Positions 1-42,554 of a stretch of 42,554 bases of DNA are shown here, in pieces. Below the pieces are notes generated by a model. It was not told the origin of the DNA and did not search any database. It saw nothing but the letters and a program-made list of their open reading frames with translations. Both the position numbers and the translations under genes were made by a program. The stretch is from Candidatus Hermodarchaeota archaeon. GTDB lineage: Archaea; Asgardarchaeota; Lokiarchaeia; Sigyniarchaeales; SOKP01. The stretch lies in contig JBHLLP010000030.1 in NCBI GenBank assembly GCA_048885525.1, positions 1-42,554 of the forward strand, given 5' to 3'. How positions within the stretch are numbered: the first letter of the stretch is position 1; each line of letters starts with the position of its first letter.

Positions 1-2136
1 CATGGTCCTGAAGATTTTGAAGTTGGTGTAGCAAATAATATTCCTGTTTTTACTCCTGTAAATATAAGGGGAGAATATACAAAAGATGCAGGAAAATTCA
101 AAGGAAGGTTTGTTTTTGATACTAATGAAGAGATTTTAGAATTGCTAAAACAAAAAGGTACTTTAATATTAACTAATGAAATCGAACATGAATATGCTCA
201 TTGTTGGCGTTGTGATTCAAAATTAGTTTATCGAGCAACAAACCAATGGTTCTTTAAAACAGAAAGTCTTGTTACTGAATTATTAGAAAAGAATGCAGAG
301 ATTTATTGGGTTCCTGACTGGGCGGGAAATAGATGGTTTAAAAGTTGGTTAAGTTCATTAAAAGATTGGTGTATTTCAAGACAACGCTTTTGGGGTATTC
401 CTCTTAGTGTTTGGATATGTGATAATGAAGATTGTAAAGACACCACAGTAATAGGGTCAGCTAAAGAATTAAAAGAGGTAGCTGGAGAATGTCCAGAAGA
501 TTTACATCGTCCTTGGATTGATGAAGTCACGTGGAAATGTAAAAAATGTGATAATGGTATAAAGAGAAGAATTCACGATATTTTAGATGTTTGGTTAGAT
601 TCAGGTTCAGTAATGTGGGCTGCCCAAGAAGTTTATGACGGTAAAAGTCATTTTGAATCGTGGATTCCCGCGGATTTTATACTTGAAGGGAAAGATCAGA
701 TTAGAGGTTGGTTTAATACACTCTTATGTAGCGCAATGGTATCATCAAGGCGTAAAAATTATGATGCTTGTTATATGCATGGGTGGACTCTAAGAGAAAA
801 ACTTAAAATGAGTAAATCAAAAGGAACTCAAATTTTACCAGAAGATCTTATCGATGGTACCTTAGATGAGCTTAAAAAAAATAAATCTTATTCAAAAATA
901 AAAGGAGTTGAAACATTTCGTTTTTATTCGATTGGAGTAACTCAACCTGGAAGAGATTTTAATTTTGTGGTTAAAGAATACGCAGATACGTATAAAGTCA
1001 TCAATACTATCTGGAATGTTTTTGTTTATGCTAATGAAAAATTTAATTTAGCGAGATTTGACCCTGCTAAGATAGAACTGGAAGAAAGTTCTCTTAGTAA
1101 ACTAGATAAATGGATGCTTTCAAGATTGCATTCTACAATAAAGAAAATTACTGAATTAGCTGACAATTATGAGTTACCTTGGATTACGGGTGAATTACGA
1201 GATTTAATTGTAAATGATATAAGTAGGTGGTATATAATGCTAAATCGAGAAAGAATTGATATTTATTCTGAAGATCCTGATAAATTAACTATAATGCTAG
1301 TGTTATTCAAAACATTATTTGATGTTCTTTTGATGTTATCACCTGTAAATCCAATGTTAAGTGAAGAAATATTTTTAAAAATGTTTAAGCCATATTGCAA
1401 ATCTCTAGGTTTAGACGAAACAGAAAGTATACATTTACAAAACTGGCCTGAGTTCGATGAAAAACTAATAAATCCAGAATTGGAAAAACAAATGCATTTT
1501 ATGCGAGATTTAATAGAAGATATTCGAGCTTTAAAGGAAGAATATAAAATAAGATTAAGATGGCCGAATAGAAAAATAATCATAGAACCAAAAGAGGATA
1601 TGCCAGAGATAATTTTCCCTCAAATAATTAAACAGATTGCCAACGTCAAGGAATTAGAGATTAAAGAGCGTGTTCAAGAACATGAAAATTTAGTTAAAGC
1701 GGAATCAAAATATTGCAATATTTATTTGGATAAATCTGTTGATGATAATTTATTAGCTGAACGAGTAATTAATGATTTAATAAGAAATGTCCAATTTATT
1801 CGTAAAAAAAATGGATATACAGTTGAAGAAAAAATATCTTTAATGATTGGAGCGAATACACCTTATTTAAAAGGTTTTCTTGAAAAATTTCAAGATACAA
1901 TAAAAGAGAAAATTAATATTGAAAACCTTGAAATCGTTTCTGGAGATTTGGCAGAAGAAAAAGGTAAAATTTTTGGTAAATTAAATATATGCCCTAATAG
2001 AGAATGCTCGGCGGCACTAAAAGATAATATTATTTTAAAATTTAAGAAGAAAACAGAAGTTAAATGTCCACACTGTAATTCAGATCTAAAAAAGAATGCA
2101 ATTAATTCAGTATCATTTAGTTTTGAGAAAAAATAG
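1..2136 (+). CDS. ileS: Isoleucyl-tRNA synthetase, archaeal/eukaryote-type, 5'-truncated by the window edge
   Basis: Frame is open from base 1 (HGPEDFEVG). Motifs YAHCWRC, QWF, DWCISRQRFWGIP, DVWLDSGS, EGKDQIRGWF and class I KMSKS. The TTG at 142 is internal, not the start. Confidence 0.96.
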   Translation, partial: HGPEDFEVGVANNIPVFTPVNIRGEYTKDAGKFKGRFVFDTNEEILELLKQKGTLILTNEIEHEYAHCWRCDSKLVYRATNQWFFKTESLVTELLEKNAEIYWVPDWAGNRWFKSWLSSLKDWCISRQRFWGIPLSVWICDNEDCKDTTVIGSAKELKEVAGECPEDLHRPWIDEVTWKCKKCDNGIKRRIHDILDVWLDSGSVMWAAQEVYDGKSHFESWIPADFILEGKDQIRGWFNTLLCSAMVSSRRKNYDACYMHGWTLREKLKMSKSKGTQILPEDLIDGTLDELKKNKSYSKIKGVETFRFYSIGVTQPGRDFNFVVKEYADTYKVINTIWNVFVYANEKFNLARFDPAKIELEESSLSKLDKWMLSRLHSTIKKITELADNYELPWITGELRDLIVNDISRWYIMLNRERIDIYSEDPDKLTIMLVLFKTLFDVLLMLSPVNPMLSEEIFLKMFKPYCKSLGLDETESIHLQNWPEFDEKLINPELEKQMHFMRDLIEDIRALKEEYKIRLRWPNRKIIIEPKEDMPEIIFPQIIKQIANVKELEIKERVQEHENLVKAESKYCNIYLDKSVDDNLLAERVINDLIRNVQFIRKKNGYTVEEKISLMIGANTPYLKGFLEKFQDTIKEKINIENLEIVSGDLAEEKGKIFGKLNICPNRECSAALKDNIILKFKKKTEVKCPHCNSDLKKNAINSVSFSFEKK

Positions 2137-2153
2137 TATCCCTAGAAATTATC

Positions 2154-3197
2154 TTAAACACCATACTTTTTATAATAATCTAACCAGTACTCATACATAT
2201 CTTTTAGAGTTTGCTCAAATGGAATTGAAATATCCCATCCTAGGTCTTTTTTTATTTTTGAATTATCTCCTAGGATAACATCTTCATCTGTATTTCTTAG
2301 TTTATAAGGGGCATTTTCATTAACTTGTATTTTTTTTGATGAAAAACTCAATGCGGTTTTTAAAATTTGTCGAATTTGTATCCTTCTGCTTGAACAGACA
2401 TTATAGGTTTCGCCAGGAGCTCCTTTTGTTGCTGCTAACCAAATTGCTTTAAGTGAATCTTTTATTCCCGTAAAATCACGATAAGGATTAAGATTTCCAA
2501 CCTCTATTATTGGTTCTGAAAGATCTAATTCAATTTGAGCAACTTTGCTAATAAAGTCCGAGGGTGCATCCCCTTTTTTTCTAGGGCCAGTTTGATTAAA
2601 AAATCTTAGATTTATAGCTTCAATTCCGAAATTAATAAAATATTGACGAGCTAATAGTTCAGTTGCTACTTTACTAATTCCATAAGGATGAATTGCTAAT
2701 AAAGGATCAATTTCTCTTAATGGCTTATTAATTGATGTAGTTGTACCATATTCTGAACTCGAACACGCAACTATAACTCTCGTTTTAATTTTATGTTTTT
2801 TAATTACTTCAAAAATGTTAATGGTGCCAATCACATTAGTCTCTATAGTGCCTACTGGATCTTCCCATGAACGTATAACCAATGGTTGTGCACCAAAATG
2901 AAAAATAAAATTAGGATTAATTTTTTTGATTATACTTTCAATTAGAGAAGCATTCTTCAAATCACATTCTAAAAGGGTGAGTTGAGTATTTGAGGTGGGA
3001 ATTTGAATAGGAATGTTAAATGCCTTTTTTTTCTCTTTTTTAGAAAATTCAAGTTGTCCGTTAGTATAATGAGATAAGTTGTGTATAGGACGATTTGGAA
3101 GGTCAATACCATATACCTTTTTACCCTTATTAACACAAAAATCTACTAGATGTGATCCTAAAAAACCGTTAGCTCCAGTAATAAGTATTTTTTCCAT
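2154..3197 (-). CDS. Gmd/Rmd-family extended SDR, probably a GDP-4-keto-6-deoxy-sugar reductase
   Basis: GANGFLG Rossmann motif, YGISK (YxxxK), GNLNPYRDF typical of the GDP-sugar SDR family; CSSSEYG has Ser at the dehydratase Glu position. Confidence 0.8.
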   Translation of the reverse strand: MEKILITGANGFLGSHLVDFCVNKGKKVYGIDLPNRPIHNLSHYTNGQLEFSKKEKKKAFNIPIQIPTSNTQLTLLECDLKNASLIESIIKKINPNFIFHFGAQPLVIRSWEDPVGTIETNVIGTINIFEVIKKHKIKTRVIVACSSSEYGTTTSINKPLREIDPLLAIHPYGISKVATELLARQYFINFGIEAINLRFFNQTGPRKKGDAPSDFISKVAQIELDLSEPIIEVGNLNPYRDFTGIKDSLKAIWLAATKGAPGETYNVCSSRRIQIRQILKTALSFSSKKIQVNENAPYKLRNTDEDVILGDNSKIKKDLGWDISIPFEQTLKDMYEYWLDYYKKYGV

Positions 3198-3374
3198 ACT
3201 CTACTATAAATTATTAATTTTAGATATTTTAATAGTTCATAAGTTATTATTTAAATTAAAGGATATGATTAACCAATAAAAATGAATTAGTTTATTGATT
3301 ACTTATAAAAAGACTATTCAAATTTTTTAATGATTTAATATGAAGAAACTTGATTTTCAATACTGGTGATTTAT

Positions 3375-4385
3375 ATGATAATCCGTTCAAAAGCACCATT
3401 CAGAGTAAGTTTTGGTGGAGGAGGCACAGATATGGCACCATATTGTATTGAACATGGGGGATGTGTACTAAGTACTACCATTGATCGTCATATCTATGTA
3501 ACTTTAAAACCACGACAAGATAAAATTGTTCATATTAATGCACTTAAACTGAATAAACAATTTTCTTTTAAAGTCGGAGATAGAGATTACTCTACTGATT
3601 TCGAATTATTTAAAGGGATTTTTAATGTTTTAGAAATAAAGGATGGTTTTGATATAATGGTATATTCGGAACTTCCTCCTGGTTCTGGAATGGGAGGATC
3701 TTCTTCTTTATCAGTAGCATTAATCGGAGCTCTAAATAAATATTATAATTTAGATTTATCTAAACATGAAATTGCCAAAAGTGCATGTAATATTGAACGT
3801 ATAGAATTAAAACAGAAAGGAGGATATCAAGATCAATTCGCAGCAGCTTATGGTGGTTTAAATTTTATTGAGTTTAGACAAGATGTGAATGTAATTCCTA
3901 TAAATGCTAGTGAAGAAATGCTAAATGAGCTCCAATTTCGATTAATTTTATGTTATATTGGAGGTTCACATTTTTCTTCTGACATACAAGATGAAGTATT
4001 AAAGGGATATAAAGTTGAAAAGAAATCCTATTTAGAAGCTATGCAAGATCTAAAAGATGTTGCTCATTCTATGAGAGAAATCGTGGAATCTAACAATTTA
4101 AGTAATTTAAATGAATTTGGAGAACTCTTACACAAAGGCTGGATAGCAAAAAAGAGTTTAAGCACTAAAATATCAAATAAGAATATTGAAAATTTTTATT
4201 TAACTTCAAGAGAATTTGGTGTCTTAGGAGGAAAATTATTAGGCGCTGGTGGAGGAGGTCACTTATTATTATTTTCAGAGCCAAATCAGAAACCTAAAGT
4301 AATTCAAGAGTTAGAAAAAATTGGAGGTAAAATTATTAATTTTCATTTTAATCCAAAAGGTCTTGAAGTATGGGACATTAAGTAA
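3375..4385 (+). CDS. hddA: GHMP-family D-glycero-alpha-D-manno-heptose-7-phosphate kinase
   Basis: RSKAPFRVSFGGGGTD, PPGSGMGGSS, GYQDQFAAAYGG, GKLLGAGGGG; adjacent to gmhA. ATG 3375 follows SD GGTGA (3365-3369). Confidence 0.88.
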   Translation: MIIRSKAPFRVSFGGGGTDMAPYCIEHGGCVLSTTIDRHIYVTLKPRQDKIVHINALKLNKQFSFKVGDRDYSTDFELFKGIFNVLEIKDGFDIMVYSELPPGSGMGGSSSLSVALIGALNKYYNLDLSKHEIAKSACNIERIELKQKGGYQDQFAAAYGGLNFIEFRQDVNVIPINASEEMLNELQFRLILCYIGGSHFSSDIQDEVLKGYKVEKKSYLEAMQDLKDVAHSMREIVESNNLSNLNEFGELLHKGWIAKKSLSTKISNKNIENFYLTSREFGVLGGKLLGAGGGGHLLLFSEPNQKPKVIQELEKIGGKIINFHFNPKGLEVWDIK

Positions 4386-4416
4386 ATTTAAATAATCAAA
4401 TAGAAAAGATGATAAT

Positions 4417-4983
4417 ATGGAAAATGAAATTATCTCAATTTTAGATGAAAGTGTTAAAGTAAAAGAAGGGATTAAGAATTTAACTCCTATTATTATAAAA
4501 ATCTCTAATAAAATAATAGATGCTTATAAAAATAAGAAAAAGGTTGTTCTTTTCGGTAATGGTGGAAGCGCAGCAGATGCACAACACATAGCAGCTGAAT
4601 TTGTTGGAAAATTCTATAAAGATCGAGATTCACTCCCTTCTTTAGCCTTTCATACAAATACATCTGTTCTTACAGCAACAGCCAATGATTACGGTTATGA
4701 CTTAATATTTGAAAGGCAAGTGTCTTCATTTGTTGAAAAAGGAGACATTGTTATTGGAATTAGTACTTCTGGAAATTCTCCAAATGTGATAAAGGGATTA
4801 ATAAAGGCTAAAGAAAAAGGAGCAATAATAATAGGTTTCACGGGTGAAAAAGCAAGTAAAGTTGAAGAAATTGTAGATTTCTGTTTGAAGATACCATCTT
4901 CCGATACTCCAAGAATTCAAGAAGGTCATATTACTGTTGGTCATATTATTTGTTATTTAGTTGAGAAAGAACTTTTTGGGTAA
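4417..4983 (+). CDS. gmhA: Phosphoheptose (sedoheptulose-7-phosphate) isomerase
   Basis: GNGGSAADAQHIAAE, ANDYGYDLIFERQ, STSGNSPN, TPRIQEGH. Confidence 0.96.
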   Translation: MENEIISILDESVKVKEGIKNLTPIIIKISNKIIDAYKNKKKVVLFGNGGSAADAQHIAAEFVGKFYKDRDSLPSLAFHTNTSVLTATANDYGYDLIFERQVSSFVEKGDIVIGISTSGNSPNVIKGLIKAKEKGAIIIGFTGEKASKVEEIVDFCLKIPSSDTPRIQEGHITVGHIICYLVEKELFG

Positions 4984-4993
4984 GTATTAATTT

Positions 4994-5629
4994 ATGAAAA
5001 AAATTGCAGTTTCTGTTCATGCAATAGATAATTTTACACCAGATATTGTTAAAGGTTTAAAAGATTTTGATTACATCCATGTAGACGTAATGGATGGTAA
5101 ATTTGTAGATAATATAAATAATAATCTAAATGTTTTTCGTCTATTAAAAGAAACTTATAACATTCCTATAATCGCCCATTTAATGGTAATTAAGCCATCT
5201 GATTATATAGAGAAAATAATTCATGATATTGATATTTTTTTATTTCATTTTGAAATTGAAGATGATATCGAGAAGATAATAGAAAAAGTTAGATTTTATA
5301 AAAAAAAAGTAGGTTTGGCATTAAATCCAGAGACAGAAATTTCTGAAATTTTGCCTTATATGAAAGAAATTGATTTAGTTTTAATAATGAGCGTATCTCC
5401 TGGTTGGTCAGGGCAGAAATTCATCCCAAAGACTACAAAAAAAGTATATCAGTTAGCTGAATTCAAGAAAAAGTATAACTTTCTTATCGATGTTGATGGG
5501 GGAATTGATTTAACAAACGCAAAATTATTAAAAAATGCAGATATCTTATCAAGCTCAAGTACTATTCTAAAAGCTCAAGATCCTAATAGAGTAATTAAAT
5601 TACTTAGAGAATCTGATGAAAATGACTGA
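4994..5629 (+). CDS. rpe: Ribulose-phosphate 3-epimerase
   Basis: [38 protein letters not shown]. Confidence 0.92.
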
Positions 5630-6164
5630 AAAAAACAGGGCAATTTTTTTGGATAGAGATGGAGTAATAAATAAAGAAGTAAATTATCTTTCAGATCCAA
5701 AAGATTTTAAATTTATTGATGGTTCAATTGACGCTTTAAAAATTCTCAAACGAAAAAGCTACTTATTAATTATTATTACTAATCAAGCCGGCATAGCGAG
5801 AGGTTTATTTACCGAAGAATCTCTTAAGACAATTCATAATAAGATGATTGGAATATTAAGGCAACATAATATAGAATTAGATGATATTTATTATTGTCCC
5901 CACCATCCAGAATTCACTGGACCATGTGATTGTAGAAAACCTAACCCTGGAATGATTCTACAAGCACAAATAAATCATAATATCGATCTTACTAATTCTT
6001 ATATGGTTGGAGATACATTGAATGATATTCAAACTGGCAAAAACGCAAATTGTAAAACTGTTTTAGTTTTAACGGGTTATGGAAAGGAAGAACAAAATCA
6101 AATTGGTTCTATAATACCGGATATGATATTTAAAAACTTAAAAGAATTTGCTATAAATTTATAA
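5616..6164 (+). CDS. gmhB: D,D-heptose 1,7-bisphosphate phosphatase (HAD)
   Basis: [23 protein letters not shown]...CDCRKP zinc loop, MVGDTLND. Start could be 5622. Confidence 0.92.
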
Positions 6165-6208
6165 TACAAATTATTATTATAATCACTAAACGATACTCGT
6201 GAAATATA

Positions 6209-6865
6209 ATGAAATTTTTTATTGATACAGCTAATTTAGAACAAATAAAAGAGATGCAAGAATTAGGGATTATAGATGGAGTCACAACTAACCCAACATT
6301 ATTAGCAAAAGAAGGGGCTGATCCAACTGAACAATTACGAAAAATTTGTGAACTTGTTAATGGTCCAGTCAGTGGAGAAGTTGTTGGGTTAACTACTGAA
6401 GAAATGGTTAATGAGGCTCGTGAATTAGCAAAAATCGCTCCAAATATAGTAGTTAAAATTCCTTTTACAAAAGATGGGATTAAAGCTGTTAAAATTCTTG
6501 AACCAGAAGGAATTAAAACGAATGTAACACTTGTTTTTTCTCAGAATCAAGTTTTAATAGCCGCAAAAGCTGGAGCATCATACATAAGCCCTTTTATAGG
6601 GAGGTTAATGGATAATGGGCAAAATGAAATTGATATGCTTTGGGAATCGATGGAAATTCTTCGTGCTTATAATTTTAAATCTGAAATAATTGCTGCTTCT
6701 ATTAGGAATAGTAGACATGTCATTGAATCTGCTAAGATGGGAGTGCATATCGCCACAATTCCGTTTGCGGTTCTTGAAAAAATGTTTAAACACCCTAATA
6801 CTGATCAGGGATTAGAAGCATTTCTTAAGGATTGGGAAAAATTACAAAATGAATTAAAGAAGTAA
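6209..6865 (+). CDS. tal: Transaldolase (short TalC/FSA family)
   Basis: [20 protein letters not shown] Schiff-base Lys, NVTLVFS, SPFIGR, AASIR. Confidence 0.92.
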
Positions 6866-6874
6866 CTTAAGAAT

Positions 6875-7870
6875 ATGGCACTAATTGACGAGATTACCAA
6901 ATGGAAAAATAAGAAAGTATTGATCATTGGTGATACTCTAATAGATAAGTATATCTTTGGATATACTGATAGAATTTCTCCTGATGCTCCAGTTCCAAAT
7001 GTAAAAATAGAGAATAGTAGTATTTATATAGGAGCGACTGGATTGGTTTTACAATTTGTACAATCTTTGGGGGGAATCCCTGAAGTTTGTAGTATTATTG
7101 GTAATGATTTTGAAGGAGATTTTTTCTTAAAAAAAATAAAACAGTTAAAAGTAGATTCTTCTGGTATTCTTGTAGATGAAAATGTAAGAACCCCTCAAAT
7201 TACACGAATAAAAGCAATGAATCAACATCTCTTACGTTTGGAAACAGATTATAATGGTGATATTTCTCAACAAATCAGAGAAAAATTCAAAGATCTCATT
7301 ATGAACAGATCTCAAGATATAGGAGCAATAATGATATTAGATTATGGTTTAGAAGGAATTTTTGAAGATCATTTTATTCAGAATTTAATACGGGATTTAA
7401 AAGAAAATTATAAGGCACCAATAATTGTCCGCCCTACAAAATCTAATTATTATCTCTATGAAGAAGTCGATTTAATTAAGATGAATCTTCAGAAAGCTTT
7501 AGATATTTTTTCAATTGATTGCTGTAATGAAACGAGTGTAGCAATAGCAGGAAAGAGGATTTTAAACTCTTCTAGGTGTAAAAATGTTTTGCTAAATTTT
7601 CTTGAACGTGACTCTTCTCTCTTTTCAAGAGAAAGTGAATATGTAGAAAAATTCAGTCCAATTTTGCAACAACCAGTTAGAAGTTATGTAGCTGTTGGTA
7701 GTGTTATAATGGCGACATTGGGATTATCGTTTGCTTCGGGAATTTCTATTTCAAATGGTGTGAAAATTTCTCTTTCTGCTGCCGCTCTTACAGCAATCCT
7801 CCCTCCTGTTGAATTCTATGATACTGAAAAACTTCATAATTTCATAATAAAAACAATGAATAAAGCATAA
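6875..7870 (+). CDS. RfaE/HldE-kinase-domain-like PfkB protein with degenerate catalytic motif
   Basis: N-terminus VLIIGDTLIDKYIFG-x-TDRISPDAPVP, TRIKAMNQHLLRLE and LDYG match the RfaE kinase domain; the C-terminal GAGD motif reads AVGS. Confidence 0.75.
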   Translation: MALIDEITKWKNKKVLIIGDTLIDKYIFGYTDRISPDAPVPNVKIENSSIYIGATGLVLQFVQSLGGIPEVCSIIGNDFEGDFFLKKIKQLKVDSSGILVDENVRTPQITRIKAMNQHLLRLETDYNGDISQQIREKFKDLIMNRSQDIGAIMILDYGLEGIFEDHFIQNLIRDLKENYKAPIIVRPTKSNYYLYEEVDLIKMNLQKALDIFSIDCCNETSVAIAGKRILNSSRCKNVLLNFLERDSSLFSRESEYVEKFSPILQQPVRSYVAVGSVIMATLGLSFASGISISNGVKISLSAAALTAILPPVEFYDTEKLHNFIIKTMNKA

Positions 7871-7891
7871 TTTACTCACTTAACTAGTATT

Positions 7892-8746
7892 ATGGAATTG
7901 TCTAAAGCTGAAGAACGGGAAATATTAACAGAAATACTGGATATTAAAAAAGATATATTAACAATGATTTATACTGCCCAATCTGGTCACCCCGGAGGGT
8001 CACTGTCATGTGTTAATATGATCTACCTTCTTTATAACAATATTATGAGAATAAACCGTGAAGATCCTAAATGGAAAGAAAGAGATATTTTTATTTTAAG
8101 TAAAGGACACGCAGCTCCTGCACTTTATGCAGTTCTTTCTAGGTTTGGTTTTATCAAGAGAGAAGAATTATTTACTTTAAGACAGTTTGGTTCGAAATTA
8201 CAAGGACATCCAGTAAAAAATCCCGAAATTGGAATAGAAATATCAACGGGTTCGTTAGGAATGGGATTATCTATTAGTATAGGATGTGCTTTATCAGCAA
8301 AATTAGATAGAGCAGATAAGTATATTTATGTTTTACTCGGTGATGGTGAATTAAATGAAGGTGCTATTTGGGAAGCCGCGATGGCAGCGAGTCATTACAA
8401 ACTGGACAATTTAATTGCAATTGTAGATCGGAATGGAATCCAGACAGATGGATCAACAGAAGAAATAATGGCTTTAGAACCATTAGCCGAAAAATGGAAA
8501 GCATTTGGTTGGGAAGTTATTGAAAGTGATGGTTCAAATTTATCAGAAATGTTACAAGGATTTGAAAGAGCAAAAACTATAATCGGTAGACCTAAAGTGA
8601 TTATATCTTATTTAATAAAAGGAGCAGATGTCTCTTTTATGCAACATACACGAAAATACCATGGAAGAGCACCTAATAAAGAGGAATATGAAATTGCTCT
8701 TAGAGAACTTGAAGATATGAAAATCAAATTAGGTGGAGGAACTTAA
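7892..8746 (+). CDS. Transketolase, N-terminal (TPP-binding) subunit
   Basis: SGHPGGSLS, LSKGHAAPALY, LQGHP, STGSLGMG, GDGELNEGAIWE...N TPP motif, HGRAP. Confidence 0.95.
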   Translation: MELSKAEEREILTEILDIKKDILTMIYTAQSGHPGGSLSCVNMIYLLYNNIMRINREDPKWKERDIFILSKGHAAPALYAVLSRFGFIKREELFTLRQFGSKLQGHPVKNPEIGIEISTGSLGMGLSISIGCALSAKLDRADKYIYVLLGDGELNEGAIWEAAMAASHYKLDNLIAIVDRNGIQTDGSTEEIMALEPLAEKWKAFGWEVIESDGSNLSEMLQGFERAKTIIGRPKVIISYLIKGADVSFMQHTRKYHGRAPNKEEYEIALRELEDMKIKLGGGT

Positions 8747-8750
8747 AAAG

Positions 8751-9674
8751 ATGTCTGAGCCTCTTCTTAGAGATACTTTTGGTGATTATTTAGTTGAAAT
8801 AGGAAAAACAAATAATAATATCGTAGTATTAGATGCTGATTTATCTAGTTCTACAAGAACATATAAGTTTGCTAAAGCTTTTCCTGAACGATTTTTCAAT
8901 ATGGGAATTGCTGAACAAAATATGTTAGGAACAGCGTTAGGTCTTGCAATCTCGGGAAAAATACCAGTAGTAAGTGGATTTTCTATATTCACGACTGGAA
9001 GAGCATGGGAATTTATAAGATTTGCCTGTCATGATAATTTAAATGTAAAAATAATAACTACGCATGGTGGGTTCGTTGGAGAAGATGGTAGTACACATAA
9101 TGCTTTAGAAGACTTGAGTCTTATGGCATCTCTTCCAAATATAAAAGTCTTAATCCCTTCAGATAATATTGAACTTACTCAAATATTAGATTATGCACTT
9201 ACTCATCAGGGTCCGTTTTACATTAGATTACCAAGAGGAACTTTTCCGAAAATTCATACTCAAAAATATAAATTTACTTTGGGTTACCCCGATATTATTA
9301 AAGAAGGTGATGATATATGTTTAATTGGAACTGGATATGGGAGTATTTTGGCATTAAAATCAGCTAAATCAATTGAAAAAGAACAAAAAATTACTATAAA
9401 GGTAATTAATTTTCCAAGTATTAAACCTATTGATGAAAAATCTCTAATTAAAGAGTTAGAAACAATCTCTCAGATTGTTATCATTGAAGAGCACAACATA
9501 TACTGTGGTTTTGGAAGCATAATCGCAAGAATTTTTTCAGAGTATGATCCAAAAATAATCAAATTCATAGGCATTCACAACTCATTTGGAGAATCTGGGA
9601 AAAGAAGTATATTATTAAATTCATTTGGTTTAAGTGAAAAGTCAATTATAGAACAAATAAAAAAGATTATTTAA
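8751..9674 (+). CDS. Transketolase, C-terminal subunit
   Basis: DADLSSST, GIAEQNM, GEDGSTHNALED, GPFYIRL, EEHNIYCGFGS. ATG 8751 after GGTGGAGG is preferred over GTG 8733. Confidence 0.94.
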   Translation: MSEPLLRDTFGDYLVEIGKTNNNIVVLDADLSSSTRTYKFAKAFPERFFNMGIAEQNMLGTALGLAISGKIPVVSGFSIFTTGRAWEFIRFACHDNLNVKIITTHGGFVGEDGSTHNALEDLSLMASLPNIKVLIPSDNIELTQILDYALTHQGPFYIRLPRGTFPKIHTQKYKFTLGYPDIIKEGDDICLIGTGYGSILALKSAKSIEKEQKITIKVINFPSIKPIDEKSLIKELETISQIVIIEEHNIYCGFGSIIARIFSEYDPKIIKFIGIHNSFGESGKRSILLNSFGLSEKSIIEQIKKII

Positions 9675-9701
9675 TTTCATTATTAGATATTTGTATTTAA
9701 A

Positions 9702-10235
9702 TTAATGTGGCAGAAATCCCATATAATTTAATGCTTCTAAGATGATATTTTTACTTTCTTCAACGGTTTGTTTATCCGTTTCGACAATAATATCTGGGTC
9801 ATCAGGTTCTTCAAAAGGGTGGTCTATTCCGGTAAAATCCTTTATTTCTCCAGTTCTTGCTTTTGCATACATCCCTTTAATATCCCGATTTTCACATTCT
9901 TCAAGTGAACACTTTACATACACAAGAATGTAATCTCCAATCTCTTCTCGAGAATATGCTCTAATTTTATTATATGGTGATACAAAAGAAGCAAGAACAG
10001 CGACTCCATTACGAGTTAAAAGTTTAGCTACAAATGTTACTCTTTCAATGTTCATATTTCGGTCTTCTTCAGTAAATCCCAAGTCTTTTGTTAAGCTCTT
10101 TCTAACAATATCTCCATCAAGTCTTTCTACTTTCATACCTCTTGCTTTTAAATCTTCTGCTACTGCATTTGCAAGGACAGTTTTTCCTGAGCAAGGCAGT
10201 CCTGTAAACCATAATGTAAATCCTTTATGTTCCAT
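9702..10235 (-). CDS. cysC: Adenylyl-sulfate (APS) kinase
   Basis: WFTGLPCSGKT P-loop, LDGDIVR, LGFTEEDR, RDIKGMY, FTGIDHPFEEP. Confidence 0.96.
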   Translation of the reverse strand: MEHKGFTLWFTGLPCSGKTVLANAVAEDLKARGMKVERLDGDIVRKSLTKDLGFTEEDRNMNIERVTFVAKLLTRNGVAVLASFVSPYNKIRAYSREEIGDYILVYVKCSLEECENRDIKGMYAKARTGEIKDFTGIDHPFEEPDDPDIIVETDKQTVEESKNIILEALNYMGFLPH

Positions 10236-10256
10236 ACTTCTTCCTTTACTTTTTAT

Positions 10257-11651
10257 TTAAAAATCTATGATACTGCCTTCCATATCCTTAGGAATATCAA
10301 CTCCTAAAATTTTTAAAGATGTTGGAGCAATATCAAGTATACTCTTAATTCCTAAATTTTTCCCTACCCTTTTTGTAGGGTCATATAAAATATAAACACC
10401 AAACCAATCATGCACAGCGTCATCTGGTCCAGTATCATTTTCATCTAAATACATTGAATCATATCCAACTGTTCCGGCGGATCTCCAATTTAGATCATCA
10501 AAATAAACCATAAGATCTGGAGCGTCACCATTAATAATATTGAATAACTCCTCGGGTCTATAAACAATAGTGTCCATTGGATTTCCATTGTTGTCCTTTA
10601 TTGATTTTATTTTTTTTATAATTTTTTCTCTCATTTTTTCATAATCTTCTTGCTTTATAATCCCATGAGGTTCTCTCCCTTCAATATTAAGAAAGATTCT
10701 CGCGTAATATCCTCCCCAACCCCAAGCATAAGTATTATCCCAATCAATATCTGCATCTGCTAGTCTTGTTCTTGGTTTTGGTCTACTTTTAAACTTTAAT
10801 AACCCCAAACTTTCAAGAGCCATATTCACACATACCAAACCTTTCATAGCCTTAGCACCATGATCAGATACAATCATAACAAATGTTTTATTATCCAATA
10901 AATCTAATATTTCTCCAATTTCATGATCTAAATATTGATAATATTTCCTCATCTCTCCTTCAAACTCATTACTCGGTTCATATTTAGGGTGTTCTTTGTC
11001 GTAATACTTCCAAAAAGCGTGGTGAAATCTATCTAATCCGATAATTACAAATTTGAAATAATTCCAGTCTTTAGTCTGTATTAAATATTTGACAGTCTTT
11101 AATTGGATTTTCGTCATTTCATAGATTTCTTCCATTAAAACTTTCTTGTTTTCAACCCTAAAATTAGCATCTAAAATATATTTTCCCACATTTTGTTTAA
11201 TTTCATCTTTTAATTCTGGAGGGTATGTATAATTTGAGCTTATATCTGGTGTGATAAACCCTGATACGAGACATCCATTTATGGGTTGAACAGGATATGT
11301 TGGAGGGATTCCTAAAATACAAGATTTTAAGCCTTTTTCTGCTATTATATCCCAAACTTTTGGTTCTTTAATTTTGTAAGAAGTTGCAATCCAAAAGTCG
11401 TCATATGAATTCTCTTTTCTATGTCTAAAACCAAATAATCCTAAAGTTCCAGCTTTCTTACCAGTAGACATTACCATCCAAGCAGGAATGGTAATTGGGG
11501 GATCACATGTTCTTAATTTTCCATATCCTCCTTTTTCCATCATTTTCTTTATGTTAGGGCAATCATCCAAGAAATCTTCGAATAAAGTTTTGGGTGTTGC
11601 ACAGTCTAATCCAATAACTATCAGTTTCTTTTTATTTTTCATTATTACCAT
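10257..11651 (-). CDS. AlkP-superfamily (nucleotide pyrophosphatase/phosphodiesterase-like) metalloenzyme
   Basis: IGLDC, PPITIPAW (Thr nucleophile position), DRFHH, VSDHG, DAVH, DIAPT. No signal peptide seen. Start may be 11642. Confidence 0.88.
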   Translation of the reverse strand: MVIMKNKKKLIVIGLDCATPKTLFEDFLDDCPNIKKMMEKGGYGKLRTCDPPITIPAWMVMSTGKKAGTLGLFGFRHRKENSYDDFWIATSYKIKEPKVWDIIAEKGLKSCILGIPPTYPVQPINGCLVSGFITPDISSNYTYPPELKDEIKQNVGKYILDANFRVENKKVLMEEIYEMTKIQLKTVKYLIQTKDWNYFKFVIIGLDRFHHAFWKYYDKEHPKYEPSNEFEGEMRKYYQYLDHEIGEILDLLDNKTFVMIVSDHGAKAMKGLVCVNMALESLGLLKFKSRPKPRTRLADADIDWDNTYAWGWGGYYARIFLNIEGREPHGIIKQEDYEKMREKIIKKIKSIKDNNGNPMDTIVYRPEELFNIINGDAPDLMVYFDDLNWRSAGTVGYDSMYLDENDTGPDDAVHDWFGVYILYDPTKRVGKNLGIKSILDIAPTSLKILGVDIPKDMEGSIIDF

Positions 11652-11683
11652 ATATATTATAATTTATTAAAATACAAAAAAAT

Positions 11684-12832
11684 TTAAGATACAAATGGAT
11701 TTTCGTATTGTAAGATTACTTTTGCAACTTCAGGACGCATAACTTCGGGATCTGGAGGATTTCCCGATTGTAACGCCAATCTTATTTCCGTTCCAGCAAA
11801 ATAATTCTGGAATTCAGGAGGATGGGGACAAATTTTATCATTTACCACGGAATCACACTTTGAACATTTAGAAAATGATCTAAACTTAATTGGTTCGATA
11901 CCTAAATCTGGAAATTTATCAAAAATATCATGAGCATCATAGGGTCCATAATAATCTCCGACTCCTGCGTGATCTCTACCTATTATAAGATGGTCACAAC
12001 CAAAATTCTTTCTTGTTATAGCATGGAAAACGGCTTCCTTAGGACCAGCATATCTCATTTCAGTTTCAAAAGTGCTTAATACTACTCTATTTTTTGGATA
12101 ATATTCTTTTATAAGGACTTTGTATGCTTCAATTATAACTTCATCTAGAAAATCACCTAATTTCTTTTTTCCAATAACAGGATTGATAAATAGACCATCT
12201 ACATAAGTTAACCCTGCTTTCTGAACATATTCATGCCCTAAATGAGGAGGATTTCTCGTTTGAAACGCAACAACTCTGTCCCAGCCTTTTTCTTTAAATA
12301 ATACTCTTGTTTCAATAGGTTTTAAATCTAAATCTGGGAAAGTTGCCTTTGGTTCATTAATTAAAAAAGTCTCACCCCCAATAAGTTTTTCTTTATAATT
12401 GAAGACGTTATTAACTCCAGGATGATTCTGATCTAATGTACCATATGTTTTTTTAGCAAATTCTTTTTTATCATAATTATAAATCGTCTCTACATTCATT
12501 AGTGCAATTGGAACTCCACTAGCGTTTGTAAGGATTATTTTATCATCTAATCCTATATTTTTAAGTTCTTCATTAGACACGTCCAGCGTAATTGGAAATG
12601 GCCAAACAACATTATTCTCTAGATACATAGTATCCAATACATAATGATAATCATTTTCATTCATGAATCCCTCTAAGGGGCTAAAAAGACCAAAGGAGAT
12701 GTTCTTAATCACTTTAAGTGTCTCTGGTTTCACTGCAATTTTCTCAAATTCATTAATCTCTCCTTTAATCCTTTCTTTTTCAAATTTTGGTAATTCCTTA
12801 TTTACTAATGTTCCACCATGTGGTTTTATCAT
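11684..12832 (-). CDS. sat: Sulfate adenylyltransferase (ATP sulfurylase)
   Basis: PHGGTLVN, FSPLEGFM, AFQTRNPPHLGHE, MRYAGPKEA, GRDHAGVG, C-terminal CxxC...CPH zinc site. Confidence 0.97.
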   Translation of the reverse strand: MIKPHGGTLVNKELPKFEKERIKGEINEFEKIAVKPETLKVIKNISFGLFSPLEGFMNENDYHYVLDTMYLENNVVWPFPITLDVSNEELKNIGLDDKIILTNASGVPIALMNVETIYNYDKKEFAKKTYGTLDQNHPGVNNVFNYKEKLIGGETFLINEPKATFPDLDLKPIETRVLFKEKGWDRVVAFQTRNPPHLGHEYVQKAGLTYVDGLFINPVIGKKKLGDFLDEVIIEAYKVLIKEYYPKNRVVLSTFETEMRYAGPKEAVFHAITRKNFGCDHLIIGRDHAGVGDYYGPYDAHDIFDKFPDLGIEPIKFRSFSKCSKCDSVVNDKICPHPPEFQNYFAGTEIRLALQSGNPPDPEVMRPEVAKVILQYENPFVS

Positions 12833-12886
12833 ATAATCTCATTATCCATTTAAATTTATTCAAATTTATACAAAAATTTTCAATAA

Positions 12887-13126
12887 TCAATCAATATACC
12901 CTAAATCCCTTAACCTTTGTTTGACTTTTTCTTCTTCTTCCTTAGTAAACGCTTGTTTTGTTCGTTCCTCTTCTTCAATTGAAGATATAACTTGCCTAAG
13001 AACATAGGTAACATAACTAGATACAGAAGAAAATCCAGTTCCCTTCATTCGTTCCTTTATCTTTTCTACAAGAGGTTTAGGAATTGATACAGTAGTATAT
13101 TCTACCTTATGATCATCATCAGACAT
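12887..13126 (-). CDS. Ribbon-helix-helix (CopG/Arc-like) protein with acidic RLxxLGY C-terminal tail
   Basis: YTTVSIP beta-strand, helix, GFSSVSSYVTYVLR second helix; tail FTKEEEEKVKQRLRDLGYID. ATG 13126 preferred over TTG 13141. Confidence 0.85.
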   Translation of the reverse strand: MSDDDHKVEYTTVSIPKPLVEKIKERMKGTGFSSVSSYVTYVLRQVISSIEEEERTKQAFTKEEEEKVKQRLRDLGYID

Positions 13127-13188
13127 TTTTTCATGTACCAAATTTTTTCTATATGATTTTAGAATTTAATTATATTTAATTAATTATA

Positions 13189-13214
13189 ATTATAAACTTT
13201 TCTGATCTGAAAAG
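13189..13214 (-). promoter_or_regulatory. Candidate BRE-TATA promoter of the RHH-sat-AlkP-cysC operon overlapped by an 18-bp near-palindrome
   Basis: Minus strand reads CTTTTCAGATCAGAAAAG-TTTATAAT: purine-rich GAAAAG (13202-13197) directly before TTTATAAT (13196-13189), about 63 nt upstream of the RHH ATG. Confidence 0.5.
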
Positions 13215-13254
13215 ATATTTTTAAATACAGAAAATAGGTTTAAAACCGCAATGA

Positions 13255-14229
13255 TTATGCATTCTTTGAACTTAATTTTACGAAAACATCACTTAAACTG
13301 GGTTGGATTTCATTAAATTGTATTATTGGGTAATCTTTTAAAAAATCAAATAATTCTTGATAGTATTTTTCATTTAAGACAGAAAAATATATAAATTCAC
13401 CTGCATCCTCCACATTCTCAGTAAATTCTAATGAGTTGAGACACTTCATTAATTTATCTTTATTATCCCTTACTTGTATTCGGATATTGATTTTTTCTTT
13501 CAAAATTCTTTTGAAATTCTCTTGATTATCAACTTTTAAAATTTCGCCTTGTTTTAGAAATGCGATTCTATCACATAATCTTTCAACAATATTCATCTGA
13601 TGAGAAGTTAAAAATATAGTTTTATTTAACCCTAAAATTATTTCAATCATTTCCCTGACAGAATTAGGATCTAAGCCAACCATAGGCTCATCTAGAAAGA
13701 GAATTTTAGGATCAATTAACATAACTCTCGCTAACGCCAATTTAACTTTCATTCCAGTAGAATAATGTTCAACATATTGATCTAACCAGTCTGTCAAATT
13801 AACATTTTCAGCTATCTCTTTGATTTTTGATTTGAAATTTTTAATACCATAAAGATTACAGAAGAATTTTAAATTTCTATACCCTGTCATCCTATAGTAA
13901 ATCATTGTTCCTCCAAGCATTAAACCCACATTATTTTTAATGAACCAAGGGTTTTTCAAGATGTTATGTTCCAAAATTGTAGCATAACCACTAGTAGGCT
14001 GAATTAATGTTGTTAAAATTGAAACCATTGTTGTTTTACCTGCTCCATTTGGGCCTAATAATCCAAAAATTTCTCCTTTTTTAACTTTTAAATTAACATT
14101 ATTTAACGCAATAATGTGTCTATTATTTTTTCCTCTAATTTTATAATGCTTCGATAAATTAAATATCTCAATATCATATTCTGATGAAGAATCATAACTA
14201 GTTTCTATCAAAGTATTAACTTTCTTCAT
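13255..14229 (-). CDS. ABC transporter ATP-binding subunit (ABC-2/DrrA-like exporter)
   Basis: Walker A GPNGAGKTT, signature YSTGM, Walker B LFLDEP, TSH switch. ATG 14229 lies 1 nt after the permease stop. Confidence 0.92.
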   Translation of the reverse strand: MKKVNTLIETSYDSSSEYDIEIFNLSKHYKIRGKNNRHIIALNNVNLKVKKGEIFGLLGPNGAGKTTMVSILTTLIQPTSGYATILEHNILKNPWFIKNNVGLMLGGTMIYYRMTGYRNLKFFCNLYGIKNFKSKIKEIAENVNLTDWLDQYVEHYSTGMKVKLALARVMLIDPKILFLDEPMVGLDPNSVREMIEIILGLNKTIFLTSHQMNIVERLCDRIAFLKQGEILKVDNQENFKRILKEKINIRIQVRDNKDKLMKCLNSLEFTENVEDAGEFIYFSVLNEKYYQELFDFLKDYPIIQFNEIQPSLSDVFVKLSSKNA

Positions 14230-14230
14230 T

Positions 14231-15064
14231 TTAATACCCCGTGATACCATGTTTTTTATATAATTTGTTAAAAAAATAAACAGAAATAACTGGTGTTATT
14301 ATTGTAAATATGATTACAACTGATATATGGGTTGGAGATAAAAAGGTAATAGCAAGATTATAATCAATACCAATAAACCATACTAAGCGTAATAGATCAA
14401 AATAATAATATAATGGATTTAATTTAATGAAAAACTGAAAAAATTCAGGAAATATAGCCAATGGATAAGTTGAACAACTTAACCAGAATAGTATATTTGT
14501 TATCATTATTGAAAGTGTTGTATAACCTTCTTTAGATATTACAATACTTCCGATTAATAATCCAATACCCCCAAAAGTTAATGACATTGAAAAAAAGATT
14601 ATAAAAATTAATAATATATTTACTAACGATACTGGATATAAAACAAGGGCAATTATAAAAAATAAAGCAAATGGGATACATAACATTAATATTGCTGAAA
14701 TCATCATTCCTAATAGAAGATTAAAACGATTTAAAGGGGCAACTATCATCGCTTGAAATGTTTGCCAATATTTTTCTCTCGTTAGTGAAGTTCTAAAATG
14801 TGAAATAATTTGCCTTATTAATTGAAATTCAAAAGCCATTAATATGAAAAGAAGATAATTGTCAGTTGTCCAATATCCTAATTGATATGACTCGTTAAAA
14901 GAAAAAAAAGCACCAAATATTATTCCTACAATTAAAACAGTTAATAGTGGATTAAAAAAATGAGTAAAAAACGCTAATTTAAATCGTAATTCTATAAATA
15001 TCTCTCTCTCAGTTATAGCAAATATCTGTCTAATATTTCTTTTAATTGATTTTTTTGATAACAT
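14231..15064 (-). CDS. ABC-2 type permease
   Basis: About six hydrophobic segments, REKYWQTF and YP...P...LNPL motifs; coupled to the ATPase gene. Confidence 0.88.
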   Translation of the reverse strand: MLSKKSIKRNIRQIFAITEREIFIELRFKLAFFTHFFNPLLTVLIVGIIFGAFFSFNESYQLGYWTTDNYLLFILMAFEFQLIRQIISHFRTSLTREKYWQTFQAMIVAPLNRFNLLLGMMISAILMLCIPFALFFIIALVLYPVSLVNILLIFIIFFSMSLTFGGIGLLIGSIVISKEGYTTLSIMITNILFWLSCSTYPLAIFPEFFQFFIKLNPLYYYFDLLRLVWFIGIDYNLAITFLSPTHISVVIIFTIITPVISVYFFNKLYKKHGITGY

Positions 15065-15442
15065 TTTTGTATTCTTAAAAACTTAATATATGTCGTATTT
15101 TAGCAATGAATAAGTTAATCTCAATTTATATTTTTAAAAAAAATTCATCCTTTTTTATTGTTTCTTTTTATTTAAGTAGAAAATTTTTGATTACTTAAAT
15201 TAATTAATGAGATTTATTTCTTAAAATTAAATTTATTGGCTCCCAAATGATTTTGACAAATTTTTAATTACCGTGATTTTGATAATAAAAAATTCTGAAA
15301 AAGAAGGTTTTAGAAATAAGGATAATTTTTAGTATTAAAGAAATTAATTATAAAACCTCTTATATAAATTTATCTTACATAAATTTAAAATACACCCCCC
15401 AATAACACAATAATTTGGATATTATAGAGCTTAATCTTTATT

Positions 15443-16513
15443 ATGAAAAAAATTATAACATGTATAGGTATACGCCCAGATATTATCCGACTATCTCAAA
15501 TCATTAAAAAATTGGATAGATTTTTTGAAAATATCATTGTCGATAGTGGTCAACACTATGATTATAATTTAAATAAGATTTTTTATGAACAATTAAGTGT
15601 TCGTCCACCAAATTATAATCTTAATGTAAAAAGTGGAAGCCATGCTTATCAAGTTGCTCAATTAATGATGGAATTCGAAAAAACTCTTTTAAAAGAAAAA
15701 CCAGACTTCGTACTAGTTCTTGGAGATAATAACAGTAGTTTGGGTTTTGCTCTTGCTACATCCAAATTAAATGTCCCATTAGTCCATATTGAAGCGGGAA
15801 TGAGGAGTAAGAATTGGTTAATGCCAGAAGAGAAGAATCGAATTATTATTGACCATTTAGCTGATATGAATATTTGTTATTTGCCAGAACATAAAGCAAA
15901 TCTAAAAAGGGAAGGACTTAATCCCCGTAGAAGTTGGATTGTGGGTAATCCAATTATTGATGTCGTTCATGCAGTAAAAACTGATTTCAAACAAGAAAAG
16001 CCCTTTTATTTAGTAACCTGTCATCGAGCAGAAAACACAGAAAACATAGAGAATTTAAAGATAATCTTAGAATTTCTTGGTGAACTGTATAAACGGAAAA
16101 AAATTGAAATAAAATATATTTTAATGCCGAAAACCAAACAGATGATGCAAAAATATAATTTAAGTTTTTCGGAGGGTATAAACCCAATTCCCCCACAAGG
16201 ATTTTTGGAATTTTTGGGAATGGAAAAGGAAGCAGAGTTAGTGATCTCTGATAGTGGAACGGTTGTTGAAGAATGTGCGATATTATGCAAACCTTGTTTA
16301 ACAATTCGTGAAAGTACTGAAAGAATTGATTTGATAGAACTCGGTGTGAATACACTTACAGGAATGGATATAGATCAAATGCTAAGTTCAGTTGAGTTGG
16401 CACTTTCAAGACAGATTCAACCTATAACTCATTATGGCAAAAATGTGGCTGATAAAATTTGTAATATTTTAATTGGAAACTCATTAAAATTTCACAAACA
16501 CTTTGATAGATAG
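15443..16513 (+). CDS. Non-hydrolysing UDP-N-acetylhexosamine 2-epimerase (WecB / FnlC-like)
   Basis: GIRPDIIRL, SGQHYD, VLGDN, HIEAGMRS, MPEEKNR, SDSGTVVEE, RESTER. Confidence 0.88.
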   Translation: MKKIITCIGIRPDIIRLSQIIKKLDRFFENIIVDSGQHYDYNLNKIFYEQLSVRPPNYNLNVKSGSHAYQVAQLMMEFEKTLLKEKPDFVLVLGDNNSSLGFALATSKLNVPLVHIEAGMRSKNWLMPEEKNRIIIDHLADMNICYLPEHKANLKREGLNPRRSWIVGNPIIDVVHAVKTDFKQEKPFYLVTCHRAENTENIENLKIILEFLGELYKRKKIEIKYILMPKTKQMMQKYNLSFSEGINPIPPQGFLEFLGMEKEAELVISDSGTVVEECAILCKPCLTIRESTERIDLIELGVNTLTGMDIDQMLSSVELALSRQIQPITHYGKNVADKICNILIGNSLKFHKHFDR

Positions 16514-16515
16514 GA

Positions 16516-16545
16516 CTTAAGAATTTAAAACTTAAGAATTTAAAA
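16516..16545. repeat. Exact 15-bp tandem duplication CTTAAGAATTTAAAA x2
   Basis: Read directly between the convergent genes ending at 16513 and 16590. Confidence 0.8.
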
Positions 16546-16589
16546 GGGCAGGCATGAATATTAAATCTCACGTTAACAAAATCTCAATT

Positions 16590-17489
16590 TTATAGGCTAA
16601 AAAGACTATTTTTAACGTAATTTTTTAATTCAATTAGAGCTGTTTTAATATTTTTCCTTCCATACAAATTCTCGAGTTCTTTATATATTGTGGTTAATGT
16701 ACGATCCAACTTGTTATCCTCTTCATAAATCCGATTAATTTTGAGGTTTTTCTCAAAGACTTCATTAAAAATGTTCATTAAATTAAATTTTGTCACCGTA
16801 TTATTAGGTAAAAAATGATGGACATGAGAGATTTTAATTAATTTCTCAAAACTATTTGTTTCAATAATTTTTTCACATAGCTGAGCAAACTGAAGAGTTG
16901 TTACTCCGTTCCAAAGATGATGATCAAAACCATTAATAGTGCCCCCATTAGGCTGATTTAGGAACCATTCAAGTAAAAAAGTAACTTCCTTTTTAAACTC
17001 AGGGCCTATAATTGAAGATCTAATAATCAATGTAGTATTATCAAATACCTCTCCTAAACTTTTTGACTTTCCATAGACATCTAATGGATCATGAGCATCA
17101 TTTTCAGTATATCCTCCACTTTTTCCTGAATAAACACAATCAGTACCTATTTGGATTACTTTAATATGGTGTTTATTTGCATACTTTGCCAATTCCCATG
17201 GGAAGTCAGCATTTATTTTAATAGCACGAATAACACCTTCTGGATCATCGTCTTTAGAGAATGGTTTTGTAATTCCAATGCAATTAATAATATATTCAAT
17301 AGATAAATCATGAAATTTTTTATTTTCTAATTGAGATATATCATAAGCATCAAAAATGAATATGTTTTTGTTTAAATATTTCGAATTCCTCACAGTTCCA
17401 TATACATTAAAACTTTTGTTTTTTGAAAGATAATCAAAAACCATGGCGCCAAGCATTCCACTAACTCCAAGAACAAGTATATTAGTTAT
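16590..17489 (-). CDS. RmlD-family NDP-4-keto-6-deoxyhexose reductase, probable ATA start
   Basis: INCIGIT, GTDCVYSG, YGKSK, RSSIIGPE, WNGVTTL. The GxxGxxG motif (LGVSGMLG) begins upstream of ATG 17456; frame is open to ATA 17489, closed by in-frame TAA, with SD GAGGTGA just upstream. Confidence 0.85.
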   Translation of the reverse strand: MTNILVLGVSGMLGAMVFDYLSKNKSFNVYGTVRNSKYLNKNIFIFDAYDISQLENKKFHDLSIEYIINCIGITKPFSKDDDPEGVIRAIKINADFPWELAKYANKHHIKVIQIGTDCVYSGKSGGYTENDAHDPLDVYGKSKSLGEVFDNTTLIIRSSIIGPEFKKEVTFLLEWFLNQPNGGTINGFDHHLWNGVTTLQFAQLCEKIIETNSFEKLIKISHVHHFLPNNTVTKFNLMNIFNEVFEKNLKINRIYEEDNKLDRTLTTIYKELENLYGRKNIKTALIELKNYVKNSLFSL

Positions 17490-17504
17490 TTATCTCACCT
17501 CTTC

Positions 17505-18908
17505 TTAACGATTTTCAACTTCCCAAATTTTTTCACCCCAATAATCTGCAGGGTACCTATAATCATCTCCTTTACTCTCTTCCAAAGAACTAGTTGAAAA
17601 GAAAACTATTCTTGTATCTTCTTCTAATGGTCTAAATCCATTAGCATATTTCGGTGGTATAAAGAGGATCTGAGGATTCTTATCAGAAATAACATATCGG
17701 TGAACTTCTTGGTGTTTTGAGGGAGATTTTATATTATCTAATTTTACAGCAGCTATTATAGCTGAACCCTTAGCAACATATACATACTTGGCTTCATTAA
17801 GATGACCATGAAAAGCTCGAATTGTAGATGTAGAGAAATTCTTAACTTGATAAAACCTTTTAACACCAAAAAAATTAAAATCATTTGCAAACGAAACTGT
17901 ACCCCGATCATCGATAGCAATTCCCCCTGGAATTAAAAGAATTTCTCTTTTTCCAATTGTTTCTGCGATCTTAACTCTTTCAGCTAATTTTAAATTTGAA
18001 TATATACCTTTATGCATTTCGAAAACTGTTGGAGATTTCATAATTTCAATTACAGCATCTTCAATATTATATTTAAATTCATACCCAGAATTAACTAATT
18101 TTGAACTATCAACCATATAACTTCGTTTATCTACTATATTTTTATCAATTTCTACTTCGCATTTAGTAATATCTTTTACAATTTCTCCCAATTTTAAAAG
18201 GCTTAAATTTTCCCCTTTTACGTTAAAAATACCTTTTAAATCATTTTTAATCACATGAACAATTGTTCTTGAGATATCTTTAACATGAACAAAAGGGCGT
18301 TCTTGTTGACCTCCAAATATTGTAATTTTTTTAAATTTTACAGCTCTCCCTGCAAATGCATTTACAACTAAATCATATCGCATTCTTGGACTTAATCCAT
18401 AAGCAGTTCCTAAACGTAAAATACAATAATTATCTTTGCATACTTCTCTAATAATACGTTCTTGAGTATATTTAGTTTGCCCATAAAAATCAATAGGAAA
18501 TCCCTCATCTTCTTCTTTTACAACTACATTAGGTTCACTTCCATATATACTGCATGTGCTAATATGAATAATTTTTTTATTATATTTTTTACAAATTTCA
18601 GCAATATTTCTAGTTCCAATGCAATTTATTTCAATAGCAAGATTTGTATCGATTAAACAAGCTGGATCACCTACTATTGCTGCTAAATTAACGATTATAT
18701 CAAACTTTTGGATAATCTTTTGAATTTCATCCTTATTTCTTATATCTACTTGGATAAATGGATTAACGGGTGTAAGATCCTTATATAAATGGTTGTCTAA
18801 AATTTCTACTTCCATACTTTCTTTTTTGACAAAATCATATAACACACTACCAATATATCCTAATCCACCTAAAATAAGTATATTTGAAGTCATTTTTCCT
18901 ATTACCAT
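17505..18908 (-). CDS. Fusion of NAD-dependent epimerase/dehydratase SDR and C-terminal RmlC-like cupin
   Basis: GGLGYIG, STCSIYG, YGQTK; C-terminal DDRG...KRFY...RAFHGH...PPKYANGF cupin. Confidence 0.85.
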   Translation of the reverse strand: MVIGKMTSNILILGGLGYIGSVLYDFVKKESMEVEILDNHLYKDLTPVNPFIQVDIRNKDEIQKIIQKFDIIVNLAAIVGDPACLIDTNLAIEINCIGTRNIAEICKKYNKKIIHISTCSIYGSEPNVVVKEEDEGFPIDFYGQTKYTQERIIREVCKDNYCILRLGTAYGLSPRMRYDLVVNAFAGRAVKFKKITIFGGQQERPFVHVKDISRTIVHVIKNDLKGIFNVKGENLSLLKLGEIVKDITKCEVEIDKNIVDKRSYMVDSSKLVNSGYEFKYNIEDAVIEIMKSPTVFEMHKGIYSNLKLAERVKIAETIGKREILLIPGGIAIDDRGTVSFANDFNFFGVKRFYQVKNFSTSTIRAFHGHLNEAKYVYVAKGSAIIAAVKLDNIKSPSKHQEVHRYVISDKNPQILFIPPKYANGFRPLEEDTRIVFFSTSSLEESKGDDYRYPADYWGEKIWEVENR

Positions 18909-19071
18909 ATTTTGTTTGAAATATGATCCCTTATGTAATGAAGATAAGTTGTTAATTTAAATTAAAAGATTATTAATAAAAAAGTGATATTTAAATAAGA
19001 ACTCTTCCAATCTTAAAACAAATTACTAAATTTTCCTAAAGATAAACTTAAGCGTTTCGAATTTTATGGTT

Positions 19072-20079
19072 TTATATTACTGATTTTTTATTATATAATT
19101 TATTCAAGATCTTTCCCGGAATAAAGCTTTTTATGAATAAAATCAAAATAATAGAAAATACAGAATGATTAATCGTTGCCCAATTATAAAATCTACTACT
19201 TTTAAGCTGCATTCTGTAATATAGTCTCTCTAAAACACTTTTAGGCATGATTGTTTTCACAAAATAAAGTAGAACTATAGAAAAAAGCTTCTTGAGTTTT
19301 TGCGAGAGTTTTAATTTATACCTAAAATAGTGGGTCATAGCTTGATATATAGCAGTATATAGTAATTCATCAAAAGTTAATTTTTCCAGAAATGATAAAT
19401 AAAGCTTCTCTCTTTCAGAGGAGTGCATTCCAATAAGAGTCTTTATGCCTTGTTCTGGATGAGATCTTGATTTTATTAACTTATCCGGAATATGCTTAAA
19501 TTTAAATTTTTCCGATATCCTAAACCACATATCTTTATCCTGAACAGTTCTTAACTCTTCATTAAAAAGTCCTACTTCATCAAAACATAATTTAGGTATA
19601 AGTGGAGTACATCCATGGATTGGACCTCCAGTTATTAACGCATAACGAAATTTATCTGTATCCGTATCTTTTATTCTATACTCTCCAATGATATTTGATT
19701 TACTATCAATTACGTCAAAATCACAATGAACAATAATGTTTTTGTCCGGTTCATTTCTTAGAAATTCAATCTGCTTTTCAATTTTCTCTGGATAATATAC
19801 ATCATCATGACTTAACCATGAAACGTATTCTCCTGTCATCATACGAATTCCTAGATTTAATGCTGTTGAGACACCTCCATTCTCCTTAGAAAAATAGCGA
19901 ATTTTATTACCGTAGGATTTAGCGATCTGGGCAGTTTTTCCATTATCATTTGAACCATCATTTACTACGATAACTTCTATATTTTCATATGTTTGATTAA
20001 GTGCGCTGTCTATAGCTTCGTGCATATAATTGGATCCATTATATACAGGAATAATTATTGATACTTTTGGTTTAAACAT
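19072..20079 (-). CDS. GT2-family glycosyltransferase
   Basis: VSIIIPVYNG, VVNDGS, ENGGVSTALN, WLSHDD, TVQD. ATG 20079; TTG 20091 is an alternative start. Confidence 0.92.
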   Translation of the reverse strand: MFKPKVSIIIPVYNGSNYMHEAIDSALNQTYENIEVIVVNDGSNDNGKTAQIAKSYGNKIRYFSKENGGVSTALNLGIRMMTGEYVSWLSHDDVYYPEKIEKQIEFLRNEPDKNIIVHCDFDVIDSKSNIIGEYRIKDTDTDKFRYALITGGPIHGCTPLIPKLCFDEVGLFNEELRTVQDKDMWFRISEKFKFKHIPDKLIKSRSHPEQGIKTLIGMHSSEREKLYLSFLEKLTFDELLYTAIYQAMTHYFRYKLKLSQKLKKLFSIVLLYFVKTIMPKSVLERLYYRMQLKSSRFYNWATINHSVFSIILILFIKSFIPGKILNKLYNKKSVI

Positions 20080-20477
20080 TTCCTCATTCAAATATTAAAA
20101 ATGTAAATATTCTTTTAAAAATCATTTATAGTTAACTATTTTATAACACTCTCTAAAATGAATGATTCCTTAAAAATAACTGTCTTAATGTTGTAAAAAG
20201 ATTAGTAAAATTATATAAATTTAATTACACATTCATATACAATATATATCTGTAATGTATTTTCTATAAATTTATTTTTTTTAGTATTTGATAGGTATTC
20301 TTAAACGAAGATATTTATTATCTTGTAATAGAATTAAGAAAAATGTTACTAATCATTATTATAACTCAAACATTTTTAAGAAAATGTTTTATTTGTATGA
20401 AATTTTAAAATTTTAGCATTAATTAATATTATATTATGGATTAAAAATAAAAGGAAGATTTATTTTAAAGCAAAACT

Positions 20478-21254
20478 ATGAAGGTAATTATTTTAGCTGG
20501 AGGATGGGGTACTAGACTTGGACATTTAGCAGAATTGATCCCTAAACCAATGATAAAAATTGGAGATAAGCCGATTTTATGGCATATAATGAAAATTTAT
20601 TCTTATTATGGATTTAATGACTTTATCATCTGTCTAGGTGTTAAAGGAGATATTATCAAAGATTATTTCTATCATTATGAAATGAAAAACAATGATTTCA
20701 CTATAGATTTATCTACTAAAAACATCAAATATTATGCTAATCAAGATGAAACAGATTGGAAAGTGACTTTAGTTGATACAGGATTAAATACGTTAAAAGG
20801 AGGAAGAATAAAAAGAGTTGAGAAATATTTGGATCCGGGTATAAATTTTCTTACATATGGAGATGGAGTTGCTGATATAAATCTCAATAAACTTCTAGAA
20901 TATCATAAATCTCATAATAAAATGATAACACTAACAGGAGTTAATGCTCCTTCTCGTTTTGGAGAAGTTATTGAAAAAAAGGGGCAAGTTATTTCTTTTA
21001 AAGAAAAACCCCAAACTTCTGTGGGGTTAATAAATGGGGGATTTATGGTATTTAATGATTCTTTCTTAGATGAGTTAACAACTGATGAAAATTGTGATTT
21101 TGAAAGGGGTCCTCTTGAGAATTTAACTGAGCGAGGTGAAGTTATGGTTTATATACATGATGGAAACTGGGAATGTATGGATCATGAAAGAGATGTAATA
21201 CACTTAAATAAATTATGGAATAAAAACAATGCATTCTGGAAGTTATGGGAATAA
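20478..21254 (+). CDS. rfbF: Glucose-1-phosphate cytidylyltransferase
   Basis: ILAGGWGTRL, PKPMIKIG...PILWHIMK, VDTG...TLKGGRIKR, TYGDG, INGGF, WECMD; followed by rfbG. Confidence 0.92.
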   Translation: MKVIILAGGWGTRLGHLAELIPKPMIKIGDKPILWHIMKIYSYYGFNDFIICLGVKGDIIKDYFYHYEMKNNDFTIDLSTKNIKYYANQDETDWKVTLVDTGLNTLKGGRIKRVEKYLDPGINFLTYGDGVADINLNKLLEYHKSHNKMITLTGVNAPSRFGEVIEKKGQVISFKEKPQTSVGLINGGFMVFNDSFLDELTTDENCDFERGPLENLTERGEVMVYIHDGNWECMDHERDVIHLNKLWNKNNAFWKLWE

Positions 21255-22339
21255 ATAAGTTATTTGGAAATTTTTTCCAAGAAAAAAAAATTTTAATAAC
21301 AGGCCATACAGGATTTATCGGGTCTTGGTTATCAATTTTACTTAATGAGTTAGGTGCAAATTTAATTGGATATGCTCTTCCTGCTCGAACTCAAAAGGAT
21401 AATTTTGTTGTTGCTAATCTTGAAAAAAAAATGGTTAATATTATAGGAGATATAAGAAATTTAGAGGAATTAAATAAAGTTTTTAAAAAATATAAACCAG
21501 AGATAGTTTTTCATCTTGCAGCTCAACCTCTAGTTAGAAGATCATACATGAATCCTAAAGAAACGTATGATACTAACATTGGAGGAACTGTTAACGTTTT
21601 TGAATCTTTTAGGAATACTACCTCTTGTAAATTAATGATAAATTGCACAACTGATAAAGTGTATGAGAACCAAGAACTAAGTAGAGGTTATAATGAAAAC
21701 GATCGTTTAGGAGGTTATGATCCATATAGTTCAAGTAAAGCATGTTCCGAATTAATCACAAGTTCTTATCGCAATTCTTTTTTTAATTCTAAAACTATTT
21801 CAGAGCATAAATTAGTTAGTTCTGTAAGATGCGGAAATGTTATAGGAGGTGGAGATTGGCAAGAAGATCGAATTATACCGGATTCTATAAGAGCAATTAA
21901 AAATAATCAAGAAATTTTTATTAGAAATCCGAGTTATGTGCGACCTTGGCAATATGTTTTAGAACCTATTCGTGGATTTTTAATTTTAACTATAAAAATG
22001 TGGCAGGAAGATAAAGAGTATATTGGTGCTTGGAATTTTGGCCCCTATGAACATAATTTTTTTTCAGTTAAAGATCTAGTTGAAAAAGTTATAAAATATT
22101 ATGGAAAAGGCAAATACTACACGCAATCACCTACAGAAATGAATAATTTTCATGAAACCACACTTTTACTACTTGATAATTCTAAAGCTTATAAATATTT
22201 AGGATGGAAGCCTGAAATAAGTATAGATGAGACGGTTAAATATTTATGTGATTGGTATAAGGAGGAATCTATAGATTATGATTTTGATGTTGAGCTTATA
22301 AACGATTATTTTAAAAAAATTAATAAGAATAAAGATTAA
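21245..22339 (+). CDS. rfbG: CDP-glucose 4,6-dehydratase
   Basis: TGHTGFIGSWL, HLAAQPLVRRSY, TTDKVYEN, DPYSSSK, GNVIGGGDW, RPWQYVLEP. Confidence 0.94.
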   Translation: MGINKLFGNFFQEKKILITGHTGFIGSWLSILLNELGANLIGYALPARTQKDNFVVANLEKKMVNIIGDIRNLEELNKVFKKYKPEIVFHLAAQPLVRRSYMNPKETYDTNIGGTVNVFESFRNTTSCKLMINCTTDKVYENQELSRGYNENDRLGGYDPYSSSKACSELITSSYRNSFFNSKTISEHKLVSSVRCGNVIGGGDWQEDRIIPDSIRAIKNNQEIFIRNPSYVRPWQYVLEPIRGFLILTIKMWQEDKEYIGAWNFGPYEHNFFSVKDLVEKVIKYYGKGKYYTQSPTEMNNFHETTLLLLDNSKAYKYLGWKPEISIDETVKYLCDWYKEESIDYDFDVELINDYFKKINKNKD

Positions 22340-22340
22340 T

Positions 22341-22886
22341 ATGAAATTCCTTGAAACTAAGTTGAAAGATTTGTATATTATTAAGCCTGAACCTTTTGAA
22401 GATAATCGTGGAAAATTTTATCGAGTTTTCTGTAAGGATGAACTTATTGAAATTAATCATAATAAAGAAATAGTTAATATAAACATATCAATAACAAAGG
22501 AAAAAGGTGCTATAAGGGGTATGCATTTTCAATATCCTCCGAAATCAGAAATAAAAATAGTGACATGTATTGCTGGATCAGTTTTTGATGTAGCAATTGA
22601 CTTAAGAAAGAATTCTTCAACATTTTTACAATGGCTAGGTGAAATATTATCTGCTGATAATATGAAATTATTATATATTCCTGAAGGGTTTGCACATGGT
22701 TTTCAAGTACTAGAAGAAAATTCTAAGATAATTTATTTTGTTTCTGAGTTTTATAGTCCCGAACACGAAGGTGGTATTAGATATAATGATCCAAAGGTTA
22801 ATATTGAATGGCCTTTAGAAGTAAAAACAATTTCTGACAAAGATAGAAATTTACCATTATTAGACGTAAATTTTAAGGGTATATAA
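22341..22886 (+). CDS. RmlC-family NDP-4-keto-6-deoxyglucose 3(,5)-epimerase
   Basis: DNRGKF, RGMHFQ, DVAIDLRKNSSTF, IPEGFAHGF. Confidence 0.92.
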   Translation: MKFLETKLKDLYIIKPEPFEDNRGKFYRVFCKDELIEINHNKEIVNINISITKEKGAIRGMHFQYPPKSEIKIVTCIAGSVFDVAIDLRKNSSTFLQWLGEILSADNMKLLYIPEGFAHGFQVLEENSKIIYFVSEFYSPEHEGGIRYNDPKVNIEWPLEVKTISDKDRNLPLLDVNFKGI

Positions 22887-22914
22887 ATAATTATAGGAAA
22901 AGAGGGATTAATTT

Positions 22915-23769
22915 ATGAAAATCTTAGTAACTGGTTCTTCTGGTTTTATTGGTAATTATGTTATTGAAGAATTACTGAAACTAAAAAAATATAAAATAAT
23001 TGCTACAGATATAAAACATGAAATATTAAGCGATTCTAGATCTATTAAAGAGATTCATTTTATTTCCTGTGATTTAAATCAACCTAGAGAAAATTTTTTT
23101 ACTTTTTTTGAAGAACCTGATTTATTGATTCATTTAGCTTGGGAAGGTCTCCCAAATTATGAAAAATTATTTCATTTCGAAAAAAATCTTCCAAAAAATT
23201 ACTTTTTTTTAAAAAATATGATTACTAATGGGCTGAAGAATTTAAGTGTAATTGGAACATGCTTTGAATATGGTCTTAAAGAAGGTTGTTTATCAGAAGA
23301 AATAGAAACAAATCCAATTATACCTTATCCTATAGCAAAAGACGTTTTAAGAAGATATATTGAACAATTGAATAAAGAATATGATTTCAACTTTAAATGG
23401 ATAAGACTTTTTTATTTATATGGTAAAGGACAAAATCCTAAATCACTTCTTTCTCAATTAGATATTGCTTTAGATAACAATGAGAAAATATTTAATATGT
23501 CTGGTGGGGAACAATTAAGAGATTATCTACCTGTAGAAAAAGTGGCAGAATACATTGTAAAAATTTCGTTACAAAATAAAATAAATGGAATTATTAACTG
23601 TTGTAGTGGGAAGCCTATCTCAGTACGATCATTAGTTGAAAAACATTTAAAAGAAAAAAATAAAACCATTCATTTAAATTTGGGCTATTATCCATATCCA
23701 GATTATGTTCCAATGGCTTTTTGGGGAGATAATACAAAATTGAAAAAAATATTAAGAGAATATAAATAA
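22915..23769 (+). CDS. SDR NDP-sugar 4-reductase/epimerase
   Basis: TGSSGFIG, HLAW, GTCFEYG, YPIAK, GEQLRDYL; last gene of the rfbF-rfbG-epimerase run. Confidence 0.85.
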   Translation: MKILVTGSSGFIGNYVIEELLKLKKYKIIATDIKHEILSDSRSIKEIHFISCDLNQPRENFFTFFEEPDLLIHLAWEGLPNYEKLFHFEKNLPKNYFFLKNMITNGLKNLSVIGTCFEYGLKEGCLSEEIETNPIIPYPIAKDVLRRYIEQLNKEYDFNFKWIRLFYLYGKGQNPKSLLSQLDIALDNNEKIFNMSGGEQLRDYLPVEKVAEYIVKISLQNKINGIINCCSGKPISVRSLVEKHLKEKNKTIHLNLGYYPYPDYVPMAFWGDNTKLKKILREYK

Positions 23770-24003
23770 ACTTTTTTTGATTATTCTCTTTTAACTTCGA
23801 TGAAATTACGGAATCTTATAAGTTTTTTATCAAAATTATCAATATTAATTAAACTAAAATAAATTAAACATCTCAGTAAAAAGCTTAATTATTTAAGTAA
23901 GATTTTAGATAAATAATAAATTTGCAGTAATAGAGATAATAATAGAGTTTTGAGATAAAACATAAAAACTCAATAATAAAAAAAAAGTACTTAGAGTATT
24001 CAT

Positions 24004-24897
24004 ATGAAATTATTAGTGGTACTTGTAAATTATGGAACAAAACAACTGAAATATCTGGAAAAGATGATTAATGAATTTCAATCAATGAAATTTGAAGTAG
24101 ATATTGTTATACATTCAAATATTGCCTTAGATTATGAAAATGTTGAAGTGAAAGTAATAAAGTTAGATAATTATGAACACTTACCATTTACTACAAGAAA
24201 GACAATCTATGAAAGAAGATATGATTATGATTTATATATTTACTCCGAAAATGATCATCTTATTACTCAGAAAAACATAGAATCCTTTTTGAAAGTCACA
24301 GAGATTCTTCCAAAAAATTATATTGCTGGTTTTTTTCAATTTGAAAAGCACGATGGGAAAGCATTTTATCCTGCCTATCATAAAAATTTTAGATGGGATA
24401 TTGAAAATGCATTTAAGATTGGTGATTATATATTTGCTCAATTTACTAATGTTCATCAAGCAAGTTTCATACTGACAAGAAAACAGCTAAATAGAGTAAT
24501 AAACAATTTTGATTTTTTGAATGAAACTTTTAAAACAAAATACTCACTTAAATACAGATTAGGCGAATCTTTTTGGCATAGATTTAGAAAATTCTATAGA
24601 AAGTATTTAAATCGATATTATCATTTTTCACGTAAAAATTTTATTCTTTCATTATTCAATAGATTTATTGAAAATAACGATTTTTTAAATAATATTTTAA
24701 ATTTAAATTATTCAATAAAATGTAGAGCTGGAACTGATATCTACATGTATGCGGGTCTCAAAAAAGTTATTCCAATTTCTCATTTTGATGATTTTTTAAT
24801 TCATCATATGCCTAATAATTACAAAGGACGTCTAGGTAAATCTAATAATTATATGAGAAAAGAAATTGAAAAGATTATAAAAAAGTTAGGAAGATAG
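24004..24897 (+). CDS. Hypothetical protein, probably GT-A fold glycosyltransferase
   Basis: YDLYIYSENDHLI (ExD at the DxD position), C-terminal LIHHMPNNY; glycan-locus context. Confidence 0.55.
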   Translation: MKLLVVLVNYGTKQLKYLEKMINEFQSMKFEVDIVIHSNIALDYENVEVKVIKLDNYEHLPFTTRKTIYERRYDYDLYIYSENDHLITQKNIESFLKVTEILPKNYIAGFFQFEKHDGKAFYPAYHKNFRWDIENAFKIGDYIFAQFTNVHQASFILTRKQLNRVINNFDFLNETFKTKYSLKYRLGESFWHRFRKFYRKYLNRYYHFSRKNFILSLFNRFIENNDFLNNILNLNYSIKCRAGTDIYMYAGLKKVIPISHFDDFLIHHMPNNYKGRLGKSNNYMRKEIEKIIKKLGR

Positions 24898-24948
24898 TGA
24901 AAAAAATAATTTTAAACTTAATTCTCAAAAAAAGTTATTATAATGAGT

Positions 24949-25617
24949 TTATTGAAGATTCTTTACACAAAATAAATGAAAAGCGAATTGTGGAAGACTG
25001 ACAACAAATAAATTCGTAAATGTTGATATATGTTGCCATAATTGCAAAGGTTTTAACTTAATGTTTCCAAGGTCACCTCTAATGAATTTTAATCCATTAA
25101 ACCCATACACTCTAAAATTTAATTTCTTGAAGATTTTCAATTTCCATCCAGATTTATGCATCTGGAGAATATTATTATGATATTCATCTTGACGTATATA
25201 TCCATTAGGAGTCGAAACAATTATTTTTCTTTTAGCAATTTTTTCCATTTTATTTATTATATTTATTCCTTCAGACTTTTTTAAGTGTTCAATAACGTCT
25301 AATAACATTACACAATCAAAGGATTTAGGGGGAAATTTCTTTTCTATATGTTTAATATCCAGAATGACGTAGCTATCATGAATCTTTTTTTTTCTACTTA
25401 TTTCAATATATTTTTCAAATATATCTACACCAACAGTATATTTATTATTTGTATTTATTTTTTCTAATCTTGAACTAGGACCACACCCTAAATCAAGAAT
25501 ACTATCACAATCTCGAATATTTTCTTCAATTAATTTCGTTAAATCTACATTTAGTTTTCTTGAAGCTAATTTAACTCTATTATAAAAATTCTGAGTTAAG
25601 TTCTTTATTTTTACCAT
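24949..25617 (-). CDS. Class I SAM-dependent methyltransferase
   Basis: ILDLGCG, GVD, FDCVMLLDVIEHL, STPNG. Confidence 0.88.
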   Translation of the reverse strand: MVKIKNLTQNFYNRVKLASRKLNVDLTKLIEENIRDCDSILDLGCGPSSRLEKINTNNKYTVGVDIFEKYIEISRKKKIHDSYVILDIKHIEKKFPPKSFDCVMLLDVIEHLKKSEGINIINKMEKIAKRKIIVSTPNGYIRQDEYHNNILQMHKSGWKLKIFKKLNFRVYGFNGLKFIRGDLGNIKLKPLQLWQHISTFTNLFVVSLPQFAFHLFCVKNLQ

Positions 25618-25656
25618 TTTATGAGTATTAAAATATTTTTTATATTTGATTCAAAT

Positions 25657-26700
25657 TCATATATGGCGAGAATTAATATCATTATATACTTTTCCAAGTA
25701 ATAGCGGTTTATCTTTTAAAATAAAAAAGAGACTATCCTTAACACCTTTCACAAAATATATTTTTTCTTTTGGGTATCTACTTAGTTCTCTCAAAAAAGT
25801 AACTACAAAAAAACGAATTAAAAACAAAATAAATTTTAAATTATTAAGATGTTTTCTTTTAAAAATCAAATTACTTCTTGTTTTATGATATAAACGAAAT
25901 CCCGTTATTTCTTTAGTATCTCCTCCAATTTTGTGAAATACTCGACTTTTAGTTGGGACATATATAATTTTGTATCCCGCTTTTAAAGCTCTATAGCAAA
26001 AGTCTTTTTCTTCAGTAAAAAAAATAAAACGAGGATCGATTAATCCAATAGTTTTAAGTAAATCTATTTTAAATAAATATGCCGCTCCTGAGACAAAGTC
26101 ATGTATTTCAATAGGATTTTTAACATTTTGAAGTTTCTTTGACTGATTCATATTTGGATTATCATAGAGACATATTCGTGGACTAAGTATTCCTATTTCA
26201 TTGCTAGTTTCGGAAATTTTAATTAATTCAATAAGAAAACCTTTCTCAACAGCAGTATCATTATTTAACAAAAATATATAATCTGTTTTTATATTTTTAA
26301 TGATATAATTTAGGGCAATATAAACCCCACGACCATATTTATAATCTTTTTCATTTATAATTAGTTGAATTTTTTTATTTGACGGGTAATTGAATAGAAA
26401 ATTTAGATTTTGACTGAAATTTTGTTTATTAATATTATATTTTGTACATTCCAAAATAGCTATTGGTTTGTTGGATGGATCATATTGAACATATTTAGAT
26501 TGTATTTTAATTTCTCCATTGCAATATTGCTTAATTTTTTGAATAGAACCATCAGTTGAGGCATTATCCATAACTATTACATCATAATTAGGATAATTTA
26601 TCTGATATAAAGATTCTAAACACTCAATTGTATATTTCCAACCATTCCTATTCAATATTAATATAGTAACGTGTGGTAAATCCAAATTTACTTCTTCCAT
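25657..26700 (-). CDS. GT2-family glycosyltransferase (WbbL/rhamnosyltransferase-like)
   Basis: ILNRNG, VMDNASTD, LLNNDT, VSGA, EEKDFCYR. Confidence 0.88.
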   Translation of the reverse strand: MEEVNLDLPHVTILILNRNGWKYTIECLESLYQINYPNYDVIVMDNASTDGSIQKIKQYCNGEIKIQSKYVQYDPSNKPIAILECTKYNINKQNFSQNLNFLFNYPSNKKIQLIINEKDYKYGRGVYIALNYIIKNIKTDYIFLLNNDTAVEKGFLIELIKISETSNEIGILSPRICLYDNPNMNQSKKLQNVKNPIEIHDFVSGAAYLFKIDLLKTIGLIDPRFIFFTEEKDFCYRALKAGYKIIYVPTKSRVFHKIGGDTKEITGFRLYHKTRSNLIFKRKHLNNLKFILFLIRFFVVTFLRELSRYPKEKIYFVKGVKDSLFFILKDKPLLLGKVYNDINSRHI

Positions 26701-26961
26701 TTATTAATCTACTAAAAATCTAAAATTAATAAAAAGTTAATCTTTTTAAATAAATTAAAACGGGTATTTCCTAAATTTGATTATTTAAGACTTCTAATCT
26801 TTTAGTAAAATCTTTTGAGATAAATTTTTTAGTATTTCAAATTTTCATTAAGGAATAATTAGTTTTTGAGTTTGAATTTTTAATAGAGACAAAAAATTCA
26901 ATTTTATTTTGAAATTATTCGTTTAATTATATTTTATTTTTAATTGGGTTATAATCGACGA

Positions 26962-27807
26962 TTAAAAGTCTTTATTTTTAATGAATTTAACATAGATATC
27001 ACCACACAAAAATTCATTCTTGTAAGAATTTAATTTATGATATAATTCTTCAGCTGTAACCCATTTTTGGAATAGAAATTTCATTTCTGAGCCATGTAAA
27101 ACGCAATTAAACAATACTTTTCCAATGGTTGAAAGGTGTTTACAAATTTTCTCCACGATGTCTATTAATTCTATTGTGAATTCAAAGGAAATGAAAGGAA
27201 TTGGTTGAGTTAATCCTTTTAAAACCGACTCTTCAAAACCCTCTACATCAATTTTACAAAATTTTGGTACACCAAACAAACTTATTAATGAATCTAGAGT
27301 AATTATAGAAACAGGTTGGATTTTTATTTCACTTTGTTCAAATCTCCTAGCATATCTGCTTTCATTCATCCATCGCGTAGATAATGTTGAAATCGTAGTA
27401 TAATTTTTACATAGATACATTTTTGCATTTCCAATTTTTTCTCCCGCTGCCTTTCCAATAATTTTAACTCTATTATCCTTACCAAAATTAATTTGGAGTT
27501 TTTTCACACATTCTAGTTGAGGTTCAACAGCTATTACTCTAGCACCTAATCTTAAAAACAATTCTGTAAATTCTCCTTCCCAAGCACCAATATCATAGCA
27601 TAAATATCCCTCTTTTATAAATTTAGAAAAGAATTCTAACTTCTTATTAGGAATTGGTAAAGTATATCTAAAAAATTTGAGCAAAAACCTATTGACTATA
27701 GGATAGAGATTAATCATCTTAAGCAATCTGCGTATTTTATCCTTTATCAGTGAACCTTTTAATTTCCTATTAAACTGTCTATAAATAATGCCAATTTGAT
27801 ACTTCAT
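26962..27807 (-). CDS. FkbM-family methyltransferase
   Basis: YDIGAWEG, AVEPQ, TLDSLI, KIDVEGFE. Confidence 0.9.
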   Translation of the reverse strand: MKYQIGIIYRQFNRKLKGSLIKDKIRRLLKMINLYPIVNRFLLKFFRYTLPIPNKKLEFFSKFIKEGYLCYDIGAWEGEFTELFLRLGARVIAVEPQLECVKKLQINFGKDNRVKIIGKAAGEKIGNAKMYLCKNYTTISTLSTRWMNESRYARRFEQSEIKIQPVSIITLDSLISLFGVPKFCKIDVEGFEESVLKGLTQPIPFISFEFTIELIDIVEKICKHLSTIGKVLFNCVLHGSEMKFLFQKWVTAEELYHKLNSYKNEFLCGDIYVKFIKNKDF

Positions 27808-28042
27808 TGATGAATCTTTTTTGCAGTTGCTTTAAAGACATGATAAAAAATGAATGTTTATTTAGAACTCTATCCATTATTTTTAGCTAATAATTAAAAG
27901 AGATATTATAGATATCTGTCATCAAATTTTTAACATATTTAAGGTTTATTGGAATAGAATATGAAATTTTATTATTTCTGAAATTTAAAAAAAAATAAAA
28001 TATTGTAACTAAATAATCAGAATAAATAGTCTCCATTTTCAC

Positions 28043-29251
28043 ATGGATATAATAAATCAGATTATATCAATTGTCAAAATTTTTTTAGATTTTACAAATT
28101 CAATTAATTTCATTATAATTATGGTTCTATTGATTTTTTTTTATCATATTTTATTGATTTTTATCAGAGACATGAAATATGTTAAACCCTTCAAAAAATA
28201 TAAAGATCCTGAAAATATAACAATTAATGAATTAAAAGAAATTCCATTGGTAAATTTCATAATGCCTGCTTGGAATGAGGGAGAAATTTTTAGAAATGCC
28301 TTATTGTCAATAACTAAATTAAAATATCCTAAAATTAAAGTAATTGTTAATGCGGGAGGGAGTGAAGAAACAATTAAGATTGCAGATTCTTTTAAACAAT
28401 ATGATAATTTTAAAATAATATATCAAAAAAAAGGAGAGGGTAAGTTAAAGGCTATAAATGATTGTTTACCTTATGTTACTGAAGGAATTTTGTATTTTGT
28501 TGATGCAGATATATACATTACAGATGAAATTCTCATTAGATTACTACATCCTTTGTTAAATTTAAATGAAAAAGTTGTAATGTCTGGTCATAGACCATTA
28601 AAACATCAAGAAGATAAGCATTTTGTAAGATATTTACAAATGAACCATAATTTTAGTTTTAGGAGACTATATAAAAGATATTATACTGGAGGAATATCGG
28701 GGACTAATGCTTGCATGAAATATGAAGTTATTAAAGCAATAGGAAAATTTAGTGAAAAGAAGTTATATGCTACAGATATTTCAAGAGGTTATGATGTTCT
28801 TGAAAAAGGATATAAAATATATACTTTAAGTGATTATCGTAGTTTAATATATTCTGATGTTGCAGACAATTTAAGGGTATTTGTCAAGCAGAGAATAAGA
28901 TGGATTGAAAATAGTCTAATATATTTCTATATATTCAAGAAAAGGAATCTCATTAAATTTTTAGGATTATTTTCAGCCTCTCTCTATTTAATTATCTTTC
29001 CAATACTCTCAATATTACATCTTGGATTTTTTTTAATAGGGCTTTATATTCTACTTAGCTTTTATCTGAAAAGACTTAGGAGAATTTTATTTTTTAAGAA
29101 AACACGACCCCAATTATTAAAGAAATTAGAATTTATTTTTTATGTTAAAATTTTGTTTTATATTTATGTTGAAGCAATAATTAACGTTTACATTTTAATA
29201 GATTTTATCTTTTTTAGAAAGAAATTTAAGGAGAGAAGAAATCTCTTATGA
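28043..29251 (+). CDS. Membrane-bound GT2 with QxxRW motif (cellulose-synthase-like superfamily)
   Basis: N-terminal TM helix, PAWNE, GKLKAIN, VDAD, ATD, QRIRW, C-terminal TM helices. Confidence 0.82.
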   Translation: MDIINQIISIVKIFLDFTNSINFIIIMVLLIFFYHILLIFIRDMKYVKPFKKYKDPENITINELKEIPLVNFIMPAWNEGEIFRNALLSITKLKYPKIKVIVNAGGSEETIKIADSFKQYDNFKIIYQKKGEGKLKAINDCLPYVTEGILYFVDADIYITDEILIRLLHPLLNLNEKVVMSGHRPLKHQEDKHFVRYLQMNHNFSFRRLYKRYYTGGISGTNACMKYEVIKAIGKFSEKKLYATDISRGYDVLEKGYKIYTLSDYRSLIYSDVADNLRVFVKQRIRWIENSLIYFYIFKKRNLIKFLGLFSASLYLIIFPILSILHLGFFLIGLYILLSFYLKRLRRILFFKKTRPQLLKKLEFIFYVKILFYIYVEAIINVYILIDFIFFRKKFKERRNLL

Positions 29252-29497
29252 AAATTGAATTTAATACATTTTTTATATAATTATGATTTAAATTTTTATT
29301 AGAAATTTTATACCGTCCTTCTCAATAAAAAATACGTTGAACTTCTTTAAAAAGATTAATCAAACGAGGTTTAAAGTGAATTTTCCTCATAGAAATATCA
29401 TTTAACTTCAATTAATTGTAAGAGCAAAATTATTATAAAATAAAACATTCTTTTAAAAGAGCTAATCTTAAATTAAGAGAATTTATTGGTTTAATTT

Positions 29498-30172
29498 ATG
29501 AAAATATATGAAGAAAAGTATCGAAAAAATGTAACATTAATGTATAGTGATCAAGAGATAACTAGATTAAATCAAAGATATCTAACTATTTTGAGAAATA
29601 TGCCAATAGGAAAAAGAATTCTGGATATTGGATGTGGAAATGGAGAATTTACTCGTCATTTTTTTAAAAAGTACGAAGAAGTTTATGGAATTGATATTTC
29701 TGAAACAGCTGTCGAGTTAGCACGAAAGAAGAACATAATAGCTGAACAACTTGATTTGGATAACTGTACTAAACTACCATTTGAGCCAAAATTTTTTGAT
29801 ACTATTGTCTGTACCGAAGTTATTGAGCATTTATTTAATTTTCAGAGTGTTTTTAAATTATTTCATGAAGTTTTAAAAGATGAGGGGATTTTAATCGTTA
29901 CAGTACCTAATGCAGGGTGGTGGAGATTTAGATTAAATGTACTATTAGGACGTTCATTTTATTTCAGTGGTAAAGTTTCCAAAGAATTATGTGGAAGTTT
30001 TAATGAACATATACGATTTATTAATGTCGCAGATATGATGAGAATAATTAAACCTTACTTTTTTATTAAAAAAATGATTCCTCAACTGGAGGGTGGATTT
30101 ACCGCCATCATTTCAAGAATTTGGAAATCCCTGGCTTTTAGGTTAATTTATTTAATGAAAAAAGAGAAATAA
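29498..30172 (+). CDS. Class I SAM-dependent methyltransferase
   Basis: ILDIGCGNG, GIDIS, FDTIVCTEVIEHL, TVPN. Confidence 0.9.
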   Translation: MKIYEEKYRKNVTLMYSDQEITRLNQRYLTILRNMPIGKRILDIGCGNGEFTRHFFKKYEEVYGIDISETAVELARKKNIIAEQLDLDNCTKLPFEPKFFDTIVCTEVIEHLFNFQSVFKLFHEVLKDEGILIVTVPNAGWWRFRLNVLLGRSFYFSGKVSKELCGSFNEHIRFINVADMMRIIKPYFFIKKMIPQLEGGFTAIISRIWKSLAFRLIYLMKKEK

Positions 30173-30180
30173 TCAAATTT

Positions 30181-31287
30181 TCATTTGATCTTAATATTTC
30201 TATAGATTTCCTCAAATTTTTTTCCTATTATTTTCCAATCATACTTTTTCGCTAAATCCAAATTATAACTACCCATTTTCGTAAGCTCATGTTTCCTATT
30301 AATTGCTTCTTCTAATGTTTTTGATAATCCATTTTTGTCGGTGGGATCGTAAAGGAAAGACCCTTTTTCATCTAAAATATCAATGATACAACCTAGACGT
30401 GGTGCTATAATAGGTTTTGCAAAAGTCATTGCCAAAATAACTTCCCCTGAAGTAAGAATTCTTCTATAACAGTTTACCACAATATCAGAAGCATTCATAT
30501 AAAATTGAAGTTCACTATCAGGGACATATTCAAATTTAATTATTATATTATCACTTGTGTTCGCAATATCAAGTATTTCCTTTTCATATTGCTTGTCTTG
30601 AGTTTCTCCTACTATAAGTAATTTAATATTTTCACTAATTTTTAAAGATTTAAAACTTCTTATAAGAGTCTCTACTCCCTTATATGGCCTAATGCGCCCA
30701 AAATGTAAGAATATGAAATCATTTTCATCTAAGTTTAGGAAATTTCTTGCCTCGGATTTTGAAGCTTTATTTTCATAACAATTAAAATAATTACCATGTG
30801 GGATAACGTGAATTTTATTAGGAGAAACACCAAATTCTTTTTGAATCTCTTTCTTGGCTTGAGGACAATGAGAAGTTACAACATCTACTTTATTATAAAA
30901 AAATTTTCTCCCTAATTTTTCGATACGGGGATAATAGGACTCATGTCCATATAAGTTATGAACAGTATAAATTATTTTAGTTTTTAATAAATATTTAATC
31001 AAATACGTATCAATTATAAATAGAAAGAATTTTAAAGGAAATTTTATTCTTGATTTAGTATTAAATCCAGCAAAAGCAAATATCCAATGAATGTGTAAAA
31101 GTTTACATTTTGATAATAGAGTATTACGGAATAAAGGTAAAAAGCGAGGAATTTTTTTAGAATAAAGTATCATAATTCCTAAATTTCGCAGTGCATCATC
31201 CAAGCGTACAAAATAATAATCATTAATAACATTATGAAGGACAAACAATACTTTTTTAAATTTTTCCTTTTGTCTCTTTATAAACAA
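30181..31287 (-). CDS. GT4-family glycosyltransferase
   Basis: HIHW, TVHN, IPHGNY, FGRIRPYKG, TSG...AMTFAKPII. Confidence 0.9.
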   Translation of the reverse strand: MFIKRQKEKFKKVLFVLHNVINDYYFVRLDDALRNLGIMILYSKKIPRFLPLFRNTLLSKCKLLHIHWIFAFAGFNTKSRIKFPLKFFLFIIDTYLIKYLLKTKIIYTVHNLYGHESYYPRIEKLGRKFFYNKVDVVTSHCPQAKKEIQKEFGVSPNKIHVIPHGNYFNCYENKASKSEARNFLNLDENDFIFLHFGRIRPYKGVETLIRSFKSLKISENIKLLIVGETQDKQYEKEILDIANTSDNIIIKFEYVPDSELQFYMNASDIVVNCYRRILTSGEVILAMTFAKPIIAPRLGCIIDILDEKGSFLYDPTDKNGLSKTLEEAINRKHELTKMGSYNLDLAKKYDWKIIGKKFEEIYRNIKIK

Positions 31288-31319
31288 ATGTCTTTTACCT
31301 TGTTTGTTTTTTTAATACT

Positions 31320-32501
31320 TCAATGTATTTTCATAATAGTATTAATTAGTCGTAAAAAACCTTTCAGTTCATATGAATAATTATATTTTTCGATAGCATA
31401 TTTTTTTGCAGATTCCTTTAACTCATTAAACTTTTGAGGGTTATTCTTCCATAATTCATAGACTTTAAGAATTTTATTTTCTATTTCTGATGAATTTAAT
31501 GTGTTTAGGAAAAATGCAAAATCCTTACCATTTAGAATTTCATTCGATCCTATAGTTCTGGTACTTATAATTACTAATTTCGATGCTAATGCTTCAATAA
31601 TGGCTCTTCCAAAAGCCTCTCTACGTGATGTAAATAAGAACACATCACTTTTTCTATAATACTTAGGAATCTCATCATAACTGATATATCCATTAAATTT
31701 CACTTGTTTAGGGAATTTTTTTTCTAAGATCTCAATTTCAGATTCAAGTGGACCTTTACCACAAAACTCGAATTTAATCTCTATCTTCTTATTCTTATTC
31801 AAAACATTCTCTATTGCTTCAATCAAAACATCAATTCCCTTATCCACACTATCAAGATTTCCTATATAAATAAACTTTAAATTCTTATCTTGGTCATTGA
31901 TGTCATAATCCTTAAGAAATTGATCGAGTTCTATACAATGCCTGATATGATAAACTTTATTGGGTTTATAATATGCTTCTAAAAATTTTTTTCTTCTATA
32001 GGATATTGTATGATGGAAAAATCTTTTTTTAAAAATTGTAAACAATATAAAAGAAATTTTTAATCGGAGATTATGAAATGAATGTTTTTTAAAGCTATAT
32101 AATGGCATTCTATGGCTTATAATAAATCTTGGCCGGAGAGTTAAAAGACGAAAAATGATAAAGACTAAATTTGTTCCAATACCACTAATGTTAGAGATTA
32201 TAATATCACTATTTCTAATTAAATTTAATAATTTCAAGAACCCGATAGGGTATGGAATTGAAAAATATTTATTATAAATTGAAAAAATTGCTAATTTTAA
32301 TTGATCTCGCTTTACCCCTACTAATTTATCATCAATTAATTTTTTGGATAATAATTTGGTGCTTTTACCTAGATTTTTATTTGTATCTATTAGACTTATA
32401 TTAAAATATTTTTTTAGCGAAGATGTTAATTCAAGTATAGATAATTCTCCGCCTCGGCCATAATCTAAACTTAGTGGAGAAAATATAAGAACATTTATCA
32501 T
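31320..32501 (-). CDS. GT4-family glycosyltransferase
   Basis: GRGGE, KGIDVL, SRREAFGRAIIEALAS (E-x7-E motif). Confidence 0.9.
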   Translation of the reverse strand: MINVLIFSPLSLDYGRGGELSILELTSSLKKYFNISLIDTNKNLGKSTKLLSKKLIDDKLVGVKRDQLKLAIFSIYNKYFSIPYPIGFLKLLNLIRNSDIIISNISGIGTNLVFIIFRLLTLRPRFIISHRMPLYSFKKHSFHNLRLKISFILFTIFKKRFFHHTISYRRKKFLEAYYKPNKVYHIRHCIELDQFLKDYDINDQDKNLKFIYIGNLDSVDKGIDVLIEAIENVLNKNKKIEIKFEFCGKGPLESEIEILEKKFPKQVKFNGYISYDEIPKYYRKSDVFLFTSRREAFGRAIIEALASKLVIISTRTIGSNEILNGKDFAFFLNTLNSSEIENKILKVYELWKNNPQKFNELKESAKKYAIEKYNYSYELKGFLRLINTIMKIH

Positions 32502-32853
32502 TTTTTTCTTGCTTGGTTAATTATCTAATTAATTTCTAAGATTTAAAAAATAGTTCCAATTATATGTAATAAAAAAGGATCATATATAATTTATCTTAAA
32601 CAAGGCATTATTAGGATATTTAATAAAATAACTTTATAGAATTAAATATCCTAAAACCTTTTTCAAAAATAAAGTAATATAAAAAAAAAAATAAATTAAT
32701 TTATCAAAAATATTGCGAAGCTTTATGATAGTTAAAGAAAAATTATAGAAAATCGAAGAGTTCACTAATCCATGGAAAAAGCTTATCATTTATTAAAGAT
32801 GTTGTAAATTTTTAATAATTAATTTAAAATTAAATTAAAAATAAAATTAATTT

Positions 32854-34011
32854 ATGATTATGGATGATCTAATACCTATTGAACAACTTTTGGAAGAAAA
32901 TGTAAGAGTCAGAGAACTTGAGAAACAAGGATACATCATAAAACCAGATAATTTAGATGATTATTTAATGGAATTCAAGGATCGAACTTCTGCTTTACCA
33001 AAGAAAAGCTTTTGGAATGGAAAAAGAATTCTTATAACAGGAATTAGTGGTTTTGCAGGAAGTCATTTAGCAGAACAATTAATAGATCTAGGGTGTGAAG
33101 TTCATGGAACTATACGACGACATGCTGTTCCAATGCATGAAAATATAGAGCATTTAAGGGGAAACATTATTCTACACGAAGCAGATATAACAAGTGCAGA
33201 AAGAATTCTTGGAATTTTTGAACAGATTGAACCGAATGCAGTATTTCATCTTGCTGCTGAATCATTTATCCCAACATCTTTCAGAGAACCTGCACGAGTT
33301 AGTCACAATAACATTGAAGGGACTATTAAACTATTTGAAGCAGCACGAAGAATGGATAAGAATTTAGAATGTGTTCATGTTGCTTGTAGTAGTGAACAAT
33401 ATGGATTAGTTGATCCAAATGAAGTTCCAGTTGTGGAGGACTTAAAAACCAATCCATTTCGTCCAAGGAGTATTTATGGGATAACTAAAGTTGCTACAGA
33501 ACATATAGCTTGGTTGTACCACAATTCCTATGGTGTTCCTAGTATAATAACCCGAGGTTTCAATCACGAAGGTCCAAGAAGAGGTATTCAATTTGTGACT
33601 AGTGTAATACATCGACAAATTGTAGAGATTTTAAATAATCAAAAAGATAAAATTATCATAGGAAATCCTAATGCCATTAGAGATTATACCCATGTCAAGG
33701 ACACAATTAATGCTTACATTTTAGTTAGTGAAAAGAAGAATTATGGTGAACCTTATAATGTGTGCTCTGGAAAAGGAATCACAATAGCAGATTATGTGAA
33801 ATTAGCAAAAATGATTTATAATATTTCAGCTAAGGTATATATAGATCCAAAAAGATTACGTCCTAGTGAAGTTCCATTATTAATTGGTAGAAATGAGAAG
33901 ATTGTTAATGAAACGGGATGGTGTCCCGTGAGATCTATTGTTGATATAATTAATGACGGTGTTAAATACTTTCAAAATCACCCAGAACAATTAGGAATTG
34001 AAGCCCATTAA
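32854..34011 (+). CDS. gmd: GDP-mannose(/heptose) 4,6-dehydratase family SDR with ~50-aa N-terminal extension
   Basis: ITGISGFAGSHLA, HLAAESF, CSSEQYG, YGITK, FNHEGPRRG, GNPNAIRD, RPSEVPLL. Confidence 0.82.
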   Translation: MIMDDLIPIEQLLEENVRVRELEKQGYIIKPDNLDDYLMEFKDRTSALPKKSFWNGKRILITGISGFAGSHLAEQLIDLGCEVHGTIRRHAVPMHENIEHLRGNIILHEADITSAERILGIFEQIEPNAVFHLAAESFIPTSFREPARVSHNNIEGTIKLFEAARRMDKNLECVHVACSSEQYGLVDPNEVPVVEDLKTNPFRPRSIYGITKVATEHIAWLYHNSYGVPSIITRGFNHEGPRRGIQFVTSVIHRQIVEILNNQKDKIIIGNPNAIRDYTHVKDTINAYILVSEKKNYGEPYNVCSGKGITIADYVKLAKMIYNISAKVYIDPKRLRPSEVPLLIGRNEKIVNETGWCPVRSIVDIINDGVKYFQNHPEQLGIEAH

Positions 34012-34047
34012 TTATATCTCAATTTAAAAAACCTATCAATAATACAA

Positions 34048-34764
34048 TTAAATATTTAATTCCTTTTTCTGAATATCGATTAGTTCTAAAATTCCTCTTT
34101 CTCCTAACTCTGTAATTTCATTTAATTGTTTTTTAGAGAAAGTTGCACCTTCTGCTGTTCCTTGAATTTCAATAATTTCTGAAAACTCATTCATAACTAG
34201 ATTAACATCTACATCAACTTTTGAATCTTCACTATAATCTAAATCTAGTAAAACTTGACTATTTTTTATACCTAAAGAGATTGCAGCTACTACTTTATAA
34301 TCGGGAAACTCATAAATTAATTGTTGGTTATAAAGATAATTCAATGCATCAAAAACTGCGACAAATGCTCCAGTTATAGATGCACATCTCGTTCCTCCAT
34401 CAGCTTGTATTACATCACAATCAATTTTTATCGTACGTTCTCCAAGTTTTTCATAATTAAAAGCGGCTCTTATACAACGTCCAATCATTCTTTGAATCTC
34501 ATAAGATCTACCTCTATAGGGTTCTCTTTGATTTCTTATCTGTGTTGCCCTTGGTAACATTGAATATTCTGCAGTGATCCATCCTGTTCCACTATCTACT
34601 AAGAAACGCGGAACAGACTCTACAACTGATGCTGTAACTATAACTTTAGTACTTCCCTGAGTAATTAAAACAGATCCCTCAGGATATTTAAGGAAATTCC
34701 TCTTTATGGTGGTTTTCCTTATTTCATCAAAATTTCGTCCATCAAATCTTTTTTTCCCTAGCAT
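34048..34764 (-). CDS. rph: Ribonuclease PH, bacterial type
   Basis: GWITAEYSMLPRAT, GRSYEIQRMIGR, DCDVIQADGGTRCASITG, LDLDYSEDS, EIQGTAEG. Confidence 0.92.
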   Translation of the reverse strand: MLGKKRFDGRNFDEIRKTTIKRNFLKYPEGSVLITQGSTKVIVTASVVESVPRFLVDSGTGWITAEYSMLPRATQIRNQREPYRGRSYEIQRMIGRCIRAAFNYEKLGERTIKIDCDVIQADGGTRCASITGAFVAVFDALNYLYNQQLIYEFPDYKVVAAISLGIKNSQVLLDLDYSEDSKVDVDVNLVMNEFSEIIEIQGTAEGATFSKKQLNEITELGERGILELIDIQKKELNI

Positions 34765-34914
34765 CAAAAATGAACCAAATTTTCTTTAAATTAATTCTTA
34801 GAATGTATTAATTATAGATTGTTATAATCTGTAATTTAAACTCAAAAGAGTATATAATTATATTTTTTGTTATGTAAAAAAGTTTCTCAATCTCGGATTT
34901 TTGACAATTTTGCA

Positions 34915-35187
34915 TCATTGGATAAGTTTACATGCATCAATAATTTCCCTCCAAATTGCTTCCACACTTATAGCTTTTAACACTGTAGATTTTCTTTTTA
35001 TTCCTTCTATTATCTCCTTCTCTCTTTGCGGTTGAAATATATCCTTATTTAATCTTCTTTTAAGGGTTCCAATTTTTTGTGCAATTATTCCTCTTTTACC
35101 TAATAGTTCAATAATCTTGTTATCTATTTTATCAATATCTTTTCTAAGTTTCTCGAGTTCTTTTTCAAAATTATCATTTTCTTTCAT
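34915..35187 (-). CDS. Stand-alone AroQ (type II) chorismate mutase
   Basis: LRKDIDKID...LLGKR...IGTLK...PQRE...IWREII. Confidence 0.88.
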   Translation of the reverse strand: MKENDNFEKELEKLRKDIDKIDNKIIELLGKRGIIAQKIGTLKRRLNKDIFQPQREKEIIEGIKRKSTVLKAISVEAIWREIIDACKLIQ

Positions 35188-35237
35188 ACAAAAATAACTC
35201 CATACATAATTAGAAATAAGTAAAATTTATATCTCGT

Positions 35238-36914
35238 TTAAAAAAATATTTCTAAATTTAATTCCATTGCGGCAACAGGGAATACTAATTTGAAATTTAA
35301 TAAAACATCTGGATGTATTTCACCAATTTCTCCCATAACAGATCCATTTAAATATATTTCGCCATATCGACCATCAATGTAGCTTGGATTTTTTCCAGGC
35401 TTAACTTCATAATCATGATTATACCCTAGTGTCGTCATTATATAGTCTAATGTAGACTTTACCTCTGTATAATTTGCGTCTTCATGATAAGAGACTGCAG
35501 ATAAATGTACTTCTCTCTTAGCTCCAGTCTCTTCTTGTTTTGATAATAAAATCACATCTCCAACTTCGAAGATTCTAATAGGCTTCTCTTCAGATCTATT
35601 GAAAAGTAATGTATCTATCAATTTTGGAAGTATTTTTGTTCTAGTTGTGTTATATTCTTTCGAGACAGGATTTAAAATTTCTACTTTTTCTTCGGGTTTA
35701 GCCTTGTGTTTCATGTAATCAAATTGTTTTTCTGAACTTGCTAAAATGAAATTAAGAACTTCTAAATATCCTGCTCCTATCATAATTTTTCTTATTCTAT
35801 TAGAAAAATCTTGTTTTGGATGATATTTACCTATCCCTCCTACTTTAATAGTGAGTGGTAATTTAGAGTAACCATAACCAATTGCACATTCCTCGGTAAA
35901 ATCTATTTGATGCATTATATCTCCCCTATATGCAGGTACCTGAATATCTAAATAATCTTTCTTTTTAGACCTTTCTGCACCCATTCTTACTTTTTTAAAA
36001 CATTTAATCATTTCAGAAATTGATAAATTTAATCCAATTACATTGTTTATATAGCTAACATTTACCTGCCATTTCTTTGCTTCTAAATTAGGAGTAATTA
36101 TTTCTTTCCCCCCTTCATAATTCACTTTAACACTCTCAATTTTTGCACCCATGTCAGCTAGAGTAGTAGATAAAATGTTTAATGCCATATTTACTGCTTT
36201 AAAATCAGTACCAGTTAAATCTAAAAATAAATTCTTTGTATCATCAGTAACAGTTGTAAGTTCTCCATTTATTATCGGTGGAAAAGATAATACTTCGTTA
36301 TTATTATCAAAAATAATTGGATAAACCTCCTTTCCTTCTAAAATGTGAGCATATTCAATACCTTTTTCATGAATTAATAAAATTTCCTCCAAATTCATTG
36401 GATATCCATCACCATGTAAGGGAACAAAGCTAACTGAATCTGACTTTACCGCTGTATATCTATAAGGAGGAACAATATTATCTAAATCATGAACTCCAAT
36501 TGCTACTTTTCTTCTATCTCTTCCAATCGCCCAATGTAAATGTTCTTGAATATTCATTAGTGTAGCGACCTCATCTTCATCTAAATCGATATCTCGAATA
36601 ACTCCACATACTATATATGGTCGTACTTTTTTTACGCTAGGATCTACATTCAAAGTAATAGTACTTGGAGTAATTTCATAAGGTGGAACGCCTAATTCAA
36701 GTTCATAATATCCTTTAAGAGCTCTAGCGATACCTTCTGGACTAGAAAAATCGGGTCTATTCGGATTATACTCAACTTTTATCGTTTGTTCTTCTTCATT
36801 AATATCTTCTAAATCCAAACCAATCCATTGCACATCATATTCTAATTCTTTTAATTCTAATTTCCTTCCAACCAATCTTTCTAATCTTTCAATTTTTAAT
36901 TCTATTGTTGGCAT
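35238..36914 (-). CDS. pheT: Phenylalanyl-tRNA synthetase beta subunit, archaeal type
   Basis: MPTI, NRPD, QEHLH...GRDRRKVAIGVHD, SFPPIING, PAYRGDIMHQID..EE.AIGYGY, IFEVG. Confidence 0.97.
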   Translation of the reverse strand: MPTIELKIERLERLVGRKLELKELEYDVQWIGLDLEDINEEEQTIKVEYNPNRPDFSSPEGIARALKGYYELELGVPPYEITPSTITLNVDPSVKKVRPYIVCGVIRDIDLDEDEVATLMNIQEHLHWAIGRDRRKVAIGVHDLDNIVPPYRYTAVKSDSVSFVPLHGDGYPMNLEEILLIHEKGIEYAHILEGKEVYPIIFDNNNEVLSFPPIINGELTTVTDDTKNLFLDLTGTDFKAVNMALNILSTTLADMGAKIESVKVNYEGGKEIITPNLEAKKWQVNVSYINNVIGLNLSISEMIKCFKKVRMGAERSKKKDYLDIQVPAYRGDIMHQIDFTEECAIGYGYSKLPLTIKVGGIGKYHPKQDFSNRIRKIMIGAGYLEVLNFILASSEKQFDYMKHKAKPEEKVEILNPVSKEYNTTRTKILPKLIDTLLFNRSEEKPIRIFEVGDVILLSKQEETGAKREVHLSAVSYHEDANYTEVKSTLDYIMTTLGYNHDYEVKPGKNPSYIDGRYGEIYLNGSVMGEIGEIHPDVLLNFKLVFPVAAMELNLEIFF

Positions 36915-36923
36915 TTTTATACC

Positions 36924-38465
36924 TCATTTAAGATATGATTGTTCTCTTAACCATTTTATTGGATTAATATAGAAATCTCGCATATCCTTACGTCCATAAT
37001 AAAGCATCGCAATTCTTTCGAGACCTTGACCCCATGCTAATACACGAGTGGGTTCTTTAATTCCCCAAGGATAGGTGACTTCTGGTCTAAATATTCCAGA
37101 TCCTCCCATTTCTAGCCATTCTCCTAATTTATCATAATACACAGCAACTTCCATGCTCGGTTCTGTATAAGGAAAGAATCCTGGTTTTGTGATTATTTTT
37201 TCGAAACCCATTTTTTTGTAAAATTCTACTAATAGACCAATTAAATCACATAAAGTTGCATTGTCATCAATAACAATACCTTCCACTTGAGTGAATTCTG
37301 CTAAATGGGATTTATCAACTCGCTCATTTCTAAATACCCTATCAACACAAAATACTTTTACTGGTACTTTTTCATTGTTTCTATAAAATTGAGCCAACCT
37401 TCTCATCGTTGTTGCAGTTGTATGAGGCCTTAATAGAGTCTTCTTAGCAATATTTTCATCCCAATCATAACCCCATCCAATAGATCCAGAATCTCCCCCA
37501 TTTTCATGTGCTGCTTTAACAGCTAGTACCCTATCTCTTTCTGGTAATCGAGCGACTTTTGGATTAGTCAAATAAAATGTGTCTTGTAATTCTCTAGCAG
37601 GATGGTCTTGTGGTTGAAATAATGCATCGAAATTATAAAAAGCACTTTCAATAATCGGACCTCTTATTTCTGTAAATCCCATTGATAAAAAGATTTCTCT
37701 TATTTCATTAATTAAATTAATCAATGGATGAATTTTTCCTCCCTTTAATATTGGTCCTGGTTTAGTAACATCAAAAGACTTTAAATCGTATTTTTTCCAT
37801 GTTCCTGAACTTAACATCTCAGATGTAATTTTGCTAACTTGTCTCACTTCTTCAATCTCTGAAATTGAGATTTTTTTGCCCACTTCTGATAAATATATTG
37901 AACGTTTAGTTTTACGAATTTTATCTATTAATTTCCTTTTATTTAAAATATCTAATAATTTTAAGTCATTCTTAGTTAAAGCAGAATGATCAATAGCACG
38001 ATCTTTTTCAAATTTCTCTAAAAATTTTTCGAGCTCAGTTTGAGGCAACTCCTCAGCAATAAGAAATATTTTATTTACTCCTGAAGCATTACTTTGAGCA
38101 ACCCAACGGTTTTTCTTTAAATTTGAAAGCCCTATATAAAATAAATTCTTTTCAAAATTGGATCTTTTTAACAAATCATCCAAACTTATTTCTTTAATAT
38201 CATTTTTTAATAATATATTTATTAATTGACGTTCGGGAAGTCCATTTTTTAAATAACTCATACCTTCATCGTTTAAAGAAATTTTGAATATCTCTTCCTC
38301 TCTAAAACCCCCTAAATTATGTTCAATTAAGTCATTAACAGCTGACATAAGCACAATATAATCAATATCTAATTCTTTTGCTAGATCTATTGCATTCACT
38401 TCAGACTGCTTCTTTTTTAAAACTTTTAGAATTTCAATTACTTGTTTTTTAAGTTTTATAACCAT
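36924..38465 (-). CDS. pheS: Phenylalanyl-tRNA synthetase alpha subunit, archaeal/eukaryote type
   Basis: N-terminal winged-helix region (GLPE), NFDALFQPQDHPARELQDTF, VFRNE..D.SHLAEF.QVEG, FPYTEPS, GLERIAM. Confidence 0.97.
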   Translation of the reverse strand: MVIKLKKQVIEILKVLKKKQSEVNAIDLAKELDIDYIVLMSAVNDLIEHNLGGFREEEIFKISLNDEGMSYLKNGLPERQLINILLKNDIKEISLDDLLKRSNFEKNLFYIGLSNLKKNRWVAQSNASGVNKIFLIAEELPQTELEKFLEKFEKDRAIDHSALTKNDLKLLDILNKRKLIDKIRKTKRSIYLSEVGKKISISEIEEVRQVSKITSEMLSSGTWKKYDLKSFDVTKPGPILKGGKIHPLINLINEIREIFLSMGFTEIRGPIIESAFYNFDALFQPQDHPARELQDTFYLTNPKVARLPERDRVLAVKAAHENGGDSGSIGWGYDWDENIAKKTLLRPHTTATTMRRLAQFYRNNEKVPVKVFCVDRVFRNERVDKSHLAEFTQVEGIVIDDNATLCDLIGLLVEFYKKMGFEKIITKPGFFPYTEPSMEVAVYYDKLGEWLEMGGSGIFRPEVTYPWGIKEPTRVLAWGQGLERIAMLYYGRKDMRDFYINPIKWLREQSYLK

Positions 38466-38518
38466 TTATACTAGCCAATAATTTATTTTCTTCGTTATAT
38501 TTTTTAAAATCTCTAAGT

Positions 38519-38533
38519 TATTTAAATGTTTCG
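38519..38533 (-). promoter_or_regulatory. Candidate BRE-TATA promoter of pheS-pheT
   Basis: Minus strand CGAAACA-TTTAAATA about 54 nt upstream of the pheS ATG; AT-rich background limits specificity. Confidence 0.35.
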
Positions 38534-38640
38534 TGAATTAAATCGTTTAAAATTGCTGGATCATGAATTAGAACGATTATTCTATATCTTAATCAAATAT
38601 ATTTAGGTTATTATAACAAATAAAACTAATTCAATCCTCA

Positions 38641-38682
38641 GCCAAGAGAATAACTTATGTTATAATGTTTTATTCCCTTGGC
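38641..38682. repeat. Inverted repeat / hairpin with 13-bp arms
   Basis: GCCAAGAGAATAA-N16-TTATTCCCTTGGC; the single mismatch is a G-U pair on the minus strand. Confidence 0.75.
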
Positions 38683-38827
38683 AAAATAAAAAACTCAAAG
38701 AAAAATGAATCTTGATAAAATAATTCTTTAAAATGAGTCCTAACGTTATTAAGAATCATTTATTTTACCTGAAGAGTTCATTTTTAATATAATTTAATAA
38801 GACTTAATTCTCTAAAAAACTTTACTA

Positions 38828-39271
38828 TTAAAGTGCTTCTCGAATAGAAGTAGAGCTAATTTTATTTTGTCTTTTATCCTTTATAAGTGGAATGACAATT
38901 AAAATAAGGGGTTTCAATCCTATTTTCTCTCGATTTTCATTTAATTTCAAGGCATTTTCATAGGTCTCCTGACTTACCACTAATCCTTCATATTCAGGAT
39001 CTTGAGCGTATTTATCCATATCCGACCAATCTTTTATTTCAACAATGTTAATGCGTTTTAAATCGGCTAAGGAGCTAAGAAAATTTTTCAAATTCTCTTC
39101 TCTAGTTTTATAATCCTCTAACTTTAAGGGATATTGTTTACTTTTCAGTAAATCTTGAGAGGTTAGTCCTATCTCTACAAATTCAGAAATAGATAAAGCT
39201 GTTCTCAATAAAAATTTATGTCCTTCATGAAGATGATCAAAAGTACCCCCTAATCCAATTTTTTTGAGAAT
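38828..39271 (-). CDS. coaD: Phosphopantetheine adenylyltransferase, archaeal/eukaryote type, probable ATT start
   Basis: GLGGTFDHLHEGH (HxGH) lies upstream of the TTG at 39208; also GLTS, LVVSQET, N..R...GL.PL, KISSTSIR. No in-frame ATG/GTG/TTG upstream before a TAG; ATT 39271 is 8 nt after AGGTAGGTG. Confidence 0.88.
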   Translation of the reverse strand: MLKKIGLGGTFDHLHEGHKFLLRTALSISEFVEIGLTSQDLLKSKQYPLKLEDYKTREENLKNFLSSLADLKRINIVEIKDWSDMDKYAQDPEYEGLVVSQETYENALKLNENREKIGLKPLILIVIPLIKDKRQNKISSTSIREAL

Positions 39272-39312
39272 TTGAAAAACACCTACCTTGCAAAAATTAA
39301 TATTAATCTAAT

Positions 39313-39747
39313 TTAACCTTTGACTTTTACACTTTCTTTCTTACTTTCCTGTTCCTTATTCTTTTCGGTAGGACTTTTCAATCTTACAGAGTATATTTGC
39401 TTTATCTCCATTAAGTCCTCACACTTTTCGCACTTATCTTTCCTCTTAAAGACAAAATCTCCTTTTTCATAATTTCTAACCTTTGTAAGTCCACATAATT
39501 TACAGATTAGAATTGTTAGAGTTTGTCTTATGGGTTCAGCAGGACTTTTTTGGAATTGAATTAATGTAGCCCCAAAACAAATTAATATAAAACCAATTGA
39601 CCAACTTGAGATTTGATCGGGTCCAAAATCAAGATAAATGAATAGAACTCCAACAACTATTAATATAATAAACAAAATGTTTTTTAAAATGCTTTTAAAA
39701 GTTATTCTTTTTTTTAATATTTCCTCATCGTCTTCTTCTTCAATCAT
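39313..39747 (-). CDS. Small membrane protein with C-terminal zinc ribbon
   Basis: Two hydrophobic helices, then CKLC...R.Y..GD.V...CEKC. Confidence 0.75.
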   Translation of the reverse strand: MIEEEDDEEILKKRITFKSILKNILFIILIVVGVLFIYLDFGPDQISSWSIGFILICFGATLIQFQKSPAEPIRQTLTILICKLCGLTKVRNYEKGDFVFKRKDKCEKCEDLMEIKQIYSVRLKSPTEKNKEQESKKESVKVKG

Positions 39748-39865
39748 AGGGATTGTCCAAATATCTTCTTTCCTATGCTTTATAATAGAAAAGAATAAAT
39801 AAATTTTTTTATTATTAAAATTTAGTAGAGTAAAATTTTAACACATAACCTAATTTAAAAAAGAG

Positions 39866-41005
39866 ATGAAGATAATTTATCAAGCAGCCCAGAGCACAGA
39901 TCCCGTTTCTCTTATTATATCATTATTGTGGTTATTGCTAATATTTGTTTCAATGTTTTATGGACAAAAAATACAAGCATGGAAAGCTTCTAAAGAAATT
40001 CAAACAGCTTTAGAAAAATTAAAAAAGTGGAATGATGAATGTAAAGAAATTTTAGTCAGCAACTTTAAAGAATTTGCTGATAAAAAGAAAACTCAGAAGG
40101 ATTTACTTATTCAACTTGAAGATTTCATTACATTCATGACAATTACTCCTGTCTCTCTTGATCCTTATGGAATTATTCCCAAATTTGACCATATTCTTGA
40201 TGTAAGAGAAAATAGATTTAAAGAAGAAGTAGAAATATTAGCTCCAAATGCGGATAGTGTTCAAAGATCTAATTTGGAAATTTTAGTAGAAGCAACAATG
40301 GCAATAGATTTCATTTACAGATTAATAAGACACTACCTTATATTAGGAAAAAAATCAAAATCAATGATATTATTGCTACAAATTTCATATCAATTAGGGC
40401 TAATTATGAGTATGGCTAAAGCTTATTATCATGCTGCTAAAGCTTTTTCAGAGGGTAGTCCTATTGGAGATGGATTAGGACCCTTAGTTGCAGCAAGTTT
40501 TATAAGATCTGTATCAAATGGAGACATTTTTGCTAATGAAATCGCAAAAGACACAATAGTACAAGAAGTTGAGTTTGAAGATCGAACAATTTATGTTGTA
40601 CGAGCTAAAGGTCCAGGAGGAACTGTTGGAAAACCAGGTAAGGCCATTAAGAAATTAATTGAACAATATGGAGATTCAATAACAAGAATAATTATGATTG
40701 ATGCAGGTATGAAGCTTACTGGCGATAAAACTGGTTCAATAGCAATTGGAGTTGGAGCCGCAATAGGGGGCCCAGGAATTGAAAAATATTATATAGAAGA
40801 ATCAACAACTGGTAAATCAATTCCTATTGATGCACTTATTTGCAAAGAATCATTAGAAGATGCTATAACAACAATGAAACGTCCGATTACTCAATCTGTT
40901 GCAAATTTTGTTGAAAAAATAAAATTGGCTATCAGAACACGAACAGAGAAAGGCGCAAAAATTATTATAGCAGGGATTGGAAATACGATTGGAATTGGTG
41001 TTTAA
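39866..41005 (+). CDS. DUF1512-family archaeal membrane-anchored protein
   Basis: N-terminal TM helix, LDPYGII, PIGDGLGPLVA, GPGGTVGKPG, IIMIDA, GVGAAIGG, C-terminal GIGNTIGIG; family recognised from memory. Confidence 0.75.
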   Translation: MKIIYQAAQSTDPVSLIISLLWLLLIFVSMFYGQKIQAWKASKEIQTALEKLKKWNDECKEILVSNFKEFADKKKTQKDLLIQLEDFITFMTITPVSLDPYGIIPKFDHILDVRENRFKEEVEILAPNADSVQRSNLEILVEATMAIDFIYRLIRHYLILGKKSKSMILLLQISYQLGLIMSMAKAYYHAAKAFSEGSPIGDGLGPLVAASFIRSVSNGDIFANEIAKDTIVQEVEFEDRTIYVVRAKGPGGTVGKPGKAIKKLIEQYGDSITRIIMIDAGMKLTGDKTGSIAIGVGAAIGGPGIEKYYIEESTTGKSIPIDALICKESLEDAITTMKRPITQSVANFVEKIKLAIRTRTEKGAKIIIAGIGNTIGIGV

Positions 41006-41225
41006 ATTCTACAGTTTTTTTAACGAATTTTCTTATCTTTTCAAATCATTTTAATTATTTTTTTTTATGATCTTTAAACATGAAAGCAAATAGCAAAAAT
41101 TAGTTCATAAGAAAAATAGAAATGATTTTATAATTAAGGGAATACAATTAATTAATTAATTTATTTAATTAAATGAACCTTAAAATAGACAATTAAGTTA
41201 AAATTATAATTGAGGTGTAAAGATT

Positions 41226-42554
41226 ATTTACGGTTATATGGGAAAGATTCTAAGAGTGGATCTAACAAATGGAAAAATTAGTGAAGAATTTCCTGATGAA
41301 GAAACATTAAAACTGTACTTAGGTGGAGCGGGACTAGCTACAAAATATTTAATTGAAGAGGTACCAAAAGGAATAGATCCTTTAGGACCCAAAAATAAAT
41401 TAATTTTTATGACAGGACCATTAACAGGAACTCCATCACCTAGCACAGGGAGATATTGTGTTGTAGCAAAATCTCCACTTACGGGTATTTGGGGCGAAGC
41501 AAATTCAGCTGGTTTTTGGGGGCGAGATCTTAAAAGATCAGGATTTGATGGAGTAATTTTCGAAGGAGTATCTCCAAAACCGGTTTATCTTGTTACAGAA
41601 GATGGAAAAGCTGAACTTAAAGATGCTTCACATCTTTGGGGTAAGAATACTTCAGAAACAACTAGGATTATTAAAGAAGATCTAGGTGATAAATTTAATG
41701 TTTCTTGTATAGGTATTGCAGGCGAAAACCTAGTAAAATATGCTGCAGTTATGAATGATTGTGACAAACCAAATTATGGTAGAGCCGCGGGGAGATGTGG
41801 TATGGGTGCTGTAATGGGTTCTAAGAAAGTAAAAGCTATAGCTTCTAAAGGAAATGCTAAGATTGAAGTCGCAAATCCAGAGGAATATAAGGCTGAAGCA
41901 AAACAGAGATATGATTGGGTTAATGAAAGCTTATTGAAAATGACACTTGAAGTGTTCGGTACAGCAACTTTGGTAGATTTAGTGCAGGTAAAAGGTGGTT
42001 TACCAACCAGAAATTGGCAAACTGGAATTTTTGAGGGCGCAGAAAAAATAAGTGGAACCGCAATTAACGAAACTATTCTTACTGGCAGAAAAGCTTGCTT
42101 TGCATGTCCAATTGCTTGTGGACGTCTTGCTGAAATTAAAGAAGGTAAATATAAAAGCGAAGGAGAAGGACCAGAATATGAATCAATTGGATCTCTTGGT
42201 ACTATGTGTGGAGTTGATAATTTGGAGGCTATTACTTTAGCCCATTTCCTTTGCAATGAATATGGGCTTGATACAATTTCAGCTGGAAATACAATGGGAT
42301 TTGCAATGGAATGCTTTGAAAAAGAGATATTAACTAAAGAACATACTGAAGGACTCGAGCTTAATTTTGGTGATGCTGATCTAATTATTGATCTTATTCC
42401 TAAAATAAGTAGAAGAGAAGGTGTTGGTGATTTACTCGCGGAAGGAACAAGAATAATGGCAGAAAAATTAGGAAAAGATTCTATTAAATTTGCAATGCAG
42501 GTTAAAGGTTTAGAACTTCCTGCATATGATAGTAGAGCTGCTAAGATCACAGGA
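41226..42554 (+). CDS. aor: Tungsten-dependent aldehyde:ferredoxin oxidoreductase family protein, 3'-truncated; absent from the ORF track
   Basis: Manual translation: YGYMGKILRVDLT, YLGGAG, DPLGP.N, KSPLTG, AGRCGMGAVMGSK, CFACPIAC, GPEYE, GLDTIS, VKGLELPAYD. Start is ATT 41226 (SD GAGGTG 8 nt upstream) or ATG 41238. Confidence 0.93.
   Translation, partial: MYGYMGKILRVDLTNGKISEEFPDEETLKLYLGGAGLATKYLIEEVPKGIDPLGPKNKLIFMTGPLTGTPSPSTGRYCVVAKSPLTGIWGEANSAGFWGRDLKRSGFDGVIFEGVSPKPVYLVTEDGKAELKDASHLWGKNTSETTRIIKEDLGDKFNVSCIGIAGENLVKYAAVMNDCDKPNYGRAAGRCGMGAVMGSKKVKAIASKGNAKIEVANPEEYKAEAKQRYDWVNESLLKMTLEVFGTATLVDLVQVKGGLPTRNWQTGIFEGAEKISGTAINETILTGRKACFACPIACGRLAEIKEGKYKSEGEGPEYESIGSLGTMCGVDNLEAITLAHFLCNEYGLDTISAGNTMGFAMECFEKEILTKEHTEGLELNFGDADLIIDLIPKISRREGVGDLLAEGTRIMAEKLGKDSIKFAMQVKGLELPAYDSRAAKITG

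Follow-up and report, generated by a model that had tools for sequence, protein, structure and literature searches.

The RHH-sat-AlkP-cysC cassette of this Asgard archaeon is a copy of the already published copG-sat-(pApase)-NPP-cysC sulfate-activation cassette and not a new one. New here is its spread over many archaeal and bacterial phyla, including gene fusions. Tentatively, we favour a reading in which its AlkP-superfamily enzyme carries out sulfuryl transfer in the PAPS branch of the pathway, with the involvement of a short C-terminal protein tail. Many archaea, among them the Asgard relatives of eukaryotes, and several bacterial phyla obtain their PAPS mainly through this cassette, and for one of its four conserved genes just a weak in vitro activity is on record. 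To our knowledge, the only enzymes identified for the sulfation of archaeal surface glycans are sulfatase look-alikes with an undefined donor and mechanism.

Results

Sat and CysC are the families that make PAPS. An earlier note on this DNA had described an RHH-sat-AlkP-cysC operon inside a glycan locus, and the gene calls bear this out: within the glycan locus of the window (the whole 42.5 kb stretch of DNA analysed), all four genes are present and co-directional and form a tight single minus-strand unit with intergenic gaps of 21, 32 and 54 nt. The features are as follows.

9702..10235, minus strand: cysC, APS kinase, 177 aa (Pfam APS_kinase, 200 bits; NCBIfam TIGR00455, 227 bits)
10257..11651, minus strand: AlkP-superfamily NPP-type enzyme (PF01663, COG3379-like), 464 aa (Pfam Phosphodiest, 151 bits)
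11490..11492, minus strand: codon of Thr54, the predicted nucleophile, within 'PPITIPAW'
11684..12832, minus strand: sat, homo-oligomeric ATP sulfurylase, 382 aa (PUA_2 and ATP-sulfurylase, Pfam 283 and 158 bits)
12887..13126, minus strand: small CopG/RHH-like protein, 79 aa from the ATG at 13126 (RHH-like core in the alignment)
12890..12952, minus strand: coding segment of the C-terminal 'LGY' tail (21 residues), the best conserved region of the RHH protein
13197..13214, no strand: imperfect palindrome CTTTTCTGA/TCTGAAAAG from an inverted-repeat scan, in the 128-nt gap upstream of the RHH gene

The sat product also matches NCBIfam NF003166 (485 bits), and an alternative AlkP start at M4 (position 11642) gives 461 aa. 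The RHH open reading frame spans 12887-13141 and would give 84 aa from an upstream TTG at 13141; the ATG at 13126 is the likely start, as in homologues. The palindrome is a possible operator. A promoter and terminator scan across the cassette stayed at background level and is uninformative for an AT-rich archaeon.

The same cluster has been described in Thermococcales. In P. yayanosii, pych_17520-17560 encode CopG, ATP sulfurylase, a DHH pApase, a type I phosphodiesterase/nucleotide pyrophosphatase and APS kinase, and the DHH enzyme of the published clusters is highly pAp-specific (PMC8268124). The T. onnurineus version is TON_1704-1707, of which TON_1705 is characterised in vitro as an inorganic pyrophosphatase (PMC4463584, PMC9653972). 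The PPi hydrolysis given there is weak (kcat 2.1 per s, Km 18.8 uM; Table 1, PMC9653972). The window cassette agrees with the published one in gene content, order and co-direction (CopG/RHH, ATP sulfurylase, PF01663, APS kinase), and from gene order and annotation we infer that the window AlkP is orthologous to TON_1705 and PYCH_17550. The original characterisation of TON_1705 is reportedly that of Lee et al. 2009, J Bacteriol 191:3415.

In the published reading, AlkP is a dedicated inorganic pyrophosphatase that removes the PPi of ATP sulfurylase and so pulls the unfavourable synthesis of APS. The RHH tail would then only tether or regulate, perhaps acting as a pseudo-substrate plug through which operon control is coupled to the PPi level. 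This reading is supported by the TON_1705 assays (PMC9653972, PMC4463584), by the like interpretation of PYCH_17550 (PMC8268124) and by the observation that pyrophosphatase limited the ATPS assays of M. thermolithotrophicus (PMC10322725). However, a canonical family I pyrophosphatase is already encoded in the host genome (3.58 Mb, 99.3% complete), and T. onnurineus owns a pyrophosphatase that is approximately 10,000-fold faster than TON_1705 (PMC9653972). Together with the evidence from fusions, co-occurrence and the tail given below, we consider a role confined to PPi removal somewhat unlikely.

Related loci were searched for with a 12-sequence alignment of AlkP, giving a survey of 80 loci. 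RHH, Sat or CysC lies within 3.5 kb of AlkP in 66 of them, and 30 have the same gene order as the window, in addition to variants. The RHH-Sat-AlkP-CysC order occurs in Asgard, Bathyarchaeia, Aminicenantes, Eubacteriales, Nitrososphaerota, Hadarchaeota, Thermoplasmatota and DPANN, and the five-gene form with DHH in Geoglobus, Thermoplasmatota and Hadarchaeota loci, in which AlkP is 50-53% identical to that of the window. Fusions comprise Sat-AlkP, CysC-AlkP and AlkP-PK-Sat as well as NTP_transferase-AlkP, AlkP-GT2 and AlkP-methyltransferase. Such a survey of neighbourhoods and fusions had been suggested together with the operon; the Sat and CysC fusions and the 66 loci link AlkP to the pathway, with the exception of the Verrucomicrobia loci, which have a glycan context without sat or cysC nearby. 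Aminicenantes cassettes are flanked by housekeeping genes, that is, they lie outside glycan loci. AlkP identity is 68–88% among Asgard lineages and approximately 50% between bacteria and archaea, and the very high conservation within Asgard suits a small universal substrate.

Some of these fusions fit a pyrophosphatase: in Sat-AlkP and NTP_transferase-AlkP the fusion partner is an enzyme that produces PPi, and AlkP-PK-Sat can be read as combining the pull with a supply of ATP. A pyrophosphatase does not, however, account for the Verrucomicrobia loci or for the fusions with CysC, GT2 and methyltransferase. The distribution of the orthologue also argues against this role, given that the gene tracks CysC. 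Among 301 Halobacteriota genomes, a strong CysC is found in 28 of 28 with an AlkP orthologue, mostly adjacent, compared with 9 of 273 without one, and in the sulfate-reducing Archaeoglobaceae AlkP stays with CysC and the pApase while Sat is on another contig.

A pAp phosphatase-type gene adjoins AlkP in 10–11 loci (DHH in seven; PHP-type in four, namely L061, L062 and L072 of the survey plus L088). The one DHH protein tested matches the M. thermolithotrophicus PAP phosphatase (PDB 8A8K) at E 4e-100, and the L088 PHP protein matches 2YB1 at E 2e-29. Separate pAp phosphatases beside AlkP suggest that PAP is made nearby, by something other than the pApase. They also argue against the alternative that the earlier note had allowed for, in which AlkP recycles or degrades the adenine nucleotides of the pathway, either as a PAP 3'-phosphatase (a CysQ analogue) or as an APS/PAPS hydrolase. 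NPP enzymes do cleave nucleotide pyrophosphate and phosphodiester bonds, cysQ-type genes are common in PAPS operons, and the nearest folds include ENPP1, ENPP3 and ENPP4 with AMP-type ligands. Against this, two Inositol_P-family genes are present in the host genome, the hydrolysis of APS or PAPS beside their makers would be futile, and the published clusters also hold the pAp-specific DHH enzyme (PMC8268124). With DHH- and PHP-type pApases encoded next to AlkP, we rejected a PAP phosphatase role as the main reading, and nucleotide recycling as a whole appears very improbable.

The AlkP enzyme belongs to the NPP/type I phosphodiesterase family PF01663 (more than 13,000 representative relatives). 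It has the AlkP fold, the six NPP-type ligands (D16, D207, H211, D263, H264 and H414) and Thr54 in 'PPITIPAW' as a Thr/Ser-type nucleophile. These positions are conserved across an alignment of 58 sequences, the Thr54 position being occupied by T in 50 of the 58 and by S in 5, and inspection of the window sequence found neither a CxPxR motif nor a signal peptide. Intact metal ligands, a Thr at the nucleophile position and the lack of CxPxR had been noted before and are confirmed here. Sequence and fold predict a cytosolic enzyme that has a two-metal site and uses Thr54 as its nucleophile. The alignment also contains many conserved arginines, which suit a polyanion and, like the high conservation with its hint of a small substrate, agree with the pyrophosphatase reading.

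An AF2 model of AlkP (pLDDT 96) has NPP enzymes as its nearest folds, with ENPP4 and Xac NPP at Z 30 and rmsd 3.3–3.4 over approximately 340 residues; no relative was found in the PDB by sequence. Other memberships do not apply. The enzyme is not a formylglycine sulfatase (PF00884, S1), given Thr54 in PPITIPAW, no CxPxR and a Sulfatase score of 23.2 bits, under the cut-off of 25. Nor is it a classical PAPS sulfotransferase (PF00685, PF03567, PF13469), having no Pfam match to these and an AlkP/NPP fold, and the NPP fold likewise sets it apart from the pAp phosphatase folds (CysQ/Inositol_P, DHH NrnA/MtPAPP, PHP).

The RHH protein, the equivalent of which is named copG in the Thermococcales cluster (PMC8268124), ends in the invariant tail AFTKEEEEKVKQRLRDLGYID. 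Residues R71, L72, L75, G76 and Y77 are invariant in a 32-sequence alignment, giving 'RLxxLGY'. A Pfam search of the protein returned no match and NCBIfam a weak NikR-type one; an AF2 model (pLDDT 82) has helices at 17–27, 35–58 and 62–75. Across the whole host genome, no other open reading frame has an L..LGY ending. In 44 of 50 loci, a tail-bearing open reading frame is found no more than 4 kb from the AlkP orthologue, counting any carrier protein and not RHH alone; of the open reading frames farther away, 2 of 1,653 bear the tail. The tail is portable, being found on RHH, CysC, AlkP paralogues and sulfatase-like enzymes, and 26 of 150 AlkP family members carry it in cis.

Modelling AlkP with RHH residues 45–79 gave a score of 0.87 in all three runs (best control 0.02), with at least 91% contact agreement and a partner pLDDT of 73–74; the score mark is reached by 58 of 80 solved complexes and by 2 of 110 mismatched pairs. 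The RHH tail is thereby predicted to dock on the active-site cleft of AlkP, with I53, T54 and R76 in the interface and tail Y77 contacting G74 and F75. Predicted interface residues are better conserved than the remainder (0.63 versus 0.50). The model may merely echo the tails that the AlkP family bears in cis. A plain pyrophosphatase would have no obvious need for an invariant Tyr-bearing tail at this predicted position. The papers on the Thermococcales cluster mention neither the RHH tail nor a link between tail and enzyme, and papers on ANME sulfate assimilation and polysaccharide sulfotransferases contain nothing on this AlkP enzyme.

A Pfam scan of all open reading frames of at least 90 aa in the window, two of which have no family, found no sulfotransferase, CysH or sulfite reductase, in line with the absence already remarked on. 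Whole-genome searches for classical sulfotransferases, PAPS reductase and sulfite reductase (PF00685, PF13469, PF01507 and PF01077) returned no match, and the canonical sulfotransferase elsewhere that would have counted against the earlier note's proposal was hence not found with PF00685 or PF13469; PF03567 also gave no match, but its control was silent in every genome, and this negative says little. Seven PF00884 sulfatase-like genes lie elsewhere in the host genome, three of them without CxPxR, and Thr-type sulfatase-like genes adjoin the cassette in the relatives' loci L007, L045 and L088. Thr-type sulfatase-like proteins of this kind, in the host genome as well as beside the cassette in the relatives, could be the actual transferases.

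The initial proposal was sulfotransfer from PAPS through the Thr to a glycan or carrier. In the form considered here, AlkP would itself be a direct sulfotransferase specific for a glycan or lipid acceptor (PAPS to Thr54 to sugar), and the RHH tail would be merely a regulator. The glycan-locus context in Asgard and Verrucomicrobia, the AlkP-GT2 and AlkP-methyltransferase fusions and the lack of classical transferases found elsewhere in the host genome speak for it. Identities of approximately 50% between bacteria and archaea and 68–88% within Asgard would, however, be unusual for a reader of variable glycans. In addition, glycan loci are not the only setting of the cassette, as Aminicenantes shows, and sulfatase-branch candidates exist. 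We regard this direct role as improbable.

Agl30 (VNG1056C) and Agl31 (VNG1057C) of Halobacterium salinarum and Agl7 (HVO_2046) of Haloferax volcanii are AlkP-superfamily proteins that are genetically required for N-glycan sulfation (PMC11980604, PMC3892788). We located the Haloferax agl cluster through RmlC (PF00908) and PF00884 family searches. Its Agl7 candidate (G207:C1:1892437-1893654; 405 aa) scores 66 bits with PF00884, and BLASTP of the window AlkP against it gave nothing at E <=0.01. Agl7 orthology was rejected on the different branch (PF00884 versus PF01663) and the missing BLAST match; with the Agl7 candidate as the member compared, the window AlkP falls outside the Agl7/Agl30/Agl31 group. 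The Haloferax homologue of the window AlkP is a separate gene (C1:663323-664603, 27% identity); haloarchaeal homologues have no conserved neighbours in four genomes and give no context clue.

Discussion

On the reading that we tentatively favour, AlkP most likely has its function in the PAPS branch and does more than clear pyrophosphate, and would work jointly with the 'RLxxLGY' tail, supplied here in trans by RHH. The prediction places the tail helix in a conserved groove of AlkP, the LGY end reaching the catalytic centre. PAPS would sulfurylate Thr54, and the sulfuryl group would then move to an acceptor. The tail tyrosine may be what receives this group first, or it may serve in the active site or in regulation; a separate phosphatase would clear PAP. 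The PPi hydrolysis of TON_1705, measured without the partner, would be a side or uncoupled activity. The final destination of the sulfate may be the glycans of the surrounding locus, possibly through Thr-type sulfatase-fold transferases.

A PAPS-branch role is supported by the Sat and CysC fusions, the 28/28 link to CysC and the pAp phosphatases next door, as well as by tail co-location, the complex model and the failure to find classical consumers while a canonical pyrophosphatase is present. This agrees with the original sulfotransfer idea, in which the enzyme itself would be the candidate for the transfer. AlkP-superfamily archaeal glycan sulfotransferases provide a precedent (PMC11980604, PMC3892788). 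Several points weigh against the favoured reading. PPi hydrolysis by TON_1705 is the sole biochemistry known to us on the AlkP family (PMC9653972, PMC4463584). The proven archaeal sulfation enzymes Agl7, Agl30 and Agl31 are PF00884 and not PF01663 proteins, and Haloferax bears the tail on Agl7 yet has neither a PF01747 Sat nor a true CysC. We know of no PF01663 protein for which sulfotransfer has been demonstrated.

In a more specific version, which we think rather doubtful, AlkP is a PAPS (or APS)-dependent sulfotransferase onto the tail tyrosine, and the sulfotyrosine tail then donates to Agl7/Agl30/Agl31-like transferases that sulfate glycans. The tail may there be an aryl-sulfate donor or swinging arm, free on RHH and in cis elsewhere. 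Such a protein-borne sulfate relay would be a new route of biological sulfation and would explain how sulfatase-like proteins act as archaeal sulfotransferases. If AlkP uses PAPS and a portable Tyr tail, this would be new sulfotransfer chemistry on the alkaline-phosphatase fold, and the 'LGY' tag would gain a partner. If AlkP is only a pyrophosphatase, the PAPS consumer is still missing, with Thr-type sulfatase-like proteins as candidates.

Compared with known systems, the Thermococcales cluster has the same gene families in the same order, and its hosts, like the window host, have no identified reductase or sulfotransferase; the Asgard copy differs in lacking the DHH gene and in its placement in a glycan locus. 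The Agl proteins put an AlkP-superfamily fold to use in sulfation instead of hydrolysis but sit in the PF00884 sulfatase branch, whereas the window AlkP is in the PF01663 branch; the Haloferax Agl7 candidate and its neighbour share the LGY tail (...HLEALGYV and ...RLKDLGYKV). Type II antitoxins such as ParD and RelB, as well as Mnt and NikR, are RHH proteins with partner-binding C-terminal extensions, and in AP-superfamily sulfatases such as choline sulfatase a C-terminal extension bridges subunits and packs on the catalytic domain. The window RHH protein resembles the former in that its RHH core is N-terminal and is succeeded by a tail predicted to bind another protein. In contrast to antitoxin tails, its tail is portable, is predicted to reach the catalytic centre of an enzyme and involves no toxin. 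NPPs (ENPP1-7, Xanthomonas NPP) and PhnA share the fold (Z 26–30, rmsd 3.2–3.5, 339–359 residues), the two-metal site and the Thr nucleophile with the window AlkP. At an identity of merely 13–17%, the latter differs from them in being cytosolic, in its additional conserved arginines and in a conserved groove that is predicted to hold the peptide tail.

Results

An RHH-sat-AlkP-cysC operon inside a glycan locus, as described in the earlier note, is confirmed: the four genes are co-directional, with intergenic gaps of 21 nt (cysC/AlkP), 32 nt (AlkP/sat) and 54 nt (sat/RHH).

Features of the cassette in the window
9702-10235, minus strand: cysC, APS kinase (family searches)
10257-11651, minus strand: AlkP-superfamily gene (family searches)
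11684-12832, minus strand: sat, ATP sulfurylase (family searches)
12887-13126, minus strand: small RHH-like gene (ORF reading and homologues)
13197-13214, upstream of the RHH gene: near-palindrome CTTTTCTGA/TCTGAAAAG (inverted-repeat scan)

The near-palindrome, in the intergenic stretch 13127-13254, is a possible operator, and ACAGAAAA recurs at 13227-13234. Wzt/Wzm-type ABC transporter genes lie upstream of the cassette on the same strand, and the surroundings hold heptose and pentose-phosphate genes, nucleotide-sugar enzymes, six glycosyltransferases and four methyltransferases. The window (GC ~28%) also encodes archaeal-type PheRS subunits and an Rrp41-like RNase PH, and its closest proteins carry the labels Promethearchaeota, Thor-, Odin- and Hodarchaeota. 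A complete set for sedoheptulose-7-P and heptose nucleotides occupies 3366-9674 (plus strand), consisting of GHMP kinase, GmhA-like SIS, ribulose-P 3-epimerase, GmhB-like HAD, transaldolase, PfkB kinase and split transketolase; in an Odin (L006) and a Thor (L007) locus, too, the cassette is bordered by these transketolase and transaldolase genes. A 467-aa protein (17505-18908, minus strand) fuses an NAD-dependent epimerase/dehydratase with a dTDP-sugar 3,5-epimerase-like domain, and two ORFs match no Pfam or NCBIfam family: one of 297 aa (24004-24897, plus strand) among glycosyltransferase and methyltransferase genes, and one of 144 aa (39313-39747, minus strand).

A Pfam scan of window ORFs of at least 90 aa finds no sulfotransferase, PAPS/APS reductase or sulfite reductase, as the earlier note had it for the 42 kb. 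This extends to the whole genome (3.58 Mb, 99.3% complete), in which PF00685, PF13469, PF01507 and PF01077 have no match; neither has PF03567, for which the search control was also silent.

Against PF01663 the AlkP protein scores 151 bits, whereas its sulfatase-family match stays below the cut-off, and neither a signal peptide nor a CxPxR motif is found in it. An alignment of 58 family sequences, reaching down to 31% identity, retains the NPP-type ligands D16, D207, H211, D263, H264 and H414 and seven conserved arginines (R76, R78, R165, R208, R318, R326 and R390), and at the Thr54 position has Thr in 50 sequences and Ser in 5. Intact metal ligands and a Thr nucleophile without CxPxR, as first read from the window, are thereby borne out. 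No PDB relatives are found by sequence. The confident AF2 model (pLDDT 96) is closest to ENPP4, Xanthomonas NPP, ENPP6 and ENPP7 (Z 30, rmsd 3.2-3.4 over 339-348 residues), followed by phosphonoacetate hydrolase (Z 26) and sulfatases (Z 21-25), all at 13-18% identity.

Related clusters are already in the literature. In P. yayanosii, pych_17520-17560 encode copG, ATP sulfurylase, a DHH pApase, a 'type I phosphodiesterase/nucleotide pyrophosphatase' and APS kinase; for the NPP gene a role in PPi breakdown is 'speculated', and the authors identify neither a sulfotransferase nor a sulfite-reducing enzyme (PMC8268124). The same four enzymes are TON_1704-1707 in T. onnurineus, with TON_1705 listed as a pyrophosphatase (PMC4463584). 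The values quoted for TON_1705 in PMC9653972 are a kcat of 2.1 per s, a Km of 18.8 uM and a pH optimum of 9.5, and the enzyme is there far slower than Ton1914, the canonical PPase of T. onnurineus. The window's cassette therefore adds an Asgard representative to a gene cluster that is already known and whose AlkP member has been assigned PPase activity in vitro.

The AlkP family comprises 13,101 representative clusters at E <=0.001, and Asgard orthologues share 69-88% identity. We surveyed 80 orthologue loci from named genomes, counting genes within 3.5 kb.

Neighbors of AlkP orthologues within 3.5 kb
RHH + Sat + CysC: 30/80 loci
Sat + CysC: 16/80 loci
Other combinations of RHH, Sat, CysC or DHH: 20/80 loci
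None of RHH, Sat, CysC or DHH: 14/80 loci

The association with sat and cysC, which the earlier note had proposed to survey, is thus broad: 66/80 loci have RHH, Sat, CysC or DHH nearby, and fusions to Sat and CysC also occur. The 14 loci without these partners are mostly short contigs or a Verrucomicrobia arrangement of GT2, AlkP, GHMP kinase and AlkP paralogue. Hosts include Bathyarchaeia, Aminicenantes, Eubacteriales, Nitrososphaerota, Hadarchaeota, Thermoplasmatota, DPANN, Archaeoglobaceae and Anaerolineae. Natural fusions with sulfate-activation enzymes are Sat-AlkP, APS kinase-AlkP and AlkP-pyruvate kinase (PK) barrel-Sat; others are AlkP-PK, NTP_transferase-AlkP, AlkP-GT2 and AlkP-methyltransferase. 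The loci of two AlkP-PK(-Sat) fusions (L088:7459-10914 and L089:1280-3640) have no APS kinase, and the PK domain might supply ATP or act as a substitute kinase. Just upstream of the L088 fusion is a PQ-loop gene, preceded by a Thr-type sulfatase-like gene.

Compared with two further Asgard genomes, the window's four cassette proteins show 68-87% identity, versus 35% for the adjoining IleRS (window 1-2136); the IleRS proteins beside the cassette in those two loci (L001 and L003) are 76% identical to each other. Either horizontal movement of the cassette or two IleRS types could account for this.

PAP phosphatases recur beside the gene. A DHH gene directly precedes it in seven loci, and the one DHH protein tested matches the M. 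thermolithotrophicus PAP phosphatase (PDB 8A8K) over its full length at E 4e-100. A PHP-family gene follows the AlkP gene in three further surveyed loci and the AlkP-PK-Sat fusion in L088, whose PHP protein matches 2YB1 at E 2e-29; the window's genome has two Inositol_P-family genes. Because these proteins take care of PAP removal, they argue against the AlkP enzyme as the PAP phosphatase and against the PAP-recycling alternative of the earlier note; nucleotide recycling in general is a very improbable role. That pApases sit alongside also implies a PAPS consumer within the system.

Across 301 genomes of the phylum holding Archaeoglobi and haloarchaea, an AlkP orthologue (called at E <1e-150) is present in 28. 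A strong APS kinase (E <=1e-52) is found in all 28, nearly always within ~0.5 kb, versus 9 of the 273 genomes without the orthologue. APS_kinase matches in this sample form two groups: true CysC at ~180-225 bits, and proteins of ~180-250 aa at ~75-112 bits, which occur in many genomes that lack the cassette. In Archaeoglobaceae the ATP sulfurylase is on another contig, and the AlkP gene sits with CysC and a pApase.

These patterns bear on whether the enzyme is a helper pyrophosphatase. Published PPi hydrolysis is the only measured activity of the family, and the fusions to Sat and NTP transferase join it to partners that both produce PPi. However, the window's genome already encodes a canonical family I PPase, and the enzyme appears to track the PAPS branch and not the step that yields PPi, given the 28/28 link to CysC and the separation from Sat in Archaeoglobaceae. 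This weakens the pyrophosphatase role, which we consider less likely than not but the main rival to the reading favored below.

The last 21 residues of the RHH protein, the 'LGY' tail, are its most conserved part among 32 archaeal and bacterial homologues, with the consensus [FY][ST]xE[ED]Ex+[VI]KxRL+xLGY[IL][DE] and invariant R71, L72, L75, G76 and Y77. Anaerolineae, which have a Sat-AlkP fusion and no RHH gene, carry the tail on CysC. It also ends a Verrucomicrobia AlkP paralogue, one AlkP orthologue, small ORFs after the AlkP gene, a bacterial sulfatase-like protein (L045), the Haloferax Agl7 candidate and that candidate's neighbor. It occurs in cis in 26/150 family representatives, CysC-AlkP and AlkP-PK fusions among them, and in 0/120 Asgard orthologues. 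For 50 loci that extend 3 kb or more to either side, an ORF with the tail lies no more than 4 kb from the AlkP gene in 44, whereas of 1653 ORFs at greater distance only 2 carry it. In the window's genome no other ORF shares the LGY ending of the RHH protein. The AlkP orthologue is the sole constant neighbor of the tail.

Co-folding the AlkP protein and the RHH segment 45-79, each from its own alignment, gave a score of 0.87 in 3/3 runs (best of three controls, 0.02), a mark reached by 58/80 solved complexes versus 2/110 mismatched pairs. The runs share at least 91% of contacts, with a partner pLDDT of 73-74. The predicted enzyme interface comprises residues 53-54 (including the nucleophile), 74-76, 88-92, 119-120, 132-139, 161-165, 296-297, 312-314, 392-394 and 405-410, with Y77 of the tail contacting G74 and F75, and I78 contacting R76. 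Conservation is higher at the interface than elsewhere in the enzyme (0.63 versus 0.50, permutation p ~0.001), a difference partly due to proximity to the active site. The model supports docking of the tail in the active-site cleft, although it may echo a learned intramolecular arrangement because relatives carry the tail in cis.

Discussion

Sequence and comparison establish the cassette and the class of its AlkP enzyme, together with the enzyme's fusions, its association with CysC and pApases, and the presence of the tail close by. We tentatively favor sulfuryl transfer in the PAPS branch with the tail involved: the AlkP enzyme would use PAPS and pass the sulfuryl group through Thr54, and the tail tyrosine could be the acceptor, an active-site element or a regulator. 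That the enzyme is a direct glycan sulfotransferase with no role for the tail seems improbable. To the published cluster this analysis adds the predicted tail partner, its 44/50 co-location, the 28/28 CysC link, the separation from Sat in Archaeoglobaceae and the placement of Agl7 in another branch of the superfamily.

Thr/Ser-type sulfatase-like genes adjoin the cassette in a Thorarchaeota locus (L007) and a bacterial one (L045), and the AlkP-PK-Sat fusion in L088; a relative with 34% identity is on contig C75 of the window's genome, where contigs C77 and C17 also encode Thr-type sulfatase-like proteins. The actual glycan sulfotransferase could instead be among such proteins. On C75 a B12-binding radical-SAM-like ORF adjoins the gene, and contigs C16, C8, C43 and C22 encode four sulfatases with intact CxPxR, presumably cytosolic because they have no signal peptide.

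AlkP-superfamily, sulfatase-like proteins do sulfate N-glycan sugars in archaea: Agl30 and Agl31 of Halobacterium, shown by deletion and heterologous expression in work that leaves the sulfate donor undiscussed (PMC11980604). Haloferax Agl7 is required for DolP-hexose sulfation (PMC3892788). In H. volcanii DS2 the Agl7 candidate, a PF00884 protein of 405 aa, is encoded 12 kb away from the agl cluster's RmlC gene. Beside it, a ~300-aa protein without a Pfam family (L142:5838-6728), presumably HVO_2047, ends in the LGY tail and along its whole length shares 30% identity with the product of a gene by the Thorarchaeota cassette (L007:2438-3388). A search of the whole DS2 genome for ATP sulfurylase of the PF01747 type finds none, and the genome has no true APS kinase, only a 24.6-bit P-loop match, although glycan sulfation that depends on Agl7 has been published. 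A separate and highly conserved gene, at chromosome position 663323-664603, encodes the Haloferax homologue of the window's enzyme (27% identity); it has no conserved neighbors. BLAST shows no relation between the Agl7 candidate and the window's enzyme. The former belongs to the PF00884 branch and carries the LGY tail itself, whereas the latter belongs to the PF01663 branch.

Follow-up and report, generated by a model that had tools for sequence, protein, structure and literature searches.

Two kinds of described system lie close to the locus analysed here. The RHH antitoxins (MazE of B. subtilis (4me7), ParD, TacA, KacA and FitA) combine an RHH core with a C-terminal segment that grips a partner, and the RHH repressors NikR and MetJ sense effectors. 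Our subject is a 79-residue RHH protein with a conserved C-terminal tail, encoded in a 42,554-nucleotide stretch (the window) of contig JBHLLP010000030.1 of Candidatus Hermodarchaeota archaeon. It shares the core with these proteins and is predicted to have a partner-gripping C-terminal segment; its top structural neighbours, antitoxins and regulators, score Z 5.3-5.9. As with the antitoxins, the gene is the first of its operon and a repeat array lies in its own promoter. Unlike theirs, its predicted partner is a metabolic AlkP-fold enzyme, and the tail is shared with the family of that enzyme.

The second system is the tyrosine 'acyl shuttle', in which a C-terminal Tyr carries an acyl group, in trans on DltX and in cis on PatA (PMC12148441). 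There, as here, an invariant C-terminal Tyr motif is either fused to the enzyme or located on a separate small protein, and in each case the Tyr is proposed to visit an active site. The DltX motif is FxYxxF on a membrane microprotein, whereas LxxLGYh[DE] occurs here on a soluble RHH protein; the RHH model contains no long hydrophobic segment and its motif reads LxxLGYID, which places it outside the DltX type. The chemistry is acyl transfer in DltX and PatA and putatively sulfuryl transfer here, where the carrier would be a DNA-binding protein.

Other related systems concern the enzyme. Agl30 and Agl31 (VNG1056C/VNG1057C) of Halobacterium salinarum are AlkP-superfamily proteins encoded in a glycosylation cluster and genetically required for N-glycan sulfation (PMC11980604), and thus a precedent for the operon AlkP as a PAPS-consuming transferase. 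They resemble S1 sulfatases/arylsulfatases, unlike the PF01663 operon AlkP, and no RHH partner has been described for them. The nearest solved relative is the NPP of Xanthomonas axonopodis (2gsn), with which the D/H metal-ligand motifs are conserved, but which lacks the tail module. In the cis-tailed PF01663/COG3379-like proteins, annotated as 'AlkP superfamily phosphohydrolase/phosphomutase', the tail is on the same chain, in contrast to the window, where it is on the separate 79-aa protein. Our literature search returned no paper on a regulator of sulfate activation in archaea and no function for the COG3379-like AlkP family or the conserved tyrosine tail, and papers on sulfate in M. thermolithotrophicus and ANME mention neither the tail nor an RHH regulator. 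The modelled position of the tail in the active-site cleft points to a connection, so far undescribed, of a sulfation enzyme with the control of its own operon. We consider it somewhat probable that the RHH protein is an autoregulator of the sat-AlkP-cysC operon and that its tail is a portable AlkP-family module, provided in trans and docking in the AlkP cleft.

The RHH protein and the sat-AlkP-cysC operon

The features discussed are as follows.

13167..13192, no strand: operator-like array, three TAATTA half-sites with 10-bp phasing
12887..13126, minus strand: tailed RHH gene, 79 aa, running from the ATG at 13126 to the stop codon at 12887-12889 and heading the operon
12956..13126, minus strand: RHH core, residues 1-57 (extended segment YTTVSIP, helix 1, TGFSSVS turn, helix 2)
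12890..12949, minus strand: tail module, residues 60-79, FT-KEEEEKVKQRLRDL-GYID
11684..12832, minus strand: sat, homo-oligomeric ATP sulfurylase (PUA_2 and ATP-sulfurylase domains; Pfam E = 1.7e-84)
10257..11651, minus strand: tail-less AlkP-fold enzyme (PF01663; Pfam E = 9.9e-44), predicted receptor of the tail
9702..10235, minus strand: cysC, APS kinase (Pfam E = 2.4e-59)

The open reading frame at 12887-13141 (minus strand) would encode 84 aa from a TTG start, but the ATG at 13126 gives the 79 aa seen in homologues. We identified 828 of these, nearly all of 79 aa; the source annotation is CopG/Arc-MetJ type. Three longer fused forms were found; in one of them (P0271) a full tail is appended to an APS kinase. 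The other two, a DnaB N-terminal fragment joined to the C-terminal half of the RHH protein and a tail-bearing ATPase/EF-like mix, are on contigs of about 1 kb and are likely assembly chimeras.

The AF2 model of the RHH protein (mean pLDDT 84.7) has helices at residues 17-27, 35-57 and 62-75. Residues 11-50 reach a pLDDT of 93 and the N-terminal segment is extended, as expected for a beta-alpha-alpha fold. VIA-align neighbours of the model are almost all RHH proteins (Z 4-5.9); NikR (1q5v_A) superimposes with Z 5.6 and an rmsd of 0.9 A over 46 residues, and PutA, Arc, omega, AmrZ and RHH antitoxins are also among the matches. Foldseek returned no match to the PDB at E <= 0.001, the Pfam RHH_1 profile (PF01402) reached 14.4 bits (E = 0.039), below its gathering cut-off of 20.5 bits, and NCBIfam gave a weak match to the NikR N-terminal domain and nothing else. 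In RHH proteins, a G-x-S/T/N turn between the helices anchors helix 2 on the DNA backbone. The turn TGFSSVS has this form, with F32 and S34 at least 90% conserved in 50 relatives. Given the fold and the conserved operator-like array, the protein probably binds DNA, and it would act as an autoregulator at the head of a PAPS-making operon. Identity as half of a type II toxin-antitoxin pair was rejected, as no toxin gene lies nearby and the gene is surrounded by sat, AlkP, cysC and genes for ABC-2 transporters.

The operon AlkP retains the residues of NPP-type enzymes: in 38 orthologues T54 is at least 90% conserved, and D207, H211, D263, H264 and H414 are invariant. A phmmer search against PDB sequences gave no match, but a profile matched 2gsn (E = 9.7e-6). 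In this alignment Thr54 corresponds to a residue that is Ala in the variant 7mw8 and that we take to be the nucleophile Thr of NPP, and F75 is opposite an Asn of NPP, presumably an active-site residue. All 38 operon-type orthologues stop at the core. In the window the gap between AlkP and cysC is only 21 nt, and thus leaves no room for a lost AlkP tail. CysC itself ends ...IILEALNYMGFLPH, which is tail-like, with Phe instead of Tyr.

The C-terminal tail module in trans and in cis

The earlier note had assigned a C-terminal RLxxLGY tail to the RHH protein and none to AlkP. This is correct and beyond chance: the RHH protein ends FTKEEEEKVKQRLRDLGYID and then stops, AlkP ends ...KDMEGSIIDF, and positions 12887-12949 are exactly 20 tail codons and the stop codon. 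Across the 3.58-Mb genome, 4231 ORFs start with ATG and have at least 60 aa; in this set, R[LIVM]xx[LIVM]GY at most six residues from the C-terminus occurs once, as does GY[LIVM][DE] at the very C-terminus. The tail consists of an N-cap Thr, helix 62-75, Gly76, whose position would allow a C-cap, and Tyr77, with the free C-terminus two residues later.

Judged from the alignments, the tail is the most conserved feature of the RHH family. L72, G76 and Y77 are the sole invariant columns among 50 diverse relatives, and the tail ending is present in 133 of 150 representatives (clusters at 50% identity). The Tyr, central to what the earlier note proposed, proved to be strictly kept: it follows Gly in all 133 tailed representatives, with Phe in none. 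It is located one or two residues from the C-terminus in 127 of the 133, and exactly two residues follow it in 77. CysD, a CysH-like protein, DUF2061 and CysC have tail-like ends as well; therefore, the receptor may be broader than AlkP.

This pattern bears on the idea that the tail has no partner, and is either a stable capped helix that protects the C-terminus or tunes solubility, or an amphipathic membrane-targeting helix. The spacing of L72, G76 and Y77 would fit a Schellman-type C-cap, and the modelled helix stops before G76. C-terminal membrane-targeting helices have a pattern of basic and hydrophobic residues, which that of the tail resembles. However, a cap alone explains neither the invariance across archaea and bacteria nor the strict distance from Tyr to C-terminus, and it gives no reason why the module has moved between unrelated folds or why it is restricted to sulfation loci. 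The tail also occurs only once in the proteome. We regard a role without any partner as highly improbable.

Four known types of C-terminal element were also considered and rejected. The HbYX proteasome-docking motif has a penultimate Tyr after a hydrophobic residue and does not fit, as the Tyr here is the third-last residue and Gly comes before it. An ESCRT MIM1-like helix was rejected because bacteria commonly have the tail motif too and because it is confined to sulfur loci. A ribosomal-stalk-like tail for a CysN/EF1A GTPase fails because the genome lacks CysN, and a MinD-type membrane helix would leave the invariant G-Y unexplained.

The tail, comprising the last 20 or so residues, would instead be a portable module and not an idiosyncratic extension. 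Of 120 homologues of a tailed PF01663 paralogue (L031:5850-7466), 99 have the same motif in cis, with the consensus [YF][ST]xxEE..RL.xLGY[ILV][DEG] at the C-terminus, and 99 of 101 cis tails have the Tyr. The alignment of RHH residues 51-79 with residues 510-538 of a cis-tailed AlkP from Hodarchaeota (P0273, 539 aa) runs through both C-termini, with 52% identity (E = 7e-8). By this sequence evidence, the RHH tail is the C-terminal module that belongs to the AlkP family, homologous to the one in cis. The earlier note had described such tails on AlkP-family proteins directly after a D-x-x-G motif. This stands for the PF01663/COG3379-like proteins (the 99 of 120), but the position does not: in aligned examples the cis tail ends about 50 residues beyond the D-x-x-G end of the core. 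Thus described, the module would be an acidic helix ending L-x-x-L-G-Y-h-(D/E)-COOH, held by most enzymes of the PF01663/COG3379-like subfamily in cis after a tether of roughly 30 residues. In the AlkP clade located between sat and cysC, the enzyme would have no tail of its own and the RHH protein would provide it in trans. AlkP paralogues elsewhere in Thermoplasmatota genomes have C-terminal extensions, but these lack the LGY motif. The single-sequence AF2 model of the cis-tailed AlkP was unusable (mean pLDDT 38.6).

Gene linkage and predicted docking in the AlkP cleft

If the tail acts in trans, as the earlier note had proposed, tailed RHH genes should accompany tail-less AlkP genes, and they do. 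Among 201 Asgard genomes, the tailed RHH protein is encoded in 71, the operon AlkP in 56 and both in 54; in the two genomes with AlkP only, the contig ends at a distance of about 1 kb from its gene. RHH and AlkP genes are usually on the same contig and less than 4 kb apart. The linkage to sat, cysC and AlkP that the proposal also called for is strong: sulfate-activation or sulfation genes occur within 6 kb in 70 of 73 non-Asgard loci (Thermoplasmatota, Thermoproteota, Archaeoglobi, Thermococci, Aminicenantes, Dehalococcoidia and others), and sat is directly downstream of the tailed RHH gene in 43 of the 73. The cassette of tailed RHH, Sat or CysDN, AlkP or sulfotransferase, and CysC is thus common to many archaeal and bacterial phyla. 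No AlkP orthologue was found in 17 of the 71 Asgard genomes with a tailed RHH protein, where arrangements include RHH-sat-cysC and RHH-sat-DHH-ST-cysC, and many Thermoplasmatota loci have a PF00685 sulfotransferase in its place. AlkP is therefore unlikely to be the only partner.

Modelling of the tail with AlkP predicts that the tail helix is in the cleft of the enzyme, beside Thr54, with a score of 0.85; three controls, in which the receptor or the peptide was replaced by an unrelated one, gave 0.02-0.04. Among solved complexes 58 of 80 reach that score, compared with 2 of 110 mismatched pairs, a calibration that is only rough here because we used our own alignments for the complex. Contacts agree to at least 92% between runs, with partner pLDDT of at least 72. 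The modelled interface comprises AlkP residues 53-54, 74-76, 88, 90-92, 119-120, 132-136, 139, 161, 163-165, 296-298, 312-315, 392-394, 407 and 410. At least 90% conservation among orthologues is found at 20 of these 33 positions, compared with about 23% of all positions. Tyr77 touches G74-F75-R76, and together with Ile78 it rests on this segment and on W312, close to the nucleophile Thr54, which is part of the interface. The PDB contains no similar solved complex; the nearest relatives are NPPs, detected by profile only (E about 1e-5). Two parts of what the earlier note had put forward are thus supported: provision of the tail in trans by the module on the RHH protein, the tail-less operon AlkP and their co-occurrence, and its docking at the catalytic site by the predicted complex.

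The docking score may, however, reflect intrachain contacts learned from the abundant cis-tailed homologues, so that the pair passes as a split protein. This would also fit a second reading, in which the docking in AlkP is an artefact and the tail a docking or oligomerisation helix for Sat, CysC, the small PF00685 sulfotransferase of roughly 190 aa, a pathway scaffold or a second RHH dimer that makes DNA binding cooperative. Consistent with this reading, Sat accompanies the tailed RHH gene more constantly than AlkP does in the 73 loci of other phyla (45 and 38, respectively), the tail is kept where no AlkP orthologue is found, CysD, CysC, DUF2061 and a CysH-like protein have similar ends, and the full tail is appended to the APS kinase P0271. 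Against this, the AlkP family itself bears the module in most of the homologues (99 of 120), the tail-less operon AlkP is accompanied by the tailed RHH protein in 54 of 56 genomes, and the controls for the complex scored close to zero. We judge a different partner to be unlikely.

A further explanation concerns the Tyr, which the earlier note had suggested is a sulfuryl carrier. The tail could be a swinging arm on a flexible tether, with a transiently and covalently sulfated Tyr that passes sulfate between the PAPS-making enzymes and AlkP-fold transferases or, in trans as here, signals PAPS supply, with DNA binding by the RHH protein reading the sulfation state. The Tyr is invariant in RHH tails and nearly so in cis tails, so that the hydroxyl seems to matter, it keeps a fixed distance from the C-terminus and is surrounded by acidic residues, and the tail is predicted to reach the region of the catalytic Thr. 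The organism's own genome yielded neither a PF00685 sulfotransferase nor a homologue of CysH or CysD, which leaves AlkP as the only visible user of PAPS. CysH works through a C-terminal Cys tail, and its homologue CysD natively ends ...RQGY-x. The cis and trans spread of the motif parallels PatA and DltX (PMC12148441), and the AlkP-superfamily proteins of Halobacterium act genetically as N-glycan sulfotransferases (PMC11980604). However, a carrier needs no DNA-binding domain, yet the RHH protein has a conserved operator-like array, and a hydrogen bond from the hydroxyl would equally account for Tyr over Phe. A sulfated Tyr, as carrier or sensor, seems distinctly improbable; if it exists, archaea and bacteria would have a carrier or sensor system based on sulfotyrosine.

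Possible feedback and the operator-like array

For the reading that we favour, an autoregulator with a docking tail, the tail helix is predicted to occupy the conserved cleft of the enzyme, with Tyr77 and Ile78 near Thr54. Because tail and substrates need the same cleft, its occupancy by PAPS, PAP or acceptor would set the amount of free regulator. Free regulator would sit on the TAATTA array over the promoter, and the resulting feedback would be of the trigger-enzyme or antitoxin type. The earlier note had proposed that the tail couples PAPS status to DNA binding; we infer such a coupling, and likewise the direction of regulation, from the arrangement described.

The data predict a regulator-enzyme contact at a catalytic cleft and offer a candidate operator. 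Three questions thereby become directly accessible to tests with a peptide of 20 residues and a DNA probe of 26 bp: the role of the tail in the enzyme family, the control of PAPS synthesis in these organisms, and the possibility that the sulfotransferases missing from glycan loci, this Asgard one among them, are AlkP-fold enzymes.

RHH proteins bind phased repeats in their own promoters as dimers. We infer that the TAATTA array is a candidate operator for the RHH protein from its position and recurrence. It starts 66 nt upstream of the RHH ATG, and its first half-site overlaps a TATA-like TTTATAA (13190-13196). The threefold array is unique in the 3.58-Mb genome and occurs in none of five Markov-simulated genomes. 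Upstream of the RHH gene in 23 distinct orthologous loci, the threefold array is found in 14 and a twofold array in 20, and the array is absent from all 906 control windows of the same loci.

The tailed regulator and its operon

Four successive genes on the minus strand, separated by gaps of 21 to 54 nt, encode a small ribbon-helix-helix (RHH) protein followed by sat, an AlkP-fold enzyme and cysC.

Genes of the operon
12887-13141, minus: small RHH open reading frame with a TTG start; the ATG at 13126 gives 79 aa, the length of its homologues
11684-12832, minus: sat (Pfam)
10257-11651, minus: AlkP-fold gene, PF01663 (Pfam), 21 nt ahead of cysC
9702-10235, minus: cysC (Pfam)

The RHH protein ends in FTKEEEEKVKQRLRDLGYID and the AlkP in ...KDMEGSIIDF; the tail thus lies on the former and is missing from the latter, as the earlier note had correctly read. 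Across the genome (3.58 Mb, 99.3% complete), R[LIVM]xx[LIVM]GY falls within 6 residues of the C-terminus in a single one of 4231 ORFs, and GY[LIVM][DE] forms the extreme C-terminus of one. The ending is no accident of composition. The CysC of the window ends in ...IILEALNYMGFLPH, which is tail-like with Phe in place of the invariant Tyr; the CysC of some other loci ends in ...KLKELGYL.

A word-indexed search returned 828 close homologues of the RHH protein. The best-scoring 120 of these are at least 85% identical to it; where a source is named, the record is from Promethearchaeota, Thor-, Hod- or Heimdallarchaeota and labelled CopG or Arc/MetJ-type. By exhaustive search, the family comprises 932 clusters at 50% identity. 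The Pfam RHH_1 score is 14.4 bits, under the threshold of 20.5 bits, and Foldseek by itself gave no significant match to the AlphaFold2 (AF2) model. The model is confident (pLDDT 84.7): its N-terminal segment is extended, helices span 17-27, 35-57 and, after a short break, 62-75, and the terminal GYID is non-helical. In an all-against-all structural comparison, its neighbours are almost exclusively RHH proteins: the antitoxins MazE, KacA, ParD and TacA (Z 5.3-5.9), NikR (Z 5.6, rmsd 0.9 A over 46 residues), PutA, AmrZ, Arc and omega.

When 50 diverse members (39-64% identity to the window protein) are aligned, only L72, G76 and Y77 are invariant, and L75 is at least 90% conserved. The ending h-x-x-h-G-Y is present in 133 of 150 cluster representatives, and in 127 of the 133 the Tyr is second or third from the end. 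Conservation of this Tyr had been named beforehand as a test: the residue after Gly is Tyr in all 133 tails and Phe in none. The tail is the defining feature of the family. From the sequences and the AF2 model, [FY]-[ST]-K-E-E/D-E-E...R-L-[RK]-x-L-G-Y-h-[DE] reads as a single capped helix, in which Ser/Thr would be the N-cap and the positions of L72, G76 and Y77 would suit a Schellman-type C-cap. In several Asgard genomes, one sat-AlkP-cysC operon is flanked by two or three paralogues of the tailed RHH gene (loci L033-L038, on genome:contig G029:C17, G004:C4, G018:C33, G066:C9, G042:C151 and G007:C11).

Tails in cis and predicted docking in the AlkP cleft

The tail module also occurs on three AlkP paralogues of other Asgard genomes, where it ends ~50 residues past the end of the catalytic core. 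We surveyed 120 homologues (29-65% identical) of P0273, a Hodarchaeota AlkP-family protein, with source names that include Anaerolineae and Acidobacteria bacteria. The motif is C-terminal in 99 of the 120, and RHH residues 51-79 align end to end with P0273 residues 510-538 (52% identity, E = 7e-8). The operon-type AlkP, the enzyme encoded between sat and cysC, terminates at the core in 38/38 orthologues, none of which has a tail. Thus, the earlier note's statement that AlkP-family proteins end in such tails was right for the P0273 family, and its description of the tail as lying on the regulator, not the enzyme, captures a genuine split.

Modelling of the AlkP (38-row alignment) with RHH residues 45-79 (50-row alignment), a check proposed in the earlier note, predicts that the tail helix occupies the catalytic cleft and brings the Tyr next to Thr54. 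Three runs gave ipSAE, a measure of model confidence, of 0.87, 0.85 and 0.84, against 0.04 for the best of three controls. Of 80 solved complexes, 58 attain the score mark used, as do 2 of 110 mismatched pairs; both counts are approximate because we supplied our own alignments. Contact agreement between runs is at least 92%, and partner pLDDT at least 72. The modelled interface involves AlkP residues 53-54, 74-76, 88, 90-92, 119-120, 132-136, 139, 161, 163-165, 296-298, 312-315, 392-394, 407 and 410 and tail residues 57, 59-60, 63-65, 67-69 and 71-79. The surest contacts are those of V68 and L72 with AlkP 75, 76, 88 and 133-135, of Y77 with 74-76, and of I78 with 75, 76 and 312. Conservation of at least 90% among AlkP orthologues is seen for 20 of 33 interface residues versus ~23% of all positions. 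Xanthomonas NPP is matched by profile (2gsn, E = 9.7e-6); in this alignment, Thr54 pairs with the nucleophile Thr of NPP, the position occupied by Ala in variant entry 7mw8, and F75 with an Asn at the NPP active site. No similar complex was found among solved structures. Sequence databases are rich in cis-tailed relatives, so the docking result may derive partly from learned within-chain contacts, which would itself still speak for a match between tail and cleft.

A candidate operator and a proposed role of the tyrosine

RHH repressors bind phased repeats within their own promoters, and a candidate operator of the RHH protein is suggested by phylogenetic footprinting.

Promoter feature
13167-13192: operator-like array of three TAATTA half-sites in exact 10-bp phasing, beginning 66 nt upstream of the RHH ATG

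The first half-site overlaps a TATA-like TTTATAA. The genome has no second copy of the triple array, and 0/5 Markov-simulated genomes contain one. Among 23 distinct regions upstream of orthologous RHH genes, searched with T[AC]AT[TG][AG] and 3-5 nt spacers, 14 have a three-site array and 20 a two-site array, compared with 0/906 control windows of the same loci. Two GC-richer relatives have TAATG-N5/6-CATTA x2 instead.

The earlier note suggested that the tail Tyr could be a sulfuryl carrier. Several features favour this idea: a hydroxyl seems required, since Phe never substitutes; the distance from Tyr to the C-terminus is fixed; and the cis forms have a long tether. There is precedent in DltX/PatA, whose C-terminal Tyr motif carries an acyl group with the same cis/trans split (PMC12148441). 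The AlkP is also the only visible PAPS user in this genome, since no PF00685 sulfotransferase was found and tblastn detected no CysD, CysH-like, DHH phosphoesterase or small sulfotransferase homologues; in Halobacterium, genetics points to AlkP-superfamily proteins (Agl30/Agl31) as N-glycan sulfotransferases (PMC11980604). By tblastn, sat and the AlkP gene are single-copy, whereas cysC has a second, weak hit (25% identity, contig C41). However, a pure carrier would have no use for a DNA-binding domain or for an operator-like array at its own gene, and we consider this role unlikely.

In the regulatory mechanism that we propose, the RHH tail and AlkP substrates would compete for a single cleft. 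Occupancy of the AlkP by PAPS, PAP or acceptor would therefore set the amount of free RHH, which would occupy the TAATTA array over the TATA element. Such feedback would be built like antitoxin-toxin or trigger-enzyme circuits. We found no paper on this regulator, its tail or the function of the COG3379-like family. An RHH core with a partner-binding tail is a known architecture; the new element is that the regulator of a sulfate-activation operon has acquired the module of the partner enzyme family itself.

Tail-like ends and linkage in sulfur loci

Our confidence in AlkP as the partner of the RHH tail is moderate, mainly because other sulfonucleotide-pathway proteins have tail-like ends. Archaeal CysD adjoining tailed RHH genes ends in ...MQKLRALGYM, and Pseudomonas CysD (structure 1zun) in ...EEKKRQGY plus one residue, so the G-Y-h terminus is native to CysD. 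The h-x-x-L-G-Y-h ending is also found on several CysC and on two other proteins.

Other proteins with the ending
L066:8554-9327, plus: CysH-like PAPS_reduct protein, ends ...KRLRDLGYS
L121:966-1217, plus: DUF2061 membrane protein, ends ...KKLRDLGYI

The latter two show that the ending recurs across unrelated folds in sulfur loci. P0271, a metagenomic 216-aa APS kinase, bears a full acidic tail, ...YTKEEEEKVKQRLRDLGYI, joined through a linker to its normal C-terminus, and is thus CysC naturally fused to the module. Together, these ends on CysD, CysH-like, DUF2061 and CysC proteins and P0271 argue for a tail receptor, or a chemistry, shared across the sulfonucleotide pathway and not specific to AlkP. 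Metagenomic P0174 and P0272 join the RHH C-terminal half or tail to foreign fragments (a DnaB N-terminal domain in one, mixed P-type ATPase and EF-like pieces in the other); we rejected them as true fusions, as these unrelated fragments on ~1 kb contigs look like assembly chimeras.

Among 201 sampled Asgard genomes, tailed RHH was identified in 71, operon-type AlkP (E <= 1e-60) in 56 and both in 54, figures given as counts with no statistical test because kin are non-independent. The predicted co-occurrence of tail-less AlkP with tailed RHH is thus seen in 54/56 AlkP-bearing genomes; in the other two, the AlkP gene lies ~1 kb from a contig end. Most genomes with both have the genes <4 kb apart on one contig. 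Outside Asgard, we examined 80 loci (Thermoplasmatota, Thermoproteota, Archaeoglobi, Thermococci, Altiarchaeales, Hadarchaeota, Methanosarcinales, Aminicenantes/Acidobacteriota, Dehalococcoidia and others), 73 with a recognisable tailed RHH ORF. The expected linkage extends to these: in 70/73, a gene for sulfate activation or sulfation lies no more than 6 kb away. Directly downstream of RHH are sat (43), a ~190-aa PF00685 sulfotransferase (6), cysD (5), DHH phosphoesterase (4), TauE (3) and AlkP (1); within 6 kb are Sat (45), AlkP-like (38), CysC (37), DHH (24) and sulfotransferase (17). Thus, tailed RHH is a general marker of PAPS/sulfation operons, and the AlkP orthologue is a frequent, non-universal companion.

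Bacterial genomes (Aminicenantes/Saccharicenans, 'Eubacteriales') also encode the RHH-sat-AlkP-cysC cassette (L082-L084, L090, L091, L096, L097, L101-L103, L111, L124), with AlkP and Sat ~50% identical to the Asgard proteins, which suggests that the whole cassette moves between domains. An alternative cassette runs from tailed RHH to CysD (PAPS_reduct family), a CysN-like GTPase of ~410 aa and a short AlkP-like protein of ~215-260 aa (L085:4272-5069, plus; also L086, L094, L121, L123, L127 and L064); no CysC was detected near L085 and like loci. In Thermoplasmatota and some Asgard loci, the order is RHH-sat-DHH-cysC-sulfotransferase or RHH-sat-DHH-sulfotransferase-cysC (L052:8395-9384 and 9978-10595, both plus; L047/L048), the DHH phosphoesterase and ~190-aa PF00685 protein occupying the position of AlkP in the window. 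By analogy with the DHH-type PAP phosphatase of M. thermolithotrophicus (PMC10322725), the DHH protein of these loci is probably a PAP phosphatase.

Follow-up and report, generated by a model that had tools for sequence, protein, structure and literature searches.

How is a protein translated whose reading frame offers no ATG, GTG or TTG ahead of its catalytic residues? This question is raised by coaD, a gene on the minus strand (38828..39271) of the 42,554-nucleotide stretch of DNA that was analysed here as a whole, henceforth called the window. The window comes from an uncultured archaeon of the Promethearchaeota (Loki-type Asgard), and phosphopantetheine adenylyltransferase (PPAT), the predicted product of coaD, is an essential enzyme of the CoA pathway. 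In the initial annotation an AUU codon was put forward as the start.

The coaD gene and its product

Read from ATT 39271 to TAA 38830-38828, coaD comprises 147 codons, and the resulting product of 147 aa (MLKKIGLGGTFDHLHEGH...) is close in length to the 148 aa of the solved PPAT 3do8. The product scores 131.8 bits (cut-off 104) against the NCBIfam model of the archaeal pantetheine-phosphate adenylyltransferase, NF001985, in an alignment that starts one residue past the ATT and at model position 4, and 58.5 bits (1e-15, cut-off 21) against Pfam PF01467. The alignment with PDB 3do8_A (E 5.7e-16) spans chain residues 2-137, with chain residue 2 placed 3 residues after ATT 39271, and reaches ISSTSIR (38840..38860, minus strand; residues 138-144), a C-terminal motif of the nucleotidyltransferase fold which aligns with ISSTRIK of 3do8. 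The nucleotide-binding and catalytic motif GGTFDHLHEGH (39250-39218, minus strand, with HEGH at 39229-39218) occupies residues 8-18 counted from the ATT and is invariant among the coaD relatives, and the (T/H)xGH signature is accordingly found after strand beta-1. With family, length, the HxGH and ISxTxxR motifs and a full-length likeness to a solved enzyme in common with archaeal PPAT (CoaD, COG1019 type, NF001985, 3do8), coaD is by its sequence an archaeal-type PPAT gene, and adenylyl transfer to 4'-phosphopantetheine is predicted for its product. A single copy was found in the genome, which is 99% complete, and coaD is the sole archaeal-type PPAT gene of the cell.

Upstream of coaD lies a co-directional ORF of 144 aa (39313..39747, minus strand) that is in another frame, has no Pfam family and stops 41 nt before the ATT. 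As the 3' end of this ORF can be recognised upstream of coaD in most relatives of the genus, coaD is probably an internal cistron, and the two genes are probably co-transcribed. In the 144-aa product the N-terminal half is hydrophobic, and the tail carries the pattern CxxC...CxxC. Other neighbours of coaD are a DUF1512 gene and pheS/pheT.

The start region of coaD

On the minus strand, the 5' part of the coaD frame reads TAG(39310-39308) ATT AAT ATT AAT TTT TGC AAG GTA GGT GTT TTT CAA ATT(39271) and continues from there with CTC AAA AAA ATT GGA TTA GGG GGT ACT TTT GAT CAT CTT CAT GAA GGA CAT AAA TTT TTA TTG(39208). This direct reading bears out, with exact coordinates, the earlier statement that the frame contains no NTG start back to a TAG: between the closing TAG (39308..39310) and the TTG at 39206..39208 there are 33 codons and none of them is ATG, GTG or TTG. 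The TTG is thus the first canonical start, yet it follows the ATT at a distance of 21 codons and lies past HxGH, so that GGTFDHLHEGH is indeed located upstream of it, and the ORF of 126 aa that it opens would code for a product lacking both strand beta-1 and HxGH. Hence, no canonical start is available between the upstream stop and the indispensable N-terminal residues, and the same holds for the relatives within the genus.

The putative initiation codon, ATT 39269..39271, is preceded by the Shine-Dalgarno (SD) sequence AGGTAGGTG at 39280..39288, with the core AGGTG at 39284-39280 and a spacer of 8 nt (39279-39272), positions which agree with those given in the initial annotation. The 3' end of the 16S rRNA of this genome, ...GGATCACCTCCT, pairs with AGGTG over 5 bp. 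The SD therefore matches the cell's own 16S rRNA at the spacing of ATG genes, which peaks at 7-8; within the genome optimum of 5-8, the 8 nt found in coaD represent the long end. A second in-frame ATT, at codon 5 (39257..39259), is where the database protein of the window, P0001, begins, and was rejected as the start for the reasons given below.

Conservation of the putative start codon

In all 19 genomes of the genus with a coaD orthologue (56-84% identity) the homologous codon is ATT. It is preceded at 8 nt by GGTG, replaced once by GGAGG and once by GGGGG, and an in-frame stop lies 0-12 codons before it, directly abutting it in five cases. Apart from an ATG right before GGTFD in two of them, none of these 19 orthologues has an NTG ahead of GGTFDHLHEGH.

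The comparison was extended to 80 loci from public genomes, in which the codon scored was the one 7 positions before GG. In a clade of 58 genomes (96% support) this codon is ATT in 47, ATG in 9, ATA in 1 and GTG in 1, with no others, meaning that every variant in the start column is ATG itself or one base away from it. Most genomes have in-frame stops 0-5 codons upstream, and these abut the ATT in at least eight orthologues. In more distant genera coaD starts at an ATG, GTG or TTG further upstream. A coaD tree computed without the start region contains a subclade of 31 genomes with 100% support in which all 31 have ATT, as well as two smaller clades, of 8 and 5 rows, that are entirely ATT. ATG is found in basal or scattered positions, and at least five changes of state are needed.

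Within the 31-genome subclade, only 3 of the 52 columns that are invariant in amino acid keep a single codon. The other 49 vary synonymously, and at six further conserved Ile positions ATT, ATA and ATC occur side by side. Since the start ATT is fixed where other Ile columns vary, its third base is constrained in a way that is not that of an ordinary Ile codon. Of the 47 ATT genes, 43 have an SD of 4 nt or more at a spacing of 6-8, and the remaining four carry GGGGG there; of the nine coaD genes that start with ATG, seven have no SD. The SD thus arises together with the weak codon, and coaD illustrates clearly how ribosome binding site and start codon may evolve in compensation for one another.

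Taken together, the conservation of the codon in its nucleotides, its homology to ATG and GTG starts in sister lineages, the stops that abut it and the fixed spacing of the SD uphold the proposal of an AUU start. On this comparative evidence, coaD is very probably translated from the SD-positioned AUU 39271, read by Met-tRNAi. This start sets the gene apart from archaeal PPAT genes elsewhere, which begin with ATG, GTG or TTG in the other genera of the order and with ATG in the ATG lineages of the 58-genome clade. In 12 of the 47 ATT orthologues codon 7 is an ATG (G-M-GGTFD), and a second, shorter product may be made there; this does not apply to the present genome, which has TTA as codon 7.

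Companion genes in the window

Two further genes of the window confirm, beside coaD, the earlier count of three genes in 42 kb that pair a strong SD with AUH (AUU, AUA or AUC). The first, coding for an RmlD-like reductase, has an ATA start at 17487..17489 (minus strand) with the SD GAGGTGA at 17501-17495 and a TAA directly before the ATA. Its orthologues have ATA, ATT, ATG, GTG and once ACG at the start codon, with GAGGT about 7 nt upstream. GGAGG(T)-N7-8-ATT is seen in two distant paralogues, of which one belongs to a different family of the order. In the orthologue with ACG (L069, G011:C145) the SD contains an in-frame TTG, three codons before the ACG, and translation may start either at the ACG or at a shifted position.

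The second gene, aor (aldehyde:ferredoxin oxidoreductase), starts at ATT 41226..41228 on the plus strand, 8 nt after the SD GAGGTG (41212-41217). This ATT is invariant in 17 orthologues (78-88% identity), all of which read TGA GGT GTA nnn nnn ATT TAC GGT TAT ATG, and the product, IYGYMGKILRVDL, has the N-terminus typical of the family; paralogues of aor start with ATG. Altogether, six starts in the window have an SD of 5 nt or more, and three of these are AUH.

Candidate SD-led AUH starts across the genome

A genome-wide scan, as had been suggested together with the AUU start, was carried out on 3016 long stop-to-stop ORFs. The scan was confined to in-frame codons that precede the first NTG by 5 codons or more, and an SD was counted if it measured 5 nt or more and had an aligned spacing of 7-8; 15 other in-frame codons served as controls. 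Out-of-frame ATT was dropped as the main control, since any GGTGA at spacing 7 automatically creates an in-frame TGA 2 codons before the start. An SD precedes ATT in 30 of 1074, ATA in 17 of 826 and ATC in 6 of 261 instances, giving 53/2161 as compared to 35/8390 for the control codons (odds ratio 6.0, p = 4e-16, Fisher's exact test), and the spacing profile is that of genes with a first ATG, peaking at 7-8. The number of qualifying ORFs is 58, as against some 16 expected by chance. The composition of the 58 extensions is of the coding type, with G occupying codon position 1 at a frequency of 0.265, near the 0.283 of coding sequence and well above the 0.14 of open stretches without genes. These figures support the presence of an SD-plus-ATT/ATA/ATC signature in about 40-60 genes, corresponding to approximately 1.5% of the long ORFs and one in seven putative SD-led starts.

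With respect to SD length, a search for longer SDs before AUH than before ATG found none (mean 5.5 vs 5.4 nt, p = 0.35). The register differs, with a GGTG core in 72% of the AUH starts as opposed to 26% of the SD-led ATG starts; the SDs of ATG starts favour GTGAT, GAGGT and AGGAG.

The enrichment recurs in a second genome of the genus (0.8-Mb sample; odds ratio 3.3, p = 0.002), while in Ca. Harpocratesius repetitus, a genome from another family of the same order within the Promethearchaeota (Loki-type Asgard), it is weak and non-significant (1.2-Mb sample; odds ratio 1.9, p = 0.10). The earlier suggestion of SD-dependent AUH initiation as a common trait of the lineage is therefore supported within the genus, for this genome and its congener.

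Candidates from the scan include uL16 (ATA, AHKRPWRCY...; G000:C37:22697, plus strand), a second AOR (ATA; C22:10738, plus strand) and a GPN-loop GTPase (ATT; C16:32935, plus strand) besides other GTPases. Three paralogues at C24:28598 (minus strand) and C36:29049 and 29891 (plus strand) all have ATT-SIDW[AV]K.

Initiation factor aIF1 and the initiator tRNA

The aIF1 genes and the initiator tRNA, whose inspection the initial annotation had also recommended, were examined in the same genome. Neither of its two SUI1/aIF1 genes has a usable ATG, and both begin at AUH, one at ATT and the other at ATA. The main gene (G000:C32:32281-32595, minus strand, = L031:1477-1791) has no ATG, GTG or TTG before the Cys knuckle, its start region reading TAA GAC AGC ATT AAA GAT GAT GAA ATT TGT. 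The ATT is invariant in 22 of 22 genomes of the genus, where it stands behind AAGGTTGTGATAA (relatives L033-L062), and in other genera of the order the homologous codon is ATA, GTG or TTG, never ATG. The second paralogue (G000:C2:79571-79882, plus strand, = L032:1426-1740) is 63% identical and has a perfect GGAGGTGA followed after 8-9 nt by ATA AAA GAT GAG. A counterpart of this paralogue was seen only in G007 among the 41 genomes searched, and that copy has two TAA stops. In the closed genome G006 the aIF1 gene (L055, C1:1385113-1385367) is masked by N at its 5' end, start codon included. The arrangement of the aIF1 genes is compatible with, though no proof of, a feedback of the kind known for infC in bacteria and eIF1 in eukaryotes.

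The one initiator tRNA-Met found (G000:C32:9579-9689, plus strand) is canonical, with a CAU anticodon, A1:U72, GGG/CCC in the anticodon stem, an encoded CCA and a 32-nt intron. The detected tRNA set is incomplete, as ARAGORN found 34 and Rfam RF00005 24 tRNAs, together fewer than 35 in a 99%-complete genome, presumably due to introns. No AAU or UAU initiator-like tRNA was seen in this incomplete set, whose sole initiator-type tRNA is the CAU one, and a special initiator tRNA for AUH is not favoured here, though such a gene may have escaped detection.

Alternative explanations

Of the competing interpretations, the one that survives best assumes that the AUH starts are the outcome of a near-neutral decay of ATG under AT mutation pressure and lax start selection, and that the ATT of coaD is merely tolerated. 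The G + C content of the genome, 29%, the dozens of unrelated genes affected and the switching of the RmlD-like gene between ATA, ATT, ATG, GTG and ACG among close species would all be in keeping with such a process. However, the ATT of coaD, aor and aIF1 is never replaced by ATA, ATC or ATG across 31, 17 and 22 species, respectively, even though nearby synonymous sites vary, and this fixation amid synonymous turnover points to selection on the third base. Neutral decay is therefore unlikely, although it retains some plausibility, and it concerns the question of why the codon is kept and not of where translation starts.

Alternatively, coaD might have no initiation of its own and be produced from the 144-aa ORF by frameshift or readthrough, or exclusively by termination-reinitiation. 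In favour of this, the ORF runs in the same direction, terminates 41 nt ahead of the ATT and keeps its place beside coaD in most relatives. Yet it is read in another frame than coaD, and every genome has an in-frame stop between the two, abutting the ATT in at least eight, which leaves no room for a fusion; moreover, a conserved SD at a spacing typical of starts is what independent or coupled initiation predicts. This alternative is hence quite improbable. Reinitiation at the AUU is possible and would be a variant of the preferred SD-positioned AUU start, not a rival to it.

Even less can be said for a start at the second ATT, 39259, which would give a product of 143 aa beginning with MGLGGTFD... 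as in P0001 and for which it could be argued that 21 of the best 120 homologues likewise begin with MGL. Codon 5 reads GTT in 26 of the 47 ATT orthologues, GTA in 8, TTA in 6, ATT in 3, GTC in 2 and CTT in 1, and being mostly not ATT it cannot be a conserved start; its distance from the SD is 20 nt, beyond the 5-9 nt range of ATG genes, and residues 2-4 (L-K/N-K) are conserved as protein, which leaves this start with hardly any probability. Finally, that coaD starts at TTG 39208, whose 126-aa ORF is the only one reported by an ORF finder limited to ATG, GTG and TTG, or that it is a decaying pseudogene or an assembly error, is negligible, given that the TTG product would be without its strand beta-1 and HxGH while the protein sequence encoded by the 21 codons before it is conserved across 58 genomes, and that, as the initial annotation had expected in calling a pseudogene unlikely, the gene is intact and single-copy. 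Sequencing error was likewise dismissed, the same ATT and an intact frame being present in 19 genomes of the genus and in 47 of the 80 further loci, the latter all independent assemblies.

Probable initiation at AUU in relation to known systems

According to the mechanism that we propose, the coaD mRNA would be leadered, with coaD probably an internal cistron behind the 144-aa ORF. Pairing of AGGUG with the 3' end of the 16S rRNA would set the P site of the small subunit 8 nt downstream, where the ordinary initiator Met-tRNA (CAU) would accept the AUU despite the mismatch at the third position, the SD rendering a weak codon usable. The AUU would probably set a low rate of coaD translation, which may vary with the amount of aIF1, the fidelity factor.

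SD-led AUU starts are known in bacteria from the E. coli genes infC (coding for IF3) and pcnB, and NCBI table 11 includes ATT, ATC and ATA among its start codons. The coaD start resembles those of infC and pcnB in that a near-cognate AUU stands behind an SD, is putatively read by the initiator tRNA and is conserved among relatives, and in infC the efficiency of the AUU is governed by a factor for start codon fidelity, there IF3. The differences are that the machinery is here archaeal and eukaryote-like (aIF1, aIF1A, aIF2, aIF5B), that about 40-60 genes per genome appear to be concerned and not two, and that ATA and ATC are used as well. An autoregulated AUU start of the infC type, the autoregulation of which through IF3 is reviewed in PMC4705826, does not describe coaD, which codes for a PPAT and not for an initiation factor; it is the aIF1 genes that would fall under this heading.

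A parallel also exists in eukaryotes, where, in the account given by papers citing Ivanov et al. 2010 (PMC6237735, PMC4705826), eIF1 is autoregulated via an AUG in poor context. As in the case of eukaryotic eIF1 and eIF5, it would be the homologous factor, aIF1/eIF1, that sets the use of weak start sites. Unlike in eukaryotes, there is here no scanning and no Kozak context, the ribosome being positioned by the SD, and the feedback is inferred only.

Archaeal initiation has been described with AUG, GUG and UUG, and in vitro the aIF1 of Sulfolobus rejects AUU (reviewed in PMC4705826), so that the use of AUU in the present lineage would need either a relaxed stringency or compensation by the SD. 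In recent reviews SD sequences are considered to be rare in Lokiarchaea (PMC7531240, PMC12993045). In the literature searched, which included few subscription journals, no description of AUU, AUA or AUC starts in Asgard archaea or of a non-AUG aIF1 was found. It is tempting to go further and to suggest that the aIF1/aIF2 machinery of the genus treats SD-positioned AUU, AUA and AUC as regular starts, with aIF1 itself always non-AUG and the AUH set including coaD governed by the level of aIF1, but this must be regarded as a tentative and rather doubtful generalisation. Nonetheless, the combination of SD and AUU on essential genes and on aIF1 might provide a natural system for the stringency of the ancestor of eukaryotic start selection.

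Database annotation

Gene finders limited to ATG, GTG and TTG shorten, extend or miss PPAT and dozens of Asgard proteins, and such misannotated starts distort metabolic reconstructions as well as comparisons of N-termini with eukaryotic homologues. The claim in the initial annotation that gene callers systematically truncate these genes is correct in part. Among the best 120 database homologues of coaD, approximately 75 begin 4-6 residues late (with MGL, VGL, or M or L before GGTFD) and approximately 20 are extended upstream through chance NTGs, but 25 begin with MLKK[VI]GL, i.e. with the ATT read as Met. The protein of the window itself, P0001, is annotated with 143 aa from ATT 39259 and not from TTG 39208. 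The three MLKK[VI]GL entries that were checked are NCBI records, and the ATT start of coaD is thus already annotated in a part of GenBank.
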